NCBI GenBank assembly: GCA_964270895.1 | Contig: OZ185444.1 | Length of the DNA: 64,000 nt | Direction: 5' to 3' (one strand) | Origin: Podarcis filfolensis | Taxonomy: Eukaryota | Shown here: positions 1 to 64,000 of the stretch, one piece after another | Layout of the letters: each line of letters begins with the position of its first letter | How positions within the stretch are numbered: position 1 is the first letter of the stretch | Position numbers and translations under genes: made by a program | The notes under the pieces: generated by a model | Told to the model about the DNA's origin: nothing | The model's database searches: none | The model's input: the letters and a program-made list of their open reading frames with translations, nothing else

Positions 1-640
1 TTTGTATTGTGTCCTTGCTGCAAATCAAGGCATCCTGCTCCACAATCATAGGGACAGATGGACAATGGGTTTTTTTGTGGCATCTTTACATCCAACACAT
101 CCTATCATTTCGCTCATCATATAACAGAAGGATGGCAACCAATTAGAAAGAGCTAACAGCTTTAGACAAATGCTTATCAGATCTCTGCACAATATAGTTT
201 TTTTTTAACCACAGCCAAACTTTTCACATTCTTGCTGAATGAGCAGTTTGTTTGCTATCACTACAGTACTATGAAACAATCATTACATCGTCTAATTTCC
301 TCCACCCACCCTACACCTAATTTGTGTGCTCTACAGTTAGTACTCTCAAGCCTACAAAAATGGATCACTTACGTTTTATGGGGATTCAAGGTCCAAGACC
401 AGTGGATCCCTGTGCCAGCATCAGGAACAGAATCCAATGACAGCTACACCAGCGTAGTATCATAGAAACATGATTGTGACCAGGAGCTTTGCTATCAACC
501 CTGCATGAGCTAACAAGGGCTATTTGGGCCGCTTAACTGGATAGACTGGTGCAACAGCACTGGTAATTTATTCTGCAAAAATGTGTTCTGCTATATTGTG
601 TTGTTGCACAAAAATGGATGGAGAAAAGTTCATTTACTAC

Positions 641-827
641 ATTTATAACCCACCCTCCTCCAAGGGGCCCAAGGACGTGTCCATTGCTCTTCCCTCCCAT
701 CTCATTCTCATTGCAGCCCTGTGATGTGTGCTAGGCTCAATAGCCCAAAGATGCCCAGCTTCATGGCTGGGTGGAGATTTGAACCTGGGTCTCCCAGTTC
801 AACACTCTAGCCGCTCTGTCGCACTGG
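641..827 (-). mobile_element. MIR/Ther1-derived (Squam3-like) SINE
   Basis: GATTTGAACCTGGGTCTCCC (reverse B box) and a degenerate CORE. Confidence 0.65.
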
Positions 828-1044
828 CCCTTAATATGGAAGAAACAACAGAAAGAATTCCGTTCCATGTGTTCAAAAGGGCATTTGCTCACTGCCAGGC
901 AATTCAGACTGAATCAATTACCCTTCTCTTCCTTCTGAAATGTTCAACTATTTAGACGGATATCAGGAAATGAGGAATAACGACTGTTCAGTCTATGTGT
1001 TACGGGCAGCAGGGCAGGTTTAAACAAAGATTTAAAGTTGAGAA

Positions 1045-1205
1045 GGGGATATAGCTCACTGGTAGAGCACGTGCTATTCCTGATGTCTTAGTTACAATAA
1101 CTATGGGACCTTGTAACTTCTCGAGATAGAACTGTCTCAAATAGCAAGGCTGGGTGTGTGAAAACAGCAGCACTGGGCTAGGTGGGCCAATGGCAGCTTC
1201 ATATG
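1045..1205 (+). mobile_element. Degenerate tRNA-derived SINE
   Basis: GGGGATATAGCTCACTGGTAGAGCAC (tRNA-Ala-like 5' end), then a 'ctgggctaggtgggccaatggcagcttc' tail; cannot fold as a complete tRNA. Confidence 0.6.
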
Positions 1206-2370
1206 AATCTTTTATTTGTGGGGGGTGCTCAACCAATTACATAGGACAAAAGGTAGAAACAGCCAAACAACAAATTCTCAGTTCACCCAATATAGTGCAA
1301 TAGGCACCCAAATTGGATGAGCTATTCGTAGACCCAGATGGGCCCTCCTGCTCCCCAAGGGTGTCCCATACCATGTGGCTTTCAACGCACCATGTCAATC
1401 AGGCAACGCATGAAGTGAGCCATGGCATTTCCATCCCGATTCCTATTCAAGTATGACAATGGCTGATGGCTGAAGACAAAGAAAACTATTTAATCTTAGG
1501 GATGGTGGGGGGAACATCCCCCCACACAATAACTCCTATTGGCATAATCCTCAATTCTGGCAAAGCTGTTGAGCATGAGGGGCCATTTATATACCTTGTG
1601 CTATTTGTCTGTTGTGCCAGAGCAGCATGCATTCCTTATATCAATTATTGGTTTTCTGGTCCTCATATCACAGATTGATGTAACAATCTCTCAGAGGCTC
1701 TAGTAATGCATATAAGTTCATTACGTTATTCCTCTGCTAGACAGTTCCTTAACTGACATAATCCATATTTGTGAGAAAAACAAAGAAAACAGTGGGGGAG
1801 GTTTATGTACACATGATGCACCAAAATCTGCATGGGAAGGGGGTGGTTATGTTTGATGCTCTCCACCATGAATACAAGGCATGTCCCCTAAGACACTTGG
1901 GATCTGTACATACTCCCATTTACACTTCATCCAGTGCATTCCCGCTGGTGGTTTGTGAAGCTGCGTACGCAGGACATTGATCACAATGCACATTTGCCCT
2001 GCAGTTTCTTGAGAAAAACTGCATTTTGATGTGTTTTCCCCAAACTAGTTCAACCAGATTTGAAAATATCAGCTATATGAAGACATACACACCTCTTCTC
2101 TGCACACTGGTGTAGACAGACAATGGGAGATGTGTACAATGATCTACCCACGGCTTCTGGATAAAACTAAAGTAAAACAGAATTACCGGTACCTTTGAGT
2201 AATTGCTAGAGTTAGAGCTTATTGGAGAAATTCTGGCTTTTAATCATATCCTAGATTAGTTTGGTTTTTCTTAATTAATGAATCTTGCAAACAATGTTTT
2301 TTTCATGCTCCAAAAAGGGATTATTTCTTAAGATCTAAAAGACACAGCAATAATTCCCAACTCCATGTCT

Positions 2371-2438
2371 AGTACAGAAGAGATTCTAAAATAGTCCATA
2401 AATAAGTACAGAAGAGATTCTAAAATAGTCCATAAATA
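2371..2438. repeat. Perfect tandem duplication, 2 x 34 bp
   Basis: AGTACAGAAGAGATTCTAAAATAGTCCATAAATA twice. Confidence 0.95.
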
Positions 2439-3505
2439 CCTGACTTTCTTTACACATAAATTCATGGGTATAGTTGTACACCTTTGGTATCTTTGGCATA
2501 GTTCAGGAGTGGGGAACCTTTTCTCCATCTAGGGCCATTGACCAATAGAGGGGGGGAAATCACACAATTAATTAATTAATTAATTGTATTATTATGCACA
2601 TCTCGCTTTCCAAGCAGTGAGAGGCTTAAGGGGTGCCAGCACAGACCTCAGATTCTGTTTGCTTAAAATGAGGCTCATTGAAGATTATGGTGTTTTAGGC
2701 AAATATATGTTAAGAGGAATGTGAGTTCAGTAGGTAATGTGCATAACAACCAGCCATTCTGCATATTCACCAATCCTCATGGAGAATGTGCACATAATAT
2801 TTCCACAAAGAAGGAATTCTGAACATTTCCTGGTCCCACAGAGCAATGTGCATAGATGGACTGAATTTTGTACATTCTCTGGCCATTATGCATAATCTCA
2901 AATAAGCTGTCATAGCCTGGATATCACAGGAGGTGGAGCATCAGTGCTTGAGGCCAGTGGCATTCATCATTGGTGGCACCATGTGGGAGGGAATGGGAAG
3001 CTTGTGCCACTACCTGCAGCTACCTCTGCTGGTTTTGCAGACTGGGTCCGGTTCTTTCACCACCACAAGACCTGCAGTTTCACACTCTTGTCCCCCTTTG
3101 CATCTATCCTTTCCCCATTTTGCTGTCCTTGTTGGTGTGCCAGGCCTGGTGCAGAGCTGCCTTCCTCAGCCAGGTAACATTTCACTTCCCCTTAAGAGGA
3201 GCTTTCCCTTTTATGCTGGTCTTGGCCCTGAACCATCACTTTATCTGCCATCTCAGTGATGAAGAGTCTCTAGAATTGTCAGAGAGCTGGCATAAAGCAG
3301 AGACCAAGGGCCAGAAGTTCCCCATCCTTGTCCAAGGTGGTAAATTCCCATCCCACGCAAGACAACTCATAATGTCCCATTAACATGTAACTACGGTACT
3401 TACTCCCAGATAAGTATTTATAGTATTCCAGTCTCAGTCTAGGTTGAAACATTACAGCCTTCAGATGGGGCCCTCCCATGTTTTTCTATACAATCTTTCT
3501 CCCCA

Positions 3506-3831
3506 CAGACCCGCCAAGTACCCCTATTTTCCAGGGGCTGTCCCAAATTTACAGAAGCCATCCTGGTTTCTGATTTGATCCCTATTTTCATGTTGGAGCG
3601 CATGGAGTTATGCGACCCACGAGCCAAGCAGATAATTCATCTTTAGAAGACCCCTGAAGACAGCCTTGTGTAGGGAAGGAATGTTTACTATTTTATTGTG
3701 TTTTTATATATGTCGGAAGCCACCCAGATTGTGTGGGACAACCCAGGCAGAACATCATCATCATCAATTAATTAATAATTTTATTTGAATAGGATGTCCC
3801 TATTTTCACCAGAGAAATGTTGTAGGGTATG
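3506..3831. mobile_element. Composite non-autonomous element, copy 1
   Basis: Termini CAGACCC.CCAAG / GTTG(G)AGGGTATG; internal repeat of CCCTATTTTCA; central LINE-like 3' tail; homologous to the 24.2 kb and 37.0 kb copies. Confidence 0.65.
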
Positions 3832-4859
3832 TCCCCAAGCAAGGCTTGGCTGCAACAGTTTCCCCAAATATGTAGTTTTCTGTGTGTGGAAATTTGTTTG
3901 CGCAGTCTGAAATTGTACAACCCAGGTACCAGCATATCACCTCAGTGAGAACTAGGCCTCTGTTACAATTTTATATTGTTTACTAGGTAGAATTTTTTTC
4001 TCATTTTTTCAGGCCCTGTATCGGAGGGCATATCTGACTAAGAAATAAAAGTGAAAGGCCATCATAAATCTTTGTGATTAATTCCCCCTTTCTCCAGGAA
4101 TATGCCTGCAACTTCTAAAGAACAATAAAATAAGAAGGGCATAAGACCCACTATCCTAAACTACGCTGCTGAAACCATCCCACAGTTTCATCCTTACAAG
4201 ATCAAGGCAATAACCCTTCACCATGCATTTGATATTCCAGTGAGATAAAGCCTCTGTTGCAAGTTACAGAAATAGCATTTTAATTTTCTTTGCAAAGGAA
4301 AAAAAAAGTCACTTAAAAATAACTCCTTGTACTTTTAAACTCTGCATCAGGCAGCCGAATAGCTGTAATGAACTCTGAAGGGCTTTTAATTGAACAAAAT
4401 AAAGATGTTAACGAAAAGCAAATAAGAGTCATGTGGTGCAAAGAAAAAGGAAATGAGATAAAGCCGTGCTTTTTAAAAAAGCCCTTGGTGATTTGTGGGT
4501 TTGTTCTGTACTTTGTGAGAAGGCTTAAGATTTATCTAGGCTCTAAATATTTTATAAGCAAATTATCACAAGCAAGGCAGGCTAAAAGGATATGGGAATG
4601 ATGCAAAACTACCAGCTAGGGACCTGAACATCTTTGACCCATATTTCTAGGTGCAGAGAACAACCCATTCTTTTCTGTTGGTATCCACATAGGGAGCATG
4701 GGCCTTTAAGATGTTTAAAGGGCTCCAAGTAACATCACCTCCAGCTAGCATAGCCTGTGGATGGGGATGATGGGAGTTGTAGTCCTACAGCATTTGGAGG
4801 GCCACAACATTCCCACTCCTGCCTCACAAACAACTTGCAGACCACACAATGGGAAACAA

Positions 4860-5370
4860 GGGTGTCTATAACAAGGGTGTCTCTGGACCTTAAATTGAGG
4901 CTCATACAACAATAAATAATATCTAGAATATACTGGACCCCATTACGTTTGTTTAAAAAAGAGCTATCTAAGGTATCTAACTGTTGGAGATGCAATAGGA
5001 ATAATGCTTCTCTAAAACATGTTTTTTCATTGTCCTATATTGAAAGATTTTTGGCAGAAGGTAACTGAAACTATCAACAGAACTGTATGGAACAACCTTA
5101 CATTTACAGAACAAAATATCCTTTTGAATTATATATCCAGCACATGGAACCTTACAAAAGGACAACATGAGTGGACTTTCCATGCCCTGACCACAGCAAA
5201 TAGACTGATACTGATGAATTGGAAAAAATAAATATGTGGCTCCCTTTTATGATTGGATTGAAGACTTATACGTACCGTCAGCTTATGAACAGCTTGCATA
5301 TAAAGGCAGACTTGCCATGGACAAATTCATTGATATTTGGAATTCATTCTTACAAATACTGTAATAGGTT
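4860..5370 (+). mobile_element. L1-clade LINE ORF2 C-terminal relic (zinc-finger region)
   Basis: RIYWTPLRLF...NCWRCNRNNASLKH and FHCPILKDFWQKV...NRLILMNWKK across a frameshift. Confidence 0.75.
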
Positions 5371-8149
5371 AAGAGCTGGTGAAGTACAATAACAACTTTG
5401 TAAAGTATTTTTTTAAAAAACCCAAACAACTTGCAGAGGCAAAATATAAAAACTGCATGGACCCATAAAGACAGACACCCTTTCACACTTGAATTCCTTC
5501 CTACACCCAAGGCCTGTAAATTTGCCCACTGATCTTCTGTATCATATGCATCCCCTTCAGCTGAAGAACAGTGAAACTGCCTTCAGCTAGAGACAGTTAA
5601 AAGGACACAGAGGATGGGGAATGGTGGCAACTCTCTTCTGCAGGCACACTGTACAAAGTTCATTGAACAATTATTCAAAAGTTCTCATGAGGAAAGAAGA
5701 AAGGTCCATGAGAGCAGTTGCAGAAGATGGAGGCTAGACAATGTGCTGAGAAAGACTTAATTAACTTTGCTTTCCACTTGTCTTATTCAGCAAAGGAGGA
5801 AGCAAGAAACAGAGTAAGCAACAGCTACCTTCCTGGCCCCAGAAGGGGTGTTAGATTTTTTTGCATGTAGAGAAATTGGCACAACAAGTGGTGCTTTTTC
5901 ACGCCAGCAGATTTTTCCCCACTCAAGGCCTGTGGGTGAGTTAAATTTATGCTCTCTGTCGCATAGAAAGAAGCAATTAACAGAAGGACTTTGCTGAAGA
6001 GTCTGTAATTCTTGTATGAACCAGAGAGCACATTTAAGAGTTTCTTTTGTGGCTGTATGAACTAGTCAAGGAGAAAGTGGCAGAGATTCAAAGGAAAGAA
6101 TAAGGCTCAGAAAATAATTTGGGTCAAATAAACAGCAGCTGTTAAAGAGTGGTGAGGAATTAGGGAAATATTGAAAAGGGAAGCTGTTAGTGGTTGCAAT
6201 TTCAGGGCAAGAGAGCTCTAAGTGGCTTTCCCTGGCTCCTTCTGTCCTGTGTCTAGTTATTGCTTGCTCATGAAAGAAGCGATCAACAGTAGTTTATGAT
6301 GCTAAGACATTTCTATGCTCTGTTCTCTGTTAAAAACAACAACGCATTGATGTTTCTGCTTTCCCTGGATTTAGCAATTTGTGGTTGAAAGACTTGCCCT
6401 TCCAGACTTTATATTTTACTAACTCTAGTGGTGAAGTTTTTAAATATATATGTGCTGCACACCCCTTCAAGGGAAGGAGGAGAAAATGACCCGCCATCCC
6501 ACTGGACTATTAATTATAGCTGCAAAAAGCACTCCATGTCTAGCAGAAGAGAAACTGAGCTTGCTCTTCTGACTGCAGGGGTCTCTGGCAGACTCCACAG
6601 CAAACGTGGAGCCACGTTCATCAGAATGCACCAAGCAAGCCTGTCATTATTTTAACGGCTCTTGTTGGAAGGTATGATTACCGGTCACTGCAAAATTCTC
6701 TGTGACAACGGCCAAATAATATTTCAGGTGGCTTGCTTGGGGAGATGTGATGCCTACACAGAGCTCATCTTTTGAAAAGGAGGAAAGAAGGAAGAGAATC
6801 ACAGTTGGTGACGGGGTGGAGAGAAAAGGAAAAGAGGGATAAAATGAACTGGGGAAAGGTATGCAGGAGAAAGGGGGCGCAGTTATTACGACTCGAAGGT
6901 ATTTTGATGAAAAAAGTATCCAATTCAAGGCTCAGGAAATTAGAACAGTTTTCATCTCAAGTTCCTAAAGCAAGGGCATTGGAGCACATTTGGAAATCTA
7001 AGGCATTGTCTTGGGCACGACAATAACAACAAGCCATTTCACAGAAGACAAACTGGTGATGCTTAATGTGTTTAATGTGGTTTTGAAGCGGCTTGAATGT
7101 CAAGGTACCGGTATTTTTGTCCCCCATGATGTCAACCTCAGCCAAGTGACAGCCACCCCTTAACAAATTTGGATTTCCCTGATCTGTGGCTAATCCAATA
7201 AGGAGGGCAGGAATCCAATATAAAATTGCATGTTACCCAGCTGTGAAGCGTATTGTGTGGGTGGTTTTCTGGGGTTTTTCTTTCTAACCTGTTTGGTCAT
7301 GGTGACATTTTGCTAGGTACTGTCTAACAGCACACACACACCCAGTTCCATTTGCTTCTTGCCTGAGACCAACCTAGTCATTTTGTTTCCATCAGGAAGC
7401 AAAGGAAATGACACTGGTTGCTCCCGTAGTTACATTTACGGTACATTTTTAGAATTGTTGCTGTTTTGCACAAAACTGACCTTATTGCAGAATGAAGATT
7501 TTGATCATTTATTTATTTTTGATTTGGTATAAATCATTACAGCAACCATAAAAAGAATATTAGCTACTTATATGGCCTCCCAGTACTGCAATGCACTGTT
7601 TCAAACCCGGAGTATTCTACATATTTCTTAAACCATCATACGCTCTGTATTTTCATAGATCTTTTACAAAGGAGAAATGAAACAGTGGCAAGGCACACTC
7701 ATCTTTTCCCTTCAACAGTAGGCTGACGTGTTTGAATATTCCTATATCAGACTGTATTTTAATGGCCTGTCTACATACAGTCCTGGATGTTTTTGCAAAC
7801 AGCACCAAAGCCCAGACGCAGAATAACAGACCTATTGAAATCCTGTCTACGTTGATGTCCTGCGTACTTTTTGTCAGGCTATTGTAGTTAACAAATTCCA
7901 TTAAGCCATGCAGATTCTGTGGATGTTACAGGTAAAACACTAGCAAAGGTGTGCCTGCAGCTTACAAGAATTTCCGGGCTGTCACCTGGGGAGCCAAGTC
8001 TGGTCTGAGCTGTAATAATGATACACACAGAGAATTACTTGCCCAGCTGCCTGTCAGATATGTAGCACTGGCAGGTGATAGAACTACAAGCAAGTGATTT
8101 TTGATTTGCTACTGGTAGAAGTTAAGTGATTCCTTGCTGCTCTGAAAAG

Positions 8150-8151
<2 letters not shown>

Positions 8152-8196
<45 letters not shown>

Positions 8197-8213
8197 GATA
8201 TATATATACATAT
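8152..8213. repeat. (AT)n microsatellite
   Basis: About 21 pure AT units followed by degenerate units. Confidence 0.97.
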
Positions 8214-11200
8214 CGCCACAGTGTAGGAATTGTCTAAATCTGCAACAATTTAGAATATCCAGCTATACATCATTGCCTTTTCTGTTCCTATAATCTTTAG
8301 ATGTCATTGATGTCTTGCGGAGTCTGATGCTTCCTTTTATTTTAGAAGATCTGCTAATGTCAATGAGGATAAGCCAAAATCCAGTTTTAAAGCATTAAGG
8401 GAAGTGGTGGCTCCCCACTGCCCTGCCTGCTATGTTTAAGCAGATGGTCCTTCTGATGGAGAATAAAGCTAGACTGTTCTTCAGGGTAAAATCCCAGACA
8501 ATCTTGTAGAGTGCAAAGGAAAATTTTGCCTCCTTAATTACATTTTAATGATTATTTAAAGACTAATTCTGTGGCTGGCACTCGGGAGGGAGATGGGAAC
8601 ACTTCTAAAGATATGTTGCTTTATTCTAGCTGTTGATTTCTCAGAGCTCTTTTGTGGTTCTCTGCTGGAGCAAAAACCCAGGAGATTTATACTGTATATC
8701 ATGTAATAACATTAAAAATAGTTATGATACCATAGTGGTTTAATGGTGGTGAAATATATACATTATCTCAAGATTTCTACAAAATGCTAGAACTATAGGA
8801 TTCCTGTCCACTAACATGGAATTTTTTGCCACATGAGTTACTCGTTGTGGTTTAAAGTGAAATATTCAACACAAATAGAATATTGTATGCTGAAACCACT
8901 TGCTCTGTCAGCTCAAGTTTAGTATTTCAACAGGAATACTTTAGAGTAAATGATGGCAATGTTGTGCCCTTCAGATGATGGACTACAGTTCCCATCATCG
9001 TTGAACGTTGGCCACGTTGGCCATGCTGCCTGAAGTCGAACATCAGGGTTGTCTGTAGGCTACTACTGGTATTACAGTCTTTCTTTCTTTTTAAGCAAAA
9101 TGTAAATAATTTTTATCTCCTTATGCACCACATGAGTTTCCCCAAATCTGAGCAACTTCCAGAGACAATATATGGACCAAATTAAATGTGCCTTTGCATG
9201 TAACATGCAAATTTTTAAAAATGCAAATTGCATTAGTTGGGGGGTATTTCTGGATAATTAGTAGGCCCAGAAACAGGTACTGAAAGGGGAATTTAGCTCT
9301 TCATTCCTTGGCTGAAAAATCCTTCTGAAGCTGGTATTTTGGGGGCTGCAGAATCCATTAAAAGTAGAAGCCCCATATGGAGGGTGGTGGATGGGCCAAC
9401 TGCAACAACTGTAGGAAAGATGTGCAAGCCATGTGTAATGTTTAGGTGGGGGCTATGAACTCTGGGGAAAAACTCAGTGATATAAAATTTCCGGCAGTTG
9501 GGCCAAAACTGTCCCTCATCCAACCATGGAGCCTACCCTTCAACCTATGGTTTCACCTTCTACTGCACTAAGAAAAATGCCCCCAGATTGTTGTATGTCC
9601 TCCTCCTTTCCATGGACCAAACCTAAAACCTATTGTGACTCAACAGGAGTCAGCAGACTCAACCACCCAGACACTGCTCTTCATGGAAGAGATGAAACCA
9701 CGCAAAGTTCAAAGCAGGCCATAAAAGCATTCCAATCCAGCATACCTCTTCCCCTCTGGGGAGCATAACTTCACTTGCATTTATTGCCTAATGACTGGTC
9801 TGGGTAGTAACCTAGGATACCCATATGTCCTACTTTACAGAGGACTTGCATCCTTCCGTTTGAAGGCCTATCCAGTCCAAGTCTAGAGGAAGGGTCTTGA
9901 TGTTGCAACAATTACTAGCTGGACAACATGTGCACAAGTCGCAGTCTTCCTGACTATGCTGAGACACATGGTATTCCACTCCAAGTTGCAGTAATCATTT
10001 TTAAATGTGCATCTTTACATATAAATTAGTTATGCAAATATTATGCAAAGCCAAGTCCTCTTTTGCCCTCTTTCTTTGTGGTGTGTGAGTGCCCCCCACT
10101 TACAGGAAGCAGTCGTTTGATACAAGTCTTTCTTCAGCCCTCCTGCCTGAAATTCTGCAAGACCCAGGACTAAGGATCTCCTATACAACGCCGCCTCCTC
10201 TTCCTTCCTCCCTTCCCATTCTCCCTCCCCCGCATGCTAGGCGTTCTCTTTAAACTTGGCAGCGAGAAGCAGCTCCTGATCCAAATGAAGCAGCAGTTGA
10301 CAGAAAACAGCTGGTTCCTCCTTTGTTGCCTCTACCTCTTTTTCACCTGCTAACTATTTTCAACGTGTTTTACCTTTCTCTCCTCAGTGGGGATACATTG
10401 CATAATTGGACCGAGTTTTTTCTCCACTTGAACACCCACCTGCACGGGCTGCAGAGAGTGACTTGGCACTGCTGATTCTAGTGAAAACAGTGGCATATGT
10501 TTTGGAATTGCAAATGATGAGATGTCTTGGTCTGTAAGTTTTAGGGGAAATAGTTCCTGATGGCTAAGAACCGGATTAGGACTTCAGTTTGTTTTAAATA
10601 AATGCAGAGGCAGGCAATGCTGTGTGTGTGTCTGTCAGTCATTCACAGTCATGATCCCATTTTGAAAATGGAAAAAGTAGTTCTAAACTCATAGGCACCT
10701 GTTAATTTATCATTAATAGCTATATCCCACACCTCTTTATACCGTTCTTCCATTTATTATTTACTTCTATCCGTTTTTGTTACACTTCTTGCATAAAATG
10801 CATTCAAAGCATTCTAAATATCGAAGTAAACACCTATTCTGATGAAAGGGCATTTCTGGCAAAAAACAAATACCAAGAATGAACCTTTGGAAATAGCACT
10901 TGTGAAGTAGAGGAACTGATGGAACAAGGAATGGAATAAGAGAATGGAAGTGGAGGTACATCCAGAGGTGTCCCTGTTGGCAGGAAAGCAGAGAAGGAAG
11001 CAGAGGGACAAACAGTACCTTGGAGCAAGTGGAAGAATACTCACACTTGTGAAACTGCAACCAACCTATTTTCAGGTGGAGATAATCTAAAAGGAGCCGT
11101 TCCTATGGAAGGAAGTGCTGGTACAGAGAAAGTTGCTTCTATAACAAGCAGGATCAGTGAACACTCACACCACACCCATTCCAGCAGGGCATTCTGTATG

Positions 11201-12629
11201 CACCATTAGTTTTTAGATCCAAGTTAATAATCCTGTTTACAAGCATTTTCAGAGTTCTATTGCCTGAGATGAAGTTGACCCCAATTTTCTTTGACTTCAT
11301 AGGATGATTCATGCCACACGAGCCCTTCCTCACATCCTTCGCATGCCTTTTGAAAATGTACACTGAAAAGCGTGGGGATCTTTATTGGGCTATTATATTA
11401 GTGACTATTAAGGAAGCACCATTTACCATCAGTTAGTAGGCTTTACATAAGCCTAGGAAGAATGGGCTCTCTTCTCCTCTAGTGTTACCAGAGAGTATTG
11501 GCAGCACAGGCTGAAAGTTGGCAATTTAGCAAGGGAAGTTGTGGTTGTGTTTCTCTCCTCGTGAGTAAAACAAAATAATGCAATATTTAGAAAGACAAAG
11601 AACACAGGACCAAACATAGTTGCATATTGCAGTACATGTACAATCACACGATTGCTAATAAAAGATCTAGCCACTAAGCGGAAGCTGGGGAAAACAGATA
11701 TGGGCTTCTTGGGACACAGTGAATAAATATGCAGTCTGCTTATCGAAAATCTGTTCTTGGTGCAGGCTCTCTTACAGAACAAAATATTGTGTTTGTGTGC
11801 GTGCATGCTTTTAAAAGAGGAGAAAAGAATATAACTATCCATGGGAATACTGCATAATCCAAGGCAAATGCCACTTGAGGAAAGTTCCGAAAGCATCTAA
11901 ATACCAACCTTTGTAAACAGGAGAGCTTGCAAATTGCCAATTTGTTTAGAGGCCAGCTTCCTGTCCTCCAGCTCCCCCAAGTTCTACATACTGTATAACT
12001 TCCATGTGTATTTTGAATTCTAACATAACAAATTCAGAATAAAAATAAAAATGAGAAACTGAATAGACCAAATTAACTCCCAGAAAGGGCTCAGTGTTTG
12101 CCCCTTCTAATTCCCAAAGTTGCCCAGGATACTTTAATAGCATAAACAATCACCTAAAGTTTTAAAAGCTTAGTCAATTTTCTGTCCTTGGAGTATTCAC
12201 AGACTCCTCAGTACTGATAGGTCCAAGCAAATGTAGCTATGACATTTCAAGGTACCTGTTTAATTTCTCTAGGTGTTTTCCAACATATTTGACAGGCTCA
12301 GTGTTCCTGCCCCCCCCCAACAGGTAAGGAAAAGCTGTGTGGGACTTTAGTACTGGATTCAATAAAGTGGGACTTACATTTTTACCACAGCAACGGGGTT
12401 GAGCAATCTTCTTGACCCAAAAGCTGTCTGAGATGGTGGGTGGTGGGCTCCCATTGCACCTTCCCCTCTTTTAGCCACAGAGAGAAATAGACACCTCATC
12501 TTTGCACATCCAAATGCATCGTTCTCTCCCACTGAACTTTCACTCCATCTCAGCATGCAAGGATAGGAAAGTTTATCCCCCTCTCTCAGCACACTGAGAT
12601 CCCATCATGCATCTCCTCTCCCCGCTGTC

Positions 12630-13109
12630 CAGCTGGGAATAATTGTGGTGGGTGCACAACCCAGCTCTTCTGAATGCAACACAGTTGGAATGTGGGGAGC
12701 TAGTGATGAGATCACAGCAAACCCTTCATGTGCCTGCACCCACCCTGGCTGATGGTTGTTGCAAAAATCTGAGGAGTGCCCTGATCAATGCGGTGTTTGG
12801 CTCTTTCTAGCACCAAACAGCTGGGAATCTCATGTGCTTCCTCCCAGCTTATTGGCACTGACAGTCACGCCATTCAGTCAAACAGCTGAGGGGAGTGCAG
12901 TTGTAATGATGAGAAAGGTACATGAGAGCCGCCTAGTCGCTCCTCCTTCCCCATGTAAATTGCTCTCCTTGCATCCTGCCACACAGCCCTTTGGAAGACT
13001 GAACAGGATGCAGTTGCCGCTGCTGTATGGGGTGAATTCAGCTGCAGGGGCAACTGTGGAAAATTACAGCTGGCCACATGTGGCCCACTTGCTCTGAGTT
13101 GCCCACCTG
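12630..13109. promoter_or_regulatory. Candidate bHLH (E-box cluster) enhancer
   Basis: 13 CANNTG sites counted in 480 bp, five of them CAGCTG. Confidence 0.45.
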
Positions 13110-13897
13110 TGCTGCACTCACAGCACTGCCTAGCTGACATAATGCATTTCAAACGTTTTAAGTACCTACATGAATGCTAAGCATACGTACTGCTGCTGTG
13201 ATTGCTTTGTATTTCCCTACTAGATACAGTTTGGTGGTGTGTGTGTTTTAATTCAAGGAATTGTGCAATACAGTTCTCATCTCAAAAAATGTACCATAGA
13301 AATGTATGACAAAGTATGTATAGACATACAGATTTCTGCAAAGATTTTTCATTAATGCAGAAATGGCATGGAACACACATGTATAAAACTGACATGGCTT
13401 GGAAATAGACCGGTCCATCCATTCCTAGTGTGAGAAACCCAGGCAGATGCCAACTGAAGGGCTTTGGTTTAGTTTTCGATACGCAGACTGTTATCTATTC
13501 CAGTACATGCCACATTTCTTTCTACAACCCGAAGGAGTTTAGGTCTGGCTTTCACTGCCATCTCAATTCTGCTTTAATTATGGAGTTGCTATGGTGTCAA
13601 CAAACTCAAGTGGTGTTTATTTCTTTGTGAGTAATTAGGGAACCGATCATAGTCCTTATGCTTTTTAGCAGTATAACTAATGATCTCTTTCCTTATCGAT
13701 GCCTTCGATGCCTTCTGGACTGTGCCGGATGGGAAAACACTTGTTTCATTTAATTCAGAAAATTCAATGATGGCTTTGCACAAAATTGATCTTCGTGTTG
13801 AAGAATTAAACCCTTGCCAACTGCATGGTACATCACATTTAAAGCTTTAAAAGCAAGCATAAAGTGAAAGCATTATGTACTACAGAAACAGAAACAA

Positions 13898-13971
13898 ATG
13901 TATATTTTGAACAGCAATGTGGGTTTCTTGAATTAAAAAAACCAACCCACATTGCTGTTCAAAATACACAT
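13898..13971. repeat. Inverted repeat, 28-bp arms with an 18-nt spacer
   Basis: ATGTATATTTTGAACAGCAATGTGGGTT / AACCCACATTGCTGTTCAAAATACACAT, one mismatch. Confidence 0.9.
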
Positions 13972-16900
13972 CTACTGGTTTTCTGCTCAAATATACTCCC
14001 CATTTTGCTTCTTTAAATGATGCTAGAATAGAAGCATAGAAATCTAGAACGGCTGCTATTCAGACTTGTTCATGTGAACCTTTAATTCAATGCACATTTA
14101 AATCTGTCCTTTGACTTTAATGAAAGCAAGGGGCCTGAGCTATGTGCTTAAGTTCACTGCTGAATAGATGCCATGGGGCAAAAGCCACCAATGAGTTCCA
14201 TTTCTGTTTCTGAGATGTATCTCTTTGCCTGAGGAACTGGTGCAGTCATGTCCATTTAATCTTTGTTTTCTATGTTCCAACTGCCAATTGATGCCCACTG
14301 TGATAATGATAAACAGCTGGCTGCACAAAAGCTGAATGGAGATGATCACTTTGGGTAGCTTCATGCAGTGATGATAATGTCTTGGGCAAGATTTGAACTA
14401 ATTACCTAGAAATAAAAGGCCATATTAAAAAAAAAAGCAACTAAGGCAGGGGTTCTCCAATTTGGTAATGCCAGGCCTCTCTAAATCAAGAAAAGAAAAA
14501 AGGACACAAGAGTGTCCTTTTTATTCCAATGAAGCATGCAGAAACACCATCTTATCAACAGAATGATTGGACTGTTTAGCCTTCATACCCTTGTCCGCCT
14601 GGTTGATCCATAAGCATGCAAATTAGCTGATCATTGATTGCCAGTCAGACTGAGGATATTTACAGTCTTTGATGCAATGCACATTTCTGGGTAGTAATTC
14701 CTGTTGAACTCAATAAGATAAATTCCAAGCAAATATGATTAGGATTTGTGTCCCTTGATTATTTGCAAATTTCTCTTTTCTCTGATCTCATTAAAATTGC
14801 TGCATTGCAACTTTGCAAAAATCTAAGTGCAAATATCTGGTTTCTCTGAAAGGTAAGGTTTGATCTGAGTTTGTGCTCCCCCTGCCCAGGGCATTTGTGT
14901 GCTGCTTTATCAATTGGCATCCCTTGTACTGCACAGGGAGAACCATGAATGGTGTAGTCTCCAGGGGAAGCATCTAGGAAGCCCCATTTGGGTTCACACA
15001 TTTTTTAAAAAAGATATTGTTTCCCCGTTGTCCAGCACATAGAGTCAATGCAAGACCTAAAAGAAGGTAACACTTTATGTAACCAGCACATCTCTGAAGC
15101 AAAACAAACCACCCCTGAGAACAAGTCCAGAAATATATTTGCTTCTTTCTGTTGGGTGACCTCGTTCAGCACATAATGTGACGTTTGGGTCACAAAAATA
15201 TGAAGTAAGCTTTTATATTTACCAATAATGTAATTGTCATTAGATTGTGTGCATTCTGGGTATAAATTTAGGCCCAACCAGATGCATTCTGGGCCAATTC
15301 AGAAATGCTGATGACCGTGCTAAATAATGGACATGATGACTTTCCATTTTCATTGCGAAATGGTCGATTGACCTTACTTCAAATCTTACCTAGCTTGTCT
15401 CTTTTCTTTATTTCTATAGAGCTAGTTCTTTTCCTACTATACGCATCAGCTTAATTTCAGACAAATCAGTGGAGCTATGCTGATATACAACAGCTGAAAG
15501 TATGGTTCTATTGTCTTTTATTACTCAGATGAAGATTGAGTCTGAAAGGGGGATCAGATGCTGAAAGCTATGAAGGCTTCTATGAATGGGGGGGGGGGAG
15601 GAAGAGAACTGATTAAAGTTCTATTTGCTGATGTCCCCCACTAATTTATGTCCAAGTGTTAGTTTGCTAATTAATGACTGCTCAGGAAATGCCATGTGTC
15701 AGCAATGAATCACTTACTTTTGTTGCACCTCAGTAGTGTATGGCTAATGAACTAGGACAAGTTGTATAATTAAAAACAAAAATAGCCTCATTGTAAGATT
15801 CAGTTATACCTATATTCTGTAGGTAGCATAAATGAAACAACTTTCCTTCTCAATAATTTAATTTAAAGTAGGGTAGAATAGTTAGACTAATGAAAAATAA
15901 AAATCAGCTCCTTTTATATGAGGGAAAAGAGTTAAACAGAAGTTATACTCCATTATAAAAGACACTCCACAGAGTGCTGCCAGGTTGTAGTCTACAACAG
16001 GAGATTAGGAAGGAGGTAAAATTTTCCTCTCTGATTCTCCATTGCCAATGCAACTCCTTTGTCTTTATGGTAAAAAAGATACATGCATCTGTTGCCCTTG
16101 CCACATGGTGCTAAAAGGAGCTTGTGTGTGTGTATGCTTGTGCTGATTTGGAGGTGGAAAGTTAGTAGAGAGGTATTGGAGTCAAAGAGTGTCACGTTCT
16201 GGTCCAGTGCTAGATCTCACAGAGAAGAAGAGAAGGCAGAAGTTGCAGTACCAGGGACAGCTCTGCGAGAGCTACCTACTCCCGCAAAACTCTGAGAGCA
16301 GACTGAGCCCTTTAAAGCTCAAAAACACGTAGCTCAGCATGAAATGGAATAATAGAATTGTAGAACTGGAAGGGACCCCAAACGCTATCTAGTCCAGCCT
16401 CCTCCAATGCAGGAGGAAAAACCCTGGAATGCAAACAATCCTGGAAACATTTCTAGCCCACCTGCCTGTGCAGCATATGGATAGCCCGGGAAGGAAGGAA
16501 GATGCCATTTGCTTTCAGTTTACAAAGTGGCTCTGCCTAATCACCAGGGGCCATGCTTAGCTACCACGGACAACTAGGCTAATGGCTGTTTACTAGGCTG
16601 GAAGGAAGTGTGCTCATTTGGCAATTTTAGATGGAATTGATACATATTTCATAAATGTCATCAATGTGCCTAACCTTGAGGAAATGATCTTATGCTTCTC
16701 AGAGCATAATTTGTGGCTTTTGAGCGCAAGGTATGAGGAACTCAGGAAAGAGATTCTGGGGGGTAGTGAAAATACTTCCACACACTTCTTTCCGACATGC
16801 CTACGCTGCGTTGTTGAGGAAAGGACTTGATGCTTCTTTGGAGTAGAAGTTGAGCGTGAGCTATCAGGAAACCCCTGCTGGATGGGTGAAAGCCACTGAA

Positions 16901-18673
16901 TAGATCCAGCTCAGGTTTAAACCAAGTGAAGTCTGTGTCTCTCCAGCTGTGCTGCAGGCTTTGTCAAAAAGCTCTCCCATCAAATGTGGAGTGCCACTTA
17001 TTCAAGAATCTGTCTGTCTTAGACAATGGCAATGGCACTTTCCACCTGCTCTCCCTGTGAAATTAAGCTGCCAGAGCAGATGTGCTGACTGCAACTTATC
17101 CTTTTTACAATCCTTCTGTGATCTCTAATGACATCATGAGACCGGACAGTTCAGTAATGACAAACCAGGGAATAATTTCTCTTGCAGACATCTGCTCTTC
17201 TGTGTTCCACCGCTTTGTTTTGCTTTGCAGCAGCTACGCTATTAGTTCACATCGGCAGGGCTATGGATGCCCATCTCTCATCTGAGCTATGAGACGGCAA
17301 CACCTTGAATTCAATTAATTTCTGTTTTTCACTCAATCAGAATCTCTTTTGGCTGAAAATACATCCAGGTTTAATGGAATGTAAGAAGCGTGAAGTAAGC
17401 TTAAAAGATGGAGAGAGCAAAGACAGCAGCAAGCACCTGGGCCTGATGTTTGAAAATACATACAATGTTGTGGATCAGAAGTAGGATTTGTGTCATTAAA
17501 ATGAATGGGAAGAGATTCTAAAGCTCCAATTCTCTGGAGAAACACAGAAATGAAAATATAAAGAAGAGAAAGTTAAAACAACAATAGCTCCCCCCCTCAA
17601 AAAAACTCCAATATTCTTGTGATGAACAGACTACGTTTGTAGGTTTGCAAGAAGTTTTGTGAGGTGAATTATTAGAACTATTGCAAAAATGGATAAAGGG
17701 GAGGATGGTTAGTTAAGATAATTAAAGGCAATATGAATTTAAGAAATGCATAAGAAGTGGTTAAAACGGTGGATCATCAGAGGTGCTGATGGAAGTCCAA
17801 AAAAAGATTGTATAAGTGGTGAAGTTTTGTGGTATGTATTATAATTTATATGTTAAAATTAATAAAAATTATTATTAAAAAAACCCTCCAGTATTCAATA
17901 AACAAGGAAGAAAGTCTGGAATGAACCAGGAGGACACATATTGTAATCTCTCCAATCTCTAAGGTTGAAGCTGAAGTTCCCATTATATCTGGAATATTTA
18001 ATCAGGTTTTGATTTTTGCCTTCCTTCTCCACAGTCAAGGATCTTGATGCAAATCAAGGAGACCAGTTTGCATTGGAAACATGAGCAGGGTTCAAATTTA
18101 GCAGGGCACCAGGCTCATTTTGTGCTGAAAGATTCTCCATTTGTGAGCACCTCAAAACGTCTGGTTGCCATTTTTGCACCTGGCTGACGCTCAGGTATTA
18201 CTGAAATGTATGTGCTTTGAAGCCTCAAAGTATATGTTAAAGGCAGATAATATGTTAAGGAGTTTAACAATAAAGAGTAGAGTGTTTGGAATACTGAAGT
18301 ATGATACCAATATTTTTATTGCAAACACCAAATTAAACATGTATTAACAATTTCTGATAAAAATGTGTTATTAACCATGTGTCTCTTAGGTGAATTGCAT
18401 ATTAGTTCATGTTTATCAAAATAATTAATAAATAGTGTTGCCAACTCCCAGAAAATGGCAACTAGAGATTCTGTTTTGGCGCCCACAACCAAGAAGCCAT
18501 TTGGTTCCTAGCTTTTCTATGCCAGTTTCTAACACTGCATACGAGGGGAGTGGAACAACAGAAATGGAACAACATTTCTAGTTCCTTTGATCCTGTGTCT
18601 CCCACCACCTGTAACTACTTCACCAGGACCATAACATTAAAAGGTTTAAGCCAGTATATCTCAGCCAGTGGCA

Positions 18674-18884
18674 CTTGTACCCCCTAACACTAGTCAAAAC
18701 ACTCAAGGCGGCATGCGTGATTCTCCCCCTCCTCATTTAATCCTCACAACAACCCTGTAAAGTGGGTTTGGCTGAGAGGCAATGACTGGCCAATGGCCAC
18801 CCAGTGTGCTCCATGGCTGAGTAGGGATTTGAACCCTGGTCTCCCAGGTCCTAGCCTGACACACTAACCACTACACCACACTGG
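18674..18884 (-). mobile_element. MIR/Ther1-derived (Squam3-like) SINE
   Basis: CCTCACAACAACCCTGT CORE; GGATTTGAACCCTGG B box; CTAACCACTACACCACACTGG A-box end. Related fragments at 19655-19770 (+), 33520-33660 (-) and 37775-37915 (-). Confidence 0.8.
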
Positions 18885-19883
18885 TGTAGAAGGTCAAAAA
18901 GATCTGCCAGAAGCACATTCTAACTGTTTTGAAAAAGAACTAAGGGAGGTTGCTTGAGTCAGTTCTCCAAACAGTGACAGAAATATGTTAGTGAAGTAGG
19001 GAAAGTTTTAAGAATGTCTTCATGACAGAGAATGCAAGATGGGTCACTGAGAGTTCTCCTTTATGAACTAGCACAAACCGGGAGCCTATAGGAACGTGTT
19101 CTGGAAGGGATGTACCTCAATACACCTTTGTTTTCCTATATGAGCCTCTGTCACATGTTCTCGTTTCCTGCCTTCCAGCAATCCATGTGAGTTTAGCAGC
19201 AGCTGGCATCTTACATTCTTAGATTTAGCCCGATTCTTTGCATCACTTGCTCTCCTAGATGTAGTGCATTTTCTTTATTTTTGGAAATGACCTTAATTTA
19301 TTCTTTGACTAAAATTACTACTTGAGTCAAATGGCTTTGCTCTGATCCTGGGATTTCCTGCATTCTTAAGGTCTGATCCTCTAAGAAATGCATGTTTAGC
19401 ACTGCAGCAAGCAGAACATTGTGTAACCCACTGATCAGATTACTGAAAATACTATTTAAGGAATATAAATAAATCTTTTAAAGGCTGAGATTTCTTCATT
19501 CTGAATCATGTCTCACTCAAAAACAGTGCAGAGAAGGGATGCCAAAAGGGTTTCCTGGGCTTGGTACACTGTATGTAATGGCCCCCCCCACCTCTCTCTC
19601 TGCCCCACCAGCTTGCCACCTGCAGCTCTCTGTTGGCAAGAACTGCTGCTTATGTATATATATTAACTCAGCCTAGCCTACCTCACTGGGCTGTTGCAAA
19701 TAGAAAAGCGGGAGAGGAAAACATACACAATCTTGAGCTCCAGGGTGGAAAAGAAAGACATAAATGTATCAATTATTTTGATTGATTATTTAATTTCTCT
19801 ACTGCTTAATATACTAAAAATATAAGTAGTATAAAAACCCCCTGAAACAACAGACAACTTAAACAAAATATTACAAAAATATG

Positions 19884-20220
19884 TGTTGTTGTTGTTTAGT
19901 CGTGCCCGACTCTTCGTGACCCCATGGACCAGAGCACGCCATGCACTCCTGTCCTCCACTGCCTCCCGCAGTTTGGTCAGACTCATGTTTGTAGCTTTGA
20001 GAACACTGTCCAACCATCTCGTCCTCTGTTGTCCCCTTCTCCTTGTGCCCTCCATCTTTCCCAACATCAGGGTCTTTTCCAGGGAGTCTTCTCTTCTCAT
20101 GAGGTTGCCAAAGTATTGGAGCCTCAGCTTCAGGATCTGTCCTTCCAGTGAGCACTCAGGGCTGATTTCCTTAAGAATGGATAGGTTTGATCTTCTTGCA
20201 GTCCGTGGGACTCTCAAGAG
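19884..20220 (-). mobile_element. Bov-B LINE 3' fragment
   Basis: RVPRTARRSNLSILKEISPECSLEGQILKLRLQYFG...TKSRARLN, nearly identical to the 43.4-44.0 kb copy; (CAA)n tail; no clear TSD. Confidence 0.95.
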
Positions 20221-23200
20221 TTACATATAAAAATATAGTTACATATAAAAATGTTACATTAATACAAAATTACTAAGATCTATATCATCTATCTAGCTAT
20301 CATCTAGCTATCATCTATCTCAATTCATTTTCTTTCTGACACACCCTCCCTCTCAGCCTCTAGGTTCTCATGCAGGGTTCAGACAAATTTTCAGCTGACC
20401 CACAAAAGTCTCACAACGAGAAGAGTTATTGGAAACAGTGGATAGATAAGAAAACACAGGTCTGTGTGGTTTCCTAACTTTGGGTGTTTGAACTGCCCGC
20501 TCTCAACCTACCTAGCCTACTTCAAAAGGTTATGGCGTAGATCAACTTACAAAATAAAAATAAAAATTAAACCCCTGAACTTTGGTGCCTGGAATAAAGG
20601 GCATTACAGGACTTGTGACTGTCCTGCCAATCTTGACTTGATTAGATATGCCCAGTTGTTACACTCTGAATGTTTCTATTGTCGTGGCATTTCTTAAAAC
20701 CTGTGGTAATGTTGGCACACACTTAATTGCAATGGAAAACATGTGCCATCAGAATTAAAGTACAAGAGAGTAAAGGAAAGTTCCTAGTCACTGGTAGAAA
20801 ATTGATGTGAAATGCCACCTGACATGGCTTCAGCAACATCTAATTAGTTAATCAATTTAATAACAGAACATTTAAATCAGCACCAAAAGGGAGTCAGTAG
20901 GCATAACCAATGAAGTTTATAAACCAGGCATCTTGGCCATCTATTTTCATACTTTAATTACATTCTGTGAACCAATTGACAGCACTTGATGAAAATTGAA
21001 GGTGTAGACAGAATATAGCAGGTAGAGTGGCCTGCTTTCCTAAGCTAATTGTTACTATCTCCCCCACAACACGCAGAGACACAAGCCAATGCAGACGAAG
21101 AACCTACGTCTGAGAAAATGATTAATTGTGATTGTAGCTAATCTCTTATGAGACATGTTTGGCGCTTCATGACACCCAGTGGCAAACCACTTCTCTGTGC
21201 ATAGTTTTATCACATTTTGTGTTTTATCCTTCTGGAATCATTTTTGAAAGTTTTTCTTTTCTTATCCATCTTTTCCGTGCGATACTGGTGAACAAATAAT
21301 CACATTGTGCACAGGTCTTCATGTTGCATGTGTCAGCTTTCTAAATCATAAAAAACTGATGATGATCTCTGAATTGCATATAATGTATGTCAAAATGATT
21401 TATGGTGACTCTCATGAGATACACTGAAATGATTTCGGAAAGGAAGAACAAGAAGAAAGCTTTTAAAAAAATCCCTGTCAGAACCCAACTTGCTGTTTTC
21501 ATGAGGGTTGTTTTTGTTTTACTTTCTGTTCACCTTTTGAGGTGACTTGAGTTGGTTCAAAAACATTCCATCACCCTATCTTTTGAAAGCCTCCTAAATA
21601 ATATTCAGTTGTATTGTGGATACTTCTTCTGGCTTGAGGGAACTTGGTTTGAAATTCTTGGAGCAGACATTTAAAATCTGGCAGATCTGGTCCCTAAAAG
21701 AGGCTTGGAGAGGTCAGTGAAGGAAAAAGAATCTTCTTCCAAAATGAAAAGGCATTTGTTTAAAGCTCTCTAGGTGACAGCAGTTGAAATCATCATAAGA
21801 AACTTCTTGTTCACCCTAGAAGAGAACCGACAGCACCCTCACCTGGCAGTTGACGTTTCTTAATTTAGGTGAATGGGATCTTAGAGATAGAAGGCTGTTA
21901 AGAGCCCTCACATTTTGAAGAATGCTGTCTACAGTAACATGGTTACTCAAAATGCCCTAAAGGTAGATGCTGCAGCTGTGTGCCCTTATCTCTCAGGAAT
22001 TCAATGTGATGCTGGATTGCAGAGCAGCTGTGCAGTACATTACCAGGTAAGAAGAGTAAAGTGAGAAAGCGGCTTGCTCCATTCCTGTGTTCCACTCTCT
22101 GGCCTCATAGACCCAACCATGCTCTGATAGTAGCCATACCATTATTGCATTATTAAGCTATGTATTTCTTCAGTGAGAAACCACATGTGTAATGCATTAC
22201 AAAATGCACATTGGAAATGGGCGTGTTATGTGCTTCTATGTTTGCATGCCCAAGATCAAGCTATAGTAATGGTCATGCCTACTAGGGGATTGGCCCAAAT
22301 TCAAAATCTGGCCGGCGGCAAAAACCCACCAACCAAAGCGGCTGGCCAGGTGAATCCCTCAACAGCTGGTCCCCTCTGCCTACCATTGCTCCCCTGGAAT
22401 GGGGCATAACGCACTGTGCCGAAACCACCACCCACTCCAGGACTGGGTAAGCAGCCATTGTTGTCCGAGTCAGATACAGTTTGCCACCCCTCTACCTTGC
22501 TGCCCAGGGTTCCTTCCATCTCTTGTCCCCCTCAGTCTGGGCCTGTGAAGTATGAATAGAGTTAGCTGTCATAAAAGGAGACTTCGTGTGCCTCCATAAC
22601 TTTGATGCAGCAGTGGAAGAAACAGATATTAGAAGAAATAGTTCAGTGCTGTGTTAGTAATGATTTGGATTTATGCAAAAGAACACATTAAGTAATACCT
22701 TGGAAAAAGATGGTAGAAGCATTAAAATGCTGGATAAATACTGATAATAAAATTGTTTTTCAATGGTAAAAGTATCAGAGAGACCTAATAGATCTTGGTG
22801 ACAAGTGAAAGGTGATAACTGTAAAAGATATTCTGGGAATGGGTAACTCCACAATTCAAGTGACTGGCTTTTCTCCAAGTCTTTTATTTCTGAGTCTTAA
22901 AAATGATGTGTGTCTAAACCTCGCTACTGCTTCTTTTTATTTTAAAGTGGAAATTGCTGTAACTAAGAACAGATATGATTGGAATTTGGAAGGGGACATT
23001 TATCATTGTTAAAATGGGTAGCTTGTATTTACGGTTCTTCAAGATGTATCAAACATGGAACGACTCAGCCTACAACAAATCTGCAATATTGTTCATTAGT
23101 TGAGAAAATATGGGTGAGAAACCCCTTTGAGACATACTTTCATTCTCTCTTGTAAATATACTCTGGCAATTTTATGTAGTGTATGGAAACTGAGACCCAT

Positions 23201-24216
23201 AAGCATCTATACACCTCAGTTCAGTTCCTTCTGTAATATTCCACATCAGAACATATCATATGTTTTTTTAAAAAACAAAAACCTTTCAGGTCTCTTATAC
23301 TGGTATATCACATCATGAAATTTCAATTATAACACTGTAATAAATATATACATGCTTTAATGTATACTGCAAATTGTCCACAATCATAGGGGGAAAATAA
23401 CTAAACACTTGGAGCATATTCTTTTTGCACAGATTAATTTAGGCTCTTGTGGTCTGCTTGCTTTGAAAGCAAGATTATTTTCTTTTAATAAAAAGGGATG
23501 TTTTAAGATTTACATTTGCAGGAGACAGCAGGAGGCTATTGTGTCTGGTGAGAAAGATAGAAGTTATATAATCTGCTGCCTTCTAAATCAATATATTCAT
23601 ATCAGCCTGTAATTTCACTCTGACCAAATGAAGAAAAGGAAAAAAGTCGAACTGGAAAACGATGTTCTTTATACTGTTTACTGAGCCCGCCCTGGTTCTT
23701 ATTATGTCAAAATAAGCTTTGTAGATATGAACTCAGCCGCACGGCGGAAAATAAAAGCTATATAACCTTCTTTTGTGAAGGGGAAAATAAAGAAGGCTTG
23801 GGGAGATAAGTCTGAGGGCTATAATTACACAACTATATAAATGAAATCTTGGGTAGTTCTTTTGAAGACGATTTCTAATATGTGTTTGTGAAATTGAGCA
23901 ATTCATATGATGCCAAGTGCCATTAATTGAAACCTCTGCATCTTCACTTGGATAAGTTTGCTTTAGCCACTCTGTGCTTGAACTTTTCATTCAATGGGCT
24001 CTGTATATTCTAGGAGCTGGGGATGGCAAAGAAGTAAATGCCTTTTCTGTGGCTTGTATTTTTGTGATGCAAGAGCAAGACAACCCTGTCAGTGCATGCT
24101 TCTGCGCAAGATAGAGGTAGTGGTGGCATAAGACCACTACTTCGAGTAGTAATTGCATTAGTAATTACATTAGTCCAGCTGTTGGTTTGAGTGCGTCCTT
24201 GGCAAAGTGTCAAATT

Positions 24217-24870
24217 GGTATCCTCCAAGTATCTTTATTTTCCAGGGACAGCCCCAGATTTATAGATTTGATCCTGGATTGTCCTGCTTTTCCTTAAAGG
24301 TAAAGGGACCCCTGACCATTAGGTCCAGTTGTGACCACCTCTGGGCTTGCAGCGCTCATCTCGCTTTATTGGCCGAGGGAGCCAGTGTACAGCTTCCGAG
24401 TCATGTGGCCAGCAGGACTAAGCCGCTTCTGGCGAACCAGAGCAGCACATGGAAACGCTGTTTACCTTCCCGCCGGAGCGGTACCTATTTATCTACTTGC
24501 ACTTTGACATGCTTTCGAACTGCTAGGTTGGCAGGAGCAGGGACCAAGCAATGGGAGCTCACCCCATCGTGGGGATTCGAACCTCCGACCTTCTGATCGG
24601 CAAGTCCTAGGCTCTGTGGTTTAACCCACAGCACCATCCACGTCCCACTGCTTTTCCTTAGGATGCTCCTATTTTCATTGGAGAAATGGAATAGGACATC
24701 CCCAAGGTGGTTTCCCCCCAGCCGGAGCTCAATTCTGGCACCTTTCAGGTGGGCACCATTGCCATTATAAAACAACAAGGGAGGCGTTTGTGGTGAGTTC
24801 TGGCCCCTCTTTTTCTAGAAAAATAGCACTGGACATCCCTATTTTCATCAGAGAAATGTTGGAGGGTATG
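24217..24870. mobile_element. Composite element, copy 2, carrying nested insertions
   Basis: Same termini; centre deleted; contains the Sauria SINE (24297-24647) and a roughly 129-bp insert (24703-24831) flanked by an 8-bp duplication GACATCCC. Confidence 0.65.
24297..24647 (-). mobile_element. Sauria SINE, full length
   Basis: tRNA-derived head with A/B boxes (GGTTCGAATCC) on the minus strand; ACCTTT tail; 13-bp TSD CTGCTTTTCCTTA (24284-24296 and 24648-24660). Confidence 0.93.
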
Positions 24871-26094
24871 TTAGGATACTAGGTCCTGGTTGGGGGGAGC
24901 AAGCATAGTGATCAGAGCTGGGCAACTATGGCTGAGCTGCGGTTTAAATTTCTCACAATGCCTGGAGCAATGCTATACCTGAGGCATTGTGGGAAATGAA
25001 GATGTCAGCTTGCACATGGCCACCCACTTTGGGGAACCCGTGGTAGGCGTTAACATAGCAATGGGCCCTGCTAAGGCTGCCCAGGGATACCTCATACTGA
25101 TGCCAGGCTTGCTTGGCTCAGTGAAACTGGATGCAACAATTATTGTGAATGCAATGAATGTGTGCAGGGTTTTGTTTTGTTTTTAATTACCCAAATAGCA
25201 GCTGAGGACAAGGCTCAGCAGCCTTGAGACCTCCCTGAAGCTGCTATTTGCATCTCAAGGGATGTTCCCGTTGGCAACTATCTACTGGTTCCAGATCAAA
25301 TCCCCTTTCAAAGGTGGCACCAGATGGGTGGGAGGACATTAGATCATTAGCTCACCCCAGTTGTTGGACCCCTGTGGTTACTTTGAAAGAAGCACATCTT
25401 TCATGCACAAATTATAACTCCATCGCAAACGGGAAACAGGAAGGAGACTGCAATCCTGTGCTTGCTTACTTGAAAGTTTATATAACAAAATCAATAGCTA
25501 GCTAATTTATCAAAAATATATTTTGGATAGAAGAATGATTGTGAAACATGCCATTATTTTTGTTTTCAAATTTTAGCATATGGGACAAAACCTGCGCCCT
25601 CCCTCAGTAATGAACTCTGCTTCCTTTACACCCCATCCCACAGTATTTTTTCCTGATGCCACAACTGGCCCTTTTCAGCACTGAAACTCATTGGGTTGCT
25701 TTGTGTAAGCCAGTCTCCCAGCCTAACACAGACTATTTTAAGAATGATTTCAGAAATTCTTCACACTGAAAAATGCCAAAGAAATATCAAAAACAGTAAT
25801 AACTTGGTAAATCTTGTTTCCATAGCTGCTTCTTCCATAGTGGTCTTGGAGGGGTCCACAGACACATTTCCCTCCTCTTTTTTATTATTTCTCTCTTCCA
25901 CTGAAGCATCGGAATTGGTTGGATCAATGGATATTGCTAAGAATCACTGGGATTTTTTTAATGGTCATTGTGCTTTACAATCTCGGTCTCATTCATACAC
26001 ATTCAGCAAAACTGTCACCCTTCTTGCTGTTTACTCTTATCTGTGTTCTACAATTGGCAAATGGAGGTTACAATATAGTGGCTTTCCTAGAACA

Positions 26095-27060
26095 TCTGAA
26101 CTGGGTAAATTGGTTCAAAGCATTATTAAAGATCAAAATATTAGGCATGTAGAAAAACCAGTCTTGCTGAAGAATAATAATCATAGCTTCTACAAAGGTA
26201 AGTCCTGTCACACTAACTTCTTAGAGTTCTTTGAAGTGTCAAAAGCATGTGGATGAGAGTAATCCAGTAGACACAGTATACTTGGACTTAATTTTTTATT
26301 TTTTACAAAGACCCCCGTCAAAGGTTCCTGAGTAAACCTAGCACTCATTGAATAGCACGATGGATTCTTTAGTAATCAGTACTTGGGGAAAAGTTCAGGA
26401 AGCAGAGAGCTGAAATAAATGGATGGTACTCACAATGGAAGGATGTAAAAAGTAGGGGCTGGAGTTTTTTAACTTCTTCATCAATGATCTGGGAGAGCAA
26501 TGAGGTGGTGTCGTGGGCCAGCAGTCAGCTTTGCCTGCTGAACAGCAGCCTGAAGGGGGAGAAGGCGGAGTGATTCCTCCTGCAGCTGATCAGCCTCCAA
26601 GGACACAGAGGAGAAGGCACTGATGAGGACCAGCTGGCTTCAGCTTTCTTGAGCAGAGCTTCCAACAGCAGTAAGATGCTGATAACAAGGCTTGTAGTTC
26701 CTGGCCCTGCCTTGCTGCTTCCTGCTTGTCTTGACACTTGACCCCAGGATCATCGGATTCTCAGGCCTCTGGACCATCTGAACACACAGATTGCTGTTCG
26801 CCCGTCCCTAGAACTGGACCTGACTTTGGATGCTGACTCTTCCTCCAGGCAAGTACACTTCAGAGACTCTTCTGGGTGGCTGGCCTCCCACTCCTCTGAG
26901 CTCTGCGTGTTGTTGCTCAGCAACAAGAATATACCAGGTGGCCATGTTTGCTGGTGACACCAAATTTTACAGCATGGTAAAGAGAAAAAGCAATTGTGAA
27001 GAGCTCCAAACTGAGGAAATGGGCAATAAAATGGCAAATGCTGTTCAGTGTAAGGATCAA
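26095..27060 (+). mobile_element. Degenerate CR1 LINE reverse-transcriptase fragment, split by a solo LTR
   Basis: KLVQSIIKD...HSFYKGKSCHTNFLEFFE; 'ttcttcatcaatgatctgg'; after the insertion VAMFAGDTKF (the EVAKFADDTKL motif) and NCEELQ. Confidence 0.85.
26509..26936 (+). mobile_element. Solo LTR (428 bp) inserted in CR1
   Basis: TG...CA ends; 5-bp TSD GGTGG (26504-26508 and 26937-26941); removing it restores the CR1 'gaggtggccatgtttgctg' motif. Strand and superfamily are tentative. Confidence 0.75.
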
Positions 27061-29739
27061 CCTAATATTCCCCAGAGTGAGTGAGGAGTGAGTGAGTGGC
27101 AGACAGGGGGAGAATTAGAACGGGAATGGGGCTAGATTAAGACTAGGTAATTAAGAAGGGATCATTTCCCATTCTGTCCTGTATTAATCACATGCAGCCC
27201 CGTTTCCAGTCCATTGCAGTTCACCTTCTGCCAAAAGTTATGTGATTCCTCTTACTGGCCACTGTGGTGAAATTTTCATTGGACTTCTCCAGCATCCCTG
27301 ATTGGGACCATTGTGTGGTGAGAAGGGGCTTTAACTCTCTGCTGCCATTGTGGTCCTGATCAGAATACCCACTATACCTGCTGTTCATAATGGGAGGACA
27401 GCTCCCAATGGCACCAACTGTTTAGACTCAGGTATGGCAAACACCATGTAACAGACACCATGTCTAGTAACAGACACCATGTCTAGTCCTATGTGTGAAG
27501 TAACACACAAAGGAGCTTCACATGTAGACTGAGCTGATGATGACTGACCGAGAAAGGGTTCATTGGAAATGAAACTAGTCTGATTCAGCGGAAGTCTTCT
27601 TATATTCTTAATACTGCATACGTGAAGTCTTTCGGGTCCAAGTCCAACGCTATTCATTGAAATACACTGAGAATGTCTCATGCATGCATGTGTGACTCAC
27701 AGATGAATGAGCAATTTGCCTTTGCTGAAAAATATTTTCTTTTGAGAAGGTATGAAAGTGTCTGTATCACGTTTGATCTGTGATAAATGTTTCAAAGGGG
27801 CAGGTCATTGGGTGGTTTTGTGGTTGTGGATGTAGTAGGAATGCTGATATCCTAACATCCAGCCATGCATGTTGATATTAGTGTAATCAATAACGAACAT
27901 CGTGTATGAAATCCAGCAACCCCTGGATGGCTCCATGCTGGCCATCCCTGATCTAGGTAATGCATAAGAAGCACTTTGAATTATGCAAATGTTAATGGTG
28001 GTTACTTAACTAAGCTAATTCCCTACCTTCCCTTAAGCACTGGTGTATTGAGTCTGGCTTGCTTTTTTCTCTGTGCTTGTGCCAATTCACAAAGAGCAGC
28101 TCGGAACAATTCTGATTCCAGCTTTTCCCCAATATATATCAGTAGCAACTTGCGCAGAGCATGGGCAGGAATGATGCATGATGCATATGTATAGGGAAAG
28201 CCTATGCATGTCAGCAACATGAGTTCCCTTTTGGAGATGTAACTGGCACTGCATGTGGGCACACAGGAAATTCAAGTACTCACACAGCCACTCCACTAAT
28301 GTCTAAATCATTCTGTTCTCTTTGAATAAAGGGACATCCATCCTCCAGAAACCTAGGCAATAAATGACCTCCACATGCTGTAAGTGTTTTGACCATGGCA
28401 AGAAGGTTTCGCTGAGAAGAGCAGCAGCTTTGAGTTAGCATTTCAGTCTTATTCTAACACACCTATGATTTGGGTGATGCAAGGTTTTGATCCTTTGCTA
28501 GCAGGAGTGCCACAGCTCCACACAGTTATGCGATTTGGAGAGCTATTTTCTAGATCGGGACAGAGTGGTGCTATTAAGTCAAGAACGTACAGGGCAGTGT
28601 GTGAAACGTCAGCATGCGGTGAGACAATGAACTGGAATTACCATTTGGTGGAGTGCATTAGCACAATTACTCTTGACACATTATGCTTTCTAGATATTGA
28701 TAACATAATTATAGTTATTATTATTAAGTGGTCTCATATTTGAAAGCACAGCTTGATCAATAATTTGATGTTTCTGTCTTCTCCTGTTCTGAAGTCATTT
28801 TAAGCACTTAGGTATTATGACACAACGCATGATAGCGCAATTATCTCATTCTGAAACTTGGCTTTCACTTTTTCCTTAATCAGAGTCGGCTTACTTTTTG
28901 TACAGGCTTCTAGTTCTGTAATGGCAAATTCTGTGGAAGCTTCTGAATTCTATAGTAACTTCAAAGGCTTCCACAGAATTTACTATGTTTTTACTGGCTA
29001 TGTTTGCTACAGTTTCTTATTTATTTACCATAGTCTAGGAAAAGATCAGCAGCACTTAAAAAATGGGATTCCTCAACCACATTTATTCACAAGCAAGTGT
29101 CAGTGTTCAGAAGAAACCTTTTTTATGGTTTGAGGTCATTAAATGATTCTATTTTGCTCTATTGCAGATGGGGTGGGGGAGAGGAAGGCAGAAAAACAGG
29201 AGAAGGGGGTGGGGGCTCTAAATGCTCAGAAGTACATTTGTTCTGACCAATGCATGTTATATATGAATCCTCCTTCTGATCTCAGACACAGCCACTCTGA
29301 GTCTTCAGGTCTCTGTTGCATAAGAGTCTAAAAGAGAAGTGATATGTAGGGTTATTGTAGAGGCAGTTGCCGTAATCAAGATATAGTAAACTGGTGCCTA
29401 CAGATAAGTAATACTGTTAATATTCAATAAAGGTTATAGTAGAGTTGTGCTTTTCTGAATGCATGCATGATCTTAAAAAGAGTACAGTGAAGGCACCTGC
29501 TTGTTCTTCAAACATTCAATACAGTAATGCTTCTTTTATGCTAGCAGTAGATTTATTTCTCTCTATAATTTGGTTGGCATCCGTCTGTCTTGGGAGACAA
29601 TAGAAGAGTGAGCCTTTGGGGGTGAAGCCAAACATTGGAAGAGTTACAGTGCCTGCTGTGGCTGTAGAGACTGATAGGGGAGAGACATGTTTTGTTTCAG
29701 CTGGGGCAGATGAAGGTGTCTGGTTGTGCTGATACAAGT

Positions 29740-30520
29740 GTACCATGGCTTTTCTTCTTTCTGTGCTCGTCTTTGCCTTTCTCACTGCAGCTAGCATCTT
29801 TATGCAGGGCACACACTTGTAGCTCACAAGATCCTCACACTTTGCAGCGATAATAGGCTCCATGTCCTTAATGCTGGATTCAAGTGAGTCAGGGATCTTC
29901 TGTGCTCTTTTGCCAAAGGAGGACATAGCTGGGTTGTCGGTTTTCTCTTGGTGTGGTTCCACCTTGCTTCAACACTGTCTCTGGGGAAGTTGATCAGAGC
30001 TTGTTCAAAGGAGACAGAGAAGCAGCCACAAAGTTCAGGCATAGATCTTCTGGCAGTATTGATTCTGCACTTTCTGCTTTGGGCTATGGCTCCTCTTTGG
30101 CTAGAGAAAGAACTTGCTCACTACCAGGGAGTGATCTGTGTCACAGTCGGCACTGTGGTTGCTCTATGTGACACAAACACAGGTCAGTGCTAAGTGCCTG
30201 GTGGCAATCAAGTCCAGTTGGTGACAGTGGTCTGACCTTGGATGTCTCCAGGACACTTGCTGTCTTGCTTTGGTAGAGAAGAACATGTCTGTGATGCAGA
30301 AGCTGTGATACGAGCACAGTTCAAACAACCGTTGTCCATTCTCATTCATGCTGCCAATATCAAAGTGGCCTATGCAGTTGTCCCATGTGTGATGACCATC
30401 TCCAACTATGGCATTGAAATCTCCCAGCAGGAATAGGTGTTTGCAGGCTGGGACTTTTCTGACAGCCTGGTCTAGTTCCTTGTAGAACTGATCCTTGGTC
30501 TGTATGTCAAAGCACATAGT
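29740..30520 (-). mobile_element. RTE-clade LINE relic (not Bov-B): AP endonuclease and linker
   Basis: KDQFYKELD...LFLLGDFNAIVG...NENGQRLFELC...VSWRHPRSDHCHQLDLI, then SSFGKRAQKIPD...MEPIIAAK in a shifted frame. Confidence 0.85.
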
Positions 30521-31989
30521 TGGGAGTATAGCTGTTCAAGATGTTAACCTGGCCAGAGATGGTTGAGAGGTGGAGGGAAAACAAGCATTTTGAGCTCTCA
30601 GTTGGTGGCTCCATCAGAGTCAGAAGAGAGTTCCTCAGTGTAAAACCTATACCATGAATATGTGGTTCTTCTGGCTGCCCTCCTTGCTATAAAGCAGTAT
30701 AATTCTTCTTTGAGAGGCTGATATTAGAAGCGAGTCTGGTCAGCAAAGCAGTGGAGGTTTAGGATCAGAGTATTCCTTCTGCTAGATGGACTACCTTGCC
30801 AGATTGATGAGCCCTATTTGCCCTTCATCTCCCTCAATTACCTCCTTAACCATTGAACTTGCTATTGGTGTCATCTGCTCAATTTTCCATGCAGGGGATA
30901 GACAATTCCCTAAGTCACCTGATTTATCAAGTGTTTAAGACCCATTGGCTGCCCTCACCTGGTTTAGCCAGTCAGTCGAAACCATTTCCTGGGGTGTGGC
31001 CACTGTCTCAAGCTGATAGCTTCTAGGAGCCACAGGTGAGAGCTGAGTGCAGGGTGGGGCCCAAAGTGGATGAACTATCCCAAAAAAAGCATGACATGTC
31101 TCCCCCTAGAGATCATCAAATCCCCAAAAAGGTATATAAGACACAGGCCTGGAAATGGCCTGAATTTAAAGCCGTTTCTGCACTATCAGTTATGCTTGCC
31201 AGCTGCATTTGTAAGTGTGGATTAAGCTATACTGTGGTGCAGACAGAAGATTTTGCTGATCCGCAGGCTGCAAGAGAGTGTGCTTTTTCAAGCAGGACCC
31301 AGCACTGGGGCTTTTCTTCTTCTCTTTTTTTGTATTAAACTGGTGTATTCTTCCATTTCTATCAAGAAAATGCGCTACAGACAGTGCCTGTGCTATAATC
31401 CCAATCAATACCTACTGCTCAGTGCCTGGAGCCTGAAATTGCTTTCCATGAACTAAAATATATTAGGGCAATTCAGGTTATTTCATGGAATCAAATTCAG
31501 AAAGGGAAAACAGAAGGCTGACTATCAGCAGAAGTATCCCTTCTGTGAGAGGCATTAAATGGTTGCTCAGCCTCTCACACACCCTCACAGAATCCCTTTT
31601 CCTGGGTATAAGAATGCAAAATGAACAATATCTAAAGAACATCTGCAGAATGTTACAAGGGCTGGAAGACGGTGAGACTTATTCAAAGCAACCTATGCCA
31701 GTTTATTTACTTGGAGACAAGGTCTGCCAATTCCAAGGTTTAGCCTCAATTATAATTAAACAATAATACAGGCCATTCTAGAGAAGAACCAAAGTTGGTT
31801 ACAAAAATTTTCTCCCCTCCCCCATGTTGACCCTGTGAATGTGGGTTTTGCAAATGTTGAGTATTTGATATCTAATTATATTTGATATTTGACTGTATTT
31901 TATAGTTGATGTACAATGCTATTTGACATTTTACTGTATTTTGACAATTGACATACAGTACTGTTCAGTATTTGACAGAAGATAATAAA

Positions 31990-32330
31990 AATGGTATTTA
32001 ATTGTGTTGCAAAGCTGGTTGGCAATAGAATTTAGTTTCTCTGCTACATAATAACTGACGTGCAATGGATTTAATACTTTAATGTTAGTCGACAAGTTAT
32101 AGAATTTGCGAAAAGCAAACGCTGAAGAATTTGTTGGCAAATCCATAACATTCACATTTTACTTTGAAATGTTGATAGTTTTTATTCATGCCACTCCCAT
32201 TATCCAGAGACCAGGATAACCTAAAAGAAATCAGTGGAATTTGTATGAAACTATGCTCATCTCGATTCTGTGCTCGATTGTGTTCCTGTGTGGAAGAGCG
32301 CATCAGTATGAAGTCACTTCCATTCTTTCT
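31990..32330 (-). mobile_element. Possible ancient hAT transposase C-terminal relic
   Basis: LPTNSSAFAFRKFYNLSTNIKVLNPLHVSYYVAEKLNSIA loosely resembles the hAT dimerization motif; judged by eye only. Confidence 0.2.
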
Positions 32331-34579
32331 GGGATGTTGTAGTTCCAAAAGGAAAATAGTAATTTGTTTTGTGCTGATATTTGCTTGACAAATACTACTC
32401 ATGGTTACACTCCCTGAAGCTTTCATTATGTACACATTATTATGAATGCAGATAGTTTTCTTTCTCTTGATGCCATAATAAATAAATACTGTAATTAGTC
32501 AAAAGTGCATTTTTGGAATCCGAAACATAGCCAGAGAAAGATATTTATAGCTGTTGTGACTGGCATATTTTAGTGGATAAAACTGAATTGATTTAAGTAC
32601 TTTGTGTGTGCATCTCACAATTGATGTTGATTGATTTTGAGTAGCCTGTGAGTTATGGGAATTGTAGATATCTTCCCCATTATGACCGCTTTGAGGTTTC
32701 CTATTAATCTATGTAACCATTGAATAACTTGCTTTTTATTTCACCACAGATAGCTACATTTCTTTTTATTGTAAAAATGTGCATTAACATGAATGGAATG
32801 CTTGGTCTTTGCTCTTTCAAAATGTGGTTGGAAACCACCATAGACCGCTCTGTGTAAGCATTTCTGTGCTCGGGATCATAAGGATTTGAAGTGAGGTCAG
32901 TTTCCAAATTAAAAAGTATCTGGTAACACCTAGATTTTTCAGCTAACCTGTGCTTCCCTTTTTGTTGAATTCACAAAGTGAAAATACAGTGCTAAACATC
33001 AGGAGAAAACAATCTATTGCATTCCGGCCTTTTAGTCGAAGCAATAAGATACATTGCCCCCTGAGACGTTCCCCATGTATATGTGCTCTTAGACACCTCC
33101 CATTCATTTCAATGGGACTTGGGGCCACCAGCATATCAGCCATAGGCACCCATGTTCCTGTCAAGACCTCTAATAGCACCTGTGAAAGGTCTCAGTAGAC
33201 ATCAGCTCAAAAAACCAAAGTGCACAAGCAACTGTTTGCTCTTCCCGCTCAGCTCCTATTTCCACAGGCTTGGGCTCTCATGCGATGAGCATTTAAATAC
33301 ACCCAAATTGCAGTGGATCCCAGGTTTAGACGCCCATCCTCCCAAACACATCTCAGGTACAAAGAGCTTCTTTGAAAGCAAGTGTGGGAGTGGCTAATGT
33401 TGATTCCTTTTCCCCTTTGATGGAGCTGGGACTCGGAGGGCAGACGAAGGGCATATCCGCATCATTTTCAGGTCCCTTATCTTTCCCTGGTCTTTCAGAT
33501 GCAGCAGGCAGACATCTTATTTATTTATTTCCTCTGAGGAGATCAAGGGGGTGTACAAAGATCCTCCATCTCCTCACAACAACTCTGTGAGGTAGATTAG
33601 GCTAACAGACGGCAACTGGACCAAGATCACCTGGTGAGCTTCGTGGATGAATCTCAAAGGGCGTTCCAGAATCTGGCGCAACAGCAATAAAAAGCCCTCG
33701 CTCCTTGATTGCTGCTCATTTCCCGTAAGTGTTTGGAACAGGCCACTCCCACTGCTGTGGGAGAATCATGTAGGGAGAATGAGTCCTAAAGCATTTGAGT
33801 CCCGAGTCATGAAGGGGTTTAAATTTAAGCCCCTTGAATTCCATGCAGAAGCAAACTGGCAGTCAGCACAGTTCTTTCAGCGTTTGCCAAATACCTTCCT
33901 GTCTCCTGCTACCCAATCAGGACGAGCAATGGCATTTTGCCCCAGCTGCGGCTTCCAACTTGTCTTCAAGGGCACTTGCCCTGACACTTCCAGGTGCACT
34001 GTACAGTACTCTATTGTGGAATGAGCAGCAGGGAAGGGAGAACAAATACATGTGTGTATTGTAAAACCTTCAAAGAATCGGTAGAGAGGAAATGTTCCAT
34101 GTGATATATGAACTCTTGTCTGATACTACACAGCAGCAGAGCACTCTTTGATTGTTTCATTTACTGTTTGCAACTTGCCATAAAGAATAAAAAAGACTAT
34201 ATAGAGCTCTTGGCTCAGGGATTCTTAAACCTTGCCTAAGATACAGCGAGGGGCAGGCAGTGGGGAAGAACGAGACAAAGCAGAGAGAGAGAGCTCAGCT
34301 TGTACCTCTTGCACCCATTGAGACTGCATCAAAAAGCTGATCAAAGAAAGGAGGGAAAGGCTGGGCATTCAGGTCCAGTGCTTGCTAGCTTCTGAGGGAG
34401 AAAGCACAGGAAAACAAAGAAGCCTACGAATGCTCGAATGCTGCCTCCTTGTCTCCAGTATTATGGAGAGACAAATTGCTTGCAAAGCTACTCATAAAAT
34501 GTTAGGCTTATTCACATGTTACACTGAACATCTACATGCCCTCTCTATCCATGTTCAAGTGTTTGTGTGAACACTTGTT

Positions 34580-34715
34580 CAGGCATAGGCAAACTCGGCC
34601 ATCCAGATGTTTGGGGACTACAACTCCCATCATCCCTAGCTAACAGGACCAGTGGCCAGGGATGATGGGAACTGTAGTCCCAAAACATCTGGAGGGCCAA
34701 GTTTGCCTATGCCTG
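34580..34715. mobile_element. hAT MITE (136 bp)
   Basis: Perfect 16-bp TIRs CAGGCATAGGCAAACT; perfect 8-bp TSD CACTTGTT (34572-34579 and 34716-34723); internal hairpin GGACTACAACTCCCATCATCCCT. Related cores near 4765-4820, 8970-9000 and 37560-37650. Confidence 0.93.
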
Positions 34716-37038
34716 CACTTGTTGATTTGTACAGCTCAGCTGTTGTGTTCACAGGTGCGCCTCACTCGTGCAACATACGTGAATAGCTGCACAAGTTTGC
34801 AGTGCAACTATTTGTGTGCACAAGTTGGCAGATTGCAAGCTCCTTGAATGTAACGTGTGAGTGGCCGTGTGTTTCTTACAAGATGGGGGAAGTGTGGCAT
34901 TGTGCCTTCTGGCCTTGAGAACTTGCTAACAGATTACAGTGGGACTTGTTGTTGGAAAGATTTGTCCACTTCTCTTGCATACCAGTTCCCAAGATGATTT
35001 TAAAGAATAGAGAGGTCAAATGCCACTGGCTGCATTGATTGACAATGCAATGTCCATAATAGCCTTTTGGTCTGTAGCTCAGGTCATTGGAAAACTGCGT
35101 TCGTCATGTGTTATTCACACCCTTTTCACATTTTGCCAGTTGCAGACAAAAAAAGGCCTTGGAAGTTACATGCCTTCATTATGGGTGAACAGGCAGATGA
35201 AGCATGGGCAAGTTGTGCCCACTTATGGTGCCCTTCTCTAGAGTTCAGGGGCACCCATTCTGTGAGGCAATGTGAAACCGTTGCACCAGGAAGCAGTTTC
35301 CATGGGGATCATTTATCTCTGTTTCCAGTTTCCATCTCTCTACTTAAAAAGAAAAAAGAAAATTAAAAATATGTGTGCATAATTCTAAGCCCTATTCAGG
35401 CACCAATAGTATTGTGTTTGACAACTCATGTAGGGAAGTACAGGGGTGTGCTTCAGTCATCACCTTCCATCTCTATAATATCATGGCCCAATTCAGACAA
35501 AACAATAATTGCGTAGGTGACTGAAAACTATGTGCTATTCCTGCTTCCACATGCAAGAGGAGGAGAATAAAGGCTTTCATATGCCTTTTAGAGCAAACCA
35601 CAGTTCTGAACTTGGGGACCTGTGTTTGCTTGTTGTTTAAACCAAAGCTGGTTAACAAACCAGGCTCTGAAACCAGAGTTTGATTCTGATTTCTTTAAAC
35701 TCGCCTTTATTAGAAAACACACACATACTTTTCTGAGTTTATATATGATGAGGGGCTGTGGAAACATCTTCTCTACTCCTCTTGCGCACAAATGAGGAGG
35801 TTAGGAGGGAGATGATGAGCGAGCTTGAGACTCACGGCAACTCTTTCCTGATCATCTACAATAATTTAGGTGATTATCTGAAGTGGGACTATGCTTCCCT
35901 GCTGGCTACTCTTTCAGTAGATGGTTGTGGCTGAAGGTCCACTTGTAATGCTCAGCAAACCAAAATTTCTTTGGACACTCTTGATGATGATGATGATGTG
36001 GCTTGTATGTTCTTAAGAGTTCCTATAGACAATCCTGTTCTTTATCTTATGTGTGTTTCCAGGAGAGTGGCATTCATATCAAAATCCAGACTGATAGCTA
36101 CTTTTCAAGTAAATCACAATCATAGGAACCATAAAAATATTTTCTTGGCACATTATTTACTTGCAAATATTCAGTGGTCTGTGGCATTTATATGTATATG
36201 TCAAACTCTTGTCAGTACACAGCATGCTCTCTTGACACCTTCAGTGATAAGGAACTAAGGCATGTAAATCATTAAATGAGGGAAAGAAATAGTTTCCAAA
36301 TCATTTCACTTGAATAGGTGGTTCTTCTGTTAAAGTAACTATTTCTCAACTTAAGGTGGCCAGAGACCTTTGCATCCCACCCACTATAAAAGGGTTTTCA
36401 GTGCCCAACTAAAAGCATTCTAAAGTCTGACTTAGACTAAAGGTTTGTAAACTCACAGCATCTCAAACATTTCTGCCTAAATATAAACCTCCAAGCGACA
36501 GCCATCAACATAAATTTATCAGAGGAATGAATGGGAAACACTTGGGGGTAAGCTATTACCCTCTGGCAAAAACGTGTCATATGTGAACATTCTGAAATGT
36601 CTGCTGGGCTGTATGATCAAGTTGAGATTTAAAGGGAAATCTAAGCTATGCTTTTCGTTTTGGTTTTCGGAAGAAGGATCTGTCAAGGAATGCTTAGAGG
36701 ACTCCTTCCAGATATAGCTAAGCAGACCCATGCAGAGCTTTTCTGAGGCCCGGGGTGGGGGAATGAAGTTGTTATAAACTCAAACAAAAAAGCAGTCGGT
36801 CCCTAGCGGGAGCCTCTAACCATCTTAGCCCTCCAAGACTCGAGGCAAGTGTACTCAGCTTCCTCCTGCCCTGCAATGGGCCAGCAGCTAAAGATAAGTG
36901 CCTCATAGTGGCTAAGCTATATAATTATTCAATTTCCTTTTATTTAAAATAGGAAAAAAAAACATTCTTAAACAATGAAGGTTATTGAAACAAACTTCCG
37001 TTAAACAAATCAGCACTGTTAAATGTTTGGTAATTAAT

Positions 37039-37353
37039 CATACCCGCCAACATCTCTCTGATGAAAATAGGGACATCCTATTTGACAACAACAACTACAG
37101 CAATTTTATCATTTATAGCCCATCCATTAAAAAAACTTCCTTATATAGTGCTGCCTTTAGATGTCTTCTAAAGGTTGTAGTTACCTATCTCCTTGGCTTA
37201 GGGGTCACATAACTCCATACCTTTCAACATTTATCCAATGAAAATGGGAACATCCTAAGGAAAAGTGGGGCATTCCAGGATCAAATCAGAAACCGGGACA
37301 GCACCTGTAAATTCGGGACTGTCCCTGGAAAATAGTGACACTTGGAGGGTCTG
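37039..37353. mobile_element. Composite element, copy 3, opposite orientation
   Basis: CATACCCGCCAAC...TTGGAGGGTCTG; two ATGAAAAT(A/G)GG(G/A)ACATCC units; flanks TAATTAAT/TAATTTAG. Confidence 0.7.
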
Positions 37354-38763
37354 TAATTTAGATAATGTCACACCTCTCAGTTTCAAAGGTTTGTGAGTAA
37401 TTTGAACCTAGCGAGTGACAATCTGAGTAGCAACATTGCCGTCTGTCTTACAACACTGCTCAGGCAGAGTCTTAAAATACGAACATGGATTTTCAGATGC
37501 CTCGTATGTATTTGCCAATTGTACCTTTCAAGGTAAGGGTAGCCATCATTGTGCCCACCAGAAGATGTTGGACTCCAACTCCCATGAGTGCTAACCAACA
37601 TGGAAAATGGTCAGGGATGATGAGAGTTGTAGTCCAGCAATATCTGGAGTGTGCCATATTGGCTGTCCCAATTCTAAGGGGCAGGAATAAGATGTCATTT
37701 GGAGGGGGAGGAGAGAGCCATTAAGGCTGCAGTCATAAGCACCTTTGTTTGTTGCATTTCTATCCCTCTGCTGTTTATCTTCACAGCAACCTCGTGAGGT
37801 AGGTTAGGCTAAGAGTGAGCAACTGGCCCAAGGTCACTCAGTGAGCTTCATGGCTGAGTGAGGATTTAAATCCATCACTTCAAAGTTTTAATTCAACACT
37901 CTAACCACACTGGATCTCATTTGCAAATCCCACTATGTCTCACTGAGAGGAAGGATACCTAGGACCTCGCAGCACATCAGCCCACTTGCCTTCTGTAACA
38001 TAAGGCTTGCACCCCAATAAAATGCTTATAACTGCTTGTTTATGGTTCATATCTGAAAACAAAGGTTTTCCCATATTTCTGTTACATACATGTGTGGAAG
38101 ATTAAGTGGCTAATGCTTGTAAACTTCCTTGAACATATGATGAGAATCATAAATGTTAAGCACTGGTATTATTTATTATGAGATGCAGTTATTGCCATCA
38201 AAATGTTGAACGAATCTTGCAGTTTTTATAGGCACAACTTTTTCCCTCACAGCAACAGTCTACCAAATATGTGATCACTAAATCAACAGCTGCTACACCT
38301 CAAGCAAGTTATGAATTTTTCCTGATTTACAACAGCCACTTTCATATTTGTTTTCAGAGAGCAGCTGGGAAGGGGAGGAGGGCTGAGACATGCTCTTGGG
38401 GGATGGGAATGACATAAGGCCTGAACTTCCTAAAAGAAGGTAGATTTTCAAAGGCAATTTCAGCTGCTAAGTTCCATTACATTTCGGTGTGGGCATACAT
38501 GCAATTTTGCCTTTGAAAAAGTAGTTCTTTATCTAAGTGCATAAATCTGCATGGAAGCACTTAAAAGTGAGACTTGATTTCCAAGGGCATTGAACACCCC
38601 TGACTTCAATAGGTCCTGGATCTCAGGATGCCTATATAATATGGGGGCAATTGAAGTACCTCTTACAGAGTGAGTGCGTGTGTGAGAGAGAGGGGGGGGT
38701 TTCATCTACCTGAATGGTCTGCTGACTGTCTCACATGTTTGGACTTCAGATGTAAAATGGCTA

Positions 38764-39004
38764 AAGGTAAAGGGACCCCTGACCATTAGGTCCAGTCGTG
38801 GCCGACTCTGGGGTTGCAGCGCTCATCTCGCTTTATTGGCCAAAAGAGCTGGCGTACATCTTCCGGGTCATGTGGCCAGCATGACTAAGCCGCTTCTGGC
38901 AAACCAGAGCAGCGCACGGAAACGCCGTTTATCTTCCCGCTAGAGTGGTACCTATCTATCTACTTGCACTTTGATGTGCTTTCGAACTGCTAGGTTGACA
39001 GGAG
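38764..39004 (-). mobile_element. Sauria SINE, 5'-truncated
   Basis: Same body as the 24.3 kb copy but without the tRNA head; 12-bp TSD GTAAAATGGCTA (38752-38763 and 39005-39016). Confidence 0.92.
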
Positions 39005-41552
39005 GTAAAATGGCTACATGATACCTAATAGCTATCTGATATACTTTGCATCATGGCAATATTGGGCAGATTTGTGTGTGCAGCCATTGTTCCTTATGTT
39101 GAAAGGTTGCATTACTGTTGCTAAAATCCATCCTAATGACACTTTCATGTTTATACATGTTAGAACCAAAACCTGCATGAATCAAAGTTCTTCAATTCAG
39201 CTGAATTGTGGATCAGGCTGCAAACAGTCACTGAATGACTGCCCGGTGCCACAAGAAAGTGTGCTGAAGATTGCGGCTTCAACCTAGTCACCTGTTTTCA
39301 ACAAAGTTGGGCAGAAGTGCCAATTCTGCGGTCAAACTCTGTCAGTGGGCACGTGGGAACTGGGGAACTAGTCAATCCAATCAACCCTCTATATTTCAGG
39401 ACTTTAGTGTTTCTAATATAATATGCACTTATTCACACAATTCACTTTCTGGTAATCTGCCACACCCACTTTTCTTTGGAAGTATAACCACTGTTGCTGA
39501 TCAATGGGATATTAAATCCTATAGTTAAAAATTTATTCACAGCCACTAGCTACCTAGCATGAATCTAGGTTTAATATTTGCCCATCAGCTGATTTTTACA
39601 AACCCTTCATGCAAGTGCATAAATCTGCAGATAAGTATATTATTATAAAACCACGAACTACCTCTAGATTTTTCTCTGGTATTCTATGGCACACTTCTCT
39701 TCCCAAATGAAATATATTATTGGAAAGGAGAGAGAGAGGAAGCCACAAATAAATGGGCTCACAGCTTGGTGCATCAGGTAAGAGTAGAGTGGATGGGGTA
39801 ATTCTAACCCCACCCCGAGATGCCAGGGAGACTGCCATATTCTCCTGGTACCACTAAGCTCAACCCTGAGATAATGCTGAATGACTGTAACCCATTTTCA
39901 TTGCAGGGAGAGGCAGACATGAAATAGTTTTTTCACAGGGGACACCTAAATGCTGTCTTGACATTAGGAATTGGAATGAACATTTTAGATCCGGCAGTCA
40001 ATTGTCATGGTGATGTTTTATTTTGACAAACCATTTGATATACTTGGCTAGTGTGTTGTTGGCTGATTTTTTAATTTTAGTTTTCGTTTCCCCCCTTATT
40101 CTTACAATGATTTTTTTTGGGGGTGGGGTTGTATTTCTGAAATCTATTTTGTCTTCCTTGAAAAATCACAATGGTCATTGGCTGAAAGCACTAAAAGGAC
40201 TGCCTAAACTCTTAGTTCTACCATAACCTTTTGTCTCTGGATAGCAGCCTTGCTCTTGAACTATTCCAGACTTGTGAGTATCCTGCTATCCATCACCTTT
40301 GCCATCATGGGCTCCTGGGCACCTTCCCAATCTTATTGTCCATATCTGCACTGGTCCTTCTGCTATCGGAAAGGGTCAGCCTAGCTTAAAGCCTTTCATT
40401 TCCCCACAAGCCTGTCAATAAATGCCTTGATACCTGTTGCTTTGTTCCTTAAATAAATATCACAACTTCCTTCAGGCAGGCAAATCCCCCTTCATCAAAC
40501 AGACAAAGGTTTTCAGAAGCAGCAGGTGGCTGCCCAGTGGAACCTATAAACAAATACTGATGGGAAATAATGCCGAAACCTCTAGTCATTTTGCTCCCAG
40601 TGCACGCACTATGACCTCAGCAAAATCCGTTTAGCTTCAAGGATTTCATCATTGCTTTCTATTTTCCACTTTTGAAATTAAAGCCTTTGGGAAACTCGCA
40701 GTTATTATTTTCTCAAAAACTTGAGCCCATTCTCATGCAAAACCCAACCCAGCTCCATCTTCCAGACAGACTTGCATTAATGATTCCACAAGTGAACCCT
40801 ATTTTTTACTTATAGTTTGACTTATCCATTGCTAATACAATGCTGGTAGCATTTGTTATATTAAGTGGTAATGTAATTGCATAGTTGCAGAGGGAGAAGA
40901 ATATCAGAGCCCTGAAAATGGTTTTTTTGTGGAAATAGGCTGTCTTCTCTATCACAGTGGAAAGATGTTGGGCGGTTCATTCATTCTTCTTCCTGAAGAT
41001 CTTCCAACATACTTGGATGTTCCTTCTAGTTAATTTCCCACTGGGCCCTTTACCAAATAGCTCTTTCTCAAGTAAGAATTCAGCCATATGTGATGAATCC
41101 AGTGATATTAGTATGTTTCCTAATTCTTACTTAAGTTAGCTTTGTAAGAACAACATAAGTTTCAGTCTCTGCTGCTAGTGAGTGAAGGACATTCCGAATA
41201 ATCCAAAACCATTTATAACATTTTTTCTTTCTTTTCTGAACTGAGATGAGAGAGGGTTGCTCTAAACAACAACAAAAGTCAGTAAATTTCTGGTGTTGAA
41301 AATGTAAGAAAAGACCCCAAAGCCTATCTATCCCTGTATCCTGTTTTCACAGTGACCAACCAAATGCCAGTGGGAAGTTTGCAAGGGTTTCTGTGCCACT
41401 TCTATACCTCTTTTCATAAAATCCCTACTATAAAACTGTAGAATCCACCTCATAAAGGTCTGACAATAGTTGTATCTAGAAGAAGGCATGCTATGACCTG
41501 CAACTATTTCCATAAGCCATAGCTATGGGGTGAGGGTCCACAGCTCAGTGGT

Positions 41553-42439
41553 TGTCAGGGACATGGCTGAATTGAGTGCCTGGGAAGAGTCTGACTCTGG
41601 AGATGAGGGATTGCAGCCACAGACAGAGCAGGAGTGGGTTAGTTCTCTCCCCCCCTTCATCAGACTCAGATTCCCAGAATCAGATAGAGCAGCAGACTTG
41701 GAAAGCTCACAGGCAGAGGGAGGGGAGGAGATAGATGACATTGAGAGGGTTGCTATGCAACCAGGAGGTAGGCAGTATTTAAAGGGATCTTCAATTGATA
41801 GTGGTGGGGGGGGGAGTTCACCCACCTTCTCCCCAAACCAGAAGAGCTGAAAGGGTTAAAATGCAATGGAAGTACAAGAGAGGAAGGACTGGACTTTGGC
41901 GCCCTTCGTGCTGCGAAAGGGGCGGAGACTCAGAGTGACCAACTCGTACCATAAAACTGCCAGAGACTCATTACTGTACTTTTCCATGTATAAGACTTGG
42001 TTATTTTGCTGTAAAACAATGTAAAAAATGGAGGGGGCGTCTTATACATGGATAGTGCATAGGGTGGACAGGCGATAGGTTGCAGCCGAGAGCAGGAGCT
42101 TGTCACTGGTGATTGGGTTGTAGAATGGTGTATGCTGCAATGGCTGCTGTCGATTGGCTGCCCCTGCAGGAGCTGGGCTTTCTTGCAGACGATTAGTTCT
42201 GCGTCGCACACGATTGGTAGCATTAGTCAGTCGGGTGAGTGATTTTTGGCATGCCCCCCCCCAAAAAAACAGCTCAGCAACTCTGGGGGCAATCCTCCCC
42301 CAAAAAAGCTCAGCAACTCTGGGCCATCTCCCCCCATTTTATTAAATTGTAGTCCCCCAAAATAGGGATTGTGTTATACATGGGAAAATACAGTAATTCT
42401 TATCGGGGCTTGCCTGACTGCTTACCTGAGATCATTGCA
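41553..42439 (+). mobile_element. Solo LTR (about 465 bp net) interrupted by a MITE
   Basis: TGTCAGGG...TTGCA; TSD GTGGT/ATGGT (41548-41552 and 42440-42444); TATA-like TATTTAAA near 41777; removing it rejoins the SINE head 'agctcagtggtagag'. Confidence 0.65.
41974..42393. mobile_element. Tc1/mariner-pogo type MITE (420 bp)
   Basis: TIRs CTGTACTTTTCCATGTATAA / TTATACATGGGAAAATACAG; TA on both sides (41972-41973, 42394-42395). Confidence 0.85.
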
Positions 42440-43164
42440 ATGGTAGAGTTTGTGTTTTGAATGCAAAAACTCCCAGTTTCAGTCCTTGACACCTCTGGTT
42501 AAATGGTGCTTGGATAGAAGGTTGGTTGGAAAAGACTACCTGAAGCCTCAGAGAGCTGCCATTGATCAGGGTGGACAATACAGACCCATGACCTGACTTT
42601 CAGGTATGAGACATGTTCATGCAAACTAGTCCTTATTCTCTCAAACAGCAAGATGATGTGGGAAAAAACCCAGTTTGTTGCCTGAAGCACTTCAGAATGC
42701 AGGTGGCAACTTACATGATTGAAATCTGGCATGACAGTTCCAACCTGTGCCAATCTGGATACCTCTTGAGATATCGTTGCCAAGCTCAGCACAAATGTTC
42801 CCGAGGTGGAGGTCTTTATCCATGTTTGTCTGTCACCATTGGTATCTCATGTGGATATTGGGAGGGACTTTTTACAAAATTTAATAAACAGACTAGGATG
42901 TTTAGCAGTAGCTCCACTTGCAAGCTTTTTCTTGTTTCAGCAATTACGCAATTCCAAAAATACTTTGCTTTAATTCCCCCCCCCTCTGTTATTATCTTAC
43001 TGTGTTTAGAAAATACTTTTGTACCCTTTTCTTAGTATATTTTCAGCTTCTGTCAGATCTCTGTCTCAGTTAATGTATTTGGGCAGGATGGAAGAAATGT
43101 TTCTTATTTGTACAAACTGATACCATGATGGTCTAAACTGTAATTAATTTACTACTTGATATAC

Positions 43165-43418
43165 GGAGATTGTCAGCGGCGATTGGGTGGGTGATTTTTG
43201 GCTGCGACAAGGGCTGCCGTCGATTGGCTGCTGCTGGCAGCTAGTGGGCAGATGCTTGCTGGCTTTGGCGATGTGTGTGGTTGGCAGTGTTGGTCAGGCG
43301 GGTGAGTGTATTTCAGCAACCCCCCCCCCCCATCTCAACAACTCTGGGCAATCTCCTCCCATTTTCTTAATTTGGAGCCCCCCAAAATAGGGGTTGTCTT
43401 ATACATGGGAAAATACGG
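43165..43418. mobile_element. One-ended copy of the same MITE family
   Basis: Right TIR GTCTTATACATGGGAAAATACGG followed by TA; internal similarity to 42100-42393; left end absent and left boundary approximate. Confidence 0.75.
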
Positions 43419-43437
43419 TATTTCTTCCTGACATTAT

Positions 43438-44030
43438 TTGTTGTTGTTGTTTAGTCGTTTAGTCGTGTCCGACTCTTCGTGACCCCATGGACCAGAGCAC
43501 GCCAGGCACTTCTGTCTACCACTGCCTCCTGCAGTTTGGTCAGACTCATGTTTGTAGCTTCGAAGACACTATCCAACCATCTCGTCCTCTGTCGTCCCCT
43601 TCTTCTTGTGCCCTCCATCTTTCCCAATATCAGGGTCTTTTCCAGGGAGTCTTCTCTTCTCATGAGGTGGCCAAAGTATTGGAGCCTCAGCTTCACGATC
43701 TGTCCTTCCAGTGAGCACTCAGGGCTGATTTCCTTAAGAATGGATAGGTTTGATCTTCTTGCAGTCCATGGGACTCTCAAGAGTCTCCTCCAGCACCATA
43801 ATTCAAAAGCATCAATTCTTCGACGATCAGCCTTCTTTATGGTCCAGCTCTCACTTCCATACATCACTACTGGGAAAACCATAGCTTTTACTATACGGAC
43901 CTTTGTTGGCAAGGTGATGTCTCTACTTTTTAAGATGCTGTCTAGGTTGGACATTGCTTTCCTCCCAAGAAGCAGGCATCTCTTAATTTCGTGGCTGCTG
44001 TCACCATCTGCAGTGATCATGGAGCCCAAG
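43438..44030 (-). mobile_element. Bov-B (RTE) LINE, 5'-truncated 3' fragment
   Basis: ORF 43451..44029 reads as the Bov-B ORF C-terminus (GSMITADGDSSHEIKRCLLLGRKAM...DAFELWCWRRLLRVPWTARRSN...TKSRTRLND); (CAA)n tail; 7-8 bp TSD (G)ACATTAT at 43430-43437 and 44030-44037. Confidence 0.95.
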
Positions 44031-44654
44031 ACATTATACCTTTCTCTAAACAGGGAATTATTTCTATGGGAAAGGATTCATATGCAAAAATGCAATGCCA
44101 ATATCTGCCTTCTGAAGTGGCAGATTTATGAGAGTGCAATACAATATGATCATCTGACATGTGATCATTACATATTCTGAATATGTCTAAGACATATTTT
44201 GGCATCTTTTCCTATTTGGCAGCATTTGAAGAATGGTATATATCACATTACACCACGTGTATCACATTACACCACGTTCTACCTGATGACAAACAAAGCT
44301 AATGTATTATCTAGCCGGCAATTAAGCTGGACTCTTATCTTTTTATATTTTATCAGGACAAGGTGGCATTGGCACTAAAATTAATCTATATCTATCATTG
44401 GCAAAGTCGAAAATAATGTGAGTTATAATAAGAAAAGTATCTCTACACAAATCAAATTCATGTTAGGGGAATTAATTAGTCCCCCGACTTCATTTCAAGG
44501 CTACAAAAGATAGCCTTCCTCCAAGGGACTGACTCGGCCATTATTTCCAAATATGATGTTCAGATATATTAGCCAGTCTGTAAGTTAACAGGATTCTGGA
44601 GGGTCTGGAACTTTATTCCAGCCTAATAATTTCAAGCGGAACACAGTTGTAGTA

Positions 44655-45038
44655 AAAAGGTAAAGGTGAAGGACCCCTGGACGGTTAAGTCCAGTCAAAG
44701 GTGACTATGGGGTTGCGGCGCTCATCTCACTTTAGGCTGAGGGAGCTGCTGTTTGTCCACAGGCAGTTTTCCGGGTCATGTGGCCAGCCTGACTAAACCG
44801 CTTCTGGCGCAACAGAACACCGTTCACAGAAACCAGAGCGCACGGAAACACCATCTACCTTCCCGCCACAGCTGTACCTCTTTATCTACTTGCACTGGCA
44901 TGCTTTCAAACTGCTACAGGTTGGCAGAAGCTGGGACAAAGCAACTGGAGCTCACCCTGTTGCAGGGATTCGAACCGCTGACCTTTCAATCAGCAAGCCC
45001 AAGCGGCTCAGTGGTTTAGACCACAGCACCACGCATAT
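44655..45038 (-). mobile_element. Sauria SINE, full length
   Basis: (ACCTTT)2-type tail; head with GGTTCGAATCC; TSD TTGTAGTA (44647-44654 and 45043-45050), extendable to 12 bp with one mismatch. Confidence 0.9.
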
Positions 45039-45695
45039 ACATTTGTAGTAGGTGATGGTCTCCCCGTGTCCCTGTGTCTTGTAACCCCCTCACCATCATA
45101 CAGATCTAAGTGGAAAAGTGATAGTGAAAAGAGTGTTGAAATGGAACAAGCCCAATGGTAGACTAGCTGTCAACTGCTTTCCATGTGGGTAGCAACAGAG
45201 TGGCAATAGCTCTGTCTCTCATTTCTTATAGGGAAATGCTTTCTCTCCTGTTCAATATTGACTGCCCTAAACAGATCTTCAACTTCTTTTGGTTTGTCTT
45301 TCCAACAAAATGTGCGATTTTATTGGCCATAATATTCTCACACATAAGACTCAACATCTTAGAGCTACCGTATTTTATGCTTTTAGGTAGTGAGTGTACT
45401 GTAGTACTTTCCATTTAAGATAGAAACTTGAATCAAAATTAAGTTACTGTTCTTTGAAACTCAAAACAGTTGGCTTCCTCTATATCCATATTTTTAAACT
45501 ATACCAGCACAGCAAGATCAGAGTCGATAGAGGAAAGAGAAATAAATCATCTGGTGAGCCATTATCATTCACTTTACATGGGGTGGAAAACAAATATCGC
45601 TGTCATTTTCTGACATTCATTGTAGATAAATTGGAAATGTATATCATTCTTTAACATAGTAAAGAAACAAAAAAGCACCACCTATTATTCTGTGA

Positions 45696-46622
45696 TATAT
45701 GTTGCTTTTGTAATATATATTATCAAGAGAAAAAACAAACTAGTTCCCTTGACTCCCAGATGTTGAAAGCATATCTTATCATGTCCCCAAATCATAAAAG
45801 CCTCATTTAGAAGAAAAATAAAGGAAAAGCTTTTCAATTATAGGAAGAGCAAAATAAATGACAATTGTCTCTGTCTTCCTACACTACTGCTCTTGGAAAG
45901 AAAAGCGAGGAAGAGCGGGCATGTGGACTCTTGATAATATTAGAATTCATATGAGAACTTAGTTCACAAAATTGTAAAGGGTTGTAGTAACGTCTTAGGG
46001 TGCATTTTTTGGAGGTTCAGTCCCTAGGAAGGGGTAGGAAAGACTCTCCTCTGAGAGCCCGGGAGAACCATTGCCAGTTAGTGAAAAGACGACTGAGCAA
46101 GATAGACCAATGCTTTGACTTGATTCAAAGCAACTTTCCATATTTGTAGTCTTGTATTATATGTTGCTTTTGTAATATATATTATCAAGAGAAAAAACAA
46201 ACTAGTTCCCTTGACTCCCAGATGTTGAAAGCATATCTTATCATGTCCCCAAATCATAAAAGCCTCATTTAGAAGAAAAATAAAGGAAAAGCTTTTCAAT
46301 TATAGGAAGAGCAAAATAAATGACAATTGTCTCTGTCTTCCTACACTACTGCTCTTGGAAAGAAAAGCGAGGAAGAGTGGGCATGTGGACTCTTGATAAT
46401 ATTAGAATTCATATGAGAACTTAGTTCACAAAATTGTAAAGGGTTGTAGTAACGTCTTAGGGTGCATTTTTTGGAGGTTCAGTCCCTAGGAAGGGGTAGG
46501 AAAGACTCTCCTCTGAGAGCCCGGGAGAACCATTGCCAGTTAGTGAAAAGACGACTGAGCAAGATAGACCAATGCTTTGACTTGATTCAAAGCAACTTTC
46601 CATATTTGTAGTCTTGTATTAT
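45696..46622. repeat. Tandem duplication, 2 x 462 bp
   Basis: 45696-46157 repeats at 46158-46619; the only difference seen is GAAGAGCGGG versus GAAGAGTGGG. Confidence 0.95.
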
Positions 46623-48536
46623 CACGGTTAAGAGTATTCATACAGCGTTGTGTGCCTTTGTTCTATGAATTATGCACAAGATAAGAGAAAATAATTGTCT
46701 CTTTTTCCAAATACCATTATACCTATTTAAATTCTAAAATTCTTTTTTTAGCATCTTATTTTCACTCTTACTGGAATAGATTCACAGATATACTCGGCCC
46801 ACAAATGTTGCCTCTCTCTTTATTTACAAGTTTTATTTACACTGGCTTGTTTTTGTTTTTTGTTTTAGTTCTGAATGCAGAAAAGCAGAATCTCTTCAGC
46901 CTTCAATAAAACTGAAGATTTTAATGGCTAAGAGCAGCCCTCTCCAAAGAATAATCAATGTCTGGCTGAAATTCTATGGTGACAACAGCTAATTGAACTT
47001 CAATTGATGAGAGTCGTACACACTAGGATAAATGTTACCTTTCGGATTTAAGGTAAATATCAAGTAATCTCATTCAGATGTCTCCTAGATTTGTGATTGG
47101 TACTGTCAGTTTACGGCAGTGCATTGATTATCCTTTTGTTAACACAATTAATTGTTACGCAGAGATTTTTATCCTTGCAATAGGAAACTACTAGTTGTCA
47201 AATTCCATTCAGTGTTCTATACACAGGTAACATTTGGCTTGATGAAGGTTTGATATAGACAACTAATTGCATACATACCAATAAGGTATCATGAGAGCTT
47301 TGCAGATCTAAATTAAAATTTCAGTGACCTAATGTTGTTGGCTTAGAGAATAAGAAATAAAGAAAATTCATTCCATATAATATACCTGACAAGTGCCTAT
47401 TTGGATATTTTGCCCGAAGCAATTTTCTGTCTTGTAGCCTGTCTAATTAAAAAGTTAAGGAAAGCGTGTATCATTGACAGTTACAAAAGTAATGGAATGT
47501 CATAATTCATTTAGAGATAACAGTGAAAGATAAAGATAAGATTTTTCTAGATGACACGCAGAATTAAAAAGCTTCTACGAAAGAACCACTAATAATCTGG
47601 GATGGAAAATTGTCAACCGTACTTAATAACATGGTTTGCTTTTCAACATTTAAAATTATCCTATTGCTATCTTTACATTGTGCTTTGTGTTCTTGTATCA
47701 ACTTCCTAGATCCTAATTCAAGATGGTACTTTTCTAGTAGGTAGATAACTATCTATGAAGAGACAGTTCCTTTCCAAAGAAAATATGTTTTTAATTTATT
47801 TTTAGATGCAGATATATATATTAATTGAACTTGACTGGTTGATACAATTATCATTTTGCCCACTGACATTATATACATGGAATTTTTAAAAATGTGATAA
47901 TATGGCAATTTCATTTCAGTGAAGCTTTAAAAATCATATTTATATGGCTTATTTGCAGACTGTAAGTTGCAATTACATTTCTATTCTCACCACTTAATAA
48001 CATTTGCTTGGTCTTTGAAGAATTGACATTGTGTCACATAACATTAATCATTCCCTACTTTATGAACTGGATTTGATTGGTTTTACAATAGTCTTTATTC
48101 CAACTTCTTTGTGAGTTTTCCTGCCTTGTGCTTCTCAGAGCAGCTGATAAACTTAATTCTAATTAACTGATGCGCATACATCTTTAGCCATATATGCATT
48201 TAATCCTAGAGGTACTGCACCTGTCTCCACTAAGGCCAATGTCAGGACCTGGACTGTTATGTAAAGGCAACATTTTGCCAACTGAGCTGAAGGACAAGAT
48301 GGCACTCTCTCCCAAGGCCCATACTGGTAGTTGAATCTCACTCCAATACTGGTCAAAGGACAGTGACCTCCACTGGCTATTGTAGGGGTACCAGGGCATG
48401 CCAAATGGCACACACAGCTCTGTCCCTTCCCTGCCTCATTCTGCCTCATCATAGAGCCAGCCCTAGTACCTGGACAACAGGCTTAACTGGAAGACAAGGC
48501 ACTGGGCCACAGACTTCTCCAACATGGTGAGCTGTA

Positions 48537-48928
48537 AAAAGGTAAAGGTAAAGGGACCCCTGACAGTTAAGTCCAGTCGCAGACGACTCTGGGGTTGCGG
48601 TGTTCATCTCGCTTTACAGGCTGAAGGAGCTGGCGCTTGTCTGCTCTGCAGACAGTTTATCCGGGTCGTGTGGCCAGCATGACTAAGCTGCTTTTGGCGC
48701 AATGGAACACCAAAACCAGAGCAGCGCATGGAAATGCTGTTTACCTTCCCGCCGGAGTGGTACCCATTTATCTGCTTGCACTTTCTGGGGTGCTTCGAAC
48801 TGCTAGGTTGGCAGGAGCTGGGACAGAGCAACAGGAGCTCACCCCGTCACAGGGATTCGAACCGCCAACCTTCTGATCAGCAAGCCTGAGAGGCTCAGTG
48901 GTTTAGACCACAACACCACCGCATCCTC
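48537..48928 (-). mobile_element. Sauria SINE, full length
   Basis: (ACCTTT)2 tail; tRNA head; 14-bp TSD CATGGTGAGCTGTA (48523-48536 and 48929-48942). Confidence 0.93.
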
Positions 48929-51629
48929 CATGGTGAGCTGTATTTATATTTAAATTACAGTCATTGTTTCTATGTTTGCACCCATATAATATAAATTAGC
49001 ATATGCAAACATGCAATTCTGAGTCTTTTTTATCTTTTTTGTGAAGCATTTCCTCTTTTTCAATAGTGAAAAAATGGCCACTCTTAAGAGTAAACTTTAC
49101 ATAGTGTCATTTCAAACTCAAGGGTCAACATACAGGTGTCTGGCACTTCTTTTTGTAGCTTAAATTCTGCATAGTTGTCCTTTCAAATTGTATGGTGATG
49201 GTACAGATGGTGAGCAAATTGAGAATATACCACAGCTTTGTGGCAGTGCATGTGGTTTGTATACAAATGATCCCAGGTGTAATTTTTTTACATCTCCAAT
49301 TTAAAGGATATACAGAGAGATCTGCTAGTTAGACAATATTGGTCTCTAGATAGATCAATAGTCTGATTCATTATAGGGCAACTTCATGTCCATATGCTTC
49401 GTTGGTAATGTCAGTTTTGATGTTTATAGATGAATGTGGCAATGATCAATCTTGAGGCGTCATGCAGGCTTGCATCAGGTCTTTCTCCTTTTTTGTTGTA
49501 AATTAATTTTTATCGGTTCTATAATTATGACAACATGCATAAACACAACAAATACAGTGTTCCAAAAGCAATTAGGTATACAGATGAAGACTGTGTCCAT
49601 TGTAAATTTATACTTTTTCTCTTGGTATTTTTTTCAAATGAATCTGACTTAGTAAAGTGCGATTGGTCCGATCTCAAGAAAAAATTTGCAGTTAAGAGTT
49701 GCAGATGAGAGCATTAATATAATAGTTGTGCTCTATTTTTATCCTTCTTGTTAACCGAAGCAACAAAATCAAACTAGTTTGAAACAAATTTGCCTGCTTT
49801 TATATTTACCCTGGCCATTCTCAGTTTCTCTACCAACTCTCCAAATTTTCTTGTGCTGGTGTTCCATTGACCACTGCTTTCATATATTTCAAAAACTGTA
49901 TGACTGTCAGTCTGGTTGACAAATCAAGGTGTTACTTTTTAGGTCTGTATTGCTTTTAGAAAAAAATATTCAGAATGGCTGTGAGTCCATATCTAACCAT
50001 TGCTTTGGTAGATCTCATAAATTTTGGAAAACTAAAGCCCCAAAAAGAGATGTTGACACATCCACCATGCGTGGTGGTCTGCACCTTTGTCTATGCAGCA
50101 TCACCAGCAATTGTGAGGGAAGCTGTAGGCTGGTTTAGGGGAGCTTTGGGTAGATAGTATGACACCAGTGTGTCAGTTTTAGCATGGTTTCTTTGGGATG
50201 TGCAGAAACTGATTATAGGTGTAGTCTATCCCGTAGTGAATTCCAGGCATTTCCCTCTATTTCTCTGCAGCAACCAGAGAGCTTAATTTGCATTTCTGAG
50301 GTAGAAATGATACCCAGAGTCACCTACCTGTCAATTTTTGCGTGGCAAATCATTGTTGTAAAAACATACCTACTTGGTAGATTACATTGTCATTAAATGT
50401 TGCTTGCTTTTTGTGGTAATTTATGGTCTCATGCCAATACCACTTTACTATCTGACTGCTGAAGGGCAAAAGCCAACCGACAGACTTTTCCATGTCAAAA
50501 AAATGTTGGTTTCAGTTAGCTTTGCAGCACAGTGTGAAAGAGTTGTGGTATGCGGTCTGTTTCTAAAGTTTAAATAACAGCAAATTAAACAGGAGGTGAG
50601 ACCAATAATTTAAGGAATCTTTCTTAAAGCGTTCCACTTAAAGTCTGTATCTGCAGCAAAAACATAAAAGATTATGTATACAATTTACGAAGAATGTTTG
50701 CAAGCATTAGCAGCAATGTCTGCACCTTATCAACGTACATTGATTTAAAATGCATCCTTTCGTTTAAATGGTTTTGATTTTCTGCCTGGAAGACAAAAGA
50801 GAAAATTAGTAGCTATCACTTACTGAATTCACAGAATTGTACATTTGCCTTCAGGTGGAAAGATTTGTTTTTCCGTTTATTCACAGGGTAATGTTGACTT
50901 GGAAAGTAACCACATCAATTGCTTGGTCATACATTTCTCATGTACAGACAGTGCCATTAAAGTGGAGGGGCAGGTCATGGGATAGTGACTGCCACACTGC
51001 AATGACAACATACATATTGGGCCTAATGTAGGAGAATCTTATAACATTTTCAGGAAATGCTTCTGCTATTCAGTGAGAAGTCCTCCCAGGGTGGTGGGAG
51101 GACAGGTAAATGAGTTCTGTAAATGTGGATCCACTACTGGGAATAACATTATTTATACCTATCATCAGATAAACTCAGTAGGCATATGGATAAAATCACA
51201 ATAGCGACCTCAGTTGATCTTAGAGACTAAGACTGAGCAAACAGCATGCAGCAGTTTCTCATCTAACTATGTGAACCTTTAGGTCAATATCAGCTAAAAG
51301 AATCATACCCAGAAGGCTATTGGAATCCAGTGCAGATATTGGAATACTGTCCCCTTGGAAATCTCTTCTATTATTCAGTGTACTCTCCAGGTTCATCCTC
51401 TTAGTAATATTCTTTTCCAAGTAGTTTACAGGAGTGTTTTAGAACCATGAGCATGAAAGAAGGGGTTTTTGGGGGGGTGCATTTCTATTGCCTCTTCCAC
51501 ACTTAAGAGTGTTTCCACACAGGGTCTTAATACTGCAAACAGATCTTAAAATATCACAAAGGAGTCATTGACAACAAACTTAATGGATTTTCTGCAGGGA
51601 AGGAAAGTCTGGATTAAACTGGAGGGGGC

Positions 51630-51720
51630 TGAATATGATCTGTGATTCCTGCATTGCAGGGCATTGGATTAGATTATTCTTGGGGCCCCTTCCAAACCTG
51701 CTTTTCTATAATTCTATGAA
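51630..51720 (+). mobile_element. CR1 3' UTR remnant
   Basis: CCTGCATTGCAGGG...GGCCCCTTCCAA...TTCTATAATTCTATGA tail; a reverse-oriented relative at about 16349-16415. Confidence 0.7.
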
Positions 51721-52559
51721 CTGTATGTTTCTTCCAGCAACTTTGTGTGGACTATGTGAAACACTTGCATGCACCAATCCCACAATAAACACCTGTTTGG
51801 AAACACCATAAAGGTGATATCCATCTAAGTCATACCCAGAGTAGACTCAATGAAATTAGTGGGTGTGTTGCCTATATTTGTAAAACCCATCTAAATCTTC
51901 CATAACTGTCTCTTGCTTCTACAATCCACACAAAAGCTGATGCTTGTACTTAGGTGAAATTTCCCCCCCCCCCCCCAAGCACTTTATGATTCTGTGGAAT
52001 TCTTGTTTGCTTGTTGTACAACTCTATGACCACAGCAATTTGTAGTCTGAGTTTCAGTGACCATTAAATTCACTAGTGCCATAGTATTATGTCTCCAGGA
52101 CCAGACTAAAAACCCCAGCATAATCTAGCTTGTGTAGACAATATATATAAAAAAGAATGTTCATGAGATATTTAGGAACTTGAAATAATCGATGTCCAAA
52201 GGCTATTCTACATTACCAATAACGCATATGAATATGCACCACAAACCAAAAATAATGGAAACATATTGCTGGGAAAAGATATAGTGTCGCAGACTGTAAA
52301 TGATGTTGCCTTAATAGAAGACAAAATGAGCATGGCCTCTCTGCTAAGCCATAATAAAAGCTGTCAGTTCAATTCAATAGGTTTATTTGTACTAGCCAAA
52401 GGCCATGACAATTGCCATATCTAGTTGTGAAAGCTAGGAAATGGCAAACAGTATGAATTTGTGTCCTCAGATTTTCCGCCTTTGAATCTGTTAGTAGAAT
52501 GAAACATACCATTCCAGTATCTGAGGGTTGACAAAGGAAAATAATCTACAGGAAACTTT

Positions 52560-53050
52560 TTAAAAGATCGCAATGAGGGACAAAGCATTCATTTTGCATG
52601 TTAATAAACTTATGAAAATTTGATATAACTTTAGGGGAAACAAATATGAAAAAGATATAACAAGAACTAGCAGATCAAGGTTAGGAGCATACAAATTCCA
52701 ATTACAAAAAGGCTCAATTTTACCAGTGAGTGAACTTAGTGTTCAAGGAATTTTGTATGAGTTAGCTACATTTCTTAACTATATGTTTTCATCAAATTCT
52801 GGCCTGCCCAAGATGGAAGACAGTTTTGCTAGAGTCAGCTTAAATGTATCAAATGTGATAATATGTATCGAATCCTGTCAAAGAAAGGAGGTGGTGGTTT
52901 CTTTGTTTTATTAGAAATTGTAATATTGGAACAAGGGCTTGTGGGATATGAAGATAACTTGGGTGAAGTTCTAACAAAATGCCTGGCTGGCATCCAACTA
53001 AGGGATTCTCTAGGAGGCTTAGTTTGGTCAGAATTGAATATACACAAAAT
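52560..53050 (+). mobile_element. Possible highly degraded L1 ORF2 relic
   Basis: Faint peptide echoes (KGSILP; KE-GG) with many stops. Confidence 0.3.
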
Positions 53051-53271
53051 ACATTACTTCTGCTAAATGAGCCACCATAGTCACTAGACGGCTGTGAAAA
53101 TTTTTGTCCTGGGCTTTTTAGACTCGTCTACCCATGTACTCTCTGAAACCAAAGAGGTGCATTGCTTGCCAGATGTGAAATGTATTGACATTATTTTCAG
53201 CTCTCCTACCCAACTAGATGGGGACCTATTTTTCCTCCTACTTACCCGGTATTGGGTAAGATAGTAAATGG

Positions 53272-53639
53272 TGTTAGGATATTTCCGTTCCACCTTAAAA
53301 GGGTGCAGGATGTTTGTATAACACCCTGCGTAAGTTCCTGTCTCACAGGATGTTTATGCTATATGTTCCTTTCGATTTTGTCTGTCTTGCCTGAGCAGTC
53401 GGAGGAGACGGTCATGATTTCTTTGTTCTGACCTACGCTGAATAAAACTGTAAATATGCAGTTCTGCTCTCATGCTGTGCAACTTCTGTTGTGTGAATTC
53501 TGCTGAAAGAGTGTGCTCTAAGCCAGAGGCTTAGTGTCGCTGAATTGCTGATATTGCCTGACTACGGGAGGTCGATGGATCGTCCGGCATCCGAGCTTGG
53601 GGCTCAGATGGACCTTATCTCCCTGGCAGTATCCCAACA
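53272..53639 (+). repeat. 5' LTR (368 bp)
   Basis: Begins TGTTAGGAT and ends ATCCCAACA (8/9 inverted termini); AATAAA at 53441-53446; matches 58037-58404 base for base by eye. Confidence 0.98.
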
Positions 53640-53642
53640 ACA

Positions 53643-53656
53643 GGTTATGGGCCCAG
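53643..53656 (+). promoter_or_regulatory. Primer-binding site complementary to the anticodon arm of initiator tRNA-Met (half-tRNA priming)
   Basis: GGTTATGGGCCCAG, 3 nt after the LTR, is the reverse complement of CTGGGCCCATAACC (nt 26-39 of vertebrate tRNA-iMet). Drosophila copia and yeast Ty5 use this internal priming mode. Confidence 0.92.
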
Positions 53657-53874
53657 ATTCACGGCACTTGCAGGAGAGTAAGGCTGCGACAGACTGCTGA
53701 GGTATGTGTGGGAAAAGCGAAAGTAAAGGCTTTTCTGTTGCCGCGGCAGCCCTTTGATGTCCGGCAAGGCCTAATTGGCCTGGGAGCTGAGCCAAGCAGG
53801 CTTCGTGATTTATGAGAGCCAAGATAAGGAGTCTTTGAAGGCATAAAGGCTCCCGGCTGAAGCAAATAGCTGAG

Positions 53875-56800
53875 ATGGATCTTTTAGAATCCTCTGAAGC
53901 TGCTCCGTGTCCACTAAAGCTAAATGGCCACAACTATCAGACCTGGGCAAGGTACTGTGAGGGCCAGATGAGAAGGCTTGGTGTGTGGAATACTATTTCT
54001 GAGGACCCCCCAGCCCCTGTGACAGATGAATGGAGGGCACAGGACTCGAAAGCCATGGGGGTAATTTTGCTCTCAGTAGCTCCTGAAGAGTTAATCACCC
54101 TGGCTGGCAAGGCCAGTGCCCGTGAGATGTGGGACGGGCTTAGAGCCTGTCATCTCCGACAAGAGGCTGGGTCTGTGTTGCTTTATTTCAGAAAGCTGCA
54201 CAGGAAGCGTTTGGAGCCAGGGGAAGACCTTAGAGCCCACGTTTTACATTTGCAGCATCTCCGACAGGAATTGACTCAGAGAGGTTTCAATATGCCTGAG
54301 TCACTGTTTGCAATTCTCATCCTGGACTCCCTGGATGAAAGCTATCATGCCGTGTCAAGTCAGCTGGCGACCCTCCCTGCGCAAGACCTCACTGCTACAA
54401 AGGTCTTGGCGACTTTGCAAAACGAATACGACAGGAGAAATGCAGCTGAATCGGCTTGTGCGCTTCAGGGGGAGCAATGTGGGACAGCATTCCAGCCTCC
54501 AGGGGGAGCCAAAGCATTGGCAGCTGTGAAGTGCTGGAACTGTGGGAACCAAGGTCATACTCAGAAGTTTTGTCGAAAGACTGGAAATAAACAAAGGAAA
54601 AAGCCTGCAGATGGCCCGAAGCAGAAGGGGAGTGGAAAGCCAGGGAAAAACACGGCTATGTTTGCTGGCACAGCTCCACCAAAGGCTAAAGGCAAGTCTG
54701 ATGGCCAGGAGCAGGGGGGCAAGCTGCAAAAGCCCACGCTGGTGGAAAACAAGGTTTTGTTTGCCAGCAAATCTGCTTCGAAGGGGAAGGCCAGGTTTAT
54801 TGTTGACTCAGGTTGCACGCGCCATCTCAGCAAAGACCGCCATCTGTTTGTCTCCTTCACACCTCAAGATGGAGAGGTCCAGCTGGCTGATGGAAGGACT
54901 TTGCAAGCTACAGGAGTTGGAACTGTGAAACTTGCATGTCTGAATACGACCATTAGCAATGTACTTTTTGTTCCAGGAGCTGCGGACAATTTGCTTAGTG
55001 TCCCACAGCTAAATCGGCGTGGTTTTGAAATTACCTTCAAGAGGACTGTCTGTGTCATCAGAAAAGGCAAAGAGGACATTTTGCATGCAAAGTTGTTGGA
55101 TGGTTTGTTCTGTCTAACTTATGATGATGTTCCTGTTATATCTAATGCTGATACTTGTTGTGTTGCACAAACTAACAAGGTTCTTCATGCAGGTTGCATT
55201 CATGATGCACATCGAAGATTTTGTCACCTCTCTTGGCAAGCGCTAGCCAAGATGCCTGAGTTGGTTGAAGGTTTGGACATCAAACCTTGTAAATTTCACA
55301 TGAAATGTGTATCTTGTGCAGAGAACAAGGTGAAGGTTGCTCCAAAAGGCAAGGAGTCTAGCAGGCAGGCTTCCAAACCCTACCAGTTAGTTCATGCAGA
55401 CCTGGTAGGTCCTCTAGCGCCCTCTTTGGGAGGAGCAAGGTACTTTATGGTTCTAATTGATTCTTTTTCCAGGTACATTCATGTGTTTATGCTCGAGCAG
55501 AAATCGCAAGCATTTCCTAAGTTCAAGGCATTCTGTGCTTGGTTGGAGAATGCTCATGGTAAACGTATTGGCTGTCTGTTTACTGATCGGGGCGGGGAGT
55601 TCACTTCTCAGCAGTTTGAAGCTTTCCTGACTGAGAAGGGAATCCAGCATGACTTGTCAACGCCTAGATCGCCATGGATGAATGGGCTTGCGGAGAGAGC
55701 AAATCAAACGTTGCTGCAAGGCATAAAAACCTTGTTGCATGATGCCAACCTCCCTGAGAAGTTTTGGGGGGAGGCTCTCTCGAATTTTGTTTACACTATT
55801 AATCGCAGACTGTCATCACCTATTGGCTGCACTCCCTATGAGAAAATGTTTGGTAAGAAACCTAACACCAAGCACTTGAGAATCTTTGGTTCTGACATGT
55901 GGGTACACACCCCACAAAGCAACAAGCTTGGGAAGCGTGGGGCACATGGTTTGTTCATGGGGTACGATAAAGGTGCATACAGAGTATGGATGACTAACTC
56001 TAAATCCATAAAATTCACAAGGAGTGTTGAGTACAATCCCAAGTGGGGGGAAAATGTGGGAATTTTCCAGAGTTACCCAGAGGAGGATGAAGGTGATGTG
56101 AAGAAAGCAGATCATGCTGAGAAAGCTGAGGAAACTGAGGATGATGATGATGATGATGATGATGATCAGAGTTCGGATTCCAGTTCAGTGGGCGGCGCTG
56201 CTGCTGCTGTCAGTGACAGTGATGACACAGCAGACTACAAGAGCGCAAAGGCCTCAGTCAGACCATCTGATGCGTCTGACAATGAACTGGAAGAACCACT
56301 GTTCACCATTGGTCACTTTTCTCCTAAGAAGGAGGAGATGAGTCCAGAAGACTTGCGTCTAGTTCGCAGGTCTGAAAGGGCGACCAAAGGCAGACCTCCA
56401 AAGAGATTTGCTGATGAGTTTGCTAAGACGGCAACAGCTGTTCTTAGTAGCTCAGAGAAGGTGTGGGAACCTTCAAGCTTCAAAGAGGTCCAGGAGCTAA
56501 CCTCTAAAGATGCTGAGCCTTGGCTTAATGCCATGAAGGCTGAAGTTGATTCCTTAAACAGGAACCAAACTTGGGAGCTGGTACCGGTAGTCCCAGGGAT
56601 GAGACTGGTTGGCAGCAAATGGGTCTTCAAGGCCAAGACAGACCAGAATGGCAAGGTTGTCAGACACAAAGCCAGGTTGGTTGCCAGAGGTTTTTCACAG
56701 GTACCAGGGCAGGATTACCACGAGACCTACTCACCCACGGTCAAATATGAGAGCATTCGGCTGATGCTCAAGATCGCTGCGGAGGAGAAACTGCATGTTT

Positions 56801-57999
56801 CCCATCATGACATAAATACAGCTTTTTTGTACGGGATTTTGGCGGAGGAGCTGTACATGCTTCCACCTGACGGGATGCAGATACAGAAGGGAATGGTCTG
56901 TAAACTGCGGAAATCCTTATATGGTCTCAAGCAGAGTGCCAGGTGTTGGAACACAAAACTCACTGAAACGTTGCTTTCTCTAGGTTTTCACCAGGGCAAA
57001 GCTGATCCGTGTGTGTTTGTCAAGGAGGAGGGGCAAAACAAACTGTATTGTTTATGTTTTGTTGACGATCTTCTGATGTTTTGGAAGAATCAGGCTTTCT
57101 ACCAAAGCTCCCTAGCTCAGCTGAAGGAGCACTTTGACATGAAGGATCTTGGTGAGGTATCCAACTATCTTTCTCTGCAGGTGGAGAGGGACCAAGCAGG
57201 TAATTTTCTGGTACACCAAACACAGAAAATTGCTGATGTATTAACCAGGTTGAATTTGGTTGATGCAAACCCAGCAGACACACCGATGGTGACAGGTTAC
57301 CAGGTAGACAGTACTGCTGAAGCGTTTTCTGACACAACGCTGTACAGATGCATTCTAGGCAAGTTGAATTTCATTGCTAGATGTTCAAGACCTGACATTG
57401 CTGTAAGCACTAACCTGCTTAGCAGACATGCTAACAATCCTACTGTTCAGGATTGGAAAGCTCTGAAGCGCATAGCCCGGTATTTGAAAGGGACTATGCA
57501 CTACAGGCTGAGGTTCACCAGTCAGAAGACTGGAGGTCTTGAAATCTTTGCAGATGCAAGTTTTGGAAGTGACACCACGGATGGTACAAGCACTTCTGGA
57601 GTATGCTACATGTACAACCACTGCCTGTTTGACTGGTTGTGCAAAAAGCAGACAACAGTTAGCCTAAGTTCCTGTGAAGCAGAACTCAATGCTCTGTCAT
57701 TTTCACTCATGGATTGTGAATGGTTGATGCAACTGTTTAAGGACATTGGGGTTTCTGTGAAATGTCCTATACAAGTGTATCAAGACAATAGATCTTGTTT
57801 GGCTTTGCTGAACTCGGAGAGTTGCAAGCAAAGGACCAAGTACTTGCAGATTAAGCTACATCGTGCAAGAGAGTGTATTCAGAAAGGACTCATTCAGGTG
57901 TCCTACATGCCAGGAAATGAAATTCCTGCTGATCTGTTGTCTAAGGTTGTTAACAGAGAACAACTTAAGGTTTACGCACAAAGGTTGCAATTGGGTTGA
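53875..57999 (+). CDS. gag-pol: Copia Gag-Pol polyprotein, 1374 aa
   Basis: N-terminal LNGHNYQTW gag motif; CCHC knuckle CWNCGNQGHTQKFC (54532-54573); protease FIVDSGC (DSG at 54805); HHCC (HRRFCH...CVSC); integrase HADLVGP/TDRGGEF/NGLAERAN; RT KWVFKAK, DINTAFL and FVDD (57058-57069); RNase H FADAS/SSCEAE/QDN/PADLL. No stops or frameshifts. Confidence 0.98.
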   Translation: MDLLESSEAAPCPLKLNGHNYQTWARYCEGQMRRLGVWNTISEDPPAPVTDEWRAQDSKAMGVILLSVAPEELITLAGKASAREMWDGLRACHLRQEAGSVLLYFRKLHRKRLEPGEDLRAHVLHLQHLRQELTQRGFNMPESLFAILILDSLDESYHAVSSQLATLPAQDLTATKVLATLQNEYDRRNAAESACALQGEQCGTAFQPPGGAKALAAVKCWNCGNQGHTQKFCRKTGNKQRKKPADGPKQKGSGKPGKNTAMFAGTAPPKAKGKSDGQEQGGKLQKPTLVENKVLFASKSASKGKARFIVDSGCTRHLSKDRHLFVSFTPQDGEVQLADGRTLQATGVGTVKLACLNTTISNVLFVPGAADNLLSVPQLNRRGFEITFKRTVCVIRKGKEDILHAKLLDGLFCLTYDDVPVISNADTCCVAQTNKVLHAGCIHDAHRRFCHLSWQALAKMPELVEGLDIKPCKFHMKCVSCAENKVKVAPKGKESSRQASKPYQLVHADLVGPLAPSLGGARYFMVLIDSFSRYIHVFMLEQKSQAFPKFKAFCAWLENAHGKRIGCLFTDRGGEFTSQQFEAFLTEKGIQHDLSTPRSPWMNGLAERANQTLLQGIKTLLHDANLPEKFWGEALSNFVYTINRRLSSPIGCTPYEKMFGKKPNTKHLRIFGSDMWVHTPQSNKLGKRGAHGLFMGYDKGAYRVWMTNSKSIKFTRSVEYNPKWGENVGIFQSYPEEDEGDVKKADHAEKAEETEDDDDDDDDDQSSDSSSVGGAAAAVSDSDDTADYKSAKASVRPSDASDNELEEPLFTIGHFSPKKEEMSPEDLRLVRRSERATKGRPPKRFADEFAKTATAVLSSSEKVWEPSSFKEVQELTSKDAEPWLNAMKAEVDSLNRNQTWELVPVVPGMRLVGSKWVFKAKTDQNGKVVRHKARLVARGFSQVPGQDYHETYSPTVKYESIRLMLKIAAEEKLHVSHHDINTAFLYGILAEELYMLPPDGMQIQKGMVCKLRKSLYGLKQSARCWNTKLTETLLSLGFHQGKADPCVFVKEEGQNKLYCLCFVDDLLMFWKNQAFYQSSLAQLKEHFDMKDLGEVSNYLSLQVERDQAGNFLVHQTQKIADVLTRLNLVDANPADTPMVTGYQVDSTAEAFSDTTLYRCILGKLNFIARCSRPDIAVSTNLLSRHANNPTVQDWKALKRIARYLKGTMHYRLRFTSQKTGGLEIFADASFGSDTTDGTSTSGVCYMYNHCLFDWLCKKQTTVSLSSCEAELNALSFSLMDCEWLMQLFKDIGVSVKCPIQVYQDNRSCLALLNSESCKQRTKYLQIKLHRARECIQKGLIQVSYMPGNEIPADLLSKVVNREQLKVYAQRLQLG

Positions 58000-58023
58000 A
58001 CCACAGGTACTACAGGTTACACG

Positions 58024-58036
58024 GAAAGGGGGAGGA
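58024..58036 (+). promoter_or_regulatory. Polypurine tract
   Basis: GAAAGGGGGAGGA directly abutting the 3' LTR TG. Confidence 0.93.
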
Positions 58037-58404
58037 TGTTAGGATATTTCCGTTCCACCTTAAAAGGGTGCAGGATGTTTGTATAACACCCTGCGTAAGT
58101 TCCTGTCTCACAGGATGTTTATGCTATATGTTCCTTTCGATTTTGTCTGTCTTGCCTGAGCAGTCGGAGGAGACGGTCATGATTTCTTTGTTCTGACCTA
58201 CGCTGAATAAAACTGTAAATATGCAGTTCTGCTCTCATGCTGTGCAACTTCTGTTGTGTGAATTCTGCTGAAAGAGTGTGCTCTAAGCCAGAGGCTTAGT
58301 GTCGCTGAATTGCTGATATTGCCTGACTACGGGAGGTCGATGGATCGTCCGGCATCCGAGCTTGGGGCTCAGATGGACCTTATCTCCCTGGCAGTATCCC
58401 AACA
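58037..58404 (+). repeat. 3' LTR (368 bp)
   Basis: Same sequence as 53272-53639, followed by the TSD AATGG. Confidence 0.98.
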
Positions 58405-59003
58405 AATGGATCTACCAGGTTATACATTGGTGAAAATAATTATTTTTTGGAATGAGGTACCACTTTGGCACTTGTTTTTTTATTCAGGCTGATTGCTGCT
58501 GGTTGATAATTTGCTATCTGGGAATGACATGGGTTTTTTTATATTCCTTATATTCCTTTAACCCAGGGTCTGATTGAGCTTATCTTACACATTCCTTTTA
58601 AAATTGTATTAATGCATCACAACATTGACCAAAACACTAGGGCTTATGTGCAGTTTAAATATTGGTAAATACCGTTACTGAGGACAGAACTCTAGTGTAC
58701 TTCAGCTAGTAGACACAGAAGACACATAAAAGCATAAGGAAATTGAAAATAAAAAGAAATTATTATTAATAATAATAATTTTATTTGTATCCCACCCTCC
58801 CCTTCCGGAGCTGGGCTCAGAGTGGCTAACATCATATAAAACACAATATACATAAAAACAAACAAAAAAACAATTAAAATGCACCCCAAAATTAATTCAA
58901 ATAAATTAAAATTAAAATTAGACTGGACGAATAGCCATCCTCAAGTTAAAATTGAAAGCGGTTAATAATAAACAAAACCAAAACATGCTAGCTTCTATAA
59001 TCT

Positions 59004-59159
59004 NNNNNNNNNNNNNNNNNNNNNNNNNNNNNNNNNNNNNNNNNNNNNNNNNNNNNNNNNNNNNNNNNNNNNNNNNNNNNNNNNNNNNNNNNNNNNNNNN
59101 NNNNNNNNNNNNNNNNNNNNNNNNNNNNNNNNNNNNNNNNNNNNNNNNNNNNNNNNNNN
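59004..59159. other. Assembly gap (156 N)
   Basis: Run of N. Confidence 1.
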
Positions 59160-59766
59160 GTTTTTCAAGGAATTATCCAGCCATGCATCCAAAATGGAGT
59201 GTCTTAACAGCCAAGTTTAAGCCAGTAGCTAAGTACTTCAGAACCTTGGCCAGTTCCATAGCTCCAGTCTGAAGATATCATGTCCTAAGCACACCATTTT
59301 AAGATACCTCTAAGACTGGGAGGTGGGGTGAGGGCGTCGTGTGCCTATGACATTCAGCTCCTCCTGTGCGTATTCTCCATGGGTTCAGAAGCTTAATTAC
59401 CTGTGCAGATTGTATTCCCAACCAATCTGGAGCATTTCCTTGAAGTCTGCCCTCCCATGGAGATTTATAATTAATATACAGCAGCATAGGGGAGTTTTAA
59501 ATGTTATCCAGTTCAGGCTCAAACTTAAGGAGATTTCTCACACCTGTCTATTTTTATCATAATCCAACTTGGTTTCTGGTAGTTTAACCATCTGGCTGGC
59601 AGGAAGTCTTTCTTGATTAAAGAAAGAGTGCACAATGGGCGTGACTCTGGTCATAGAATTTGCATTTTCAGAAGTGCATGAGGCCAGTATTGGTCAGGCC
59701 AGCTGTGCAGTATGTAGTAAATAAAGCAACCCCTGTGTTGCAAAATATGAGTCAGCAATATCAAGA

Positions 59767-60190
59767 GATGGCCAGAAACAATAAAAATGTGAACAACTTT
59801 ATGGAATAATTCAAAACATCAAACAACTAACAAAGTCTCTGAAAGACTGGCACTGTGATTCATTTAAAGACTTTCAGAGACTTTCAGAGACTTCAGTTTG
59901 TTAGTTTTGATGTTTTGAATTACAGTGGTACCTCAGGTTACAGACGCTTCATTTTACAGACTGCGCTAACCCAGAAATAGTACCTCAGATTAAGAACTTT
60001 GCTTCAGGATGAGAACAGAAATTGCGCAGTGGCAGCACGGCGGCAGCGGGAGGCCCCATTATCTAAAGTGGTGCTTCAGGTTAAGAACAGTTTCAGGTTA
60101 AGAATGGACCTTCAGAACGAATTAAGTTCTTAACCCGAGGTACCACTGTATTCCATAAAGTTTTTCACATTGTTATTGTTTCTGGCCATC
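59767..60190. repeat. Palindromic element (about 200 bp net) interrupted by the 59923 MITE
   Basis: Left arm GATGGCCAGAAACAATAAAAATGTGAACAACTTTATGGAATAATTCAAAACATC...; the right arm is its reverse complement once the MITE is removed. Confidence 0.8.
59923..60148. mobile_element. Tc1/mariner-type MITE (226 bp)
   Basis: 18-bp TIRs CAGTGGTACCTC(A/G)GGTTA; TA TSD (59921-59922 and 60149-60150). Confidence 0.92.
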
Positions 60191-61502
60191 ATGTTGCTTT
60201 TGATATTGCCAGCTGTGCAGTATGGCTACACTTGAATTCTACCAAAATGCAAAGGTACAGAACATCACACATACAACCTTTCAACCACTGTTCTTGTTGT
60301 GGAGTGATCATATGGCTGCATGTCAGAATTCGTTTAGAGGGCACTTGATTTCTTGCCCACTGAGACTCATAAATATATATGTAAAAATACAACAGTATTT
60401 GCATGTGAAATATTTTGGTTTAAAAATAAAATCAAAATAAACCAGGAAGGTCTTTCGACGGATCTAACTGAAATGGGGAAAAAAATTGGGTGTGAAATGG
60501 AGTGTAGGATTGCTGCCCTTGTTGCTGTCATTTAGTTCGTTTTAGCGGTTAATAAGACTGGTTGCTTTTAAACAAAGACAAATATCTGGCAATGGAACCC
60601 CAAAAAGAACTGGCAGTGAAAGCAATAAAAAGCTAATTTAAAAATTATAGCATCCTAATAACTCTGTCAGATGCTCACAAGGGGAGGATGATGCTTGCCC
60701 GGACTTTATCTCTGTGGTGTTCTGAGGACAACCACGTACATTCCATTTTAATTCTCTAGGGTTTATTTGCCAATCCTTACAGTGTGTTTTCATGCTGAGC
60801 ATTGTTCAGAACCTATTGCGCTCATATAGCCTTTGGATCTCGATCCTGTTTGCTAAATTATTATGTTTCTAAGTCATGTATATGTATGTATGTCCATATA
60901 AAACCAGCATGATATTTACAGTTATTCTGCCATCAAGCCAAATCTGAACATATATACATTCTTTCCCCCCCCCCTTTTCTTTTTTTACTGAAAGAGGATC
61001 AGAGAGAGTTCAAAATGTATTAGCTTTGCTTCTTCTGTCAGATGGTTGAAAAATGATACAGCATAGACATCTGCATCTTGTTTACCTGCTCTAGCTAGAA
61101 CCTTCTTTTCAGTTTATTAGGATCCAGTCTCTGGCAATCTGAGCAATCCCTTTCTTTTCCCCTACATCCCAAGCTTTAGTACAAGAAATGACTGTGAATT
61201 GCAGGTTTAGCAAGTCTGGAACTGGTGACTCAATGGTCCAAAAGTCACAAGAGATGCTGCACTAGGGTACCAATCAAACGTTAAACCCTACCCCCAAAGA
61301 GCTACTGCATTCATTCAGTACAGCAGTTTCATGGTGAAGCTATAAGGCAATTTCCAACACAAGAGTGCTGTTGACTTCTTTGTGGATCATATAGTTGGTA
61401 CAAATCATGATATTGTTGGGATCCAGGGTTGTAACACCAGCTGTGGCTTTCATACTAAGTCCCAGGGCATGGCCTGCAGGCATATGGTATAGTAACCTTG
61501 TT

Positions 61503-61600
61503 GAAGTTAAGCAGGTCTGGTCAATGTCTGGATGGGAGATACCTGGAAACCTTGTGTAAGTTTCCTGGAGTTCCATCATGAAAGAAAATTGAGATATGAA
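61503..61600 (+). mobile_element. 5S rRNA-derived SINE-like fragment
   Basis: GAAGTTAAGCAGG-TCTGGTCAATGTCTGGATGGGAGATACCTGGAA aligns with the 5S internal control region (GAAGCTAAGCAGGG...TGGATGGGAGACCGCCTGGGAA), followed by a LINE-like tail. Confidence 0.65.
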
Positions 61601-64000
61601 TAGAAAGGAAGAAGAAAACACCAGTGTTGGAATGCTACCATTAAGTTCTAAAAGCAGTTTACTCATGCAGTAACCAATAATATTCAACCATATAATTGGA
61701 GTGCCTCTTCATATTGTCACTCATACAAAGGAGACATTGTCATGAATCTTTTGCATTTGAAGATTATCATGTAAATGACCTTTAGATTTTTGTGCAGATC
61801 CCATTATTCTGAATCCCAGCCATACTGCTCTGTCTTTTCCCCCATGACAGACACAGAAGTATGTCTGCAAACAGTGTTCTCCTGGGTTTTTCTGTAAAAT
61901 CAAAGACTTTCTGTGTACTGGACAATCTTGCTCCAGTTTTTAGGATCATACTTGCCATATACTACAGGAAGAGATACCTTCATACTTATTTTTGCTGGCT
62001 GACCCACAAGATGGCACTAAAGAGAAAAGCGACAATTTTCCTAATAAAAAGTGAAAAGCAAATGCAGGAGACCATATGTTGAATCAATGTTATTTTAATT
62101 AGAAGCATGCTTCTTTCATTGTCAGTTACATTATATTTTGTGACAATCCCTAAAGCTAAATAACTGAAAAGATGGTTCATTTTTGCTCGATTAGCTGTTA
62201 CTTTTGAAAGTAAATGAATAAGACTTAAATTGTGTACCATTCCAGAACACTATCTCAGAATCATGTGCATATTGTCATCAAACTGATGTTCGTAATTGTT
62301 TCCTGCTGCAAAGCACATATATAAAATATCAAACAAGAAAACAAATTGGCTTGATGCTTTTCCTAAAATGATGATGATGATGGTATCTGCAATCCTGGTG
62401 ACACTTAGATTACTTACATCCCATTGACATCATCCAGCACTTTAACTGGTAGTATTTGAACAAACAAAGGTAAATTAAGTTGCATTAGAACATAATACAT
62501 TTTCCTCCATCTGCAACTAACAAAACAATACCCACTCGCATAAGGCTGTAATTCTAATGTTCAGGGTTGTGCTGTGAATGTGCCATCCTGTTTTAGGCTT
62601 ACTTCAAAGTCAATCCTATTGAAGTAAGCAGGATTTGTGTCTGAGTGCATGGGAATATGACTGTCCTGCATGGCTGCCATCTGATGACCACTTTGGGGAA
62701 GTACGGTAAATAAATTTAGTAAACCCATTTTTTGAGTATGCAAATTGAGGGTAAGGTGGTAAAATAGTAAAGGGATACTTACATAATTGCTCTTAACCAG
62801 TGACAGAAGTCTGCAAACTGGAGATTTCTGATCATGGATTTGTTGTAATGAGGACTTAAAAGGGTGTGTTGTGTGTAAGAAATACTGCATTCAGAATCCC
62901 CCAGAGCTCAGACACAGCTCTCTGAGAGAGGATATGTGCAGTCTTAGTCCAATACATCTATGCCCCTGAGCAGCATTATAGGGGGGCTTCAACCAGAATC
63001 CTCAGAAGGGCAGTAAGATTTTGCTATCTTGCACACTGTTATCACTATCAGAAATGGGACAATGATGGATACATTCAAAGTAACTTGCACTGAGTGAATC
63101 CATACTTTTGAACTATGAGTTTTTATGACAATGGTTAGCTATTTAAATAATTCATTTTAAGCAGCAGAAAATGGAACACATGAGTAAAGCGGAAAGAGAA
63201 CCAAAGGCACTGAGATATTTCCAACTGAAAAATACAGAAAATATTGACATTTAAAGGGTAGATTAAAAAAAAAGCCTGTGTGGAAATATTTCTGCATATG
63301 GAGCTCAGGGAAAGAAAAATGATGGGACTACATCATAGCTGGAATGCACAAAGTAATGAACAACATAAAGAACAGCACTTCCTGTTACAGTGGCAAAAAT
63401 AAAATCTATGCATTTCAAACTAAAAGAAGAAAATACTTTTAATGCAATAATACATCAGTGACACATAGAACTCTGTTGCAAAATGTAACCAAGGGCAAAA
63501 ATATAACACTTTTCAAAGTTTTAGAGATGGAGATGAATTAAACTACTCGTGCCTTAAATTAATTATGACAACAAAATTAGGGATGAAGATATTTAAACAC
63601 TGAAGAAAATGCAAACAATTTTCCAAGGAAAGACTTATAATCATTTTTTGGTCTGATCCCATGCACTGTTAGATGCACCTAATCTGGCTGATTTCAGAAC
63701 CTATGTTACATCACAAGCTGGGGCTGTAAGCCAGTTCAGGGCATCATGCTGGCACAAGATGTCACCAAAACCTGGAGGTAGCCCTGGGCATACTTATGGC
63801 ATAGCACAGCCTAGTTCAAAAGACTGGACATAAGGGAAGTCATTGCTGAAATGAGGACACAACTGCTTATCAGTGCGCTGCTAGGACATGAGTTCAGCGT
63901 CCAGAGAAATGCTAGACCAGAGGGGCTGGCACTCTAGGGAACGCAATCTCTTCCGTAGCAAAAATATATTTGTTCAGATGTGTACCTTTTAGAAATTGGG

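Follow-up and report, generated by a model that had tools for sequence, protein, structure and literature searches.

The Ty1/copia element at positions 53272-58404 of the window (the whole stretch of 64,000 nucleotides analysed, which is 32426001-32490000 of C10 in the 1.507-Gb assembly of the lizard Podarcis filfolensis) is an intact, unfixed copy of a full-gag minority type, A, and it probably supplies capsid in trans to a type, B, about seven times larger. The initial annotation of this stretch missed two things: the copy is atypical of its family, in which most elements have a defective capsid and an intact pol, and the element uses half-tRNA priming. An intact young copia element in a lizard is ordinary; the structure of the family is the new part.

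All features of the element lie on the plus strand. The 5' LTR (53272-53639, with AATAAA at 53441) and the 3' LTR (58037-58404) begin with TG, end with CA and were compared letter by letter, with 0 differences over 368 bp. Comparison of the flanks placed the 5-bp target-site duplication AATGG at 53267-53271 on the left; its right copy is at 58405-58409. A primer-binding site (PBS; 53643-53656) and a polypurine tract (58023-58036) complete the structural hallmarks of a Ty1/copia LTR retrotransposon (for copia classification, see PMC2774666). A single gag-pol ORF of 1374 aa (P0001; 53875-57999) runs without a stop. It encodes, in order, a capsid N-terminal domain (aa 1-93; 53875-54153), which type B retains at ~53% identity; aa 94-163 (54154-54363), four of the five helices of the capsid C-terminal domain, whose 70 codons are absent from type B; a CCHC zinc knuckle (54532-54573), degenerate in type B; protease, with Pol_BBD at aa 308-384 (54796-55026; Pfam and motif); integrase, with HHCC, DDE core and SH3-like parts (55192-56037; Pfam and motif); reverse transcriptase (RT), RVT_2 at aa 897-1139 (56563-57291; Pfam); and a region with the four acidic residues of RNase H (57538-57996; motif). 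Pfam domains follow one another as gag_2, Pol_BBD, rve, SH3, RVT_2, with integrase ahead of RT as is usual in Ty1/copia. Using known motif patterns, we located protease D311, integrase D509/D571/E607, RT D979/D1064/D1065 and RNase H D1227/E1268-70/D1304/D1353, as well as the integrase HHCC and the CCHC knuckle. The identical LTRs, perfect target-site duplication, uninterrupted ORF and full set of catalytic motifs that the initial annotation had reported were thus all found, and we conclude that the element is a complete Ty1/copia retrotransposon with gag-PR-IN-RT-RH order and an RVT_2-type RT.

A search for host exons gave no Pfam match for any of the 147 ORFs scanned at 29.4-64 kb, out of 296 in the window. 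A scan with splice-site consensus sequences found no strong or convincing GT..AG pair 3' of gag in the element, and contigs of X15 and X19, the only runs guessed to be RNA, contained no clear GT..AG joint for a spliced gag-only RNA. These contigs lie over A-type gag and pol, with one B-type loose end; the search of sequencing runs listed no RNA run that contains the element. Only X19, a run guessed to be RNA and unpaired with any DNA run, had a joint at 53697-53751, close to a short candidate intron in the leader. A 15-nt stretch in U5 (53568-53582, with a second copy in the 3' LTR at 58333-58347) equals part of the 3' half of host tRNA-iMet (variable loop and T arm) in the same sense. A general function for it was rejected, as it is missing from the other families with a PBS that were examined, and older copies match it less well. 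A tRNA-like cloverleaf at U5/PBS was likewise dropped, because the region folds no better than shuffled sequences (z 0.57).

The insertion had been described as very recent, from a live family and possibly polymorphic, and this is borne out by the identical LTRs, the unfixed site and young sister copies. With 0 differences in 368 bp, LTR divergence is below 0.008 at the 95% bound. Contigs from two other samples cross the site without the element, and the insertion is therefore recent and unfixed. The evidence for empty sites consists of assembled contigs of public runs: a 529-nt contig of X6 (organism C) covers 53107-53271, its remaining 366 letters not fitting the LTR, and a 428-nt contig of X2 (organism A, sample S2) covers 58404-58779 and then runs on for 44 nt unlike the LTR. 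Both are read as empty sites from contig coordinates. A right-flank contig of X1 (organism A, sample S1) begins exactly at 58404, the first base common to filled and empty alleles, which would fit a heterozygote; X1 may be the source sample. The flanks diverge from the window by ~0.5% in organism A and by ~1.5-1.7% in organisms B and C. As signs of present-day activity, the unfixed insertion and the young copies are only indirect.

The initial annotation had also allowed for read collapse during assembly as the cause of the identical LTRs, and had proposed a survey of genome copy number and divergence. At least 351 exact LTR-PBS junctions were found in the genome, and the LTRs differ in 49 of the 79 sister copies of the same assembly that have two LTRs. 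An assembly artefact has nothing in its favour beyond the bare possibility and has against it both these differing LTRs and the empty alleles at the site; its probability is negligible. Of the 40 best LTR matches, the 38 that are not the window copy's own all score below a perfect match to its LTR.

The sister copies split into two gag types. Type A, to which the window copy belongs, has a full capsid and the CCHC knuckle; type B lacks the 70 codons for aa 94-163 and has a degenerate knuckle, and its gag is still in frame with an intact pol. The N-terminal part of B is identical to that of A at 49-50 of 93 positions. Exact motif matches numbered 295 for type B and 42 for type A, 10 of the latter sitting in one tandem array; the junction of the B deletion was matched 266 times. 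On C1, the only unbiased sample (beyond C1 and C4, similarity to the window copy decided which copies were taken), all 29 PBS-anchored copies comprise 5 A, 23 B and 1 with gag deleted, and the LTRs are identical in 10 of the 28 that have both. The window copy thus belongs to a full-gag minority of about one in eight, and B outnumbers A ~7:1.

In all, 90 loci were examined, and the 79 with two LTRs comprise 18 A, 54 B and 7 of neither type. ORFs of 1270 aa or more are present in 11 of the 18 A and 36 of the 54 B copies, and 34 of these 36 B copies keep every pol motif. An open ORF, identical LTRs and an own target-site duplication occur together in 14 of the 54 B copies and in 2 A copies. B copies, with open ORFs, identical LTRs and target-site duplications, are mobile. 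Apparent hallmarks of autonomy are common in this family and are found mostly in capsid-defective copies. If the helper model is true, they call for caution: an open ORF, identical LTRs and a full set of catalytic motifs do not mean that a copy is autonomous, and most such copies here are not expected to build a shell.

Divergence between the types was measured in 48 open ORFs (12 A, the window copy included, 20 B1 and 16 B2); the 32 of 79 two-LTR copies with an ORF shorter than 1270 aa had been dropped before the selection tests. In the gag N-domain, dS between A and B was ~1.14, Fst was 0.84, and 49 of 183 sites were fixed between the types. In RT, RNase H and integrase, dS between A and B1 or B2 was 0.03-0.06, no greater than within types. 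Fst between A and B ranged from -0.02 to 0.00 across protease, integrase, RT, RNase H and the LTR, none of 109 informative pol sites carried a fixed A/B difference, and 4077 of 5886 pol site pairs failed the four-gamete test. The differentiated block, mapped in 64 copies, spans about 53830-54650 and is confined to gag. Retroelement recombination occurs between co-packaged RNAs; because it needs co-packaging, and because pol is mixed, the two types probably occupy the same particles.

The N-domain that type B has kept is constrained. Its pN/pS was 0.36 (p=1e-4; from shared variants, 27 of them synonymous and 36 non-synonymous), and omega between B1 and B2 was 0.31 (95% CI 0.17-0.55), pairwise and shared-variant counts not being independent events. 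Within types, pN/pS was 0.30 in B1 and 0.19 in B2. Removal of the likeliest conversion tract left a value of 0.41 (p=0.005), and codons 67-92 alone gave p=0.056. The gag remnant 3' of the deletion had a value of 0.68, which was not significant. At 37 of the 51 N-domain sites polymorphic in B, one allele equals that of A. We conclude from this variation that the B N-domain is under purifying selection, although this could reflect something other than particle entry, such as translation start, protein stability, RNA signals or short conversion tracts from A.

An AlphaFold model of A gag (pLDDT 90) found its best match in the Drosophila copia capsid (8vvw and 8s41; Foldseek E 6e-9), to which it aligned by VIA over 184 residues (Z 16.2, rmsd 4.6). 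When taken alone, the C-terminal domains of Drt2, PEG10, MOAP1 and Arc match its residues 97-190. As modelled, A gag is a copia-type two-domain capsid with its C-terminal domain at aa 97-190. The B deletion starts at the boundary between the capsid domains and removes four of the five C-domain helices; in the model of B gag, aa 1-92 are folded at pLDDT >90 and the rest is disordered. In the copia capsid, the centre of each capsomer is made of N-domains and its periphery is locked by contacts between C-domains; RNA is required for assembly (PMC11835246). Given these needs, B is predicted to be unable to build a particle alone: it would neither close a shell nor bind RNA through the knuckle. That B is autonomous, its N-domain and the basic repeats behind it building a particle, is highly improbable. 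One open ORF, a folded N-domain, a linker of basic 24-aa repeats and the greater abundance of B speak for it. Against it, copia capsids rely on C-domain contacts and nucleocapsid-bound RNA (PMC11835246), and the mixing of A and B pol needs shared particles.

We favour a model in which A would supply the capsid and B would ride in A particles as a capsid parasite. The constrained B N-domain has probably been retained as a tag for entry, through which the B polyprotein, and perhaps the B RNA with it, would come to sit in A capsomers. RNAs of both types would be co-packaged, template switching would keep LTR and pol in one pool, and 30-40% divergence together with the deletion would block A/B exchange inside gag. 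The helper/cheater structure has good support in the sequences; the trans-mobilisation, binding and particle steps of this model we infer from them.

The genome holds a second intact young copia family (L184/L185/L195), with an RT 81% identical to that of the window copy, which could also lend capsid to B. Its 1342-aa ORFs, CCHC knuckle and identical LTRs would suit a capsid donor, with A sharing the pol pool but providing no capsid. Such a donor is very unlikely: the B N-domain is nearer to A (49-50/93) than to this family (32/85 and 35/86), the LTR, leader and pol of B are common to A and not to this family, and many B/A recombinants are already seen.

The two types might instead divide the labour, the B N-domain-Pol being the main enzyme source for A particles, or B might restrain the family as a dominant-negative brake on assembly. 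In line with a division of labour, B pol is constrained like A pol (pN/pS 0.09 for integrase and for RT), B outnumbers A 7:1, and the splice scan shows no gag-only product for A; the same constraint on B pol would, however, follow equally from constant exchange with A, which carries an intact pol of its own. A brake would have parallels in the capsid C-domain restriction factors that exist in yeast and in the structural match to Drt2, and fragments of the Ty1 capsid reportedly act as a dominant-negative brake on assembly, but a brake is not expected to be the most amplified form. We consider both variants unlikely and retain the model of A as capsid supplier.

The PBS of the window copy, a perfect-match variant, is complementary to the anticodon arm of the host tRNA-Met(CAT) genes (gene nt 26-39), a pairing with tRNA-iMet known from Drosophila copia and Ty5 (PMC5371799). 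A search with a longer antisense stretch of the tRNA gave 15 matches, 8 at tRNA gene loci and 7 elsewhere. Four of these 7 are copies of the family that carry a whole antisense tRNA half right after the LTR (nt 1-39; in one, nt 2-40), and three of the four rejoin the leader at a short homology. The copied halves are fossils of RT reading on into its primer, and they mark where the primer has its 3' end. Because four copies contain the whole copied half, they show that the primer is the 5' half of tRNA-iMet, nt 1-39, cut in the anticodon arm, a Hemivirus-like feature.

By hand count, the PBS has two anticodon mismatches in 65 of the first 100 listed junctions and is perfect in 34. The predicted energy of the PBS-tRNA duplex changes from -37.7 when perfect to -31.7 when mismatched. 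The mismatch positions begin just past a position that is modified in eukaryotic tRNA-iMet, and this nearby modification may explain why mismatches are inherited. We speculate that a mismatched PBS escapes silencing by tRNA halves. No significant link was found between PBS variant and flanking haplotype (p 0.08-0.11). A broader and tentative reading, to which we give somewhat less credence than to its opposite, is that two ancient gag alleles, a shell-maker and a cheater whose N-domain tag brings its own polyprotein and RNA into helper particles, sit on one freely recombining LTR-pol backbone. This would be a long-lived frequency-dependent polymorphism within one element that could be read from the genomes of wild lizards, perhaps in combination with a primer site whose mismatches evade such silencing.

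The closest protein, P0002 from an ENA contig, is 70% identical over RT-RNase H, and the nearest named relative is a protein of the lizard Elgaria (60% over half of the query). Identity to named non-squamate relatives does not exceed 41%; among the top word-sharing candidates, those that were scored, one Logan fragment was identical and, P0002 and Elgaria apart, all others reached at most 43%. A search of viral contigs gave no match, searches for homologs of B gag found none at E<=1e-5, and representatives gave distant matches only, up to 41%. In a 30-row tree of RT sequences, a single branch with 100/100 support unites the window copy with the second intact family, P0002 and Elgaria, the last on a long branch. 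Horizontal acquisition, raised in the initial annotation, gained no support: no donor was found and RT lies in one squamate-containing branch, though databases are thin for squamate repeats. Nor is a young copia element in a lizard a surprise: reports exist of recently active copia in corn snake and of Copia-6 in Anolis, and this genome has its second intact young family. Copia elements are patchy in vertebrates, are thought to be ancestral and lost in birds and mammals (PMC4350176), and are present in frogs (PMC4131045). This patchiness (PMC4350176) and the origin of P0002 from an ENA contig are what a recent arrival from a non-squamate donor would have in its favour; such an arrival is hardly credible given the low identity of named non-squamate relatives, the squamate-containing branch, and the internal gag divergence (dS 1.1), which points to long residence.

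If the helper model is true, a capsid N-terminal domain alone has been selected as a particle-entry signal, and the family offers, in a vertebrate and in nature, an example of defective-interfering-like dynamics whose ratio, 7:1, can be measured. The copied tRNA halves provide genomic evidence for a primer cut site in a vertebrate, and unfixed insertions can be used as population markers.

Several known systems resemble parts of this one. The corn snake Copia found in OCA2 and CLCN2 is likewise a young, polymorphic squamate element, with ~85 near-identical copies; it is set apart by its description, being 5832 bp long, and the accounts consulted report no gag dimorphism (PMC4657000, PMC11948899). 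Anolis Copia-6 is another squamate copia of recent activity. Drosophila copia and Ty5 have a PBS that pairs with the tRNA-iMet anticodon arm (PMC5371799), and the copia capsid has the same fold, with its domain boundary at copia aa 90/91 (8vvw/8s41; PMC11835246); the differences are that capsid identity is ~20%, that no spliced gag RNA was seen here in the contigs of X15 and X19, and that the PBS of 65 of the first 100 listed junctions is mismatched. In the Athila non-autonomous families, ORFs under purifying selection and a recombination link to autonomous families are described as well, but these are gypsy elements of plants with the reverse loss, gag being kept and pol lost (PMC2410132). 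Tos17 of rice is a mobile copia with pol that depends on the gag of another element, Lullaby; as described, nothing of gag is left in it and its identity to the presumed helper is only 57%, whereas here pol and LTR form one pool (PMC3977881). A related case is described in PMC13570524. Our search of the openly accessible literature found no report of a vertebrate copia subfamily that has an intact pol and retains the N-domain, and no gag-dependent partner either in a vertebrate or with the N-domain kept.

The closest parallel is BARE1/BARE2 of barley, single-ORF copia elements in which BARE2, gag-defective and pol-intact, rides in particles of its autonomous partner BARE1 and outnumbers it in RNA (PMC3735527, PMC9744471). 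Type B is likewise mobile, defective in gag and intact in pol. It differs in that BARE2 is described as having lost the gag start codon and as making no Gag, whereas B keeps a folded capsid N-domain in frame and under purifying selection; in that B swaps pol and LTR freely with A; and in that the host is a vertebrate. Packaging has been shown for BARE, and sharing of particles is suggested here by recombination. By analogy, the A/B pair likely works like BARE1/BARE2, yet departs from it in a feature by which that pair is defined: in B, Gag has not been lost entirely.

Within the element in the window, the segment between the knuckle and the protease (54640-54800) was found to encode basic 24-aa repeats, whose number differs among copies. 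These repeats form the right edge of the block of gag that distinguishes type A copies, which have a full capsid, from type B copies, which have a capsid deletion, and the repeat region is likely a recombination hot spot. In the leader, a donor-like GAGGTATGT is followed 48 nt downstream by a pyrimidine-rich AG (53702-53749). A joint at 53697-53751, near this pair, was seen in one public sequencing run that is only guessed to be RNA, and was absent from the DNA runs. This candidate leader intron is too short for a usual intron. Outside the element, short high-copy repeats with high contig depth lie on both sides of the insertion (53026-53243 and 58652-58900), and a run of Ns occupies 59004-59159.

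The U5 region of both LTRs (53568-53582 and 58333-58347) contains 15 nt identical, in the same sense, to the 3' half of the primer tRNA-iMet, the half that is discarded in priming. The match is weaker in older copies and was absent from the other primer binding site (PBS)-bearing families compared; the 15 nt were possibly captured through template switch or conversion. The 5' half of tRNA-iMet was also observed in antisense copies inserted outside the family of the window element, at L169 (C1:83.78 Mb), L170 (C1:135.47 Mb), L174 (C2:27.66 Mb), and L154. Their end nucleotide is the same as that of the primer, and L154 and L162/L169 have in common a short stretch upstream that includes an AATAAA-like signal.

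A second young copia family, with an RT 81% identical to that of the window element, is present in the genome at four loci (C1:19.72 Mb, C1:82.02 Mb, C3:60.21 Mb, and C3:68.68 Mb; L184, L185, L195, and L196, respectively). Three of the four have 1342-aa ORFs with CCHC, identical LTRs, and a perfect PBS. Further, older families carry the same PBS (577 matches to a loose pattern).

Sequence C19, which we would guess to be a sex chromosome, carries 9 of the 32 dispersed type A motif matches, versus its 2.9% share of the genome (p=2e-7). Because one target site duplication is common to three gag-deleted copies there, some C19 copies are segmental duplicates. On C8, some 11 older type A copies form a tandem array (14994600-15080800; L079-L088) with a unit length of 7.75-7.87 kb and additional solo LTRs. 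Array LTRs are 83% identical to the window LTR, and pol frames are broken in most copies. The array could be a satellite-like expansion, a source of Gag, or a source of small RNA.

Follow-up and report, generated by a model that had tools for sequence, protein, structure and literature searches.

Likely priming by a tRNA-iMet 5' half, with accessory-looking leader boxes, in a Ty1/copia retrotransposon family of Podarcis filfolensis

The element and its leader

The window examined here is a stretch of 64,000 nt from contig OZ185444.1 of Podarcis filfolensis (assembly GCA_964270895.1). It contains a full-length LTR retrotransposon on the plus strand, flanked by a 5-bp target-site duplication (left copy at 53267–53271, right copy at 58405–58409). 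The 5' LTR (53272–53639; 368 nt, TG...CA) and the 3' LTR (58037–58404) show no difference over 368 nt, and the element is a young, recent insertion. Between the LTRs are a 3-nt spacer (53640–53642), the primer-binding site (PBS) and leader, a single gag-pol ORF that encodes 1374 aa (53875–57999), and a polypurine tract (58023–58036). The ORF has the order gag, protease, integrase, and reverse transcriptase (RT) without env, with profile matches to Retrotran_gag_2 (32–192), Pol_BBD (308–384), rve (500–600), and RVT_2 (897–1139). The position of the integrase before the RT, together with the LTRs, the 5-bp duplication, and the polypurine tract, identifies the element as a Ty1/copia retrotransposon. 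Sequence comparison found four relatives, at 22–24% identity. Elsewhere, the window has a direct repeat whose copies are at least 300 nt long, 99% identical, and 462 nt apart (45691–46452), and ARAGORN found no tRNA genes in the window.

The family of the window element has about 350 PBS matches in the 1.5-Gb genome (353 were counted, a few of which belong to another family), and the median divergence between paired LTRs is 0.3% (44 sampled copies). Variation was assessed in a main sample of 81 copies picked by position, 80 of which provided box scores, and in an old sample of 24 copies (30 old loci minus duplicates). Old subfamilies, both of this family and of others, cluster on contig C19 (G000), as they would on a non-recombining sex chromosome.

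The host tRNA-iMet sequence was taken from a gene in the same genome (L037). Positions in the tRNA are numbered linearly here; from position 17 onwards, the standard numbers are larger by one. The core PBS (53643–53656, plus strand like all features below) lies 3 nt past the LTR and is complementary to tRNA-iMet nt 26–39. After a 3-nt bulge follows a box for nt 22–25 (53660–53663), which, CpG decay aside, is kept. The spacer then contains a hairpin (53667–53682) with a 5-bp stem and a 6-nt purine loop, which is predicted to align the boxes in register. Downstream are the boxes for nt 11–16 (53683–53688) and nt 1–5 (53694–53698), which match the complement of nt 1–16 at 13 of 16 positions when the spacer between them is included, and which are the landing site of the read-through primer copies described below. 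An earlier note, made from the letters of the window, had placed the motifs at exactly these coordinates, and its reverse complement of tRNA-iMet nt 1–39, with linear numbering, agrees with the host gene. The 13/16 match that it claimed is also rare by chance: of 20,000 dinucleotide shuffles made from the 100 nt that follow the PBS, 0.13% reached this score (p = 0.0013), compared with p = 0.008 for 12/16 and 21% of shuffles for at least 10/16. The hairpin loop (53672–53677) is purine-rich and resembles a retroviral packaging loop. A splice-donor-like motif (53700–53708) after the last box is kept in most copies viewed.

The score of the window copy is a best case and is not typical of the family. 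Among the 80 sampled copies, four score 13/16, 40 score 12, 33 score 11, and three score fewer; in the old sample, 8 of 24 copies score at least 11/16, and most are at 8–10/16. The first base of the nt 11–16 box pairs in 6% of the 80 copies, and in contigs of four other organisms it is mostly the non-pairing base (83–95% of depth). The nt 14 pair is present in 65% of the 80 copies, and the lineage that has lost it makes up the other 35%. The core of this box (nt 12–15) is kept at 87–100% in copies that are 77–88% identical to the old query. In 76 of the 81 sampled copies and in all 24 old ones, the arms of the hairpin in the 19-nt spacer are unbroken; they vary by one G-U change with no two-sided change. 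The boxes at 53683–53698 are two units of a repeat with a 10-nt period, and swapped, single, and doubled units are seen in old subfamilies. The conservation among relatives on which the proposal of the earlier note depended is thus found in the core bases, and not in the edges and order of the boxes, as old subfamilies have swapped or lost a box. Box conservation is no higher than that of the 26 nt adjoining the PBS, and unpaired box sites show no clear trend of drift towards the tRNA sequence. Boxes are absent from 29 non-family loci with a perfect PBS, which reach at most 11/16; they are therefore not a general feature.

When the leader is cofolded with tRNA-iMet nt 1–39, the multi-part pairing geometry proposed earlier is returned as the best fold of the window copy, with the hairpin looped out, and a similar extended fold is found in seven of seven family members. 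The complex energy relative to shuffled downstream sequence has p = 0.038 in the window copy, p < 0.001 in L204, and p = 0.12–0.65 in five others. For the binding energy, the corresponding values are p = 0.11, 0 of 150 shuffles, and p = 0.17–0.77, and the number of paired positions among tRNA nt 1–25 is not significant in any of the seven (p = 0.15–0.39). A pairing energy better than that of shuffled leaders is thus clear in one of seven copies (L204) and marginal in the window copy, and it is not seen in the other five. In cofolds with the whole tRNA, nt 40–72 are left as a hairpin with nt 40–45 paired with nt 64–69, which we take to be the shape in the RNase P hyperprocessing model. The 3'-half hairpin is also freed in the cofold model of a box-less family, and boxes are therefore unnecessary for freeing the 3' half in silico. 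Given the marginal energy gain, the varying pairs, the swapped or lost boxes of old subfamilies, and the existence of box-less half-tRNA families, the downstream boxes look real but accessory.

The anticodon mismatch in the PBS

The window copy has the tRNA-matched, minority form of the PBS at 53647–53648; most family copies have a 2-nt mismatch there, facing the anticodon. Among the 81 sampled copies, 55 are mismatched, one has a CpG-decayed mismatched form, and 25 are matched, which gives a genomic share of 69% (56/81) for the mismatched PBS. The mismatch is also present in 16 of 24 old copies. Two rows without a leader were left out before tree building, and changes were counted on 75 rows after six long-branch and four hand-picked rows had been left out. 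On the tree, the matched label undergoes 21 changes, versus 20.0 ± 1.6 for shuffled labels, and sister pairs are matched/mismatched in 10 cases, mismatched/mismatched in nine, and matched/matched in one. Matched copies are scattered over the tree, with one all-matched clade of three; recombination among copies could blur clades. LTR age did not differ between copies with matched and mismatched PBS (p = 0.54). We infer that the matched PBS is copied anew from the primer at each cycle. Because matching is a one-way change, the mismatch would persist only if matched copies leave fewer offspring. The earlier note also regarded the boxes as part of a long target for host 5' tRNA halves. The case for this is weak, as tRNA nt 6 and 7, which are within the canonical seed, are unpaired in all 80 sampled copies and most copies are mismatched at the anticodon.

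Other sources of the mismatch were considered. A second primer was rejected, since the 100 variant matches listed, of 108, include no tRNA-like locus; the exact mismatch variant occurs among the listed matches only in L139, which is unrelated, the search pattern covering loci in which the variant is followed by a base other than A. The mismatched form could pair with the T-loop. Priming from there was rejected, with zero junctions that continue as T-arm complement from nt 61, and T-loop docking of the mismatched PBS is not chosen in cofolding. The matched form adds an AUG in strong context with a 17-codon frame. Loss of this upstream AUG was rejected as the main cause, because in the three copies examined 8–10 other ATGs already lie past the poly(A)-signal region and ahead of gag, some of them in frame with the matched-form AUG, and other families keep the AUG; its avoidance is a minor possibility. 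A candidate long-range partner of the mismatched PBS, the best-scoring site in three copies, is located about 750 nt downstream (−20 to −21 kcal/mol), and its score is close to the highest that the matched form reaches elsewhere.

Copies of both tRNA halves, at LTR ends and in U5

A genome-wide search with an 18-nt tRNA-iMet probe gave 48 matches, of which 12 correspond to tRNA genes or a pseudogene, 10 to junctions of the window-element family, 20 to one other family, and six to other families. The sequence after the LTR end and PBS departs from the element's own at 16 junctions, all of which have a matched PBS. Fourteen of these run on as tRNA complement, to nt 25, 17, 16, 10, 8, 2, or 1. 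An extra base that matches nt 40 is found in 3 of 16 copies, so the primer end is not unique. The usual 14-nt end of primer copies and the ends at nt 8–10 would fit stops at the modified G26 and m1G9. Four primer copies rejoin the leader, all four in register at the distal boxes. These four have 5-bp target duplications and identical LTRs, i.e., they are proper integrants, and they sit apart in the tree, although two share a subfamily. The other ten lead to inverted, distant, or unrelated sequence. The junctions show that plus-strand copying of the primer can reach back to nt 1 and that the boxes can serve as homology at plus-strand transfer. In-register rejoining is a matter of DNA homology and is no proof of RNA pairing at initiation. 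The presence at LTR ends of DNA copies of tRNA-iMet from nt 39 downwards makes it likely that the family is primed by the tRNA-iMet 5' half. Of the earlier proposal of half-tRNA priming with extended pairing, the priming part thus gains from these copies; the pairing part is left with a weak energy gain and variable boxes. Two further loci may be mentioned. In L078 (G000:C3:110702225-110702324), two family LTR ends are joined head to head via primer copies, one of which has a changed base at tRNA nt 9. In L109 (690–715), the start of a matched PBS lies ahead of a mismatched one, which looks like the out-of-register landing of a short primer copy.

The LTR itself has a second stretch of tRNA sequence. 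The U5 box (53568–53582; 15 nt, repeated at 58333–58347) has sense identity to tRNA-iMet nt 42–56, spanning the variable loop, the 5' strand of the T-stem, and part of the T-loop, within which the identity ends; it extends up to what we take to be the m1A58 position. The longest tRNA match in 300 shuffled LTRs is 13 nt, versus 15 nt in U5. As a stable structure, the U5 stem is no better than shuffles (z = 0.69). In several old subfamilies, the box has degenerated or is missing, and for this reason it may be an unselected product of repeated switching.

In some copies, the two bases before the U5 box (53566–53567) are replaced by tRNA nt 40–41. This conversion was found in 15 family LTRs at 10 loci, versus 487 unconverted matches, and the same search gave three further matches outside the family. 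None of the converted LTRs has CpG decay as an alternative, and for 13 of 15 an unconverted LTR is a closer relative than any other converted locus, which argues for at least nine independent events and against a single spread of the variant. Point mutation was likewise rejected as the source of the variant: the single-base change gave 16 matches, and of the 10 viewed, nine are from another family. Five elements show the conversion in both of their LTRs, so the change there predates LTR duplication. In two elements, only the 3' LTR is converted (L233 with L066; L250 with L013), and one of these 3' LTRs is set apart from the 5' LTR of its element by those two bases only. This suggests that the two LTRs of one element can come from different DNA molecules.

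No conversion tract reaches nt 38, despite an available 2-nt microhomology at nt 37–38. Because the element's own base equals nt 39, the tract end in most converted LTRs is either 39 or 40; only three events exclude nt 39 (L234/L235, L237, and L239, the last of which is from another family). In the simplest reading, the minus strand, which is complementary to the 3' half after U5 has been copied, would switch onto that half and run off its 5' end. With a primer that ends at nt 39 and U5 tracts that end at 39/40, the break is placed at 39/40 from both sides, and the shared end point of both half-copies likely marks the tRNA cut site. These fossils also suggest that both tRNA halves are in the particle during copying. 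They fit a break at 39/40 and would accommodate a branch as well, and they name no enzyme.

The same half-tRNA-iMet PBS, unaccompanied by boxes, is found in at least six more LTR families of the genome (156 matches; L251–L280). A distant copia family (30–37% identity) has a contiguous 31-nt PBS to tRNA nt 10–40, amplified in 20 copies (L040, L042, L073, L074, and 16 more), and capture of a long primer copy can therefore be fixed. This PBS ends at the presumed m1G9 position. Another copia family (34–36% gag identity) has an ordinary PBS for the tRNA-iMet 3' end (L297–L301 and L303–L306, at about position 1450–1540; L239, L076). About 50 nt downstream, this family carries most of the tRNA 3' half as a fixed copy in sense orientation with an altered T-loop, which could pair back on its own PBS, and it has the same 15-mer as the U5 box of the window element. 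In L239, this fixed copy is replaced by tRNA nt 40 to the CCA end. L236 (1460–1600) is an LTR end whose snap-back structure contains the complete tRNA 3' half, CCA included, plus a piece of the 5' half; it has a changed base at what we take to be the m1A58 position.

A probable half-tRNA primer and its alternatives

With moderate confidence, we favor a reading in which a half tRNA primes the family, extended pairing plays an accessory part and makes up for an anticodon mismatch kept by selection, both tRNA halves are in the particle, and primer sequence passes to about a third of insertions, which propagate only rarely. The core PBS for nt 26–39 is accompanied by three further boxes with a conserved hairpin between them. 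The 5' half is predicted to pair all along the PBS and the boxes while the hairpin loops out, and the 3' half, once displaced, would fold on itself. The downstream boxes likely serve as accessory anchors, keeping the primer in place at a core site weakened by the anticodon mismatch in most copies. The fossils point to a tRNA broken at nt 39/40, with the 3' half staying within reach, since the minus strand, having copied the U5 box, appears sometimes to switch onto the 3' half and copy to its end. The plus strand would then copy the primer, usually for 14 nt and sometimes to nt 8–10 or nt 1, and long primer copies would land on the boxes in register. The outcome would be that about a third of insertions inherit a tRNA-matched PBS. 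Matched and read-through copies would rarely found new copies, so that the mismatched PBS and the hairpin would be kept by selection, most likely since host tRNA fragments have better access to a perfect site or such a site interferes with folding of the leader. The idea of extended pairing resembles that for Ty1 and is here applied to a half primer. It is rather unlikely that, beyond this, the whole tRNA-iMet is taken in, its 5' half unzipped on the four-part site, and the cut at 39/40 set up in the particle, with the 3' half caught via U5 as a working step and the mismatch acting as a selected brake against repair from the primer.

Both the boxes and the U5 box may instead be accidental tRNA captures, refreshed by template switching onto co-packaged tRNA and without a role in priming, while conservation would come from the element's own leader structure (the hairpin, perhaps a signal for packaging). 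Captures occur often and can become fixed, as the 20 copies of the distant family indicate, and this explanation also agrees with the weak energy gain, the tolerance of box loss in successful lineages, the converted U5 and read-through copies that remain singletons, and the other families that manage without boxes. However, copies with 77–88% identity to the old query still keep the nt 12–15 core (87–100%) and the hairpin arms (24/24), all seven copies tested have the extended fold as their best one, and the family that bears the boxes is the one with the mismatched core site. Overall, this explanation is possible but doubtful. It is improbable that the distal boxes arose by chance tandem duplication of a short unit, with a 10-nt period that fits an internal repeat of the tRNA by coincidence. 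The boxes are indeed two units of one repeat, with swapped, single, and doubled units in old copies, and most old copies score 8–10/16, a level often attained by shuffles (at least 10 in 21%). The scores of 13/16 (p = 0.0013) and 12/16 (p = 0.008) are much rarer, the nt 22–25 box and the hairpin give a collinear three-part match, and the repeat, whatever its origin, is used in register.

The fossils also bear on whether the tRNA is cut at all. If an uncut tRNA primed through a 2'-OH or a branch at its nt 39, copying of the 3' part would stop at the branch, i.e., at nt 40, and the 3' part would be tethered to the nascent DNA; the U5 and primer-copy fossils fit a cut and a branch alike. Such priming is nevertheless very improbable, as Ty5 primes from an internal 3' end made by RNase P, according to a review (PMC5371799), and the tract in L239, from a family with an ordinary 3'-end PBS, starts at nt 40, which fits a free 3' half better.

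Copia elements that are primed by half a tRNA are placed in the genus Hemivirus. Half-tRNA-iMet priming is known in Drosophila copia, yeast Ty5, and plant Osser/Bryco (PMC10886601, PMC6317226, PMC5371799; for copia, Ty5, and some plant lineages, also PMC5445492). The window-element family resembles copia, Ty5, and Osser, as described there, in the copia domain order, the 5-bp target duplication, and the 14-nt anticodon-arm tRNA-iMet PBS adjoining the LTR. It differs from these descriptions in a PBS that is mostly mismatched at the anticodon, in boxes around a hairpin, in a U5 box with sequence of the 3' half, and in genomic fossils of both halves. Ty1 and Ty3 have an extended or bipartite PBS with short boxes outside the core for other tRNA-iMet arms (PMC5371799), a feature that the window element shares. 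However, Ty1 and Ty3 prime from the 3' end of a whole tRNA, whereas the PBS of the window element is internal and its boxes cover the D arm and the acceptor 5' strand of a half. Ty1 and Ty3 are also described as strictly inheriting the PBS (PMC7472051), i.e., without inheritance of primer sequence, whereas the window-element family inherits it in about a third of copies.

A parallel to the mismatch comes from the mouse ETn, MusD, and IAP elements. Their commonest PBS has two mismatches, perfect PBSs occur at dispersed places in the tree and are attributed to copying of the primer, and selection against the perfect PBS, as an escape from tRNA fragments, has been proposed (PMC7472051). The mismatched common form and the scattered matched form are seen in the window-element family as well. 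The mouse elements, as portrayed there, are retroviral, use tRNA 3' ends, and are targeted by 3' fragments, whereas the window element is a half-tRNA copia. In Helenus TRIMs, the LTRs are tRNA-derived; these elements are non-autonomous and have Pol III boxes A and B that are unrelated to the primer (PMC10886601). The likeness to the window element is the tRNA-like sequence within the LTR; the window element differs from Helenus, as described there, in being autonomous (1374-aa ORF) and in having only 15 nt of tRNA, which are from the other half of its own primer, in sense orientation, and recombining. HIV-1 has a tRNA-Lys3-like motif in U3-R, which is similarly a tRNA-like sequence in an LTR, as in the U5 of the window element. 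In the literature consulted, in which older journals are thinly covered, no account was found of half-primer boxes, primer inheritance in copia elements, or recombination between U5 and the 3' half.

The making of half-tRNA primers and the fate of the other half have so far been based on a few experiments in fly and yeast. A vertebrate-sized genome offers a natural record of both, with 5'-half copies from nt 39 and 3'-half copies from nt 39/40 that were apparently made in reverse transcription. This fossil record gives exact predictions for fragment ends and for the co-packaging of both halves. Moreover, primer inheritance together with a kept mismatch would extend the trade-off of priming against silencing to 5' tRNA halves, the pattern being one that has been described for mouse endogenous retroviruses and said not to hold for Ty1/Ty3.
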